From Mobula hypostoma (taxonomy: Eukaryota), in NCBI RefSeq assembly GCF_963921235.1, contig NC_086108.1, positions 78,928,001 through 78,992,000 of the forward strand: a stretch of 64,000 nucleotides of DNA, written 5' to 3'. This document shows positions 1 to 64,000 of this stretch, in pieces; position 1 is the stretch's first letter; each line of letters begins with the position of its first letter. A program made the position numbers and the translations under genes. Below the pieces are notes generated by a model. That model saw nothing but the letters and a program-made list of their open reading frames with translations, had not been told where the DNA came from and did not search any database.

Positions 1-983
1 ATTCATCCCGATTAACTCTTCCTCTGACTCAAGCCCAACTTCACGCCGAAATCAGGGCATTTAAAGCGAGGTGTTTACCTTTAGTGTGGAAAGTAGGAGT
101 TCCCTCTTTCACACTCTGCGGGGATGCTAGGATCAGACGCACAGAATACTGGGGCAAGTCGGGCAGTACCTGTGAAGGGGGATAAACAGTCGACGTTTCG
201 GGTCCGGAGAGACAATAGACAATAGAGGAAGGGGGAAGAAGCCAGAATGAGAAGGTGAGGGGGAGGGGATGCAGAAAGCTGGCGGGTAATAGGTGACAGG
301 TGAAACCAAGTGAGGAGGAAGGTAGAGGACTGTGCAAAAGTATACGTACCTGGGATGCCCCCGACTTTTGCCCAGTACTGTATTTGTCAGCGTAGAGCGG
401 AGAGCCAGTTTCTAAACCTGGCGGCAATAAAAGATGTTGGGAATGGCAAGGGTAAAGCGCCGCGGGAGGGGTGTAGCACAGAGAAGGAGTGCCGGGGCAG
501 AGGTTGGCACAGATGCAAACACACCAGCTCCGAGACACCAGGAAAGGTCATTTGATGTGATTAGTTTATCGGATCCTGACAAAATGTCTCTCTGGTACTT
601 CCCACTTCATCCCCTCTTCCCAACCATGTTTCTCCTCTCCCTGACCCTTTCCCATTCTCAGTCCACAATTGAGACCCATTTCAAACATTTATATTCATTC
701 CTGAGACCTTTGCACAGAAGTGTAGGTAGGTAGGTAGGTGGGGGAGGGGAACAATGTAAGGAGCAGGAGGGGATTGATAGAAGAGGTAATCTGCTGAAGA
801 GTGAGTATATGTGTACTCAAGCTCATCCAAGGACTCAGAGTCTTATATTGTGATTATATAATTTGCATTGCAAATGAGAAAACTTCAGGTGATCAGATTT
901 AATATCATTGGCATAGGTTGTGAAATCTGTTGTTATGTGGCAGCAGTACTTGGAGTACATAAAAACTGTAATTTACAGTAAGA

Positions 984-1170
984 CAACAACAACAGGAATT
1001 CTGCAGATGCTGGAAATTCAAGCAACACGCATCAAAGTTGCTGGTGAACGCAGCAGGCCAGACAGCATCTCTAGGAAGAGGTACAGTCGACGTTTCAGGG
1101 TCTCGGCCTGAAACGTCGACTGTACCTCTTCCTAGAGATGCTGCCTGGCCTGCTGCGTTCACCAGCAAAA
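984..1170. mobile_element. fold-back element built from a Penelope-like terminus, with 62-bp inverted arms
   Basis: Arms 1038-1099 and 1107-1168 (1 mismatch) surround the loop GTCTCGG. The flanking direct repeat TTACAGTAAGA is at 973-983 and 1171-1181. The sequence matches the Penelope terminus at 40640-40760. Confidence 0.85.
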
Positions 1171-1224
1171 TTACAGTAAGAAGTGTGTGTACTATAATAT
1201 ATATTTTAATTTTTGCACTCCTTA

Positions 1225-1645
1225 CCCTTCAGCAGGACTGGAACATGAGAAGTTAAATAGAGAAGGTGGGGGGAGGGGAGGAAGCAGTACAAAGTGGTAG
1301 ATGATAGGTGAAACCAGGAGAGGGGGAGGGGTGAAGTAAAGGGCTGGGAAGCGGATCGGTGAAAGAGATAAACGGCAGGAGAAGGGGGAATCCAATAGGA
1401 GAGGGTGGACCATGGAAGAAAGGGAACGGGGAGGGTGAAGGGCAGGGCAATTCGGAAGTTCAAGAAATCGATGTTCGTGCCATCAGGTTGGAGGCTACCC
1501 GGATGGAATATAAAGTGTTGCTCCCCCAACCTGAGTGTGGCCTCTTCGCAGCAGTACAGGAGGCCATGGACTGACACGTCAGAGTGGGAATGATAAGTAG
1601 AATTGAAGTGGGTGACCGCTGGGAGATCCCACTTTTTCTGGCAGA
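1225..1645 (-). mobile_element. Penelope-like fragment (GIY-YIG C-terminus and part of the pLTR)
   Basis: ORF 1206..1577 (MSVHGLLYC..EQH.IF..GSLQPDG.NIDF.NFR) is homologous to ORF 40009..40335. The fragment ends at AGTCCTGCTGAAGGG, the hammerhead 5' half. Confidence 0.85.
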
Positions 1646-1734
1646 GGGAAAGAAGCTATTCCTGAATAGCCCAAAGAAGCTCATACCGAAGATGGGTCCT
1701 TTGGTCTCCAAATTCTAACGAAAATTAGGATAAG

Positions 1735-2318
1735 GGATTTATCCATTGGTTGGAGTCAACTGTGGATTTTGCATCCCAGCTGTCTACGTGATAGGCTGGC
1801 TTGGGCAGTACAATATGGAGACCAAAATGCAGCCCATGCAGCAGGCTCTCCCTCCCTCTGCAGCTGATGAATCCAAAGGAATGGCAGAGACCGTTACAGT
1901 TTGGCACCAGTGAGTCGCAGGAGTTGCCAGTCAGCATTGAACTCAGTGTAGGACTGCCTTAGGGACTCCAGCTCCAGGTTTTTCGTCAAGGTTTACTCCT
2001 GAAGCCTCCCCTATGAGTGGGTGTAGCAGCAAGGTGGCAGAGGTTTGAGATCAAAGTTTTCCTTCTCCTAGACGAGCTGCCAACCACAGCTGACAAGCCC
2101 TATCAGCCCAAAGTGTCTGGTTTTAAGGTGCTAGTAATCCTCCTTAGTCCTGTCAGTAGAAATGGTTCTGCCGGGCTTAGTAGCTAAGCCACACATGAAG
2201 GCCAAGAGCAGGACATGGTTGTCAGAGGCTATTTCAGACACACGTCATTGGGAGCACTTAATAGACAGTGGAAGCTTATCCCTACTACTACACCTGGCTC
2301 TTACAACCTAATGGAATC
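1735..2318 (-). mobile_element. short non-coding, probably RTE-derived element with a degenerate 5' HDV-like ribozyme
   Basis: No ORF; an HDV-like topology sits at its 5' end (2147-2318). Boundaries are approximate and the family is inferred. Confidence 0.5.
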
Positions 2319-2392
2319 ACTGGGGGTGGGTTAATTAACCAAATTTCAGTTGGAATAATGTTGAAGTAAATGGAAAAGGGAATAATTTTTAG

Positions 2393-2490
2393 AGCAACAC
2401 ACGCAAAATGCTGGAGGAACTCAGCAGGCTAGGCAGCAACTGTGGAAAAGAGTACCGTCAACGTTTTGGGCCGAAACCTTTCAGCTGGAA
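2393..2490 (-). mobile_element. Penelope terminus remnant
   Basis: gcaacacacgcaaaatgctggaggaactcagcagg...cgttttgggccgaaaccttt resembles the reverse complement of 40640-40730. Confidence 0.65.
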
Positions 2491-2684
2491 AACTTTTTAG
2501 ATATGTTTTCAGAACTTCTTTCAGAAGAGTGCTTCCAATCCGATTAAGGTGAAAGCAACACTGGTATGGTTGTATGGAATGAGGTGCCAACTGCCAGTGG
2601 GAGTACACTTGTGCTCTTGACATCCTGAGGTTTAGATTGGATTTTTCTTTCTCTTCACTACTAAATTAGAACTTCTCAACTGGA

Positions 2685-2985
2685 AGAGGCAGCTGATAAA
2701 GCTGCTTCCACACAGTACCAGCGACCAGGGTTCAATCCTAGCCTTCATGGGGTTTGCACTTTCTCCCTAAGAATTGCATGGGTACCATATCCCAAAGGCA
2801 GGTAAGAGTGGTAGATGAATTGGCCACTGTAAATTGCCCCTACTATGTAGGTGTGTGGTAGAATCTGAGGGTTGGAATTAATGAAACAGTGGAGAGAATT
2901 TTGGCTTAATGTGGGATTAGTGTAGATTTGTGGTTGGTGATTGGTGCAGATGCAACGGGCTAAGGGGCCCACTTTGATGCTCCCT
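2685..2985 (+). mobile_element. tRNA-derived SINE (HE1/V-SINE-like)
   Basis: B-box-like GGGTTCAATCC, a V-core-like ggtttgcacttctcc, and aattggccactgtaaattgcccct. Confidence 0.55.
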
Positions 2986-3994
2986 GACTTTGTAAGTAAG
3001 ATTAACTTCAAGGGGAAGTGAGAGGATTGTAATATTAATATAAAGGTTGGCATCTTTTTGGAGATATTTTGGGTACAGTCTGTATATGTTCTTGTGAGAG
3101 AGGAAGGTGGGGCAATTAAAATCTTTTTCATGACAACAAGTGAGTGTATGGTAGCAGCTGAATTCTCAAAATGAGAATCAGGTTAAGTGCAAGTAGTTGA
3201 GAGGGAGCAAGAGAATACAGGATTAGAATGACATAAAATGAAACCAAGAATCTTTGTCTGCAGTGTAAATTGTAAGGAATACGGTGAGCCATCAGGTACA
3301 TGTTAGGAGGTGATGTGAATGAATGATTAAAGGCACAAGGCAAGGCTAAAATATTTGATGACTGCTTATATGGATGATATTTTGAAAGAGGATAATGATA
3401 AAATATTGGAGGAAACAAAGATGGTAAAAGTAAGACATGAATTGATTGGCAGGAGATACTGGAAAGGCTGCTTATGCCTTCTGTGAATAAATTGCTTATG
3501 GACAGAAATTTTGCAGGTTGCATACAAAAATATTCATAGATATTAAGATGTCTGGATTTGAGAATTGTAAATAGTTCATCCTTATTCAAGAAAGGGCAAA
3601 CTCCATTTACCTTAACTTTAGTATGATTAAGACATAATGATTGGCACTTGTCTAATCCATTCTTTGGCGTGATGCAGATTTTCAATCAAAAACATGAATA
3701 ATTACTCCACATGCCACCCACAACCACCACCACAGCCAAAGATGCTGCTTAACCCATTGACTTTACCCAGCAGATAATTTGTTGCTGAAGAATTTAGTTA
3801 ATTAAGGAAAGCCAGTAAATTAGGAAAAGACAGGTTCAGTTCAACTCATTAATTGATCTTTTGGTAAAGTAATAGACAAGGTTGATATAGGGAATGCAGT
3901 GCACGCTTTTATATGCATTTTATCAAGTATTTTGTTAAAAATTGAGGCTTGTGAAAGGAAGGTCACTGTCACTTTGGATAAAAAAGAAATAATC

Positions 3995-6112
3995 CAAGAA
4001 ACAGAGGAATTACTTGAGGTAAATGGACTATGGACATGTGGTCGATGTTTAGAGATCTCTTGCAGGATGTTAGGGATAAATTTGTCCCGGTAAGGAAGAT
4101 AAGGAATGGTAGGGTGAAGGAACCATGGGTGACAAGTGAGGTGGAAAATCTAGTCAGGTGGAAGAAGGCAGCATACTTGAGGTTTAGGAAGCAAGGATCA
4201 GATGGGTCTATTGAGGAATATAGGGAAGCAAGAAAGGAGCTTAAGAAGGGGCTGAGAAGAGCAAGAAGGGGGCATGAGAAGGCCTTGGCGAGTTGGGTAA
4301 AGGAAAACCCCAAGGCATTCTTCAATTATGTGAAGAACAAAAGGATGACAGGAGTGAAGGTAAGACCGATTAGAGATAAAGGTGGGAGATGTGCCTGGAG
4401 GCTGTGGAAGTGAGCGAGGTCCTCAATGAATACTTCTCTTCGGTATTCACCAACGAGAGGGAACTTGATGATGGTGAGGACAATATGAGTGAGGTTGATG
4501 TTCTGGAGTATGTTGTTATTAAGGGAAAGGAGGTGTTGGGGTTGTTAAAATACATTAGGATGGATAAGTCCCCGGGTCCTGACAGAATATTCCCCAGGCT
4601 GCTCCACGAGGCAAGGGAAGAGATTGCTGAGCCTCTGACTAGGATCTTTAAGCCCTCGTTGTCCACGGGAATGGTACCGAAGGATTGGAGGGAGGCGAAT
4701 GTTGTCCCCTTGTTCAAAAAAGGTAGTAGGGATAGTCCAGGTAATTAGAGACCAGTGAGCCTTACGTCTGTGGTGGGAAAGCTGTTGGAAAAGATTCTTA
4801 GAGATAGGATCTCTGGGCAGTTAGAGAATCATGGTCTGATCAGGGACAGTCAGCATGGCTTTGTGAAGGGCAGATCATGTCTGACAAGCCTGATAGAGTT
4901 CTTTGAGGAGGTGACCAGGCATATAGATGAGGATAGTGCAGTGGATGTAATCTATATGGATTTTAGTAAGGCATTTGACAAGGTTCCACACGGTAGGCTT
5001 ATTCAGAAAGTCAGAAGGCATGGGATCCAGGGAAGTTTGGCCAGGTGGATTCGGAATTGGCTTGCCTGCAGAAGGCAGAGGGTGGTGGTGGAGGGAGTAC
5101 ATTCAGATTGGAGGATTGTGACGAGTGGTGTCCCACAAGGATCTGTTCTGGGACCTCTACTTTTCGTGATTTTTATGAACGACCTGGATGTGGGGGTAGA
5201 AGGGTGGGTTGGCAAGTTTGCAGACGACACAAAGGTTGGTGGGGTTGTAGATAGTGTAGAGGATTGTCAAAGATTGCAGAGAGACACTGATAGGATGCAG
5301 AAGTGGGCTGAGAAGTGGCAGATGGAGTTCAACCCAGAGAAGTGTGAGGTGGTACACTTTGGAAGGACAAACTCCAAGGCAGAGTACAAAGTAAATGGCA
5401 GGATACTTGGTAGTGTGGAGAAGCAGGGGGATCTGGGGGCACATGTCCACAGATCCCTGAAAGTTGCCTCACAGGTGGATAGGGAAGTTAAGAAAGCTTA
5501 TGGGGTGTCAGCTTTCATAAGTCGAGGGATAGAGTTTAAGAGTCACGATGTAATGATGCAGCTCTATAAAACTCTGGTTAGGCCACACTTGGAGTACTGT
5601 GTCCAGTTCTGGTCACCTCACTATAGGAAGGATGTGGAAGCATTGGAAAGAGTACAGAGGAGATTTACCAGGATGCTGCCTGGTTTAGAAAGTATGCATT
5701 ATGATCAGAGATTAAGGGAGCTAGGGCTTTACTCTTTGGAGAGAAGGGGGATGAGAGGAGACATGATAGAGGTGTACAAGATAATAAGAGGAATAGATAG
5801 AGTGGATAGCCAGCACTTCTTCCCCAGGGCACCACTGCTCAATACAAGAGGACATGGCTTTAAGGGAAGGGGTGGGTTCAATGGGGATATTAGAGGAAGG
5901 TTTTTTTAGTCAGAGAGTGGTTGGTGCGTGGAATGCACTGCCTGAGTCAGTGGTGGAGGCAGATACACTAGTGAAGTTTAAGAGACTACTAGACAGGTAT
6001 ATGGAGGAATTTAAGGTGGGGGGTTATATGGGAGGCAGGGTTTAAGGGTTGGCACAACATTGTGGGCCGAAGGGCCTGTACTGTGCTGTACTATTCTATG
6101 TACTATGTTCTA
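3995..6112 (+). mobile_element. CR1 LINE, 5'-truncated, with frameshifted ORF2 (RT)
   Basis: ORFs 4030..4413, 4389..4748 and 4755..5909 (QHGF, YMDFSKAFDKV, GVPQGSVLGP, KFADDTK), then a CR1 3' UTR and (TTCTATG)n-like tail. Inserted into an older CR1 relic. Confidence 0.95.
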
Positions 6113-6365
6113 AATGGTGCATTTTTTTAAAAACTGGTTGTTGGTAGACAGTGATGGTCCTCCAAGTGCCAGTAACAGATTTGATATTATAAATAACTTG
6201 GATGATTGAACATGGAGTAAAAATTTGAAATATCCCAATGAAACCAAACCCTAGGATGCTGCAGAATGATAGGATGATGTTATTTGGCTACAATTGGACA
6301 TGGGCTAGTAAGTGGACAGACAATTGTCAAAATAATTTTAATTCAAAAAATTGTGAGGTTATGCT

Positions 6366-6677
6366 TTACTGGATTATGTGACGGTGGTAGTCCAGAGACA
6401 GTCCAGCATGTTTTGCTGAGCTGTAATCCATACAGAATTGAAAGAAGCAGGTTGTTTAAGAGGCTATCTGGCTTAAATTTATTTTGGTTTTCTATTAAAT
6501 CTTTGTTTGGCCATCAAGAGAATCAACATCTGATTGAAGAGTTTATTATTCAGTTTATACGTGACACTAGGTTGTATTCGAGAATTTGAGCTCCTTGAAG
6601 TTCTATAATAAATTATACATCCTGCGGAGGGCTGTAATACGCCTTGATGTGTCTAAACAGCTGGAAATAGAAGAAGA
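6366..6677 (+). mobile_element. 3' end of an I-group (Nimb-like) LINE
   Basis: C-terminal zinc knuckle CDGGSPETVQHVLLSC, an (AGA)n tail, and a 10-bp TSD AGGTTATGCT (6356-6365 / 6678-6687). Confidence 0.7.
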
Positions 6678-7886
6678 AGGTTATGCTGGGAGAGAAAATA
6701 TTGGCTCAACTGCACAATTCTAGAAGTGTTTGCTGCAATACTGGCACTTGTGTGATTACGCATAGATCCTTGGAGGTAGCAAGACATTGTTAGACACTGG
6801 TGAACAAAGCATTTAGGATCTTAGTTTGAAAATGAGATATATTCACAGAATCATACAGCACAGGTACAGGTCCTATCAGTCCATCTTCTCCATGAGAGTG
6901 GTGCCCATCTACACTAATCATATAGACCTGCATTTGCCCTGTATGCTTCAATACCTTTCCTATCTAAGTACCTTTTAAACTTAGAAATTATATCTACCGC
7001 TACCACCTCTTCAAGCAGTTTGTTCTAGATAACCACCAGTTAGGACAGAAAACTTACTCTTCAGATCTCCTTTAAAATTTTCTCTTCTCACTTTAATTCT
7101 GTGCTCCCTATTTCTAATACTGAAAGTCTAAAACTAATGTACAGAAGCAGAGAAGTTTTGCTAGCTAGGCCACAGCTGGAGTACTGCACCTAGTTCTGGT
7201 CACTGCAAAAATTAATCTCCATTTTACATCTTCATTACAATAGCCTCCAAGTCATAATCCTAACCAATGCATCCAGAACAATACCAGTCTCAGGCCAGTT
7301 TCTAGCAAGGCTCTGCTATTGCTTCAGCAGCCTTATTCTGTCTTTAATTGCAAAACAATAAATTGCTTCCAACAAGTTTGCTGCCCGACTGGAACTAATT
7401 AAAAGATGCATACACATCTGCACTCAGAACCTTCATGTGTTTGATGCTTATGGAGGGGTTAACATCCTATCCACCCATCCAGGGTCACTATTTGTGTTTA
7501 TATAGTATCCATTATAGAAGTCTCTTAACATTCTCCACCAGCTGGAAATCCTTCCCAGAAACCTGTACTCCGAATGCTAGTTCTCATCAAAGTCTCTTTA
7601 CTTCCGTATTTGGTGTTCATGTCTTTACCTGCCAAACTGCAAGGAGTCACAGAATCATAAAGCTTGTAAGCAGGCCCTTCAGCCCACCAAGTCTATGCCA
7701 ACAAAACCTTAGCATTTCCATCCCAACATGTGTCTGGTTCTCTTCAGTCTGAAGGAGAATAACAGGATTCAAATTTGGAAAAAAAAGTTTTTTTAGGTTT
7801 CCAATAGGAGTGTAAACTTTTTTTAAACAGCAACATTTTCTAATGTAAACCATAATTCATTGTGATAATTTTGAAATTAAATGGAC

Positions 7887-10800
7887 TCAAATGGATACTG
7901 TTGGGGGGGATGACTTACCTGGGACAAGCTGCAGTAGCCGGATCTCTGGCACTGAGTCTATTTCTGCAGTGCAGAGTGGAGGGTGGAAAAAGAGGAGAGC
8001 AGTAGTGATAGGGGACTCGATAGTTAGAGGTACAGATAGGAGGTTCTGTGGTCGTGACAGAGAATCCAGGATGGTTTGTTGCCTCCCGGGTGCCAGGGTC
8101 AAGGATGTCTCTGATCGCTTGCATGGCATTCTGAAGTGGGAGGGTGATCAGCCAGATGTCGTGGTGCACATCGGTACCAATGACATAGCAAGGAAGAGTG
8201 AGGAGGTCCTGGAGAGTGAGTATATAGAGCTTGGTGGGAAGTTGAAAAGCAGGACCTCGAGGGTGGTAATCTCAGGATTGCTACCTGTGCCACGTGCCCG
8301 TGAGGGTAAGAATAAGATGCTCTGGAAGATGAACAAATGGCTGAGGAACTGGTGTAGGGGGCAGGGTTTTAGATTTCAGGATCATTGGGACCTCTTCTGG
8401 GGCAGGTAGGACCTGTACAAGAGAGGTGGGTTACACTTGAACTACAAGGGGACCAATCTCCTTTCAGGGAGGTTTGTTAGTGCTTTTGGGGAGGCTTTAA
8501 ACTAGATTTGCAGGGGGATGGGAATCAGAGTGCCAGAGCTGACAGTGGGGCTGGGGTGAAAATAAATGATGTCAAAAGTTCAAGCAAATCCGCTGATAGA
8601 AAGGTTGTGAGTGGTGGTAAAAATCTTCTGAGGTGTATATATTTCAATGCTAGGAGTATTGCGGGAAAGGCAGACGAGTTGAGGGCGTGGATTGACATGT
8701 GGACTTATGACATTATAGCAATTAGTGAAACTTGGCTACAGGAGGGGCAGGACTGGCAGCTTAATATTCCAGAGTTCCGATGTTTCAGATGTGATCGAGG
8801 CAGAGGAATGAAGGGTGGGGGGCGGGTAGCATTGCTTGTCAGGGAAAATGTTACAGCAGTGCTCAGGCAGGACAGATTAGAGGGCTTGTCTACTGAGTCC
8901 TTATGGGTGGAGCTGAGAAACAGGAAAGGTATGGCCATATTAGTGGGGTTGTATTATAGACCACCCAATAGTCAGCGAGAATTGGAGGAGCAAATCTGCA
9001 GAGAAATAGCAGGCAACTGCAGGAAACATAAAGTTGTGGTGGTAGGGGATTTTATTTTCCACATATTGATTGGGACTCCCATACTGTTAGGGGTCTAGAC
9101 GGGTTAGAGTTTGTAAAATGTGTTCAGGAAAGTTTTCTAAATCAGTATATAGAGGTACCAACTAGAGAGGATGCAATATTAGATCTCCTATTAGGAAATG
9201 AGTTAGGACAAGTGACAGAAGTGTGTGTAGGGGAACACTTTGGTTCCAGTGATCATAACACCATTAGTTTCAACTTGATCATGGATAAAGATAGATCTGG
9301 CCCTAGGGTTGAGGTTCTAAACTGGAAGAAGGCCAAATTTGAAGAAATGAGAAAGGATCTAAAAAGCATGGATTGGGACAGGTTGTTCTCTGGCAAGGAT
9401 GTGATCGGTAAGTGGGAAGCCTTCAAAGGAGAAATTTTGAGAGTGCAGAGTTTGTATGTTCCTGTCGGGATTAAAGGCAAAGTGAATAGGAATAAGGAAC
9501 CTTGGTTCTCAAGGGATATTGCAACTCTGATAAAGAAGAAGAGAGAGTTGTAAGACATGTATAGGAAACAGGGAGTAAATAAGGTGCTTGAGGAGTATAA
9601 AAAGTGCCAGAAAATATTTAAGAAGGAAATCAGGAGGGCCAAAAGACACGAGGTTGCCTTGGCAGTCAATGTGAAGGATAATCCAAAGAGCTTTTACAGG
9701 TATATTAAGAGTAAAAGGATTGTAAGAGATAAAATTGGTCCTCTTGAAGATCAGAGTGGTTGGCTATGTGCGGAACCAAAAGAAATGGGGGAGATCTTAA
9801 ATGGGTTTTTCGCATCTGTATTTACTAAGGAAACTGGCATGAAGTCTGTGGAATTAAGGGAAACAAGTAATGCAATCATGGAAACTGTACAGATTGAAAA
9901 GGAGGAAGTGCTTGCTATCTTGAGGCAAAATAAAGTGGATAAATCCCCAGGACCTGATAGGGTGTTCCCTCGGACCTTGAAGGAGACCAGTGTTGAAATT
10001 GCAGGGGCCCTGGCAGATATATTTAAAATGTCGGTGTCTACGGGTGAGGTGCCGGAGGATTGGACAATGGCTCATGTTGTTCCGTTGTTTAAAAAAGGAT
10101 CGAAAAGTAATCCAGGAAATTATAGGCCGGTAAGTTTGACGTTGGTAGTGGGTAAATTATTGGAGGGAGTACTAAGAGACAGAATCTACAAGCATTTGGA
10201 TAGACAGGGACTTATTAGGGAGAGTCAACATGGCTTTGTGCGTGGTAGGTCATGTTTGACCAATCTATTGGAGTTTTTCGAGGAGGTTACCAGGAAAGTG
10301 GATGAAGGGAAGGCAGTGGATATTGTCTACATGGACTTCAGTAAGGCCTTTGACAAGGTCCCGCTTGGGAGATTAGTTAGGAAAATTCAGTCGCTAGGTA
10401 TACATGGAGAGGTGGTAAATTGGATTAGACATTGGCTCAATGGAAGAAGCCAAAGAGTGGTAGTAGAGGATTGCTTCTCAGAGTGGAGGCCTGTGACTAG
10501 TGGTGTGGCACAGGGATCAGTGCTGGGCCCATTGTTATTTGTCATCTATATCAATGATCTGGATGATAATGTGGTAAATTGGATCAGCAAATTTGCTGAT
10601 GATACAAAGATTGGAGGTGTAGTGGATAGTGAGGAAGGTTTTCAAAGCTTGCAGGGGGATTTGGACCAGCTGGAAAAATGGGCTGAAAAATGGCAGATGG
10701 AGTTTAATACAGACAAGTGTGAGGTATTGCACTTTGGAAGGACAAACCAAGGTAGAACATACAGGGTAAATGGTAAGGCACTGAGGAGTGCAGTAGAACA

Positions 10801-11516
10801 GAGGGATCTGGGAATACAGATACAAAATTCCCTAAAAGTGGTGCCACAGGTAGATAGGGTCGTAAAGAGAGCTTTTGGTACATTGGCCTTTATTAATCAA
10901 GGTATTGAGTATAAGAGCTGGAATGTTATGGTGAGGTTGTATAAGGCATTGGTGAGGCCGAATCTGGAGTATTGTATTCAGTTTTGGTCACCAAATTACA
11001 GGAAGGATATTGATAAGGTTGAAAGAGTGCAGAGAAGGCTTACAAGGATGTTGCCGGGACTTGAGAAAGTGAGTTACAGAGAAAGGTTGAATAGGTTCGG
11101 ACTTTATTCCCTGGAGCGTAGAAGAATGAGGGGAGATTTGATAGAGGTATATAAAATTATGATGGGTATAGATAGAGTGAATGCAAGCAGGCTTTTTCCA
11201 CTGAGGCAAGGGGAGAAAGAAACCAGAGGACATGGGTTAAGGGTGAAGGGGGAAAAGTTTAAAGGGAACATTAGGAGAGGCTTCTTCACACAGAGAGTGA
11301 TGGGAGTGTGGAATGAGCTGCCAGACGAGGTGGTAAATGTGGGTTCTTTTTTAACATTTAAGAATAAATTGGACAGATACATGGATGGGAGGTGTATGGA
11401 GGGATATGGTCTGTGTGCAGGTCAGTGGGACTAGGCAGAAAATGGTTCGGCACAGCCAAGGAGGGCCAAAAGGCCTGTTTCTGTGCTGTAGTTTTTTATG
11501 GTTTCTATGGTTTCTA
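7887..11516 (+). mobile_element. near-full-length CR1 LINE: ORF1 SGNH esterase plus ORF2 APE-RT, inactivated
   Basis: ORF1 7891..8409 (VVIGDSIVRG, HIGTND, premature TAG), endonuclease 8508..9098 (YFNARSI, AISETW), RT 9557..11434 (625 aa), and a (GTTTCTATG)n tail. Confidence 0.96.
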
Positions 11517-12981
11517 ATTGTTAACCCAATTTAAAACATTGGGCCCACACCTCTGCCTTCTCCAGCTGGTTAGAAATGTATCCTCTGCATTAGGGCTAAA
11601 TACATATTACCATTTTGCACCAGTCTAAAGTTGTTCCATTGACTGCAGCAGAATCAATTTTTCAAAAGGGGAGGCCAGCGTGTACATTTCATTATAGCAT
11701 GCATTGAAAGATTTCAGTGTCTAAAACTATACATGGAATCTGTAACCACAATTTGACAGACAGTTTATATTGCGTCTAGTAACCATGACACAACTTTGAA
11801 TCAGCACTGTTTGTGGACGAGGGCAGGAAAGGTGAAAATTCAGGGGAAAAAGACAGTGAATCCATTTAAGATAGACAACCATTTGACAACAGAACTTCAT
11901 CAGTTCCTACTCACACATTAAACAATTCTATAATAATGACAAATTACAAAAATCACCATATATAAAATTCTGAGAGGCAGATGGTCAGTGTCTTTATCCT
12001 AGCATGGAAATGTCAAATACTACAGGGCATAGATTTAGGGTGAAAGGGACAAAGTTAAGGAAAATTTGCAGCAATTGATTTTTAGAAATAGAGTTGAATG
12101 GATATTGAACCCATGAGCACTACCTCACGACTTTTTTATTTCTGTTTTTGCACTACTTATTTAATTTAACTATTTAACCTACGTAGTATATATCAACTTC
12201 CTGTAATTCAGTATTTTTCTATATTTATCATGTATTGCATTGTACTTCTGCTGCAAAGTTAATGAATTTCACAACATATGCCAGTGATATTAAACCTGAT
12301 TCTGATTCTGAAGGTGCCTGGAACACCCTGCCAGGAGAGGTGGCAGAAGCAGATACAATAAGAATGTTGAAGAAGCATGCAGACAGGCATGTGAATAGGC
12401 AGGGAACAAAGGAATATGGACCCCCATGTGCAGGCAGAGGGGATTAGTTTGATTTGGCATCGTGGTCAGTGCAGACATGGTAGGCTGAAGGGCTTGTTTC
12501 TGTGCTACACTTTGCCATTTCTATGAAATTTCAGTTCACAAGGAGTGAACATTTTCCATTGATTAAATGACTTGACAGCATTTCACATCAAAAAGCAAAT
12601 TCTAACCATTTGGATCTGTGAAAAACAAGCACTTGGGAAATCTGGGAGGGAGTAAGATGAAAACCTGCACATACTATTATTAAAATATCCGCAGAGCCAC
12701 ACAGTGGCGGCTTGTATTTATTCCTTTCATTTCTCCACCCAAGTTCCTGATTCCCATAGGACAAGCAACAACATCTGTATCCTCCTCTGAGATAGTTTCA
12801 TTGCAACATTGGCATAAACTTACAATACCTTTGTTCATGCACTTTCAAATATGATCTTCATACAGCTGTGTTAGGGTGCAGGGTGGGTAAGATAAGAGCA
12901 AAACGACTGGACAAATAAAGCCTAACATGAAATAAAAATGTTCCTAACTGGAGCAAAAACTTGCATGTATTAGCACCTTTC

Positions 12982-14555
12982 CATAAGACGTTGGAGCAGA
13001 AATAGGCGACTCGGCCCGTCAAGTCTGCTCTACCTTTCCGTCATGGCAGTTTGATTCTCCTTCTCAACCTCATTCTCCTGCCTACTCCCTGTAACCATTG
13101 ATGCCCATACTACTAAAGAGCCTACCAATCTCTGCTTTAAATACACCCCAATGCTTGGCCTCCACAGCTGTCTCTGGCAATGAATTCCACAGGTTAAGGA
13201 AACTCCTCCCCATCTCTGTTGTAAGGGGACACCCTTCTATTCCAAGGCTGTGCCCTCTGGTGCTACACTCTTTCACTATCGGAATTATCCTCTCCACATC
13301 CACTCTGTCTTGACCTTTCAACATTCAGTAGGTTTCAATGTGATCCTCCCTCATTCTTCTAAACTCAAGCAATTTCAGGCCCAGAGCCATCAATTATGCT
13401 CCTCATATATTAACCCTTTCAATACTGGGATTATTCTTGTAAACCTCCTGGACCTTCTTCAATGCATCTTTTCTTAGATATGTGGGCCAAATCTGCTCAC
13501 AATACTCCAAATGTGGTTTGACCAATATCTTTTAAATGTAATCCTCAAGTTCCAACAGCTGTGTAAGTTTAGAGAAGACAACCTCTGACCCTGCTAGACA
13601 GGTGAGATTGAGATGCGAGTCCACCCCGAAACCCCCCAGTTTTGTGGATGCTGCGTGATTTGTTACCCTGTTACAAATCAGTACTGTACCACAAAATAAC
13701 AGACACTATACCGCATGCAATTAAACAATTTAGCTTTATAATTCTTAACTTGACTACAGGGTTACTGAAGAAAAAGCAAAAAAAAGGCCCATTATAATGA
13801 AACAGTCTAATGTGCACAATTTGGAGCTCATGGTTTCCCCTTCGCCGATCCTCCATCGATCTCCCCGGCTTTCGTCGGACCATGGCTCCACTCCGTATCG
13901 AGTCCTACGATCTCCTCCCTCTGTCTTCTCTCTTTATCTCCCGCTGAAGAAAAGACCCAGATCATCCTGGTGTCAGGCACACCGCATGAAAACACTGTCC
14001 CACCACTGGATGGCTCACATTCGTAAGCACCCGTTATCTCTAACCATAACCCAAACACTGCTTCTACAGAAAGACTATTACATTAGCAGTGAAACCTTTC
14101 CCAGGGTGTTACATAAAGCTTTAGCTTTACATCCTTGGTATTATAGTTTATCCTTCTTAATATGAATACTAACATGGCACTTGCCTTCCTTAATATCAAC
14201 TCAGTACTAAGTTTCCTCGGTCCCTTTGCTCCTCCAATGTCTGAATTTACTCCCTGTTTAGAAAAGATTCTATACTTTTTTTCCTTCTATCAAAGTGCTT
14301 GACCATACACTTCTCTACACTGTATTCCAACTGCCACTTCTTTGTCCATTCCTTTAAAACAAAGAAAGAATGTTATTTTGTTTCGATGGTATACATGTAC
14401 CGTATATGATTGATAATAAAATAAATTTGAACTTGTATTTGAACTTAAGCTTCGTCTATCCAAGCCCTACTACAGGCCCCTGGCTTCCTGCCCCTCCGCC
14501 TGTCTTTGTATCATCCACAAACTTGGCCACAAAGCCTTCAATTCCATCATCCAGA
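12982..14555 (-). mobile_element. degraded CR1 3' part interrupted by a solo LTR
   Basis: ccataagacgttggagcag tail; ORF 13082..13324 resembles the CR1 RT C-terminus; homology resumes after 14117. Confidence 0.75.
13537..14113. mobile_element. solo LTR (Gypsy-type)
   Basis: TGTAA...TTACA termini and a 4-bp TSD TAAA; it interrupts a CR1. Confidence 0.8.
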
Positions 14556-14562
14556 TAATGGA

Positions 14563-15575
14563 TTTGAATTGACTTTATTTCTTACATCCACATACATGAG
14601 GAGTAAAAATCTTTACATTATGTCTCCACCTCAATGTGCAATCATAGTAATTTATAATAATTTATAATAAATAGAACAGTCAATGTAATATAGACTACAC
14701 TCAAATCAGAGTGCGTTCATCACTCTGATGGCCTGGTGGAAGAAGCTATCCCTGATCCTGTTGGTCCTGGCTTTTATGCTGCGGTACCGCTTCCGGGATG
14801 GTAGCAGCTAGAATAGGTTGTGGTTGGGATGGCTTGGGTCCCCAATGATCCTACGGGCCCTTTTTATACACCTGTCCTTGTAAATGTCCTGAATCATGAG
14901 AATTTCACAACTACAGATGTATTGGGTTGTCCGCACCACTCTCTGCAGAGTCCTGCGATTAAGGGAGGTACAGTTCCCATACCAGGCAGTGATGCAGCCA
15001 GTCAGGATGTTTTCAATTGTGCCCCCGTAGAAAATTCTTAGGATTTGGGGGCCCATACCAAACTTCCTCAACCATCTGGTTCCTCAACCAAGAGGTTGCT
15101 ACTGGTATCAATAGCTGGTGTGCACATACCATGTGAGGTCCTCGGTGATGTGGATGCCGAGGAACTTGAAGCTGTATACCCCCTCAACCCCAGATCCATT
15201 GATGTCAACAGGGGTTAGCTTGTCTCTATTCCTTCTGTAATCCATAACCAGCTCCTTTGTTTTTGCGAGATTGAGGGAGAGGTTGTTTTCTTGACACCAC
15301 TGTGTCAGAGAGATGACTTCTTCCCAGTAGGCCATCTCATTATTGTTTGAGATAAGGCCAATCAATGTAGTGTCATTGGCAAATTTAATTAGCAGATTGG
15401 AGCTGTGGGTGGCGATACAGTCATGCGTATACAAGGAGTAAAGGAGGGGACTCAGTATACAGCCCTGAGGGGCTCCTGTATTGAGAGGCAAAGGGTTAGA
15501 GGTGAGGGAGCCCACTCTTACAACCTGCTGGCAATCTGACAGGTACTCCAGGATCCAGCTGCACCAGACAGGGAT
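14563..15575 (-). mobile_element. Rex1/Babar LINE 3' fragment
   Basis: ORFs 15108..15584 (GAPQGCILSPLLYSLYTHD, KFANDT) and 14808..15071; AATAAA and a (TTCAA) tail at about 14563-14580. Confidence 0.88.
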
Positions 15576-17149
15576 ATAAAACATAATGTGAAAATTAGCA
15601 GATCCAACACTGACCTCTATGGAACACCACTAGTAGCCAACTACAAACGTGTGTAGAAAAGCCTCCCTTTATTCCCATTCTTTGCCTGCCAGTCAGCTAA
15701 TCTTCTGTCCATGCTGATATCCTTCCTATAATGCCATCAGTTCCTTTCTTTCATGAGCTGAACATGCCTCAAATTATTTTATTCCTAATGGTGACTGAAG
15801 TGTAATCACTTGTAATTTTTCATTTGCACTGTAATTTGTCGTAATGTTTTCAGATTACCTCCAGAAATTTCCCTAGCCTCTCCACTGTGCCACTTTCATC
15901 TCCTTTTGGACGTTTATTAAAATTTGCCTTCTTTAACAAAACCTTGGTTACAGGTCATAACACTTCCTTCTGGGCTCTGTTTTAAACTTTGCTGCGTAGT
16001 GTCCTGAGATTTTGCCAAATTTATGTACTGTATATAGGCTTTATTATTATTGCAAGAACTGTGGCCATATTGTGCTTCACATGACCTAATAAAAGTATTT
16101 TTATTTCCAAAATAAATTTACTTCCAAAAAATTTGTTTTAGTGATGATGCAAGAGTGATAAATAATTCTGCAAAATAAGCAACATTTTTGCAACATTCTG
16201 CTTTTATCCAAAACTATCCTTGGAGAATATTACAAGCATGATATCCATAAGACACAAGAGCAGAATTAGGTCCATTGCTCCATCAAGTCTGCTCCATAAT
16301 TCCATCATGGCTGATTTATTTTCCCTCTCGACTCCATTCTCCTGCCTTCTCCCCATAACCTTTGACACCTTTACTAATCAAGAAACTATCAGCATCTGCT
16401 TTGAATATACCCTATGACTTGGCCTCCACAGCTGTCTATGACAATGAACTCGATAGATTAATATAGATTATAGATCTATAGATTAATTATCCCTCTGGAT
16501 AAAAAAAATCATTCTTGTCTCTCTTCTGAAGGGGCATCCTTCTGTTCTGAGACTGTACCCTCAGAATGCAAGGACCAATACTACTTTATTTTCTTAAAGT
16601 AGAATTGGTTAAGGAGATATCCAATGGTGGCTTTACTCTTTATTAAAATGTGGTAGTGGGATTGGCTTTAAATGACGTGGAGGATTCATGCTACAAGTCA
16701 CATGATCAAGATTCTGAACAAGAGAGTCTAACCACATATCCTTGACATTCAATATCAATACTTCAGATATCCCAGAGATCGTCACTGAGGGAATCTTGTA
16801 GCTGTAAGATCAGGTCTGAGACTGTGCAGCCAAAAGGTGAGCAACTCACTTTTCTGGCTCCTCAGACTCTCCATGATCTATCAAGCACAAGTCAGGAGCG
16901 TAATGGAACACCTCCTTGTTGCCTGGATTCATTCTTTCCTCTGTTGGTGTACACTGGCTCCACTACACTTATTTGATTACACTATGTCAACAAAAGTTCT
17001 TAAACCTACACTGACCAATACATCAAGGACAAAGGCAGCTGACATGAGGAAACACTACAAGCTGCATATTCCTTTCCAAGTTACACATCATCCTGACTTG
17101 GACATTCCTTCACAGTGATTTCATCACCTGAATTCTTGGAAACCCTCAT

Positions 17150-18900
17150 CTAACGAGATGGGGTACCTAGCCAAGCTTGAAAGACCTGTGCTGATCAACT
17201 GGATGGAGTGTTCACTGAGATCTTCATCCTCTCACTTTGGCAGTCTGAGGTACCCAACTGCTTCAAGTAGGCTTCAACTACACTGGTGCCCAAGAAGAAT
17301 GCATAACCTGCCTCAATGACTATTGTTCAGTAACACTAACAAAAGACCATAAGACATTGGAGCAGAATTAGGCCATTCAGCCCATTGAATCTGCTCCACC
17401 ATTTCATCATGGCTGATCCCAGATCCCATTCAATCCCATACAGCGGCTCTCTCACCATATCCCTTGATGCCATGACCAATCAAGAATCTCATCTTCCGCT
17501 TTAAATATACCTGCGGACTTGGCCTCCACCGCGGTCTGTTGTAGAGCATTCCACAGATTCACCACTCCTTAGCTAAAAAAATTCCTCTTTACTTCTGTTC
17601 TAACCGGTTGCCCCTCAATTTTGAGGCTGTGCCCTCTAGTTCTGGGTACCCCCACCAGAGGAAACATCCTCTCCACGTCCACTTTATCTAGTCCATGCAA
17701 CATTCGGTATGTTTAATTGAGATCTCCATGCATTCTTCTAAATTCCAGTGATTGAACATCACCAGTGATGAAGTGTTTGGTGATGAAACATATCAATTCC
17801 TGCCTGAGAAAGGATTCAGACCCATTCCAATTTGCCAACCGGAGCAACAGGTCCACAACAGATGCCATCTCACTGGCTCTCCACTCAACCCTGGTACATC
17901 TGGACAGTAAAGATGCATTCATCAGGATGCTCTTTATCGACTGCAGTTCAGCATTCAATACAATCATCCCCTCAAAACTAATCAATAAGTTCCCAGACAT
18001 TGGCCTCAGTATCTCCTTGAGCAATTGGATCCTTGAATTCCTCACTTGTAAACCCCAGTTCATTTGGATTGGCAACAACATCTCCACAACAATCTCCTTC
18101 AACACAGGTGCACCACAAGGCTGTGTGCTTAGCCCCCTGCTCTACTTGCTTTACACTTATGACTGCAGCTAAGCACAGCTTCACTGTCGTAGGCTGAATC
18201 AAAGGTGGTGACAAATCAGCATATAGGAGGTAGATTGAAAATCTGGCTGCGTGACGCTATAACAACCTCTTGCTCAATGTCAGCAAGACCAAGGAGCTGA
18301 TTATTGACTTCAGAAAAGGAAACCAGAGGTCCATAAGCCTGTCCTTATCAGAGGATCAGAGGTGCAGAGGGTCAGCAACTTTAACTTCCTCAGGGTTTTA
18401 ACGTCGGAGGACCTGTCCTGGGCCCAGCATGTAAGTACAATTATGAAGATAACACGGCAGTGCCTCTACTTCCTTAGGAGTTTGTGGAGATTCAGCATGA
18501 CATCTAAACTTTGACAAACTTCTTTTGATGTGCAGTGTAAAGTATATTTGACTACCTACATCACAGCCTGATATGAAAGCGCCAATGCCTTTGAATGGAA
18601 AATCATACAAAAAGTGGTGGATATGTCCCAGTTCATTACGGGTAAAGCCCCTCCACCATTGAGCACATTTATATGAAACGCTGTCACAGGAAAGCAGCAT
18701 CCATCATCAGGGATCCCCACAACCTAGGACATGCTCTCTCCTCACTGCTGCCATCAGGAAGAAGTTACAAGAGCCTCAAGGCTCATACTACCAGGTTCAG
18801 AAACTGTTACTGCCCCTCAGCCAGCAGGCTCTTGAACCAAAGGAGATAACTTCATTTGCACCATCATTGAACTGTTCCCACAACTGATGAACTCACATTC
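17150..18900 (+). mobile_element. Rex1/Babar LINE remnant interrupted by a minus-strand CR1 3' end (about 17345-17750)
   Basis: ORF 17765..18172 ([30 protein letters not shown]). Confidence 0.85.
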
Positions 18901-19650
18901 AAGAACTCTTCAACATTCAAGTTTCAAGACTCATTTATTATCAAAGAATGTATGTTATATAACTTCGAGATTTATTTGCTCACAGGAAGCCACAAGGCAA
19001 GAAACCCAAAAGAAATCAATTAAAGAAAATATAATAAAAGACCAACACATGATGCACAAGAGAAAGAAAAAAAAATAGAAATCATGCAAACAATTAAAGT
19101 GAACAACAACAGCATTCTGAACCAAAATTGAGTCCTCATATCCGAACCTCGGAGCAGCCCAGAGCAGGCCAAAGCCTGACTTATCAGTTATTCATAGTAG
19201 TGGCCACAGAGCACAGCAGCCAAGGCAGTCTTTACAGCCTCAGCACCATGGAGAGAGGAGTGACCATCACAGAGAGCGAGTGAAGTCGACTCTCATCCTG
19301 ACCGACACGTTGTCTTTTCAGTCTATCTGAGCTGGCATTTGAATTGACCCAACAACGGAACAGCAAAAGGCTCCGCACCCTGGAGAGAGGAGTGAAGATC
19401 ACGAAGAGCAAGTGAAATTGGCTCTTGCCTCCGATCTAGGCCAGCGTTTAAATTGTTTAAACAGCGAATCGTACCATGCACTAGGACCCAGCTACAGCAA
19501 AAGGCTCCTGGCCTAAACCACGCCATCCAGCAACTTGCTCTGGGCCCAGATTTCATTACCCAGTGAAAAGTTATCCCTTTGGTTCAAGAGCCTGATTGAG
19601 GGACAATGAGTATTATCTTATGCTCTCCATATTGCTTACTTATTTACTTA

Positions 19651-19694
19651 GTTGTTTGTTTGTTTGTTTGTTTGTTTGTTTATTTATTTATTTA
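19651..19694. repeat. (TTTG)n(TTTA)n microsatellite
   Basis: Seen directly in the sequence. Confidence 0.9.
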
Positions 19695-19776
19695 TGCATT
19701 TGCACGGTTTGTAACTGTTTGGACATTGGTTGAACGCACAAATTGGGGCAGTCTTTCATTGATTCTGTTATGGTTA

Positions 19777-20406
19777 TGTAACGCTCAGCCATATTGGCTT
19801 GTATTTATCTAGGGGAAACCCTGTCTGCCGCCCAACCTTGTCTCCCAGTTACGTTGGTTGCTGTGCAACTGCCACCTGATTTGGCTTCAAACATCAATCA
19901 TCAGCCAGCACACAATGTACGTTTTACAAATCACACTTTATAAATCTTACTAGGACTATGAGATTAATAGAGGTACAATACAAAAGGGAATGAAAAAGGC
20001 GCCAGACTTGTCAAAGTTCAATTTCTCCCTGCACACGTTGGAGCTCGGGACCTTCTTTCTTCCCCCTGCGATCCGCTCTGACCCCCTCGACTCGCAGCTT
20101 GGGACCACCCAAAGTGATGGACCAGAGCGCTCCCAGCACGTCCGTCGTCCCCCCGGTCTCTCCTCCAACTCCCCGTCGTCCTCCCGGTCTCTCCTCCAAC
20201 TCCCCGCCAAAACCCATTTCCCAGCCATATGAGACAGCATATCACCCCAGGAAAGAATAACATGGACACCCATTGGTTCATTTGCTCTATTATCAATAAT
20301 ATCACCCAAGCAAACTGCTAGCTAGAGAACTTTCTCAGCATTTAACATAACAAAGAAGCCATTTTAATTAACATACGCAGTAACATAAAAGAAGAAACCC
20401 CTGACA
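19777..20406. mobile_element. solo LTR (Gypsy-type)
   Basis: TGTAAC...TGACA termini, a 4-bp TSD GTTA, and an internal tandem duplication of about 30 bp (cgtcgtcc.ccggtctctcctccaactccc). Confidence 0.8.
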
Positions 20407-21724
20407 GTTATTATTCTATTATGGATTTATTGAGTATGCCCACAAGAAAATGAACCTTAGGGTTGTACATGGTCATATATATGTACTTAATAAACTTACT
20501 TTGAACTTTGATTTCATAATTTCTTGAACAATTTCATAATTTATTCGTATTTCAAAATGATTACAACAGAATGCAAAAAAGTGGCTATTTAACTGTCAGA
20601 GATTTTCATCCGTGACATCATGGCAGTTTTCTACCTCAGCTCTAATGGCCTCCGTATCTCAATCCCTTTAATATTTTTCATTGTCAAATGCATTCAGACC
20701 AAAAACCAGCCATCAGTCATATACACCTCAGTAGAACTTCCACTGAGGCAAGTATATTCACATTCAAAAGACATGGAGTATGGAACATTTTAGCTGTCAT
20801 CTAACAAGGAAGTAATGCTAAAGCTTTATAATGTATTTGTCTATCTTGCCTGATATTCCCTCAAAGAATTCCAATAGATTTGTCAAGCAAGATTTTCCTT
20901 CAGGAAGCAAAATATTTTATCAAGTACTTCCAAGTACCCTGAAACTTCATCTTTACTAATGGACTCCAACATCTTCCCAACCACTGAGGTCAGACAAGCT
21001 GGCCTATAATTTCCTGTATTTTGCATCCCTCTCTTCTTAAAGGGCAGAGTGGCATTGGCAAGTTTACTGTCATCCAAAACTACTCTTGAAAATCTTAAGG
21101 GTTTTTGAAAGACCATTACTAATGATGCCTCCAGCTACATCTTTCAAAATCCTGGTCCAAATCAGTTATCTACCCTCAGACGTTTCAGCTTTTCATTGTA
21201 GCCAAATGTCCCCTATTGTCCCCTTATTCTTGTAGGTTGTAAACTCCAAACTATTTGTAAAGCAGCATTTCATGTTTTTAAAATTTATATATGGAATGTG
21301 GGTATTATTGACTACAGCAGTATTGATTCTCCAGATCTTATTGCCATGGGGAACATGGTGACTTGTGTTTGGCAGACTGTGTCTACCATCCCAGTACCTC
21401 TCCCACCCGAAGCAGTGCTGTTCCCATTCTTCCGTGCCCTTGGTTCTTCTAAGTGGCTCAATCCAAAACTATTCTTGAAAATTCTAAGGTCAGGTATTGT
21501 CAAATCAGTATGATATCCTACTTTGTCAAAAATCCTATTAATTTCAAGCAAAGTAGTCTTTGAAGGTAATGATAGTGAATAGTTAGAATGGTGAAAGCAT
21601 GGCAAGCAGGTGAGCTGCTTTATTCTGGACAGAATGGACTTGGTGGTGTTAAGTTGCACCCATTCAGGGAAACAAAGAGCAGCCTACCTCCCTTCTTCCC
21701 TCCCTGTCAATTTTGCAGCACATT

Positions 21725-22520
21725 TCAAAGTTCAAAGTAAGTTTATTACTGAAGTACATAAGCGTCACTATAGACAACAGAGGATTCAGTTTCTTGCTTG
21801 GCATACTCAATAAATCTACAGAATAATAACCCTAACAGAATCAATGAAAGACCGTCCAATTTGGCATTCAACCAGTGTGCAGAAGACAAAACATTGTGGA
21901 AATACAAAAAGAAAGAAATAATAATAATTAAAAAAATAAGCAATAAGTATCAAAATCTTGAGTTGAAGAGTCCTTGAATGTGAGTCCACAGAGAGTGGGA
22001 ACAATTCAAGGATGGGGCAAGTGAAGTTATCCCCTTTATTTCAAGAGCCTGATGGTTGAGGGGTAGTAACTGTTCCTGAGCCTGGTGATGTGAGTCCTGA
22101 GGTTCCTGTACCTTCTTCCTGATCGCAGCAGTGAGAAAAGAGCATGTGCTGAGTGTCGGGCCCTGTGATGATGGATGCTTCTTTCTTGCAACAGTGTCTC
22201 ATGTAGATGTGCTAAATAGTGGGAAGGGCTTTACCTGTGATGGACTGGGATATATCCATTACTTTTTGTAGGATTTTCTGTTCAAGTGCATTGGTGATCC
22301 CATACCAGGCTGTGATGCAGCCAGTCAATACACTCCGCGCTGCACATCTATTGAAGCTTGTCAATATTTTAGATGTCATGCTGAATCTACACAAACTCTT
22401 AAGGAAGTAGAGGTGCTGCTGTGCTTTCTTTATAATTGTATTTATGTGCTGGGCCCAGGACAGGTCCTCTGAAATAATAACACTGAAAATTTAAAAGTTG
22501 CTGACCCTCTTCAACTCTGA
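21725..22520 (-). mobile_element. Rex1/Babar LINE 3' remnant
   Basis: ORF 22212..22394 (SVLTGCITAWYG) and a 3' tail ttcaaagttcaaagt. Confidence 0.75.
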
Positions 22521-25218
22521 TCCCCACGGCATGATGCAGCAGCCACCATGATTCACAGTAGGGACGGTGTATTTTTGATGATGTGTGGTGTTTGGCTTAC
22601 GCCAAGCATAGAGTTCAGTCTGATGGACAAAAAGCTGAATTTTGGTTTCACCAGACCATAGAACCTTCTTCCAGTTAACTTCAGAGTCTCCCACATGCTT
22701 TCTGGCAAACTCTAGCCGAGATTTCATGTGAGTATTTTTTAACAGCAGCTTTCCCTTTGCCATTCTCCCATAAAGCTGGGACTGGTGAAGCACCCGGCCA
22801 ACAGTTGTTGTATGCGCAGTCTCTCCCATTCCAACCACTGAAGCCTGTAACTCCTCCAGAGCTGTCATAGGTCTCTTGATGGCCTACCTCGTTAGTCCGC
22901 TTCTTGTATGGTCACACAGTTTTTGAGGACGGCCTGCTCCAGGTGGATTTACATCCGTCCAATATTTCTTCCATTTCTTCATGATTTGAATTGAATTGAC
23001 TTTATTACTTACATCCTTCATCTTTACTTTATGTCTCCGTCTAAATGTGCAACTTATAGTAATTTATAATAAATAGGATCTACAACAGGACTCTCAGTAT
23101 AACATAGAAATACAATTGTATCAGCATGAATTAATCAGCCTGATGGCCTGGAGGAAGATGCTGTCCCAGAGCCTCTTGGTACTGGCTTTTATGCTGCGGT
23201 ACCGTTTCCCAGACGGTAGCAGCTGGGACACTTTGTGGTTGGGGTGACTTGGGTCCCGAATGATCCTTTGGCCCTTTTAACATACCTGTCTTTGTAAATG
23301 TCGTGTATAGTGGGAAGTTCACATCTGCAGTGCGCTGGGCTGTCTGCACCACTCTCTGCAGAGTCCTGCAATTGAGGAAAGTACAGTTTCCATACCAGGC
23401 AGTGATGCAGCCAGTCAGGATGCTCTCAATTGTACCCCTGTAGAAAGTTCTTAGGACTTGGGGGCTGATACCAAACTTCTTCAACCATCTGAGGTGAAAG
23501 AGGCACTGTTGCGCATTTTTCACCTCACAGCCAGTATGTACAGATCACGTGAGATCCTCAGTGACGTGTATGCTGAGGAACTTAAAGCTGTTCACCCTCT
23601 CAACCCCAGATCCATTGATCTCAATAGGGGCTAGCCTGTCTCCATTCCTCCTGTAGTCCACTACCAACACCTTTGCTTTTGCGACATTGAGGGAGAGGTT
23701 ATTTTCTTGACACCACGGTGTCAGGGTGATGACTTCTTCTCTGTAGGCTGCCTCATTATTATTTGAAATTAGGCCAATCAATGTAGTATCATCAACAAAT
23801 TTAATTAGCAGATTGGAGCTGCACATGGCAACACAGTCATGGGTATACAGAAAGTAAATGAGGGAGCTTAGGACACAGCCCTGAGGGGCACCTGTGTTCA
23901 AGGTCAGATGGGCATAAGTGAGGGGGCCCACTCTTACAACCTGCTGGCGATCTGACAGGAAGTCCAGGATCCAGCTACACAAGGCAGGGTGAAGGCCGAG
24001 GTCTCTGAGCTTCTTGTTGAGCCTGGAGGGAATTATGGTGTTGAATGCTGAACTGTAGTCCAAGAACAGCATTCTCACATAAGCATCCTTCTTCTCCAGA
24101 TGTGTAAGGACGGTGTGTAGATCTGTGACTATTGTGTCATCCGTCGTTTGGTTGTGTCGGTGGCCAATTGCGGAGGTTCCAGCATGGATGGTAGCAAGCT
24201 GCAGATGTAGTCCTTGACCAACCTCTCAAAGCATTTCTTTATTATTGAGGTGAGTGTGACAGGATGCCAGTCGTTCAGACATGTTACCTTGGTCTTTTTA
24301 GGTACAGGGACAATGGTGGACATTTTGAAGCAGGAGGGCACTCTACACTGGGAGAGGGAGAGATTAAAAATATCTGTAAACACACCTGTCAGTTGTGCCA
24401 CACACATTCTGAGTACCTGCCCTGGGATGCCATCTGGCCCCACAGCTTTGTGACTGTCCACTTGTTGGAACCACCTGTGTACCTCAGTCTCAGAGATGAC
24501 TAACTTGCAGGCCTTTTCAGCGGGCTCTCCTCAGGGGCTCAGTGTTGGCAACATCGAATCAAGTGTAAAAAAGATATAGTTCATCTGGGAGAGAGGCAGG
24601 AATGCATTTAGCTTTGAAGTCTGCAATGGTGTGCAGACCTTGCCATAAGCTGCGTGTGTTGTTGGTGGAGAATTGTGTTTGGATCTTGCCCCCGGATTGA
24701 TTGACTTAACTGTACTCCAAGGGATATTCAGTAACTTGGAAATTTTCTTGTATCCATCTCCTGACTTGTGCTTTTCAATAACATTTTTACAGAGTTGCTT
24801 GGGGTATTCTTTTGTCTTCAGGGTGTAGTTTTTGCCAGGGTACTGACTCACCAGCAGTTGGTCCTTCCAGATACAGGTGTATTTTTACTACAATCAGTTG
24901 AAACACCATGACTGCTCACAGGTGATTTCCATTTAAATAATTATGTGACTTCTAAAACCAATTGACTAAATCAGTGATAATTTGGTGTGTCATATGAAAG
25001 GGGGTGAATACTTATGCAAACAATTATTTTGTGTTTTATATTTGTAATTAATTTAGATCACTTTGTAGAGACCTGTTTACACTTTGACATGAAAGAATCT
25101 TTTTCTGTTGATCAGTGTCAAAAAAAAGCGAAATTAACTCCACTGTGAGTCAATGTTGTAAATCAATAAAATATGAAAACTTTTGGGGGGGGTGGGGTTA
25201 TACTTTTTATAGGCACTG
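22521..25218 (-). mobile_element. Tc1/mariner transposon remnant (left TIR at 25218), split by a Rex1 insertion
   Basis: Terminal aggcactg|ta; transposase fragments 24531..24851 (KHKSGDGYKKISK) and 22491..22868 (WKKVLWSGETK). Same family as 43594-45088. Confidence 0.88.
22987..24697 (-). mobile_element. Rex1/Babar LINE, 5'-truncated, nested in Tc1
   Basis: ORFs 24129..24461, 23545..24078 and 23131..23523; a (TTCAA)n tail; a short TGATT duplication. Confidence 0.9.
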
Positions 25219-25229
25219 TATGTACTGTC

Positions 25230-27804
25230 GGGGAGGGGGTAGGTAGGGGGATGACCTAACAGAGGAAGTCACAGGTTTGGATCTCAGACACCAAGTTTAA
25301 CTCGGTGACTCGGAAGGAAAGGGAGAAGAGGGTGGTGATAGGAGATATGTTAGTTAGGGGGACGGACTGGAGTTTCTATGGGCGAGAATGAGATTCCCAG
25401 ATGCCAGGATCCGGGATATCTCGGATTGAGTCCTCAGCATTCTTAAGTGGGAGGGTGAGCAGCCAGAAGTCATGGTCAATGACATGGGTAAGACAAGTGA
25501 TGAGGTTCTGCATCGGGAGTTCAGGGAGTTAGATGCTAAGTTAAAGGGCAGAACCTCCAGGGTTGTGATCTCAGGACTGCTACCCATGCCATGTGCTAGT
25601 GAGGCCAGAAATAGGAAGGTTATACAGTATAATATGTGGTTGAGGAGTTGGTGTAGGAGGGCAGGCATAAGAATTTTGGATCATTGGGCTCTCTTCCAGG
25701 GAAAATGGGATCTGTACCGAAGGGAGGGTTTTCACCTGAACTGGAGGGGACTAATATTCTAATGGGAAGACTTGTTAATGGTGCATGGTGGGTTTTAAAG
25801 TAGAGCTGCAGAAGGAAAGGAACCAGGGTGCTAGAACGTTTAGTGGAGTGATTCTGGAGGCAGATGTTGATAAGACCTCAGACAAAATTAGGAATCAAAA
25901 GGTTGAGCATGGTGTGACGAGAGTTCTGAGCTGCATATATGTCAATGCAAGAAGTATTGTAGGAAAGGCGTATAATAGTGCTGAAGGTGAAGTAGCTGGT
26001 TTACAAACACAGGCTATGGTACTGAAGAGAGGTTGTTGATAGGGCAAAATTGCAGTCAGCAGGATGAGTTGCAATATTAAAGGTGGACAAAACCGAAAAT
26101 GGTGAATACAGGTCTGAATATGAACTGTATATGGAATGAGATAGATGAACTGCACCACAGTTACAAGCTGGCATGTATGATGTTGTTGGGCTCACTGAAT
26201 CATGGCTGAAAGAATATTATGTCCAAGGATACACACTGTATCGAAAGGTCCGGTAGGAAGGCAGAGGGGGCGGTATTGCTCTGTTGGTTAGAAATGAAAC
26301 CAAATCATTGGAAGTAGGTGACATTGGGTCAGAAGGTGTTGAATCATTGTGGATGGAGCCAAGGAACTGCCAGGGTAAAACAACCCAGAAGAGAGTAGCA
26401 TACAGACGCCCAAACAGTGGTAAAGATGTAGCCTACAAATTACAATGTGAGGTAGAAAATGCATGCTGAAAGGGCAATGTTACAATGGTCATGGGAGACT
26501 GCAATATGCAGGTTGATTGGGTAAATCAGGTTGGTGCTGGATTCCAGGAGGGGGAATTTCAAGAGTGCCTATGAGATGGCTTTTTAGAGCAGCTTGTGGT
26601 TGAGCCCGCTAGAAGATCAGTTATTCTGGTTTGGGTGTTGAGCAATGAACTGGAATTGATTAGAGAGCTTAAGGTAATAAAAACTCTTAAAGGAAAGTGA
26701 TCATAATATGATCAAATTCACCCTGAAATTTGAGAAGGAGAAGCTAAGTCAGATATATCAATAATACAGTGGAGTAAAAGGAGTTACAGAGGCATAAGAG
26801 AGGGGTTGGCCAGAATTGATTGGCACTGATGACAGCAGAGTAGCAATTGTTGACATTTCTGGAAGCAATTTGGAAGGCACAGGATATATACATCCTAAAG
26901 AGGAAGAAGTATTCTAAAGGAAAGCTGACACAACCGTGGCTACCAAGAGAAGTCAAAGCCAGCATAAAAGCCAAAGAGAGGGCTTATAATAGAGCAAAAA
27001 TTAATAGGAAGTTAGAGGATAGGGAAGCTTTTGAAAACCAACAGAAGGCAACCATAAAAGTAATTAAGAAGGTAAAGATGGAATATGAAAGTAAGTTAGC
27101 CAATTATATTAAAGAGGGTACCAAAAGTTTCTTCAGATACATAAAGTGTAAAAGAGAGGCAAGAGTGGGTATCAGACCACCAGAAAGTGATGCTGGAGAG
27201 GTAGTAATGAGGGTCAATGAAATGGCAGATGAACTGAATAAGTATTTTGCATCAGTCTTCACTGTGGAAGACACTAGCAGTATGGTGGAAGTTCCAAGTG
27301 TCAAGGGTCATGAAGTATGTGAAGTTACCATAACTATAGAGAAGGTTCTTGGGAAACTCAAAGGTATGAAGGTAGATTAGATAAATCACCAGGACTAGAA
27401 GGTGTACACCCCTTGGTTCTGAAAGAGGTGAATTAAAGAGATTGTGGAGGTATTAGTAATGATCTTTCAAGAATCACTAGATTCTGGAATGGTTCCAGAA
27501 GACCAAAAAATTGCAAATGTCACTCTACTCTTCAAGAAGGGAGAGAGGCAGAAAAAGAAAACTGTAGGGCAGTTAGTCTGACCTCAGTGGTTGGGAAGGT
27601 TTTGGAGTCAATTCTTAAGGATGAGCTCTTAGGTTTCTTGGAAGCACATGATAAAATAGGCCAAAGCCAGCATGGTTTCCCCAGGGGAAATCTTGCCTGA
27701 CAAATCTGTTGGAATTCTTTGAGGAAATAACAAGCAGGATAGACAAAGGAGAATCAGCTGATGTTATGTACTTGAATATTCAGAAGGCCAAGGTGCCACA
27801 CATG
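25230..27804 (+). mobile_element. degraded CR1 (esterase ORF1 and ORF2 remnants)
   Basis: ORF 25472..25762 is homologous to the ORF1 at 7891; ORF 26847..27380 contains NKYFASVFT. Confidence 0.85.
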
Positions 27805-28055
27805 AGACCATAAGACCATAAGACAAAGGAGCAGAAGTAGGCCATTCGGCCCATCAAGTCTGCTCCGCCATTTTATCATGAGCTGATCCATTCTCTTATT
27901 TAGTCCCACTCCCCCGCCTTCTCACCATAACCTTTGATGCCCTGGCTATTCAGATACCTATCAATCTCTGCCTTAAATACACCCAATGACTTGGCCTCCA
28001 CTGCTGCCCGTGGCAACAAATTCCATAGATTCACCACCCTCTGACTAAAAAAAAC
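27805..28055 (-). mobile_element. CR1 3' end
   Basis: (AGACCATA)n tail and CR1 3' UTR. Confidence 0.75.
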
Positions 28056-28499
28056 TATATACAATGAGGTATACCTGTGTATGTACAGGTGGACTTGATA
28101 TATAATAGAGTAAAATTCAAGTGTTCATAAGACTGATGGCATACAGAAAGAAACTGTTCTTGTACCTATTTGTCCTGGCATACAGTGATCTAAAGTGCCT
28201 ACCAGAAGGAAGGAGTTGGAACAGGTGATGTCCAGGGTGTGGTGGGTCTACAATGATGCTGCTTGCTTGCTTCCTGACTCTAGATGCATATAAGTCCTGG
28301 ATTGAGAGCAGCTTCACACCAATAATCCTTTCCACAGCCCTGACAGTTCTTTGGAGTCTATTCTTGTCGTTTGGTAGCTGATCCAAACCAGACAGTGATG
28401 GACGAACAGAGAACAGACTGGGTTATTCCTGAATAGAATCGAATCAGCAGCTCCAGAGGCAGGTTGCACTTCCTGAGTTGACGTAGGAAATTCAAATCC

Positions 28500-29814
28500 T
28501 CAATTCAGAAAATTTTTTGATCTTAATCAATTCGGGTTAGCGATTCCTATTTTAGGTAACATATTTTTTCCTCCCTCTTTTACGGATCGCGCTTTTCAAA
28601 CTTGGAAGACTAAGGGTATTTTACGGTTTTTGGATTTATTTTTAGATGGTTCCCTTATGTCTTTTGAACAATTATCTAATAAATATAACTTATCAAGAAT
28701 ACATTTTTTTAGATATTTACAAGTTAGAAATTTCCTAAGTACTATACTTTCTTCCTTTCCAATGCTTCCTCCTACATATATTTTAGATTCGATAATTAAC
28801 CTTAATCCATGTCAGAAAGGTGCATCGGCTATGATTTATAATATTATTATGAAACTTAGGAAAGCTCCATTTGATAAGATTAGGGTAGATTGGGAACAGG
28901 AATTGGGGCTTACCATTTCTGTGGATGATTGGGGGCAGATTTTACAATTAGTTAATACTTCCTCTATTTGTGCTAAACATTCCCTAATTCAATTTAAAGT
29001 GGTTCATAGAGCACATATGTCCAAAGATAAGTTAGCGCGTTTTTACTCGCATATTAATCCTTTCTGTGATAGATGTTCGGGGCAGATAGCCTCTTTAACT
29101 CATATGTTTTGGTCTTGCCCTACTTTGGAAACTTTTTGGAGAGATATTTTCAATATTATTTCTAAGGTATTAAATATAGATATCTCTCCTCACCCTATTA
29201 CTGCTATCTTTGGACTACCTAAAATTTCTAGTAATCTTTCCCCTTCAGCCCGTAGAATGATTGCATTTCTTACTTTAATGGCGAAAAGATGTATTTTACA
29301 ACATTGGAAAGAGCTTAATGCTCCAACTACCTTTTTTTGGTTTTCTCAGACGATTTTATGTTTGAATTTGGAGAAAATTAGAAGTAACCTTTATGATTCT
29401 TCATTTAAATTTGAACAGATTTGGGGACCTTTTATTCGATATTTTCATTTAATGTAATATTTACCCTTCTTGTTTTTTTTTCACTGTTTTTAATGGAGGT
29501 CGGGATTGAGGACGTGATTTTAAGTTTAACTTTGTTTGGTTTCAAGTTAGCCCATTGCTTTGCTTTGCTTTTAGTTAGCTGCACGGTGGGTTTTTTTTGG
29601 GGGGTTTTTTTTCTTTTTTTTTCCATTGATATATATAAAATTTAGTATACTATTATGTTATCTTGGTTTCTTATGTTTAAATTACATTGTTTGTAGTATT
29701 TTTTTTGGTATTGATATCTTTTGGAATTTTATTATACTTTAACATTGTATTAATGTTTATATGGCTTACCTTTTTTGTATACTTACTCAATAAAAAGATT
29801 TAAAAAGAAGGAAA
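28500..29814 (+). mobile_element. L1-clade LINE, 5'-truncated, young
   Basis: Frame open from 28501 to 29457 with an L1 C-terminal CDRC..HMFWSC motif; T-rich 3' UTR, AATAAA and an A-rich tail; 15-bp TSD AGGAAATTCAAATCC. Flanked by minus-strand Rex1 remnants (28060-28490, 29820-30300). Confidence 0.9.
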
Positions 29815-30492
29815 AGGAAATTCAAATCCACAGATGAATCCTTAGACACGCCCCATTCCACCGACTCTAAGCAATTCTGTAGCCACTCCACTACCTCCGG
29901 TGACCACCTCTTTGTTGTCCTTATCTCTGGAGCTTTGTTCTTTATCCTCTGCCTGTATGCAGGTAGGAGAAGGACAGCCATGTGATCCAATTATCCGAAA
30001 TGCAGTCTGGGCATGGAACAGTAGGTATTCCGTATCTTACTATAAAGTGGTTCACTGTGTTGGGATCTCTGGTGCAACAGATTATATGCTGGTGGTAATT
30101 GGGCAGGATTTTCTTCGAGTAAATCTGTTTGAAGTCCCTGACTATGATTTGAAATGTGTCAAGATGTGTCTTGTTTGGATTTGGCATCATGCGGTATCTT
30201 GAGCACTTGGTTATAGTCAGCCGCTGGTGGTACCTAAACAGGATTATGGAAGAGAACTCCCTAAGTAAACAGAACAGACAGACACAAGTTCATCAAAACC
30301 CTAATATTGGAGCATTGGATTAGGGATGCCAAGTGCTGATTAGTCCACATGTTAATATACACACCCTTGTTACTCAAGCATGTTTTTTTGGTGACCTCAA
30401 AAACATTGATATTTGCTTGCTTAGCAAAAATAATGCCGCTGAAAGTAAAGGGAAGCTCTCTTGTCTATCAGTTATCAGAGATCGTTATTACC

Positions 30493-30685
30493 AACTCGAG
30501 CAACACACACAAAATGCTTGAGGAACTCAATCAGGTCAAGCAGCATCTGTGGAAATGGTGAAGGGTCTCCATCCAAAATGGTGACTGCTTATTGGTTTCC
30601 ATAAATGCTACCTGACCTTCTGAATTCCTCTGGCATTTTGTGTGTGTTGCACTGGATTGCCAGCATCTGCAGAATTGTATTTATG
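30493..30685. mobile_element. degenerate Penelope-terminus fold-back
   Basis: Inverted arms gcaacacacacaaaatgc...gcattttgtgtgtgttgc; 9-bp direct repeat GTTATTACC. Confidence 0.7.
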
Positions 30686-32584
30686 GTTATTACCTTGTGC
30701 TGCAAAATCTGTTTACTACATCATCCTATGCATGAACAAAATTCAAAACTAGTTGTTTGACTGCTTCATTATGTGACAAGTTACAAATGGAAGTGAATAT
30801 TGTTGAAAGTTGAACCAACATTCTCACTTCTGAACTTATAATGCAGGAAAGGTTGCTAATGGATTAGTTGAAGGTGTTTGAGCCCTGAGGAACTCCAGTA
30901 GTTGTGCCCTTTAGCTAGATAATTGATTCCTCCACTAACCACGGGTGGCTTGCTTTGTGATAAGAATAATTCCCGGCAGTGGGAAGTTTACCCCTCAATT
31001 TTCAATCACTAAAGCAGATTTTCTCAGGATTGTTGATAATGTTCAGTCAAATAACATCTTAATTTCAAGTCTGAACAAAGGCTATAATGAAGGCTCGGGA
31101 GACTGCAATTCCAGGAATCTGAAAGAAAACATATAGCTCTGGAGAAATTTAGCAGGTCCAATGAAGCCTGCAGGTTCGTAGTCCAGATAGAACCAAAATG
31201 AAGGACAATCGTGTTGAGCAAGTACAGCTTGATGAAAGTTATCATTAGCAGTGCTATTTCTTTGCTGAAAAATGACAGTAGGTTGATATGATAGCAATGA
31301 GCTGCATTGTATGTTTCTTGTATTCCTTTTTTTTTGCGTAAATGATCAGTTTAATAGATCCCAGGGTATTTGCCACTGTTGCCTGAACTGGAACTGGCTG
31401 GCCAGATCCACAGCTGCATTTGGAGCACGTCTAAATACAGGATGTTGTCTTTTGTGTATTAAGCACCTGTACATATTTCTACTGATTAAAATTGTATAAA
31501 CTCTGCAATCTGTGATACCTCGTCTCAGGAAATGCCAATGATGTGACTGAAAATAAATACAAATGCTTTAAGCCTACTTTATCAATATTTTGGGCTACCT
31601 CCTCCCACAATTTGCTTAGATGCCCACCACAAGATAGGCTACAGAGCTTGAATAGATCTATTGCTTGTAGAATTGCTTAAACTTCAGCTTTGGCGGTCCA
31701 TGAGCATCCTCGTCGAAGGATCAGAGTCAGCAACTTTAAATTCCTCAGTGTTTTTATTTCAGAGGACCTGTTGTGGACCCAGCACATTGGTGCAATTATA
31801 AAGAAAACATGGCACTACCTCTACCTGCTATGGAATTTGCAAAGGTTCTGTGTGACATCTAAACTTTGACAGACCTCTATAGATGTGCAGTGGAGAGTAT
31901 ATTGACTGACTGCATCATGGAGAATCAAAGGAGCATGCCAGGAGCAGCAGCTCAGATAAAATGCTAAAACTATTCTGAATATAACCAGATTCATAATGAT
32001 GGTGTCATACAGATGAAGGATATCTTGGTGAAAACTCCCTACTGAATTCTGACAAGTATTTCTAGCTTTGCTTCTAATTTAGATAACACGATATATGCCT
32101 TCTGCCCACCCATACCCCGTCATTTAACCTGCCTCTTTTCGTAATGCAGCCTCTGCCTTCCTCTTTGAATGATCAGTCATAGATAAATCCCACTCAATTT
32201 ATTAAAAAAAGATTGCAAATACAGTGGCTGTGGTGCAAACGCTCGGCTATGCAAACACACAAAAAATGATAGCATAGATAACAAGTCCTTGTGAATGTTT
32301 TATTGCCTTCCTGAATTTTACAATCAACTCACTTCAAGCTAATCTACCTTCAACTTGTTAAACAGAGTTGAACCACTTTTCCTTGGAGTCGTTATTTCCC
32401 ACAGGAGTATCTGTTAAAGGTTATGAATCTTGTTCAGATGTTTGCCAATGGTTATTTATCTCCTTACATTTAAGTGATGTTCCAGCATACCGTAGGCCAA
32501 CATATCTTCAATATCCATGTGTTTGTTTTTAAAGCAATGGTTTCAACTTGCATTAAATAAGCCTGTTTCCTTTTTTTCCTTTCC

Positions 32585-34700
32585 AGAATCAGAATCAGGT
32601 TTAACAACACCGGCATATGTCATGAAACTTGTTGTCTTTGCAGCAGCAGTACATTGAAATACATAATAGAAAAAACATGAATGACAGTAAGTATAGGTAT
32701 AACTTAAATTAGCGCTAAAATAAAAAATAGTGAGGTAGTGTTCATGGGTTCAATGCCCATTCAGAAATTGGACTGCAGAGGGGAGGAAGCTGTTCCCGAC
32801 TTTTACAGTATGTGCCTTCGTGTGCCTGTACCTCCATCCAGATGGATAGCAATGAGAACAGGGCATGACCTGGGTGATGGGGGTCCTTAATGATGGATGT
32901 TGCCTTTTTGAGGCATTGGTCCTTGAAGGTGTCCTGGATACTATGGAAGCTAGTGCCCAAGATGGAGCTGACTAAGTTTTCAACTCTCTGCATGTTATTT
33001 AGATCCTGTGCAGTATCCACCCCACACTCCCCATACTGGACAAGATATTTGTGAGCGTCTTTGGTGACAAACCAAATCTTCTCAAACTCCTAATGAAATA
33101 TAGCTGCTGCCGTGCCTTCCTTGTAGCTACATCGATATGTTGAGTCCAGGATGGATCCTCAGAGATGTTGACACCCAGGAACTTGAAATTGCTCTCCCTT
33201 TCCACTTCTGATCCCTCTACAAAGACTGGTGTGTCTTCCCTTGTCTTCCCTTGTCTTACCCTTTCTGAAGTCCACAATCAGTTCTTTGGTCTTACTGATG
33301 TTGAGTGCTCGGTTGCTGCTGCGAAACCACTCAACTAGCTGGCATTTCTCACTCCTGTACTCGCTGTCATTACCATCTGAAGTTCTGCCAACAAGAATTG
33401 TATTGTCAGCAAATTTATAGATGGCATTTGAGCAGTACCTAGCCAAACAGCCATGTGTGTACAGAGGTTAGAGCAGTGGGCTAAGCACAGATCCCTGAGG
33501 TGCACCAGTGCTGATAGTCAGCAAGGTGGAGATGTTATTTCTGATCCACATAGATTGTCGTCTTCTGGTTAGGAAGTCAAGGATCCAGTAGCAGAGTCAG
33601 GTACAGAAGCCCGGGTTCTGGAGTTTTTTTGATCATAACTTAAGGAATGATTGTGTTAAACACTGAGCTATAGTCAATAAACAGCATCCTGACTTGGATA
33701 TTTGTATTGTCCAGGTGGTCGAAGGCCACATGGAGCCAATGTGATCGCATCTGCTGTAGACCTATTATGACGATAGGCAAATTGCAGTGTGTTCAGATCC
33801 TTACTGAGACAGGAATTAATTCTAGTCATAACCAACCTCCTTAAGCACTTCATCACCGTAGATATGAGTGCTCCTGTTGTCCTTAAGTCAGCTCACCCTG
33901 CTCCTCTTGGGCACTGGTATAATTGATTATGATGATTATGATTACTACGATTATGAGGACACGCAGTCCCCTTTTATTGTCATTTAGTAATGCATGCATT
34001 AAGAAACGATAAAAATGTTTTTCCAGAATGTTATCACGAAAACACATGACAAACCGACTTAAAAACTAACAAAAACCACTAATTATAACATATAGTTACA
34101 ACAGTGCAAAGCAATACTGTAATTTGATAAGAACAGACCATGGCACAGTAAAAATCTCAAAGTCTCTCAAAAGTCCCAACATCTCACGTAGACGGTAAAC
34201 CTCCAGCACCGCCAACTTGCTGATGCAGCATCCCGGAAGCATTCAACCACAGTCTGACTCAGAGTCCGTCTGAAAACTCCAAGCCTCTGACCACCTCTTT
34301 GACACCGAGCACCAAACACCATCTCTGCCGAGCGTTTTGACCCCGACCCCGGCAACAGGCGATACACAAACCAAGGATTTGGGGCCTTCGTCTCTGGAGA
34401 TTCTCGATTGCACAGTAGCAGCGGCAGCGAAGCAGGCATTTCAGAAGTTACTCCAGATGTTCCTCTGCGCTTCTCACAGCTGTCCCCATCAAATTCGGAT
34501 CGTGCCCGGCACCCCCAGTTACACATATCGATATTCATTCAGAACGGCCGCACGTGTTGTGTCGCACCATCTTCTCCTCCCTCCATTGTTGCCCTTTTAG
34601 AGCTTCCACTTCCACCTGTATTAATGCGAGATTGAAAATGTCTTTGAACACCCCCACCAGCTGGTTGGCACGGATTTTCAGAGAACTACCAGGTCCTCCA
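32585..34700 (-). mobile_element. Rex1/Babar LINE remnant containing a nested element
   Basis: ORFs 33674..33856, 33159..33446 (KFADNT), 32999..33277 and 32742..33020; (TTCTGA)n tail. Confidence 0.85.
33926..34584 (-). mobile_element. non-autonomous LINE-derived (SINE-like) element, apparently full length
   Basis: 5' GGAGGGAGGAGAAGATGGTGCG, a CpG-rich body, AATAAA and an (ATAATC)n-like tail, with an ATTG duplication. No RT-like ORF. Confidence 0.65.
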
Positions 34701-34704
34701 TCGC

Positions 34705-36845
34705 GAAGTAGTTCACAAGACGCAGGATAGGTATGTCTTATAGAACAAGTAGTTCTCAAATGATAGGAGTAGGCAACCGTGGTTGACAAGGGAAGTTAAG
34801 GACTGCATAAAAGCCAAGGAAAGGGCATATAAGGTAGCAAAAGTCAGTGGAAAGTTGGATGATTGGGAAGCTTTTAAAATCCAATAAAAGGCAACTAAAA
34901 AAGCTGTAAGAAGGGAAGAGATGAAATATGAGGGCAGACAAGCCAATAATATAAAGCAGGATACCAAAAGTTCTTTTTCAGTGATATAAAGAATAAAATG
35001 GGGGTGAGAGTTGATATTGGACTACTGAAAAATGATGCTGGTGAGGTTGTAACGGGGGACAAAGAAATGGCAGATGAACTTAATGAGTACTTTGCATCTG
35101 TCTTCACTGTGGAAGACACCAGTAGCGTGCCAGTGGTTGGTGAGTGTCAGGGAGCAGGAGTGAGTGCCACTGCAATTGCTATTACAAAGGAAAAAGTACT
35201 AGGCAAACTGAAAGGCCTTAAGGTGGATAAGTCACCTGGGCCAGATGGACTACGTCCCAGAGTCCTGACAGAGCTTGCTGAAGAGATAACAGATGCATCG
35301 GTCACAATCTTTCAAGAATCATTTGATTCTGGCATGGTCCTGGAGGACTGGAAGATTGCAAATGTTATACTACTCTTCAAGAAGGGAGGAAGGGAAAAGA
35401 AAGGAAATTATGGGGCAGTTAGCCTACACTTAGCATTGGAGGGTTGGAAAGTGTTGGAGTCTATTATTAAGGATGGAGTTTCGAGGTACTTGGAGACTAA
35501 TGATAAAATAAGTCAAAGTCAGCATGGTTTCTGTAAAGGGAAATCTTGCCTGATAACTGCATTAGAGTTCTTTGAGGAGGTAACAAGCAGGGTGGACAAA
35601 GGAGAAGCAGTGAATGCTATTTACTTGGATTTTCAGAAGGTGTTTGATAAGGTTCCATGCAGGAGGCTGATTAACAAGATGAAATTCTATGGCATTACAG
35701 AAAATATACTGGCATGGATAGTGGAATGGCTGACAGACAGGAGGGAGTGAATGGGAAGAAAAGGGGCCTTTTCTGGTTGTCTGCCAGTGACTAGTGGTGT
35801 TCCTCAGGGATCAGTATTGGGACCAGTACTTTTCACATTGTTTGTCAAATGTTGGCAATTATTTAAAAAGAAAAAGAATATAAAAAGAAGGAGATAATGT
35901 TGAACTTTTTTAAGACACTAGAACACTAGACTTGGAGTATTGTCAATAGTTTTGGGCCCCATATCTCAGAAAGGAAGTGATGTCATTGGGGAGAGTCCAG
36001 AGGAGGTACACGAAGATGGTTCTGGGAACAAAGGGATTAACATATGAGGAATGTATAAGATGATGAGAGGCAATGATCGTGTGGATAGTCAGAGGCTTTT
36101 TCCCAGGGCTGAAATGGCTGCCACAAGAAAGCACAGGTTTAACGTGCTTGGGAGTAGATACAGAGGAGATATCAGGGGTAAGTTTTTTTACGCAGAGAGT
36201 GGTGAGTACATGGAATGGGCTGCTGGTGGCGGTGGTGGAGGCGGATATGATAGGGTCTTTTAAGAGACTTTTGGAGAGGTACGTGGAGCTTCGGGAAATA
36301 GAGGGCTATGGGTAACCCTAGTAATTTCTAAGATAGGGACATGTTTGGCACAACTTTGTGGGCCGAAGGGCCTGTATTGTGCTGTAGGGTTTCTATGTTT
36401 CTATGAGTGTTTGGCAGCTTTAGGTCTGTACTCACCGAAATTTAGAAGAATGTTGGGGGCGGGGAAGAGGGAATCTCAATGAAACCTACCAAATGTTGAA
36501 AGGACTAAACAGGGTGGATGTGGAGAGGATGTTTCCTATGGTGGGGGTATCCAGAACTAGCCTCAAAATTGAGGGACAAGCTTTTAGAACAGAGGTAAAG
36601 TGGGATTTTTTAGCCAGAGAATAGTAAACGTGTGGAATGCTCTGCCACAGACTACAGTGGAGGCCAAGTCCATGTATATATTTAAGGCGTAAGTTGATCA
36701 TTTCCTGATCAGTCAGGACATCAAAGGCTATGGTGAGACGGCAGGTGTACGGGGTTGAGTGGGATCCGGGATCAGCCATGATGGAATGGCGTAGCAGACT
36801 CAATGGGCTGAATGGCCTAATTCTGCTCCTATGTCTTATGGCCTG
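34705..36845 (+). mobile_element. CR1 remnant with a younger CR1 3' end nested at about 36051-36403
   Basis: ORF 34998..35750 (QHGF, YLDFQKVFDKV) and two CR1 3' UTR/tail sequences. Confidence 0.85.
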
Positions 36846-38487
36846 TCTCCCTGCATAAAATGTGTTGAGCTCGAAAGGGAGTGAAGCATTACTAACATTC
36901 ATGATGTTCAGGTTCGCTTTGCAGGAAATAACGTCCTGGAAACCCTGCCAGAGTTGACGTGCATCCAGTTCCACCCCCATCCTCATTTGGAATTGTTCCT
37001 TTGCTCTTGAGATAGTCCTCCCCAAGCCATACCTGGTTTTCTTGTACAGACCTAGAATTTGAATGCCACAGCCAATGATGAACTTCCTAGCTCATCCACA
37101 GCTTTTGATATGTGTACGTACAGTATGTTCTCATAGTGAACAGCTGTGGCATACACACTCAGACTCGAAGATGAATCCTGAATACAGTCCAGCCTATCTG
37201 TTCAGAGCAATCCCGTAAGCACACCTGTGCCTCCCCTGACCATACCTTCTTGTTCCTTGCTATTGGTGCTGCAGTCTTCAGTCTCTGAGTCCATACTTGG
37301 GGATTAGAAGTACAACCAAATGATGAGCCTTCCGAGAGTGTCGGTGTGGGATAGCATGGTAAGTGCTCTTGATGATGGTGTAACAGTGATCCAGTGTGTT
37401 GTCCCTCTTTAAGATCGCCATCTTCAATACTTTCTATGAGCTCATTCCCAAATGCTCTTACTGCAAATTTTGCCAAGTCCAACAGAAGATTAATAATCAC
37501 CCATCTTATCCTCATTATATGTATCTCCAATTTTCCGACTTCCACAGAGCTGACACTATTAAGGAGCCTATAAACAGTCAACATTTATTTGTTTTTTCAA
37601 GATCATGGGTTAGCTTGTGTGCAAAAAGCCATCTAGCATGAAGGATTCACTCTTTGTACTCCAAGCATTGCTAACTGTGTTTATTTGGTTGAGTCCATTC
37701 TCAGTTTTTGACGCAAGATCGGAGAGAATGTTGGTAATTAATGAGCATTGTATTGCATGGAAGGGAGGACAGTAGGCTGATGAAGAGTGTGAAGTGCATT
37801 TTCTGAGCATTGAATGGACTCATGGAACTTGGGCTGTGATGTCAACCTCCCAAATTACCTCCCCCAATTCCTCTTATGCACTGCCAACTGACTTATGAGA
37901 GCAAACAAACCCTACCGCTGTAGAGTGAGGAAAGATATCAGTAAGTCTCGAACCTTATTGAAAACCACCTGGAAGAACTGCTGAACAAAATTGAACAGCA
38001 TTTTCCCTCCCTTTCAAATAAGTGTATGACTGGGTCAGGGATCCTTTCTCTGAATCTCCTGCTCAGCCTGAGATCTTGACTTTGAGAGAAGAGAGGGAAC
38101 TTTATGAGCTGCAGTCCGATCATGCACTCAAGTTGAGATTTACTGACCTGCCCCTGGTCAAGTTCTGGATTTTTATGAAAGGAGAGTATCCTGCCATTCA
38201 TAGGAAAGCAATGAACATTTTGCTGTAGTCTTCAACTTCTTACATGTATGAGCAAGCTTTTTCTTGTGTTACAATCATCAAGAGCATGGCTAAAAATCAT
38301 TTCATTTCAGTTGAAGGTGAATTCCATGTGTGCTTATCTCAAGTTCAACCCAGAATCGACTAATTGCGCAGCAAAAACAAGCACAGGTTTCATCTGCTAG
38401 GCCTATATTTGAGCCTGATCTTGTCGCGAAAGCATTTTTTCAAAGTCTTGTATAAAATTGTGTTAATTTATTCATAGGAAGAGGCGC

Positions 38488-38523
38488 AGTCGACGTTTCA
38501 GGCCGAGACCCTTCGTCAGGACT
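38488..38523 (-). ncRNA. minimal type I hammerhead ribozyme (Penelope pLTR)
   Basis: AGTC-CTGACGA-AGG GTCTCGG CCT-GAAAC-GTC^-GACT: an intact core with stem I AGTC/GACT. Confidence 0.8.
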
Positions 38524-40629
38524 AACTGAAGGAAGAGTGAGTAAGGGATTTGAAAGCTGGAGGGGGAGGAGGAGATGCAAAATGATAGGAGAAGACAGGA
38601 GGGGGAGGGATAGAGCCGAGAGCTGGACAGGTGATAGGCAAAAGGGGATACGAGAAGATCATGGGACAGGAGGTCTGGGAAGAAAGACAAGGGGGGGGGG
38701 TGACCCAGAGGATGGGCAAGAGGTATATTCAGAGGGACAGAGGGAGAAAAAGGAGAGTGAGAGAAAGAAGGTGTGCATAAAAATGAGTAACAGATGGGGT
38801 ACGAGGGGGAGGTGGGGCCTAGCGGAAGTTAGAGAAGTCGATGTTCATGCCATCAGGTTGGAGGCTACCCAGACGGAATATAAGATGTTGTTCCTCCAAC
38901 CTGAGTGTGGCTTCATCTTTACAGTAGAGGAGGCCATGGATAGACATGTCAGAATGGGAATGGGATGTGGAATTAAAATGTGTGGCCACTGGGAGATCCT
39001 GCTTTCTCTGGTGGACAGAGCGTAGATGTTCAGCAAAGCGGTCTCCCAGTCTGTGTCGGGTCTCACCAAAATATAAAAGGCCACATCGGGAGCACCGGAC
39101 GCAGTATATCACCCCAGTCGACTCACAGGTGAAGTGATGCCTCACCTGGAAGGACTGTTTGGGGCCCTGAATGGCGGTAAGGGAGGAAGTGTAAGGGCAT
39201 GTGTAGCACTTGTTCCACTTACACGGATAAGTGCCAGGAGGGAGATCAGTGGGGAGGGATGGGGGGGACGAATGGACAAGGGAGTTATGTAGGGAGCTTC
39301 CTGCACGCATGCAGAACTCGTTGACTTTATTAACTTTGCCTCCAATTTTCACCCTGCCCTCAAGTTTACCTGGTCCATTTCCGACACCTCCCTCCCCTTT
39401 TTAGATCTTTCTGTCTCTGTCTCTGGAGACAGCTTATCCACTGATGTCTACTATAAGCCTACTGACTCTCACAGCTATCTGGACTATTCCTCTTCTCACC
39501 CTGTCTCTTGCAAAAACGCCATCCCCTTCTCGCAATTCCTCCGTCTCCGCCGCATCTGCTCTCAGGATGAGGCTTTTCATTCTAGGACGAGGGAGATGTC
39601 TTCCTTTTTTAAAGAAAGGGGCTTCCCTTCCTCCACTATCAACTCTGCTCTTAAACGCATCTCCCCCATTTCACGTACATCTGCTCTCACTCCATCCTCC
39701 CACCACCCCACTAGGAATAGGGTTCCCCTGGTCCTCACCTACCACCCCACCAGCCTCCGGGTCCAACATATTATTCTCCGTAACTTCCGCCACCTCCAAA
39801 GGGATCCCACCACTAAGCACATCTTTCCCTCCCCCCCCCTGCATTCCGCAGGGATCGCTCCCTGCACAACTTCCTTGTCCATTCGTCCCCCCCATCCCTC
39901 CCCACTGATCTCCCTCCTGGCACTTACCCGTGTAAGCGGAACAAGTGCTACACATGCCCTTACACTTCCTCCCTTACCACCATTCAGGGCCCCAAACAGT
40001 CCTTCCAGGTGAGGCATCACTTCACCTGTGAGTCGACTGGGGTGATATACTGCGTCCGGTGCTCTCGATGTGGCCTTTTATATATTGGTGAGACCCGACA
40101 CAGACTAGGAGACCGCTTTGCTGAACATCTACGCTCTGTCCGCCAGAGAAAGCAGGATCTCCCAGTGGCCACACATTTTAATTCCACATCCCATTCCCAT
40201 TCTGACATGTCTATCCACGGCCTCCTCTACTGTAAAGATGAAGCCACACTCAGGTTGGAGGAACAACATCTTATATTCCATCTGGGTAGCCTCCAACCTG
40301 ATGGCATGAACATCAACTTCTCTAACTTCCGCTAGGCCCCACCTCCCCCTCGTACCCCATCTGTTACTCATTTTTATGCACACATTCTTTCTCTCACTCT
40401 CCTTTTTCTCCCTCTTTCCCTCTGAATATACCTCTTGCCCATCCTCTGGGTCACCCCCCCCACTCATCTTTCTTCCCAGACCTCCTGTCCCATGATCCTC
40501 TCATATCCCTTTTGCCTATCACCTGTCCAGCTCTCGGCTCTATCCCTCCCCCTCCTGTCTTCTCCTATCATTTTGCAGCTCCCCCTCCCCCTCCAGATTT
40601 CAAATCCGTTACTCACTCTTCCTTCAGTT

Positions 40630-40665
40630 AGTCCTGACGAAGGGTCTCGGCCTGAAACGTCGCCT
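40630..40665 (+). ncRNA. minimal type I hammerhead ribozyme (one stem I mismatch)
   Basis: AGTC-CTGACGA-AGGGTCTCGGCCT-GAAAC-GTC-GCCT. Confidence 0.75.
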
Positions 40666-42257
40666 GCACGTCTTCCTACAGATGCTGCTTGGCCTGCTGC
40701 GTTTACCAGCAACTTTGATGTAGGTTGCTTGAATTTCCAGTATCTGCAGAATTCCTGTTGTTTTAATTTATTCATATTGCTTTGGCTTATGGTTTTCAGC
40801 AACTTTATTATTCAACATTATCAATACATTTTCATGTTGTAAATAGCATTAATTAGAATCAATTTACAATCTTTATTTAAATTAAATCTACTGAGCCTAC
40901 CTATAGAAATATAAATCCTACTTTGGCTTAAGCCAGTTATTTAACAAATTTACTATGTTTTCCTTATGAGTTTTTAAAATTTATTAAATGAGAAGAGATT
41001 ACTTTCAAGAAAGGCAAACAAAGCTTAACTACCTGTTTTTTTCAAGAAAGGTTGTCTCAAATTTATTTTCTACTCAAAAAGCATTGACAATTATTTTTGG
41101 ATTATTATATCTGCAATTTACTGATCACACCATCATACTGAGAGCTGTAGATATAATTTTTTTTTAATGAACCAAAGGGTTCCCAGAGACTTGAAACTTA
41201 TTTCAAGATGTCCTCCAGGGCGAAAAGCTTGAGAAAGGCCTTGGTGGGGACGGACGGACATGGACACACACACACACACTTATCCGCACCTTCCTTCTAC
41301 AGTATACCTCCCTTTTAATAAATCATTTCTCTTCTCATCTATCTCAGCTCCTTTTGTCTTCCCAAACCCTCCCCCCCACCCCACCAATGCATCATGTTCT
41401 GCTACCCACAGCTCTCACTGCTGCTGCTCACTTTTGCCTGGTTTGAGACCAATCCAGACTCTCAACTGTCACTGCTCATCTTCTCTAATACTGTACTCCT
41501 CAAGAATTGCATTGCCCCTCTCAAAATCCCAACTGGTTTGCCATTCAAGATCTGTAAAGCCCCTGAAAAACATCCCCAGAAAACAACAAAGCCAATATTT
41601 CCCAGCATTGGCAAATTCTCCACTTCCCTCATTCCACCATCAATCTCCCTTTTATCCACCTTTCATTCCCTCTCCACTAACCCTATTGAACTACCTCCAT
41701 TCTCCAGCTACAGGGCACTCACTCTAATCCAGGGCAAAGTCAACCACTCCCTGTCACTACTCACCCTCTTCAGGACCGTTCCTCACTTGATCTTTCTATG
41801 AGCCCAGCAGCGCCTACTGCCACCCCAGCTCAGACCCCACCTCTGAGACCTATCAAATAAGACTTAAACAAAACAGGTAAAATGTCTTCACCCGAAACAC
41901 CAACTGTCCATTTCCCTCTACAGATGTTGCCTGATGCATTGAGTTCTTCCAGCAGTATTTCTTGTAGTCTTCGTCTCACTTTAAAGAACCGTAAGCACCA
42001 GCTTGGGGCCTGATGTAAGCAGATTGTAGTTTTGACACCCAATATTAACCAAGACTTGCGATGGAGAGACTGTATTAAATCATGTCAGCTGGACTGATCC
42101 ACCAGAGGTAATTGAAAATCTAAAGCAGGAAAACACTTTCAGCTCACCATACCCATACTGCGACGTTGAAAGTTATACAATCAATTCCCTTGCTCAATCC
42201 TAAGACCCAAGCACTCTTGCATAAATATATTCAATTCTCTTGAAATTTACCATTGAT

Positions 42258-42493
42258 ACAACATTGTGCAAAAGTCTTCGGCACATATATATAGCTAGCA
42301 TGCCAAATACACTTGCATTGTGTATGTTGGTTAAATAGGAAGGGAAACAGAAATAATAGTACTTAGCTTTGTATTAGCTAAGTAGTATTAAGTGTCATTT
42401 GGAAACTGGGAAGACACAATATACAGTACTGTACAAGTCTCTGGTACCCTACCTATATACATATGTATCTAAGATTTTCACACAGTACTGTAT
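42258..42493. mobile_element. two short palindromic MITE-like relics
   Basis: atacagtactgtacaagtct...agattttcacacagtactgtat (42421-42493) and a related degenerate copy at 42258-42325. Confidence 0.5.
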
Positions 42494-43593
42494 TTTTTCA
42501 AACCCTTTGGGCAACTCACTCCAAATTGTTTAAATATTTTTTGTCAATAATTGTAAAGAACAATTCACTGAATTTGCTGCATCATTCAGTATCAAGGCAG
42601 GTTCCTTACCCAAGATGTCTTTCAACTCCATTTTTTGTGCTGTGTCTCTCCCCAACTAATCCCCTCCTACCTCAATCCAATCCAATAATGTTTAAAGCAA
42701 TTAACCATTCATTCCTAAATATTCAGACTGAGCATTCACAGCCCTCTCACACAAAAAAAAATCACTAATTACCAAACCACTTCCTAAAACCATCGGTCTG
42801 CTTGTGGAAACCCCCTTAGCATCTTTCATGCCAAACCCTCCCCGAAAATTGTTTCAATGAGATCATTGTTCATTCTTCTAAAGTACAGTAGGTGCAAATC
42901 AATCTTAGTCGTACATTGACTGATTGCATGTAGGTAAGGTGATGCTAGGTGATGTGTATGTAGTCGTGGTGGGAAGTGTAGTGGGGTTGTTGATTGGCCT
43001 GATGGCTTTGGGGAAGTAATTTTTGACTCCAGTGGTCCTGGTGTGGATGCTGGGTAGTTTACAATGCTACACAAGTTGACATAACTGCCTCCCACAATTT
43101 GAGGGGTCGAGGACTGAAACAATTTGCCCGTTTTCATGAAAAATGGGGAATGCAATGTACAAGGTGTAACAAGTAATTTATTTTAACTTAGTAAAAGTTC
43201 TATTAAAAAAGTCATTATGAAAGTACAGCACACAGCTATGAAATTCCTTAACAGTTTAAGCCTTAAGTAAATAATAATTTGTGAAAAAATAAACAATAGA
43301 TTGAAAAATTTAAACAACTCACTGCATAAAACAATTGCCTTGAAGCTAATAAATACTTAATTCACTACCTGGAATAAATAAATTCCCAGTTGTATTAAAT
43401 GAATTACTTTCTAAATGCAAAAAAATCATATTTCTCACTGAATCCAATTTAGTTCATTAAATAATTAATCACTCTTGACTCTTCCTGACGTTGCCTCCAG
43501 AAACAGGATTATATTAATAGATATTCTTCTCAATTGCCAGGTCATGTTTAGGTTAATACCTATGACAACACCTCCATGTCATATTCAGATGTA

Positions 43594-45088
43594 CAGTGCC
43601 TATAAGAAGTATTCACCTCCCTTTGGAAGTTTTAATGGTTTATTGTTTTACAACATTGAATCACAGTGTATTTAATTTGTTTTTTTTTAAAACACTGATC
43701 AACGGAAAAAGTGCCAAAGTGAAAACAGATCTCTATGAACTAATCTAAATTAATTACAAATACAAAACAATAATTGATTGCATAAGTATTCATCCCCTTT
43801 AAAATGACACCAAATCATCTCAGGTGCAGCCAATTGGTTTTAGAAGTCACAAAATTAATTAAATGGAGATCACTGTGTCCAATCAAGATGTTTCAATTGA
43901 TTGTAGTAAAAATACACATGTATCTGAAAGGTCCTACTGCTGGTGCCCTAGGAAAAAAAAATGACACCATGAAGACAAAAGAACACTCCAAGCAACTCTG
44001 CAAAAAAGTTTTTGGAAAGCACAAGCCAGGAGATGGATACAAGAAAATTTCCAAGTCACTGAATATCCCTAGGAGTACAGTTAAGTTGATCATAAAGTAG
44101 AAAGAATATGGCACATCTGTAAAACTGCCTAGAGCAGGCTGTCCTCAAAAAACTGAGTGACCATGCACGAAGGGGACTAGTGAGGAAGGCCACCAAGAGA
44201 CCTGTGACAAATCTGGAGGAGGTGCACACTTTCTGTGGCTGAGATGGAAAAGTAGCAAAGAGAAAGCCATTGTTGAAAATAACTCATGATATCTCAGCTA
44301 GAGTTTGCCAGAAGGCATGAGGTAGACTCTGAAGTCAGCCAGAAGGTTCTATGGTCTGATGAACCCAAAATGGACTGCTTAGTCTGAAGGCCAAAAAGCT
44401 AAGTTTGACACAAGCCAAACACCACGGATCATCAAAAACACACCATCCTTACTGTGAAGCATTGTGGTGGCTGCCTTATGCTTTGGTGATGCTTCACTGC
44501 AGCAGGCCCTGGAAGGCTTGTGAAAGTAGAGGGTGAAATGAAAGCAACAAAATACAGGGAAATCCTGGAGGAAAAACTGATGCTGTCTGCAAGAGAACTG
44601 CAAATTTGGAGAAGATTTGTTTTCTAGTAAGAATGGCTTAAAAACAACAAAGTTACTGTCCTGGAATGGCCAAGTCAGAGTCTAGACCTCAATCCAGTTG
44701 AGAATTTGAGGCTGGACTTGAAAAGGACTGTTCCCTCATGATCCCCATGCAATCTGACAGAGCTAGAGCAGTTTTGTAAAGAATGGGGAAAAATTGTAGT
44801 GTCCAGATGTGCAAAGCTGATGGAGACCCATCCACAGACTAATGGCTGTAATTGCTGCCAAAGGTGCATTTACTAAACACTGACTTGAAGGGGGTGAATA
44901 CACATACAATCAATTGTTTATATTTATATTTACTTAGGTCACTTCGTAGAGATCTGTTTTCACTTTGACACAGAAGAGTCTGTTTATCGGTGTCAAAAAA
45001 GCCAAATTTCATCCACTGTGATTCAATGTTGTAGAACAATAAAGCATGAAAACTTACAGGGGTGGGGGTGAACTTCTTATGGGCACTG
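43594..45088 (+). mobile_element. Tc1/mariner transposon with both long TIRs and a decayed transposase
   Basis: TA|CAGTGCC...GGCACTG|TA, inverted repeats of about 200 bp, and a transposase from ATG 43969 (MKTKEHSKQL..GDGYKKISKSLNIPRSTV) with stops and frameshifts. Confidence 0.93.
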
Positions 45089-45864
45089 TATCTGAGCAAA
45101 TAGGTTTCTAAAATGCTATTGGTATTAAAAATCTCCAAGGTAGTTTTGACATCTATTTGCATATGGAACAGAGGGAACTGGGAGTACAAATGCAGAGTTT
45201 TCTGAGAGCAGTCACACAAGTGGACAGGGTGGTTAAGAAGGCATTTAATATTCTGGCATTCAGTCAGGGCTTCAAGTTTTCAGAGAGGGATATCATGTTG
45301 CAGTTATGCCTGTCATTGGTGAGGCCACACATCTAGTATTGTGTAGAGTTTTGGTCACCCTGTTATAGATGTCATCAAGCTGAGAGGTTGCAGAAGGGAT
45401 TTATAAAGAGAGATTAGCCTCTGTATCATTATTCCCTAGAGTGTAGGAAACATCAGATGTTTATAACATCTTGAGTGGTATGGAAAATGAGGACAGTCAT
45501 AGTCTTTTCCCCAAGGTTGAAGAGTTCAAAACCAGACAGCACAGATACAGTAAGAGGGGGGAGATTGAAAAGGAACCTAAAAAGGTACATAGAAGATTGT
45601 ACCTGGAATGAGCTACCAGAGAAAGTGGTTGGGGTAGGTACAATTGCAAGAATGCCTGAAAACTTCTGATGTTACCCCTCATTCTCTTATACACCAAGGA
45701 ATAATGATCCACTGCAGCTAATCTCTTTACAATTCTGGTTTTCTAATCCAGGCAAGATCCTGGATTTAAGAGACAGTTGGATATGTTAATGGAGGGGAAG
45801 GGCCAATGTATTTAACATGGACCAAGTTGGGCCAAAGGCACTATTTCCATGCTCTACTCTATAC

Positions 45865-45942
45865 CAGGGTTCCCAAACCAGAGTCCACAGACCCCTTGCT
45901 TAATGGTCCACAGCATTTAAAAAAAAAGGATGGGAACCTCTG
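45865..45942. mobile_element. 78-bp hAT-type MITE
   Basis: CAGGGTTCCCAA...TGGGAACCTCTG termini and an 8-bp TSD CTCTATAC/CTCTATAT. Confidence 0.7.
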
Positions 45943-46289
45943 CTCTATATTAATCACATATACACAGGCATGCCTGAAGCAATTATTTCAGTGCCATTCA
46001 AATCTACACCTGGAAGTAACTTTGGAATAAAATGTTATAATTTTTTCTATCATAAATCTAACAAGATTTGTATTTATATTGTGCCTCTCATCACTTCAGG
46101 TGTTTAATTGCCAGTTGAGTATTTCAGATAAATGAGAAATGGGGCAACCAAATTTCCTGAACTCATAAATTGTCACAACTTGGCTTGAAAGACAGCACCG
46201 CTAACATATCATAGATATGCAAAATTGCTATCACCTTTCTGATAGTATGCTATGCTGCAAAGTAACATCTCCTTAAATGTCAGTGATAT

Positions 46290-48280
46290 ACAAATTACCA
46301 CTAAACGATGCACAATTCAGGGGATTCAAGGAGAACTGGGTGTGCAATTGGTTTGATAGTAGAATTGCAGAGGGTGATGGTGGAAGGTTGCTCCTTGAAC
46401 TGGAGGCTTGTGACTACTGATGTGCCTTAGGTGCAGGTGCTGTCTCATTGTTATTCAATGATTTGGATATGAATGTAGAAGACAATGTTTAGTAAATTTG
46501 AAAGGTGACAATGAAGGTTATCAAAATTTATAGGTGGTCTTGATCAACTAAGTAGGCAGAGGAAGGGCAAATGGAGTTTAATTCCTCTCCAATAAGTGTA
46601 CCATTTTGGAAAGTCAAATCCAGGTAGGACTTTTAGAGTGATAGCAGGTGCTTGGGGAGTGTTGTAGAACCAAAGGGTCATTGCAGTACAGGTACATTGT
46701 TCACAAACTAGTTACAAGTAGTTAGGGTGGGGAAAGTAGGTTTTGGCACACTGACATTCATAATTCAGAACAATAAACACAACAATTGGGAGGTCATATG
46801 CAAGTCATAGTTCAGGATTCTTGTTAAGCCAGAACTAGAGTATTCCATTTTAGTCACTCTACAGAAAAGATGTTATGCAACTGGTTAAGAGTTTAGTAAG
46901 GATTTAAAAGGAAGTTGCTAGGACTTGAGTAAATGAGTTATAGGGAGAGACTAGACAAGACAGGCTGATTAACAAGCCGAAATCCTATGGCATTACAGGA
47001 AAGATAGTGGAATGGATAGAGGAATGGCTGAGAGGCAGGAGGCAGCAAGTGGGCATAAAGGGGGGCATTTCTGGTTAGCTGCCAGTGACTAGTGGTGTTC
47101 CCCAGGACCAATACTTTTCACATTGTTTGTAATGATTTGGATAATGGAATTGATGGCTTTGTGGCAAAGTTTGCAGATGATACAAAGATAGGTAAAGGTT
47201 CAAACTTCAGAGATGCAGAGGGACTTAGATCTCGTGCAAGACTTGCAGGAGGTTAATTTACAGGTCGAGTCTGTGGTAAAGGCGGCAAATGCAATGTTGG
47301 CATTTATTTCAAGGGACTGGAATATAAAAGCAAGGAGACAATGCTGCGGCTTTATAAGACACTAGTCAGGCCACGCTAAGAGTATTGTCAATAGCTTTGG
47401 GCCCCATATTTCAGAAAGGGTGTGTTGTCATTGGAGAGAGTCCAGAGGATGATTCCGGAAATGAAGGACATTCATGAGGAGCATTTGGCAGCACTGGGCC
47501 TGTACTCACTAGGATTTAGAATGCAGGGCTGGGATCTCATTGAAACTTACTGAATGTTGAAAGAACTACATAGGGTGGATGTGGAGAGGATGGTTCTCCT
47601 AGGGTGCGTTTTTCCGGAACTAGAGGGCACAGCCTCAAAATTGAGGGGCAACGTTTTAGAAGAGGTAAGGAGGAATTTTTTTTTAAGCCAGAGTGGTGAA
47701 TTTGTGGAATGCTCTGCCACGGACTGCAGTGGAGGCCAAGTCCATAGGTATATTCAAGTCAGAAGCTGATCATTCCAATTGGTCAGCACATCAAAGGATA
47801 TGGCAAGCAGGCAGGTGTATGGGGTTGAGTGGGAGGTGGGAGGTGGGAGCTGGTATCTGGCCTAATTTCTGCTCCTTTGTCTTATGGACTTCATTCCCTG
47901 AAGTGTAGGGGACAAAAGTCTCTCAAGAAGATGTATAAAATCATGAGGGGGACAGATAGAGTGAATGCACTCAGTCTTGATCCCAGAGTTGTGGAATCAG
48001 ATTTAAAGAGGAACTTGAAGGGACTGTTTTTTTTAATTTTTTGGTTACTTAGAGGGTGGTATTTGTATGGAATGACCTTCCAGAGGAAGTGCTGTACAGT
48101 TGTGCTGCACTGTTCTGTTTGTAGCACATACAGTAACATCTGAAAGACAGTTGGACAGGTGCATGGATGGGAAGGGTATAGGTTATTGGCCAAACACTGA
48201 CAAATAGGACCAGCTTGGATAGGGTATGTTGGTTGGCATGGAACAGTTAGACTGAAGGGCCTATTTCTGTACTCCATTTT
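46290..48280 (+). mobile_element. cluster of degraded, nested CR1 fragments
   Basis: Decayed RT motifs (gtgttccccagg, aagtttgcagatgatacaaag) and CR1 3' UTRs. Confidence 0.7.
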
Positions 48281-48505
48281 CAAGACAAAAATCAACATGA
48301 ATTAGACAGCATTGGTTGAGTTAATATTCAAGGTGGTGACCATTTTGTACAAGTTAGACAAAGTTATTGGATTAATGTGGATCCCTACGGAAAAGTATAT
48401 TTCCATTCATTAGAATGCATAATACCCATCTAAGGACATCACATACTTGGTGCCACAATAAAATGCAAATCCACTGCTATCGAAATGTAGTTTTGGAGTA
48501 ACAAA

Positions 48506-48712
48506 TCAAACACGAGCAAGTCTGCAGATGCTGGAAACCCAAAGCAACACACACAACACTCAGCAGGTCGGGCAGTATCTGTGGGAGTGAACAAACAGTT
48601 GACAGTTTGGGCTGAGATCCTTCCTGAAGAATCTTTGGCCTGGCAACTGTTCATTAATTTCTATGGATGCTGCCTGACCTGCAGAGTTCCTGTAGCATTT
48701 TGTTTGTTACAA
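48506..48712. mobile_element. degenerate Penelope-terminus fold-back
   Basis: An inverted terminus followed by a forward terminus; imperfect 12-bp direct repeat TGGAGTAACAAA/TGGAGGCACAAA. Confidence 0.6.
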
Positions 48713-51700
48713 TGGAGGCACAAAGCTATTCTATATCCAGGTGGTCTTGTATAGCCACACAGTGGAGACGTACAGTGGAAAATGGTAAAGGTTGGTGAAT
48801 AGTGTGGTCAGCACAATATGGAGGGAGTAGTTGTGGAAATTAGTGTTACTTCCCAAATGAATTTTAGTTTAAAAATACAAGAAACATAATTCCCAGCTGT
48901 TTCTCTTGACTTTTCTTTGCAATCTCTGTATCACACTGTACATTTTGGAGTACCAGAACAATAAATGCACATGGAAACTGACAGACTGAATAGAAGTCAA
49001 ATACATATTTGCAAAACAGTAAAAGAATCCAGACTATTTTAGAACGATCATTATAATGGAACAACACTTTTGCATGAAAAAGGGCCACAACCTGTTGAAT
49101 CAAGACCAAAATCAAATAATTATTTGACGTGATACAGAGCTGCCCAAATGTCATAAATATTTGAAGTGAATAATAAAGTACTTTCTGGGAGCTTCCAGGA
49201 TGATATCTAACACCATCACATCTTTTGGTCAGTGGCTCAAAAAAAAAATGAGAGATAGGCCTTTAACTCCAGACACACATATTTAATTAAAACCCTTAAT
49301 ATTCTCTGAAATGGACAAAGGGGCTACTGAGGACTTCAGGGGAGCAACCAACAGCCACATTCTGTAAATAAATTAACAAAGATGGCAACTCAGTCTCCAT
49401 CTGTTATAAACATTGGATAAATCCCACACTGTTGCCTTTCAAAAGCAGAAACTCTGCTGTTATTGTACATACAGCTTTACATCTGAACTGTCACATTTTC
49501 TCAGTTATAATGCATGTAATTTGTGAAATTTGTTTGTTGCTTGTGCTCCACAGAAAATAAATAAAAATTGCAATTCCTCCCAAAATCCTGCAGATGGCAA
49601 CAATGCTTGGCATGACTAAGATTTCCAGAGCATTAAGATCAGTTTTCTCTGCTCACTGTCCACTCCATAGTCTCTGGAAAAAATAAACACTCAGAATCTA
49701 AACTAGCTCCCCAACTATTTAGATAACTGTCACAAAACCCCACATGGGTTACTAAGATCCTTTACAGAAGTAAATCTATGTTTGCCCAGTCTAGCCTACA
49801 TGCAATTCCAGACTCAGCAAATGTGACGAATCCTTAACTGCCCTCTGAACAAGCTCAAGGTACAAAGTTCAGTGAGGAAAATGGAAACAGCCAATAATAA
49901 TTTTTCAAGTCACAACTACTCTCTGTGAATGAATGATCTCTATTATTTAATACAAACCTTGTATTCATGTATTGTCTATGCCCCTCAAAGTGTAGAGACC
50001 AAGTCCTTTTATCCCCCTTTGATTCTATTGAATTGAAAAATGATCCAATAATGTAGCTGTATAATGACAAGGTTCTATGGTTGATAATTTGAACTGAGCT
50101 GTGAAAACAATTGTTACATATATACTGCATTTTATATTGGTCTCCTTGTTTTTCGGCATTTTCTTTCTTGTGGCCAATTGGCGGGTGGTTGATCTACAAA
50201 TTCTGTGTATGTGTGGGGGGGGGATGGGGGTTCTTTGATGCTACTGTCACTGTTATTTCTAGGGAGAGGGGGTTGGTCACTTTTCTGTGGGGGGGGTCAG
50301 GGATTGTTATTGTTGTGGAAGATTCTGGGGTCTGAGTTTTGTTTTACTTTTCCATGTGTATTTCATGGCTATCTGGTTAAGACAAATATCAGTTGTATTG
50401 TACATGCATACTTTGACAATAAAATGAACCTTGACATAAAGTGTAGATGTCCAATACTGGACAGAAGCAGAAATGGTGGAAGCACTCAAACAGGAGATAA
50501 CTGAACAATGTGATGGGGAAAAAAAATTCAAATACTGTATCTCCTCTGGTTGAATGAATTCAGTAAGCACCCAGCAGCTATATTCAAATTTTCTGTAAAA
50601 TCATTCATTTGTCTTGTATCAATTTTTACCAGACACGAGGAAAAGCAACTGGAGTACCATTTTCAAAGTCCATCTTGAATCAGTAAAAAAAAAATCAGAA
50701 CATTACAGCAATTAACCAGCCTTGACAAAACAAAATATGGCAGTTTTTTTCCAATATAATTTTAATTTATCTATGCCTTTATCAAGTTGAATTTTGTAAT
50801 GGAGTCCACAGAGAACATATTCTCAAAAGGCTTTTCACAAAGATAACCACTCATACATTCAACAGGATCACAAAGTGTCTGAAGTAGCTGTCAATTGCAA
50901 AGAAGCCAGATATCATTTTAGAGCAACTTTTACACAAATACAGCAAAATAAAAACAGAAAATACAATCTCAAATAAGCACTTAACTATCTGTAAGAAGCT
51001 ATTAAAGGATCCATGAGAAAGTCACCATATTGACACCCAAGATCATCTGTTGCACGTCTGCAGAAACAGGTCGATAAATTTCCTATTAACGATGGAGACT
51101 GTTTTCTTCAAATTTAACTGAATTTTGGTGTAGGATATCTACCAGAGAAGTTCTCAGTACTTTAATATATACCATTAAACCAGGGTGCTGTACGATAAAG
51201 AGTATTGTTCATCCATAAGTATTGGATTTAACTAACATATTATTCCAATTTCACATGGTGGCAAGTATGCCCTTGCAGAGTTCCATCACAAGATGAAATA
51301 CTGTTGAACTGATCTTAGAATACAAATTGAAAAGTAAATATTTGCTTTAAAAAATTGTTTCCAATAATATCCACAAAAAAAATCTAGTGCACTGCTCAAC
51401 TGTAATTTGAAAGCTATCTGCCTAATCATTTTATCAAGTTTATGATGCAAAATGAGTATTCCAGTAATAGTTATTCCCTGGAAGAATTGACTTTGTTGAT
51501 TTGCCACTTCAACTTTTGTAAATCAGACTGATGGCTTGCTTGGTTTTGGATAGAAAACTGGATTTAGCCACAAGACCAGGCTTGAGATGATGTAAAAGTC
51601 AATTTCCCCACTCCCCTAGAAAGTTCTCTTTGAATTATTATTTTGTATTATCTAGTTTAGAACAGCAGCTCTGGATTTCAGATACCCCAAAAATTCATTT

Positions 51701-52631
51701 AAACACAAAAACTCAATGTACTGTGATTCAGTACAACTCTGTCATCAAATATTCTTGAGTCAAAGTAGGAAAGACTTCAAGTATTTAATTACACCAAACT
51801 AACAGTTAAAACAAAGCTAAAGAGTCCTACAGCTGACCAGCACTTTTATTTCAAGTGAATATTTCAACAAAAGACCACAAGTCAAATTGTGTGCGAAGAT
51901 TGAGATAGTTTGAACTACAATTTTACCTTACAGTCCAGCTACCTGTGCAAATATAACATTAACAATACAGATCTCAATTTGAAAACAATTTGAACAGTTA
52001 CGTGTACTTAAATGTAGCACTAATCAATAAACTTCCCTCTCCCTTTTCAAGAAGTATAAATTTCACCTAGCATGTGCACTAAACATGGGATTTCACAATA
52101 ACAGTGTTTTGATCTACTTTTTCTTTGAATTATTTGTATTAAATAATTGCAGCACCCTTTTACAAATTTTCCATTCACTTCATGATTTGTGAAGATAATT
52201 CTGAAGTTTGTTCAAATGTTCTGGCCCACTGGAAATGACCCATTAACTCATTTCAATTAATACATTTCTATGAAAGATACATTTTATCAAATTATTCAGA
52301 GTCAAATTCAACCTCATATATATTGGCAAATGACAAAGGCTGTGACCCAAAACGGTATACCACTAAACACCATGTTCCACTGTTTCAATTCTTTTCCGCA
52401 AAATAAAAATTAAAACTAGAAATAAAGTTACCTCAGATATTCATAATAACGAAACATTTTCAACTTAAGAGATCAGTATATAGTTAAGCTAACAAAAAGT
52501 AACCCTGCAAGTTAAAGTAATAGGACAATTAATATAATTCCAGTTGATTTGTGTTTCAGAGTACTGCAATGGTTGTAATAGCCATTGTCTTGAAATAACT
52601 TCAATATTTAAAGTTAAGACAGCATGAAATA

Positions 52632-52767
52632 TGAATAAACTGTTCTTGGGCTTCCAGACGGGTCTAAATATTGATTATAACATGTTTCGATGACAATCGA
52701 TAACCTGTAGCCGGCTGGAAGCCAGAGAAGAATTTGTTTGCCAGGAAAGCACTACTCTGTCTTTTTT
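52632..52767. mobile_element. fold-back of a second Penelope-like family terminus
   Basis: Inverted arms ttcttgggcttccagacgg / ccggctggaagccagagaa; direct repeat CAGCATRAAATA. Confidence 0.6.
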
Positions 52768-53639
52768 CAGCATAAAATACATTTGGAAATCACATTCTAA
52801 GTGGATTGATAGGCGGCCATTTACCATTCAGCATGTAAAGCTGAATTTAAAATACAATTACTTTTCAATGTTTAGTTAAGAAAGCAGTGAAACATCTTTA
52901 ATCTGCTTGTATGTTTACTTTCCAGCAAGCTTTTTAATCTTTATCTGTATATACAAGCAGATATATTCAAAATCAGGTGTTGAAGCAAATGAAGATAGTC
53001 ATTTCAAACCAATGCATCTTAATGGCAGGGATAGAAAAATCAGATCACAGTTTACAGTTAATGTACACCAAACAATAATAAATAACTAGGTCCAAGCATG
53101 ATTAACCCAATGTATAATCAAAATTCAACCTCAAATTTCTACATTAAAAAATGTGCTGTTGTAACATTTGTTTCCATTCATTACCATCAAGTCCATCCTG
53201 CATGTCAAATTCTGTCTGAAGTTCCCAGTTTATGATTAATTCCTCAAATATTCAGCTTTTAATATTAGAATCAAATCAGAAAGCATGGAAATGGGCTCTT
53301 CAGCTCACTTAGTCCTACCGACCATCAAATGTTTTTTTTAAAAATAAAAATCTCACTTCATTTTTCTCCACTTTCACATCAATTCCCTCCGTCCCTAGAT
53401 TCTACCACTCACTACGGTTTTAGAAGCCATCAACCTGCATGCCTTTTCCCACTATCCAACCTCCTGCTCTGACACATTTTAGTGACAAATCTTCAAGCAA
53501 TGAGCAATTAATTCCCCCCCTCCACAAAAATTCCATTTCAAACTTGGGTCACAACTGCATTTTAACCTGCCTATTTTCAACTTTACTCTGTATAACAACC
53601 TTAGAAAAAAAAAGATCTAGTGCTTTCTTGACATATATT

Positions 53640-54110
53640 ATGAATAAACTCTCAGACTTCCAGCCAGTACAGGTATAGATTTTAACTGATATTTTGGTGA
53701 CAACTCTGCCATCTCATCAGGGATAATGCCGAGGCATGTGTAGTCCGGTGTTCACCGCCATCATCCATCCCTCCTTTGCCGTACCCATGGCTCTTTGGAC
53801 CACCTGGTGAAGGAAGCCATTGAAATAAAACCAGAGGAAAAAAATTTTAACAAAGACAAAGTCTTACTCCAAGAAAGAACTGGAATTCAATTTCAAACAA
53901 GGTGGGACAGTGGAAACCTGATTGGATGAGGACTAACCAATCAGGAGGAACAACGGGAACATATACCACAGGACAAGACATGACTCAGCATCATCCCCAA
54001 TGAAGATTTGCACAGTTTGACGTCGAAACATTGGTTAAAGATCGATACCTGCACCCAGCTGGAAACCCAAAAAGTTTACATAATAACCTTACATGGAAAC
54101 CAAGTTAAAA
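53640..54110. mobile_element. short inverted Penelope-like element (second family)
   Basis: Inverted terminal arms around a KEAIEIKPEEKNFNKD peptide (end of the PLE GIY-YIG region); degenerate CTGATGA/GAAAC motifs. Confidence 0.6.
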
Positions 54111-54972
54111 TAATAAAATTATTTATATTTATTGGTACCACTATATGCACCATGTTTCTCAAGTTACATCCAGCAGTTAAATCATCCAGCTGATCACCCA
54201 CCTTAATAAAACTAATTCTGTGTCACCAAATTCCTTTAATTTGTTGCTATAGTACTAAAGCAGATTATGGGGACAACAATTTAAACACTGAACTTTTGTA
54301 GCCTACTCAACAACAGCATTACAAAGCTCAATAAGGACAGAATTTTAACCAAATGTTCCAATTCATCCAACCAACTAGCACTTCAGAAGAAAATGAATCT
54401 ATAATTTTATGTTCTGCCCAACAGTTAGCATAGCATCTAATAACTATTATCAGAAATACAAAGGCTTGCATACATGGCACAGTACTAGTAAAAGACAGTC
54501 AATTAAACTAAAGTAATTTAAGAACTTCCTTTGATTATTCAGCAAACTATTTCCAAACAAAGATGATTTATGGAAGTAATTTATCTTTTACTTTAGTTAA
54601 CCTGGAAAAATGTGAATCAAATTTTGTAACTAATCTGCAAAGAATGAATCATTTTACAGCTAAATCTCAGTGTACAAAATTAATAAAAAATCAAACTGGC
54701 TGTGAATGTAACACATTCAACCAATATTGATCATATCTTATTGCAATTTTCAAATGCTTTTCAAACAAAGACACCCCCAGTTACTCGTTCATTGCTCCGG
54801 GGCGGGGGGGGGGAGTGGCAGAGAGAAGAATTATTATTAAAACCAATAAAAGTTAGCCAACTAATGCACCTTTGATTATCCCAGGGAGCCAGAGAGGTAA
54901 TTTGTATTGAAACTTCCACTTTTGTTACATTATTACACTACTGTGCAATGAAGATGAATAAAGATAAAGCAA

Positions 54973-54978
54973 TTTATT
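54973..54978 (-). promoter_or_regulatory. candidate ATP6V0B polyadenylation signal (AATAAA)
   Basis: TTTATT on the plus strand about 820 nt past the stop codon, followed on the minus strand by U-rich sequence. Confidence 0.45.
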
Positions 54979-55795
54979 TTTTTTTTAAAAACAGTTGCAG
55001 CCTGAAGAACCAAAATGATCATTTTCATCATGTTGAGTTTTAATAAGGCCTAAAATACTGTCAGGGAACTAGATATTTAAATTGCATTTGCTAGAGTAAC
55101 TCAATCTTAATTGGTGTTGGTACATCAATGATAAACTCTCCAATGCAAGTACAAACTAACATGCACAATACTTTAAAAACTGCATTGGGTAAAATGCGTA
55201 CAAAATGGTGTGTACGAGAAGAGGTGGTTTGCTGAAGACCCATATACAAATTCTTTACTTCTGAATTTGTAATTTCGATGTAACATTCATTTTCTCCACT
55301 ACATTTACAAGCAAAACACAGTTCAGTTGAGGTACACAACAGTTGATTTTTGTATGTCTCATTCATTACAGTTTTAGTATGATCTCCACAAGTCTCACAG
55401 GCCTAATATTAAGATCATGGCGATGTTACATCAATATTTTCAGCTCTTGCGTATACCAGTCAAAAAAGGATCAACTTCACCATTTGAACATGATAATGAA
55501 AGAAGTCTTCAACATTCAGTCTCAAAGATCCATTCCCATCGCAAAATCCAAGTGGGCAATAAACTGTCACATTAAACTACAGACTAAACTACGGAATACT
55601 GTTGGACAGCACCTGGCCTGTTTTGCAGAATTGATCAGAAATTGCATCCAAATATATCACAAATCATTCTTGAAGCAAATGATGAGTTTAAAAACCACAA
55701 ACAATATATTGGGAAAATATACACTTAAATAAATTATTTACAACAAATCTTGGTCTCATTTCCACAACTTTAGACTCTCCACGTCTTCATGAACT

Positions 55796-55822
55796 CTAGT
55801 CTCCCATTTTCACTTTGGATGT
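55796..55822 (-). CDS. ATP6V0B: ATP6V0B last coding exon (TSKVKMGD*)
   Basis: tttttcatttctgcag|ACA TCC AAA GTG AAA ATG GGA GAC TAG; matches the conserved C-terminus (human ...AILQTSRVKMGD). Confidence 0.93.
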   Translation of the reverse strand, partial: TSKVKMGD

Positions 55823-56281
55823 CTGCAGAAATGAAAAAGGTAACGTTCAATTTTATAGAGCAATTTTTTTTTAAAGCAGGTGCAGCATCAAGTTTGTGAG
55901 GGATAACTAAAATTTCCCCCCCTCCTCCACCAACCCACAAATAACCTATTAACTCATGACGCTTAGCATCTTCATTCTGCACTGTTACACCGAGTACAGT
56001 GATTCGCATTCAAGGATGTATTCTACTCTTAAATGCAAAAAAAATTAGAAGTATATTCATGAATGCTCGACAATTTCCACCGGATCTGCTGAACATCTCC
56101 AGCAATTTGTTTACTCATGAGGGGTCAATTACAATGTTGTTGAATCCGCTGCGTTTAAAATAATGGATATAAGAATGATCAAAAATGTTTAGTAGACTTA
56201 CGTTAGTTAGTATGAAGGGAAACATGATATGGAAACTTAAATTCTTAAGTCAGGGAAGCAAAACAAATATTAAACCATAGT

Positions 56282-56475
56282 GGGGTATATGGGGTGTCAG
56301 GGAGGGGTAGCACCTCTGGTGGGAGAACATGTCGCGTCCTTTTCAGGGCGGTTAGTCCACCTTTGGTCCCCACCTGGCACTCAGCTCTCACCTGTGGCTC
56401 CCCGTAGCTGTTTGCATGCGACAGCGGCCACACCCCGGGCAACGGCTTCGACAAGCCGGCTAAACCAGGTGAGGG
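56282..56475 (+). ncRNA. HDV-like (delta-like) self-cleaving ribozyme
   Basis: P1 GGGGTGT (56291-97, or GGGGTAT 56282-88)/ACACCCC; P2 CTCTCACCTG/CAGGTGAGGG; P3 GGC/GCC; L3 TCCCCGT; GG-GCAA; P4 CGGCTT-CGAC-AAGCCG; J4/2 GCTAAA. Confidence 0.72.
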
Positions 56476-56822
56476 TAGCCGACGGGTCTCAAACCCTCGG
56501 TGAGATAGGGAGTTGTCTATCCCAGCATGTGAAGATAGACTCTGGTGGACTGAGCGGACGAGACCAATGGAAGGTCCAACGGTCGAGAAGGTGGTCTCTG
56601 CAAGCGTCGTGGAACATGTAGAGCAGGACAAGACACAGAAGATGTCCTGGTCATCCGCCATCTAGACTCTGTCTTGCCACTGGACCCAGATGGGAATTGG
56701 GAAGAGAGTGAGGCTGACGCTGCGCAACTCTCCCTCACTTAAATCCAAATCACGCGCTAGTCTCGACACTATCATAATGGTGTCGAGGTCCTCATCGACG
56801 TCAACGATGGACGAACAACAAC
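56283..56822 (+). mobile_element. non-autonomous, probably RTE-derived retroelement in the last ATP6V0B intron
   Basis: CpG-rich, no RT ORF, (ACA)n tail, TSD AAACCAYAGTG (56272-56282 / 56823-56833), and a 5' HDV-like ribozyme. Confidence 0.8.
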
Positions 56823-57368
56823 AAACCACAGTGAAAATTGAGAATGGAACACTAGACTAACAGAAATTCGAGTGGAATAAGAAGTTCCCAGTAAAGATCT
56901 AAGCAAGCTAGAATTTGACACGGTTTGAGGATGGAAGGCACACTGGGAAGCTATTATAACATTAGGGCCTGCAGGCTTCACAAGGTTCCGATGGCAGGTG
57001 GAAGCAGCCAGTCCTTAGATGGGGCAATGCAGATTTTTAGAGGATGATGATGGCAATGACAGTGGATGTCAGAATACAGTACCTCAGGAAAAAATTGTAG
57101 CAAGTATTGATATTGTACAGGATCCAAAAAAATATTTCGAACATTGAAATGCTGGTTAGTTTGAACTCAGAAGGGCAGAAGTTACTGACATCAAAAGCAT
57201 GAACTAGTGACAACTAGCACATCTGGTGATTATTCAGTCATATGGCTGGGATTTATCATAGGTACAATCATCCAATGCAATCTATGGGACAGGCTTAAAG
57301 AATCAGCAAGTCTCTTCAGCTTTTGTAAAGTAATATTGAAACTTTAAACAATAACATTATTCACTAAA

Positions 57369-59720
57369 CGCAGTATGTGAGCTGTACAACCAGAGGGGAG
57401 AGGACTCTGGATTTGATGTACGCTAACGTTAAGGATACATACAGCTCCTCTCCCCTCCCCCCATTGGGAAGGTCAGATCACAACCTGGTGCATCTCAAAC
57501 CCTGCTACGTGCCTCTGGTGAAGAGTAAACCTGCAACCTCGAGGACAGTGAGGAAATGGTCGGAGGAGGCTTATGAGGTGCTCCAGGGTTGTTTTGAGGT
57601 GACAGACTGGCAGGCACTCTGTGAGCCACATGGAGAGGATATTGATGGGCTCACAGAGTGCATCACTGATTACATCAACTTCTGTGTGGACTGCAATGTT
57701 CCTACAAGAACTGTCCTTTGTTATTCAAATAACAAGCCATGGGTAACAAAGGACATTAAGGACATCCTGAACGCTAAAAAGAGGGTGTTTAGAGATGGAA
57801 ATAGGGAGGGGCTGAGGGCAATACAGAGGGACCTGAAAGCCGGGATCAGGGAGGCTAAAGACAGGTACAGGAGGAAGCTTGAGTGGAAACTCCAGCAGAA
57901 CAACATGAGAGAGGTCTGGAGTGGGATGAGGACCATCACTGGGTTCTGGGAAACTAACAGCAGAGAAGCTGAAGGCAGTGTGGACAGGACCAACGAACTT
58001 AACCTGTTCTTTAACAGATTTGACATTGTGGCCCCTGCCCATCCCCCATATGAGTCATCTGTTGTCGGCCCCCAACCAAAAAATATTCCACTCTCCCTTC
58101 CTACCCCTCCTCACAGTCCCCCACCCTGCTCTCATGACTATACCCTTTCCCCACACAAAACCACCACCGTGGGCTTCACAGCTGAACAGGTGAGAAGACA
58201 GCCGAAACGTCTCAACCCAAGCAAGGCTGCAGGACCGGATAGTGTCAGTACCAGGGTGCTCAAAGCCTGTGCCCCTCAGCTATGTGGAGTACTTTGCCAT
58301 GTCTTCAACCTGAGCCTGAGGCTCCGGAGGATTCCTGTGCTGTGGAAAACGTCCTGCCTCATCCCTGTGCCGAAGAGGCCGTGCCCCAGCGGCCTCAATG
58401 ACTACAGACCAGTGACACTGACCTCCCACATCATGAAGACCCTGGAGAGACTTGTTTTGGAGCTGCTCCAGCCGATGGTTAGGCCACACTTAGATCCCCT
58501 CCAGTTCACCTACCAGCCCCAACTAGGAGTTGAGGATGCATCGTCCACCTGCTGAACCGTGTCCATGCCCACCTGGACAAGCCAGCAAGCACTGTGAGGG
58601 TCATGTTTTTGACTTCTCCAGTGCGTTCAACACCATCCGCCCTGCTCCGCTGGGGGAGAAGCTGACAGCGATGCAGATGGATGCTTTCCTGGTGTCATGG
58701 ATTCTTGATTACCTGACTGGCAGACCACAGTACGTGTGCTTGCAACACTGTGTGTCCCACAGAGTGATCAGCAGCACTGGGGCTCCACAGGGGACTGTCT
58801 TGTCTCCCTTTCTCTTCACCATCTACACCTCGGACTTCAACTACTGCACAGAGTCTTGTCATCTTCAGAAGTTTTCTGATGACTCTGCCATAGTTGGATG
58901 CATCAGCAAGCAAGATGAGGCCAAGTACAAGGCTACGGTAGGAAACTTTGTCACATGGTATGAGCAGAATTATCTGCAGCTTAATGTGAAAAAGACTAAG
59001 GAGCTGGTGGTAGACCTGAGGAGAGCTAAGGTACCGGTGACCCCAGTTTCCATCCAGGGCGTCAGTGTGGACATGGTGGAGGATTACAAATACCTGGGGA
59101 TACGAATTGACAATAAACTGGACTGATCAAAGAACACTGAGGCTGTCTACAAGAAGGGTCAGAGCCGTCTCTATTTCCTGAGGAGACTGAGGTCCTTTAG
59201 CATCTGCTGGACGATGCTGAGGATGTTCTACGAGTCTGTGGTGGCCAGTGCTATCATGTTTGCTGTTGTGTGCTGGGGCAGCAGGCTGAGGGTAGCAGAC
59301 ATCAACAGAATCAACAAACTCATTCGTAAGGCCAGTGATGTTGTGGGGATGGAACTGGACTCTCTGATGGTGGTGTCTGAAAAGAGGATGCTGTCCAAGT
59401 TGCTTGCCATCTTGGACAATGTCTCCCATCCACTACATAATGTACTGGTTGGGCACAGGAGTACATTCAGCCAGAGATTCATTCCACCGAGATGCAACAC
59501 AGAGCGTCATAGGAAGTCATTCCTGCCTGTGGCCATCAAACTTTACAACTCCTCCCTTGGAGGGTCAGACACTCTGAGCCAATAGGCTGGTCCTGGACTT
59601 ATTTCCTGGCATAATTTACATATTACTATTTAACTATTTATGGTTTTATTACTATTATTTATGGTGCAACTGTAATGAAAACCAATTTCCCCCGGGATCA
59701 ATAAAGTATGACTATGACTA
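57369..59720 (+). mobile_element. Rex1/Babar LINE, 5'-truncated and relatively young, in the last ATP6V0B intron
   Basis: ORFs 57377..58555 (endonuclease end GRSDH, KAAGPD), 58530..59126 (FSSAFNTI, GAPQGTVLSP, KFSDD) and 59214..59585; AATAAA and an (ATGACT)n tail. Confidence 0.93.
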
Positions 59721-60054
59721 AGACTAGCTTTTTGTGCCAAGTCCTATCAGCAAAATTATACATATTGAGCTACCACTTCATGATCACACCAAACTCTCAA
59801 ATGAATTCAGCAGACTGACCATGTGATAGATTTTATACCAATCATTGCCACACACAAATTATTTTCGATAAGTACATGCATGGGAAGGAAATGAAGGGCT
59901 ATGGTTCCAAGTGCAGATCAATGGAACCAAGTAGAATAATAGTTCAGCACAGACTGGATGGGCCAAAGGGCCGACTTCTGTGGTGTAGTGTTCTGTGACT
60001 ATCACTATTATTAAATCTGAACCCATGTTTGGAGTGTGCATATCCAGCTCCTTA

Positions 60055-60300
<246 letters not shown>

Positions 60301-60920
60301 CTACTGAAGTGGAAGCAAAACAGTAAAACCATACAACCATTCCCCCTCCAAAATGCGTAAGTAACAATGTGCAACCATTCTTTCAGAAAGCAGAGATTGC
60401 ATGTCATCTGAATACAATATTTCTAACCACCAAAGTAAATGGAAGGAACAAAAATATCCACCCAATGCATTGTGAAGCAACAAATTGGCAGTTATTACAG
60501 TTGTTTTATCTCAATGTACATGGCTAGCATGTCTTAAAGCACCTTTAGCGATGAGATCAGAAATTGTTAATCCATTGAAATGTTGGCTGAAATTCCCACC
60601 CATAATCAAAGACTGCAAATACAGATCATGTATTTCAACTAGATGATTATTAAATAATATGAAAAATGCAGATGAGGAAAATATTAGACTTAAGTTAACC
60701 AAGTTTAAAATAGAACTAAACATCTGCTTTAAAATAAGTTTTGGTATCTTATTATGGGTATGTAGAGGACAGCGAGGAAGGCGAACTAAGTTTGCAGCAG
60801 GATATGGACCTGGAAAAATGGCAGATGGAATTTAATGCAGACAAGTGTGAGATGTTATGCTTGAGGAAGACTTGAATGGAAGGGCACTGAGCACAGTAGA
60901 AAATTTGAACTAGTAGAGGG

Positions 60921-61480
60921 GTAATGATGCAGCTCTATAAAACTCTGGTTAGGCCACACTGGGAGTACTGTGTCCAGTTCTGGTCACCTCACTATAGGAA
61001 GGATGTGGAAGCACTGGAAAGGGTACAGAGGAGATTTACCAGGATGCTGTCTGGTTTAGAGAGTATGGATTATGATCAGAGATTAAGGGAGCTAGGGCTT
61101 TACTCTTTGGAGAGGAGGATGAAAGGAGACAAGATAGAGGTATACAAGATAATAAGAGGAATAGATAAGAGTGGACAGCCAATGCCTCTTCCCCAGGGCA
61201 CCACTGCTCAGTACAAGAGGACATGGCTTTAAGGTAAGGGGTGGGAAGTTCAAGGGGGATATTAGAGGAAGGTTTTTTTACTCAGAGAGTGGTTGGTGCG
61301 TGGAATGCACTGCTTGAGTCAGTGGTGGAGGCAGATACACTAGTGAAACTTAAGAGACTGCTAGACAGGTATATAGAGAAATTTAAGGTGGGGGGGTTAT
61401 ATGGGAGGTAGGATTTGAGGGTCAGCACAACATTGTGGGCCAAAGGGCCTGTACTGTGCTGTACTATTCTATGTTCTATA
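60921..61480 (+). mobile_element. CR1 3' fragment in an ATP6V0B intron
   Basis: Closely similar to 5550-6110; ORF 60924..61232. Confidence 0.92.
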
Positions 61481-62079
61481 GAACGTTTGAAATAAAAGGA
61501 GGTAATCCATCTGTCCCGTCAAGCCTGCTCCACCACTCAATAAGATCATGGCTGATCTGACCATGGACTCATCGCCACCTACCTGCCTTCTCCCCATAAC
61601 TCTCAATTCCCCTATGTAAAAATCTATCCAACCTTGTCTTAAATATATTTACTGAGATAGCCTCCACTGCTTCATTACAGAGAACTTCATAGATTCACCA
61701 CTCTTTTGAACTTGGAGGTTAAATAGTTACTTGCAGCCACTTTTCTAAAGATACCAGTTACAATGTGCAATTTTGGCAATATTATAATCAATAAATTCAA
61801 ATCAAAAAAAATAAATTAATTAAATGATAAGAGCACTCCTAGACTTTATATTAAACATATAATCATCTTACCAAGCTTTACGAACAGCCTGGATACCTTC
61901 TACTGGCAGCTGCACCAAGTGCCATTCCAAGTAGACCAGGTGTCTGAACTCCAGCAACACAGGATTGACTGAGCTTTAGTGTTGTCTGAACTTGAAGATT
62001 CTCCCCATCGCTGTTTGGACATTCCCTCAGGTAGCAGTTTCCTCCAAAATCCCAAAAATTAATTGCATACTGCAAGTTA

Positions 62080-62280
62080 GTTGTCCCTTTTGTGCCTCAT
62101 GGCACATCGGGCGGTAACCTTGCCATTTCTTTAGCTTTTGTCTTTTAAAAAAAATGAGGCAGAGTTGCCAGCTTGACACTTAACCTAGCACAGATGGAGA
62201 GCATGCAAGGAACCGGCTGGATTCAAAGCCAGGACCACTTGCCTCCAAGTCCGGTGTGGATGCCACTACACCACCATTTG
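62080..62280 (-). mobile_element. tRNA-derived SINE
   Basis: A-box TGGTGTAGTGG, B-box-like CTTTGAATCC, and a 15-bp TSD GCATACTGCAAGTTA. Confidence 0.75.
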
Positions 62281-62494
62281 GCATACTGCAAGTTAATTCC
62301 AGTTTAAATGGCCCATGGGATGACCAGGAGAATGATAATGGCCATGAAAGAGAGAAAATAGGTTATGTGGAAAAAAACATCCCCAAAGATCTTGCAAATC
62401 TGGAATAATAGCTCCCTGAAACAAATCGTCCATTTCAAAGAATTACATAAAATATTCAAATTTTAAAATCTGTAAAAGAGAAAACCAAACAAAC

Positions 62495-62546
62495 CTGCTT
62501 GATAATTTCTAGCACCAATTGTCTGAGGTGTAGTGCCACTGAATGG
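62495..62546 (-). CDS. ATP6V0B: ATP6V0B internal coding exon (52 nt, PFSGTTPQTIGARNYQA-G)
   Basis: Minus strand reads ttttctccccacag|CCA TTC AGT...CAA GCA G|gtttgt. The peptide matches the luminal loop of vertebrate c'' subunits, and the phase-1 end joins the next exon in frame. Confidence 0.93.
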
Positions 62547-62774
62547 CTGTGGGGAGAAAAACATTTAAATTGAACTTCAGTCATTCGCTCATCATCTAAC
62601 ACAACTCATCTAAGCAAAGCTTTTTGTTACACAGTTGAATCAATTTTCACAGGGTTTAGCTATTTCAGTGAATTTTGTCAGATCCTTCCCACAATTCCTT
62701 AAAATAACCTGGTTCTACAATCAAATAGTCAGACACCCAAATGCAAGGAGTGCCTTCTGTAGTCACATCTAAAG

Positions 62775-63005
62775 ATTTTAAAGATTAGTTTTGCCACATG
62801 TACATTGAAACATACAGTGGAAGACATTGTATAAAGTCATATCTGTGAGGATTATGCTGGGGCAGCCTGCAAATGTCACATTTTCCAGTGGCATCACAGC
62901 ATGCCCACAACTCACTAAACTTAACCATACATCTTTGGAGTGTGGGAAGAAACCAGAGCACCTGGAGGAAACCCATATAGTCACGTGTAGAATGTACAAA
63001 CTTTG
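62775..63005 (-). mobile_element. V-SINE-like remnant
   Basis: tgtgggaagaaaccagagcacctggaggaaaccca...tacaaact core. Confidence 0.6.
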
Positions 63006-63457
63006 AGCTAGCTGATATAGAGAAATATTATGAAAAGTTCTAGAAAATTAAATTAAATCCAAGATCTACTTTGTGATCTCTATTCTACTTCCATTTCAAG
63101 ACAATATAGTTTTTAACCACAAGAATGAAGGAAGACAAATTGCCCAACAGCTCTGATAGCTAAAACTGGTTTTAAGAAACTCAAGAATTTGGACTTGCAT
63201 TATGTGCAGAATTGTGTAAGCAAATCCAGGTTCTACTAACACTTTGAAAATACCACTAAATAATCACCCATTCTTGGAGATGATAACCTAGTATGATCTA
63301 CACAAATATCAAGAGCTTCCATCTGTAAGACTTAATAGCCACTGCCACCGTGTTACACAGCTTGCATCCATTCAATGTTTTGAGGAGCTAAAGGGGAAAC
63401 ATTGCATTAAACAATGAATAATTTACACAAATTGACAAGTTATTTATCAATTAGATA

Positions 63458-64000
63458 AAGGTGTCCCCCGCTTTTAGAACGTTCGCTTTACGAAACCTCG
63501 CTGTTACGAAAGACCTACTTTAGTATCGTTTTCGCTTTCAGAAGATGTTTTCACTGTTACGAAAAAAAATCAGCGCGCGCCCTGAGCAGCCGCTCTCCCC
63601 CGGATTTGGAATGGCATTGCTTTAACACGAGCCTGTGAGCAGTCGTTTGCAAGATGAGTTCTATGGTATCAGAAAAGCCTGAAAGAGCTCGTAAGGGTGT
63701 TACACAGTGTAAAACTAGACATAATTAAGCGTTTTGATTGTGGTGAACGAAGTAAGAACAACGTGAGTTTGGCTTGTGGAAGCTGACGAACATGATGTTG
63801 AAGGGGTTTTGGCATCCCATGACCAAGAACTGACAGATGAAGAGCTCATGCAATTGGAAGAAAAAAGGACAACAATCGAAACAGAATGAGTAATGATAAA
63901 GTACGACTTTAATTTTGAAAGGGTACGTGGGTTTAGGGGATATTTGCAGGATGGTTTGAGTCCTTACAAAGAACTGTGCGATAGGAAAATGCGCGAGGCT
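63458..64000 (+). mobile_element. Tigger/pogo element, internally deleted, running off the window
   Basis: TA|(C/A)AGGTGTCCCCCGCTTT TIR-like start; HTH peptide VKLDIIKRFDCGERSK joined to the C-terminal VLASHDQELTDEELMQLEE. Confidence 0.75.

Follow-up and report, generated by a model that had tools for sequence, protein, structure and literature searches.

A two-part LINE derivative headed by a predicted HDV-type ribozyme with an additional hairpin beside L3

Among described ribozymes, drz-Agam-2-1, whose cleavage has been demonstrated, offers the closest comparison for the motif reported here. It combines a 7-bp P1, a structured J1/2 (P1.2), short linkers, a long P2 and a 3-bp P3 with an L3 that begins with UCC and carries G at position 6, a GG, and a J4/2 that begins with GCUAA. 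The short linkers, structured J1/2 and long P2 speed up drz-Agam-2-1 by as much as three orders of magnitude (PMC4908430). The same features recur at the head of a short retroelement in the window (the 64,000-nucleotide stretch of the Mobula hypostoma genome analyzed here), where they are known from a predicted fold. In drz-Agam-2-1, by contrast, a plain 7-nt L3 is combined with a very long P4; the motif described here has a P4 of 6 bp, a P1.2 of ~90 nt and, after L3, a 5-bp hairpin.

The R2 ribozymes and the genomic HDV ribozyme share further features with the motif. As in the R2 ribozymes, G1 lies at the 5′ boundary of the element and mismatches occur at the top of P1; its 5′ junctions, too, vary and show microhomology, as portrayed in the R2 literature for elements that self-cleave at their own terminus. 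The variation described there for R2-type ribozymes concerns J1/2, P4 and J1/4, and not a helix between L3 and P3 as found here. Compared with the genomic HDV ribozyme (bioRxiv 10.1101/2022.09.22.508989; PMC13635239), the motif has equivalents of U20, C21, C22, G25, GG, GCAA, G74, C75 and A77/A78; the likeness of its GCAA to that of genomic HDV had already been pointed out in an initial annotation of this DNA. It differs from genomic HDV in that G1 pairs with C instead of U, a 21-nt module takes the place of the eighth L3 base, and J1/2 is long.

For the element as a whole, the nearest parallels are the bipartite LINEs without open reading frames (RTESINE1/2, WALLSI3, MAR4_MD, Bov-A, NARTc and the R2 SIDEs), in which the 5′ and 3′ ends of a LINE are joined through an internal deletion and a small-RNA head is absent. 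Two-part derivatives are known for RTE, Ingi, Vingi and R2, and retention of the extreme 5′ end in bipartite LINEs has been linked to a ribozyme (PMC5786205). The present element belongs to a different family and host from those covered there, and its parent, junction and ribozyme have been mapped.

A relaxed HDV descriptor of our own design, which lets the P3 strands lie as far as 35 nt apart, returned one match in the 64-kb window, namely this locus, and none in 3000 dinucleotide shuffles of the 194 nt of the motif. With the canonical 7–8 nt L3, the same descriptor gave no match. The Rfam HDV, CPEB3 and drz models also gave no match, either in this stretch of the window (E up to 10) or at four related loci (E up to 1). 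Published RNArobo descriptors would miss the motif because they fix L3 at 7–8 nt and restrict J1/2 to at most 51 nt (PMC4870747 supplement); the expectation that standard descriptors would overlook it was thus correct. The L3 heptamer itself agrees with the published pattern TYYHCGY. A canonical fold using an earlier P3 3′ strand was ruled out, since no P1 3′ strand follows there. The P3 strands are separated by 28 nt, in place of a 7–8 nt L3 closed directly by P3, so we file the motif as a variant that likely works like an HDV ribozyme and not as a canonical member.

The first 194 nt of the element (56282–56475) are predicted to fit the HDV double pseudoknot, with C56460 as the putative general acid (Table 1). 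In the nested minimum-energy fold of the window copy, C56460 is paired in a competing helix. Every part of the HDV fold listed in the initial annotation was found in order and in its place except the 5′ strand of P1 (discussed below), and the J1/2 hairpin of ~90 nt must be added to that list.

Table 1. Coordinates of the retroelement and of its predicted parts in the window
Feature	Position	Strand	Remarks
Left target-site duplication	56272..56282	+	last base is the first G of the element
Whole short retroelement	56282..56822	+	541 bp here; family full length 566 nt
Predicted cut site	directly 5′ of G56282	+	
P1 5′ strand	56282..56288	+	GGGGTAT here (G-to-A at 56287); GGGGTGT in most copies
Long J1/2 hairpin (P1.2-like)	56292..56382	+	~90 nt, 3- and 2-nt linkers; contains the second GGGGTGT repeat
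P2 5′ strand	56385..56395	+	10 bp (56385–56394), plus T56395–A56464 beside a one-base bulge; invariant in five lineages
P3 5′ strand and L3 heptamer	56396..56405	+	P3 56396–98, L3 56399–56405
L3 in HDV numbering	56399, 56400/01, 56404		T56399 = U20, C56400/01 = C21/C22, G56404 = G25
Extra module	56406..56426	+	A, 5-bp hairpin (56407–56425) and G, between L3 and the P3 3′ strand
Extra hairpin stem	56407–11/56421–25	+	
P3 3′ strand	56427–29	+	
P1 3′ strand	56430–36	+	
P1.1	56437–38	+	GG
J1.1/4	56439–42	+	GCAA
P4 hairpin	56443..56458	+	6 bp, strands 56443–48/56453–58; 3 of 6 pairs with double changes
J4/2 and P2 3′ strand	56459..56475	+	putative catalytic C56460; P2 3′ strand 56466–56475
Rest of parent LINE 5′ leader	56476..56778	+	84–92% identical to parent copies up to query position 497
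11-bp hairpin	56762..56787	+	loop is the junction of the parent 5′ leader and 3′ end
Parent LINE 3′ end, short (AAC)n tail	56775..56822	+	83–91% to the 3′ ends of 6 of 11 parent loci
Right target-site duplication	56823..56833	+	

The predicted retroelement of ~540 bp headed by the motif was recovered as an insert between two 11-bp target-site duplications that differ at one position. The window copy lacks 22 and 2 nt near 56656 and 56702, respectively (24 nt relative to the 566-nt family length). A first search of the 3.48-Gb genome gave 3687 candidate copies, 40 of which were scored, at 87–100%; the family of short elements is present in thousands of genomic copies. Target-site duplications flank 48 of 62 family copies, compared with 3 of 62 in a flank-swap control, and the median divergence from the family majority is 3.3% (76 heads). 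No endonuclease is found within 1.5 kb of 75 of these 76 heads, the lone exception being the parent LINE. The element had been called non-coding, which holds in that it encodes no reverse transcriptase (RT) or endonuclease. Two open frames of the window copy, of 110 and 126 aa, have no Pfam match and are not kept in sister families.

Contigs from RNA runs (X15, X16, X19 and X20; X16 is only presumed RNA) cover the element, and are uninformative on strand, ends and expression. Those of X19 and X20, from runs of other origin, are short, 92–97% like the element and fall on window positions 56336–56724; the matches form small shares of these runs, could mean related hosts or horizontal spread, and are silent on habitat. 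Scans of viral contigs and prokaryote genomes found no copy of the motif. Elsewhere, the window is abundant in LINE-type repeats and holds pieces of other LINE frames with RT matches (57368–58555 and 9554–11434). It also contains a long inverted repeat at 38475–40678, with arms of 657 nt at 97% and 172 nt at 96% and a related piece near 988–1661, which is probably a foldback DNA element; two frames tested in it have no Pfam match.

The same head is found on full-length LINEs. A core pattern of the motif identified a metagenome record, WLWI01004976.1 (L141), that holds a full element with this head and a 1096-aa endonuclease-RT frame (PF03372, PF00078), and its protein then led to three LINE families in this genome, labeled families R1, R2 and R3. 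Families R1 and R2 carry the same head with the hairpin, and R3 lacks it. The direct parent of the short element is the single one of the 76 heads that runs on into an endonuclease (locus L164/L275). A search with the inner leader of the parent gave 30 loci, whose match to the short element stops near position 497, at a (CAT)n run, and which continue from there into more of the leader and an endonuclease-RT frame. Of 11 longer loci, six terminate with the final ~45 nt of the short element, and the four that were measured are 4050–4101 nt long. Positions 1–497 of the query match the start of the parent and positions 494–542 its end, 4 kb away, while 30 of 30 matches to the 3′ end of the short element were the short element itself. 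The parent copies seen are broken, covering 1009–1044 of 1071 aa in 6 of the 11 loci. Judged by these sequence matches, the short element is the first ~520 and the last ~45 nt of a 4.1-kb endonuclease/RT LINE of the same genome.

The short element thereby joins 5′ and 3′ ends by an internal deletion, has amplified in its own right and encodes neither RT nor endonuclease, as is typical of a bipartite non-autonomous LINE. Its head, which is the LINE leader, has no box A or B (by a simple pattern) and no Rfam small RNA, and the description of the element as SINE-like gives way to that of a two-part LINE derivative. The parent has a single frame with AP endonuclease and RT, and a short 3′ end with a tandem-repeat tail, an architecture that defines RTE. 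The parent is likely a member of the RTE clade, a label drawn from this architecture; an atlas assignment of the parent protein extends to the endonuclease family only.

Two other candidates for the partner LINE were set aside. A search with DUF6451 led to another LINE group, 30% identical to L141 and without the motif, which was rejected; family R3 (75% over query 232–505 and 84% over the last 32 nt) was superseded by the direct parent. R3 (L244:479–586 and the starts of L228 and L243) has no ribozyme core and a GC-rich 5′ end. Three of the seven R3 copies viewed have a 36-aa start resembling the glyoxalase superfamily (PF13669, E = 1.7e-5), a similarity which suggests that this 5′ end is a captured piece of a host gene, and two other copies have a different GC-rich head.

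Two further short families were observed. Family C (L245–L274) is 91–94% identical to family R2 over its first 379 nt, matches none of the LINE loci tested over the ~150 nt downstream of the R2-like part, and has no downstream endonuclease in any of 24 copies. Family B (L032–L060), of ~540 nt, is older (median 11.8% from its majority) and combines the same head with another 3′ half; no parent LINE was found for it. In L141, further RT- and RNase H-like frames overlap the LINE region (4342–8080, minus strand), and a short duplication of the LINE 3′ end lies at 7946–7990.

The extra hairpin between L3 and the 3′ strand of P3, noted earlier in the single copy, is present throughout the family. 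The core pattern with 22–33 nt between TCC and GCC has 2415 matches in the genome, all families mixed, and none in the reversed control. With 3–21 nt there are 23 matches, of which 21 are partial hairpin deletions and two are unrelated; no canonical family member with a short L3 was among them. This disparity marks the hairpin as a property of the family and not of the window copy only. The hairpin is also present in the heads of full-length LINEs, and, again from comparison of sequences, is inherited from the LINE lineage and not a trait of a SINE-like element. The L3 heptamer itself is intact, and the insert follows it at the position that the eighth L3 base occupies in genomic HDV. In genomic HDV, this base is flipped out and dispensable. 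The extra hairpin likely lies outside the active site, and would be tolerated rather than catalytic.

Five lineages were compared, A, B, R1, R2/C and L141. In all of them the hairpin keeps five pairs, and the changes seen at lineage level are two one-sided ones, to G–U, with a loop of 9 or 7 nt. A double change was seen once, in a single decayed copy. The predicted pairing probability is 0.37–0.45, with energies of −1.7 to −5.2 kcal/mol. This conservation is weakly consistent with a helix. The ribozyme may also cut, as in our preferred reading, with the 21-nt insert being a loose loop that was kept by common descent and could be deleted without effect; as to cleavage the two readings overlap. 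The lack of any lineage-level double change, the identity of the insert in three of the five lineages and the weak predicted stability of the helix would all fit a loose loop. We nevertheless consider it rather unlikely, since both lineage-level changes in the stem preserve pairing while the loop differs in sequence and in its number of nucleotides (9 or 7), the stem is conserved like the core whereas J1/2 and P4 turn over, and no lineage without the insert was found.

The remainder of the fold was examined across the same lineages. The L3 heptamers are TCCCCGT (A), TCCAAGT (B), TCCTCGT (R1), TCCAAGT (R2/C) and TCCACGA (L141), with positions 20, 21, 22 and 25 fixed and positions 23, 24 and 26 variable. 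The GG of P1.1, C75 and A77/A78 are also fixed in the five lineages, and position 76, after the C, varies. The active-site bases G1, U20, C21/C22, G25, G38/G39, C75 and A78 are invariant across the five lineage majorities, that of G1 in family R1 being based on two complete copies. U20–G25, P1.1 and the catalytic C are among the parts named as critical in papers on HDV ribozymes. The catalytic C is present in 54 of 54 copies, a count that is not evidence of selection, as the copies were anchored on a motif containing that base. Of the 152 heads clustered, 33, mostly decayed members of family B, remained unclustered and were regrouped by the search from which they originated.

Helices P1, P2, P3, P1.1 and P4 can form in all five lineages, and 93.6% of 653 cells are paired. 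Covariation was assessed in ten copies (a single one for L141, otherwise two or three from each family), leaving out within-family variation, which represents post-insertion decay. Double changes occur in 16 of 66 pairs, compared with 7.9 in shuffled and 3–6 in slid alignments, a type of count that is inflated by related rows. Twelve of these pairs are in J1/2 helices, three in P4 and one in the extra hairpin. Of the helices of the fold, P4 and J1/2 covary; P1, P2, P3 and P1.1 are conserved, with no double change in the ten copies. At L3 position 24, which is fixed as C in descriptors, families B and R2/C carry A. C-to-A and G-to-A substitutions in L3 are described for a sow bug R2 ribozyme that is inactive, and families B and R2/C may for this reason cut poorly, if the positions, which we matched by analogy, correspond.

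The start of the family consists of two tandem GGGGTGT repeats nine bases apart. Among 69 copies, the frequency of the majority base is 0.28–0.41 at positions −12 to −2, 0.67–0.90 at 1–6 and 0.93–1.00 from 7 on. Conservation sets in at the first G of the first repeat, the whole of which is kept by 43 of the 69. Among the 29 complete copies with a duplication, offset 0 is its commonest end point (11 copies), and 22 have the end between −1 and +2. The family 5′ boundary is G1 of P1, the placement known from retrotransposons, and coincides with the predicted cut. T is enriched at −1 (56281 here): 31 of 43 complete copies have it, against a T frequency of 0.29 in the flanks, as do 10 of 11 parent copies. 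It falls outside the duplication in 9 of 29 copies, which a clean cut at G1 alone does not explain.

The enrichment of T at −1, partly outside the duplication, would suit a ribozyme-derived fold that no longer cuts, the hairpin disabling its active site. The boundary would then be a transcription start at or near −1, and the fold would protect the 5′ end as a cap, bind a protein or act as a start for translation. In keeping with such a scenario, amplification with an unchanged boundary continued in two lineages whose L3 carries A at position 24, cap-like and IRES-like functions are known for HDV-like folds, promoter and ribozyme overlap in L1Tc, and the related family R3 has long open frames with another 5′ end and no ribozyme core. 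Against this, neighboring positions change whereas the catalytic C, G25, U20 and P1.1 do not, the boundary is on G1 in four lineages, and T at −1 can be explained by non-templated addition or target preference, as established for R2 elements. We consider loss of cleavage improbable.

The initial annotation had assigned GGGGTGT at the boundary as the 5′ strand of P1. The cut before G56282 is retained in our analysis, but the boundary strand of this copy is GGGGTAT, which leaves one mismatch in P1, and the perfect GGGGTGT lies nine bases inside the boundary, at 56291–97. Among 43 complete copies, the P1 5′ strand is GGGGTGT in 25 and GGGGTAT in 10. The latter was found in 4 of 19, 5 of 11 and 1 of 17 copies depending on the search route, and in none of 11 parent LINEs; its recurrence indicates that the variant probably descends from a source copy that was itself mobile. 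About a quarter of R2 ribozymes have mismatches at the top of P1 (PMC3774820). With the P1 3′ strand, the perfect repeat has a duplex energy of −11.8 kcal/mol in this copy, versus −8.3 kcal/mol for the boundary strand. P1 could in principle use the second repeat, cutting nine bases inside the boundary, as this is the only perfect partner in this copy and the one that the relaxed descriptor picks, and some copies start within the first repeat. That arrangement is very unlikely: a cut at 56291 would remove the first repeat, yet 43 of 69 copies retain all of it, and copies that start late usually retain its final bases. The second repeat is already paired within the J1/2 helix (pair probabilities of 0.78–1.00 in this copy), of which it forms the base in all five lineages, and in a nested fold of 56282–56445, P1 forms via the first repeat with probability 0.78 and via the second with 0.000. 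Finally, chance resemblance in a GC-rich repeat, for which one could cite the missing Rfam match and a descriptor relaxed to fit, is scarcely credible given the 0 of 3000 shuffles, the position of the motif at the exact start of several LINE families and the covariation.

Pairing between the two ends of the element was also explored. The junction of the parent 5′ leader and 3′ end forms the loop of an 11-bp hairpin (Table 1). In full-length elements, a Watson–Crick run joining the leader (~495–545, a window set following an initial inspection) to the 3′ end exceeded every ORF-window control in 8 of 13 copies (parent 2 of 4, R3 0 of 2, R2 3 of 3, R1 2 of 3, and L141), while by duplex energy the leader-to-tail pairing beat the controls in 3 of 13 only. 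Complementarity of this type was found at L309, L315, L232, L233, L239 and L141. These predictions provide partial confirmation of end-to-end pairing in full-length elements.

Taken as a whole, the locus is probably a two-part derivative of an RTE-type LINE, headed by an HDV-type ribozyme that likely cuts before G56282 and whose extra hairpin was inherited and is likely tolerated. The element would be read through from host or neighboring promoters. In the transcript, the long J1/2 helix would fold first and hide the second GGGGTGT, and, by analogy with the measurements on drz-Agam-2-1, could pinch P1 against the long P2. C56460 would act as general acid, and cleavage would free the element just before G56282. 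The parent LINE protein would then recognize the retained 3′ end and insert the RNA by target-primed reverse transcription. A more far-reaching reading is possible, and is put forward tentatively: that of a natural HDV subclass, active and with a fifth peripheral helix on L3, carried by an RTE-type LINE lineage and its two-part parasites in thousands of copies, missed by Rfam and descriptors, with the helix selected as a folding aid or as a docking site for the LINE protein.

We found no account of a helix between L3 and P3 in the literature searched, a scope that stops short of the early surveys of HDV-like ribozymes; such a helix is absent from the available portions of PMC6765202, PMC13708176, PMC11331408, PMC10879173, PMC2950038, PMC13635239, PMC8256844 and PMC6007223. 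It looks as if only the hairpin is undescribed, ribozyme-headed RTEs and two-part RTE derivatives being already in print. Because these are known, the gain is structural and moderate. Should the motif cleave, L3 would be able to accommodate a helix next to the active site, which would widen the HDV fold and offer a new site for engineering switches. Surveys with an L3 of fixed length would in that case miss thousands of ribozyme loci in animal genomes. The family also provides a clean pair of parent and parasite in which to ask whether a ribozyme frees two-part LINE derivatives from the need for a promoter.
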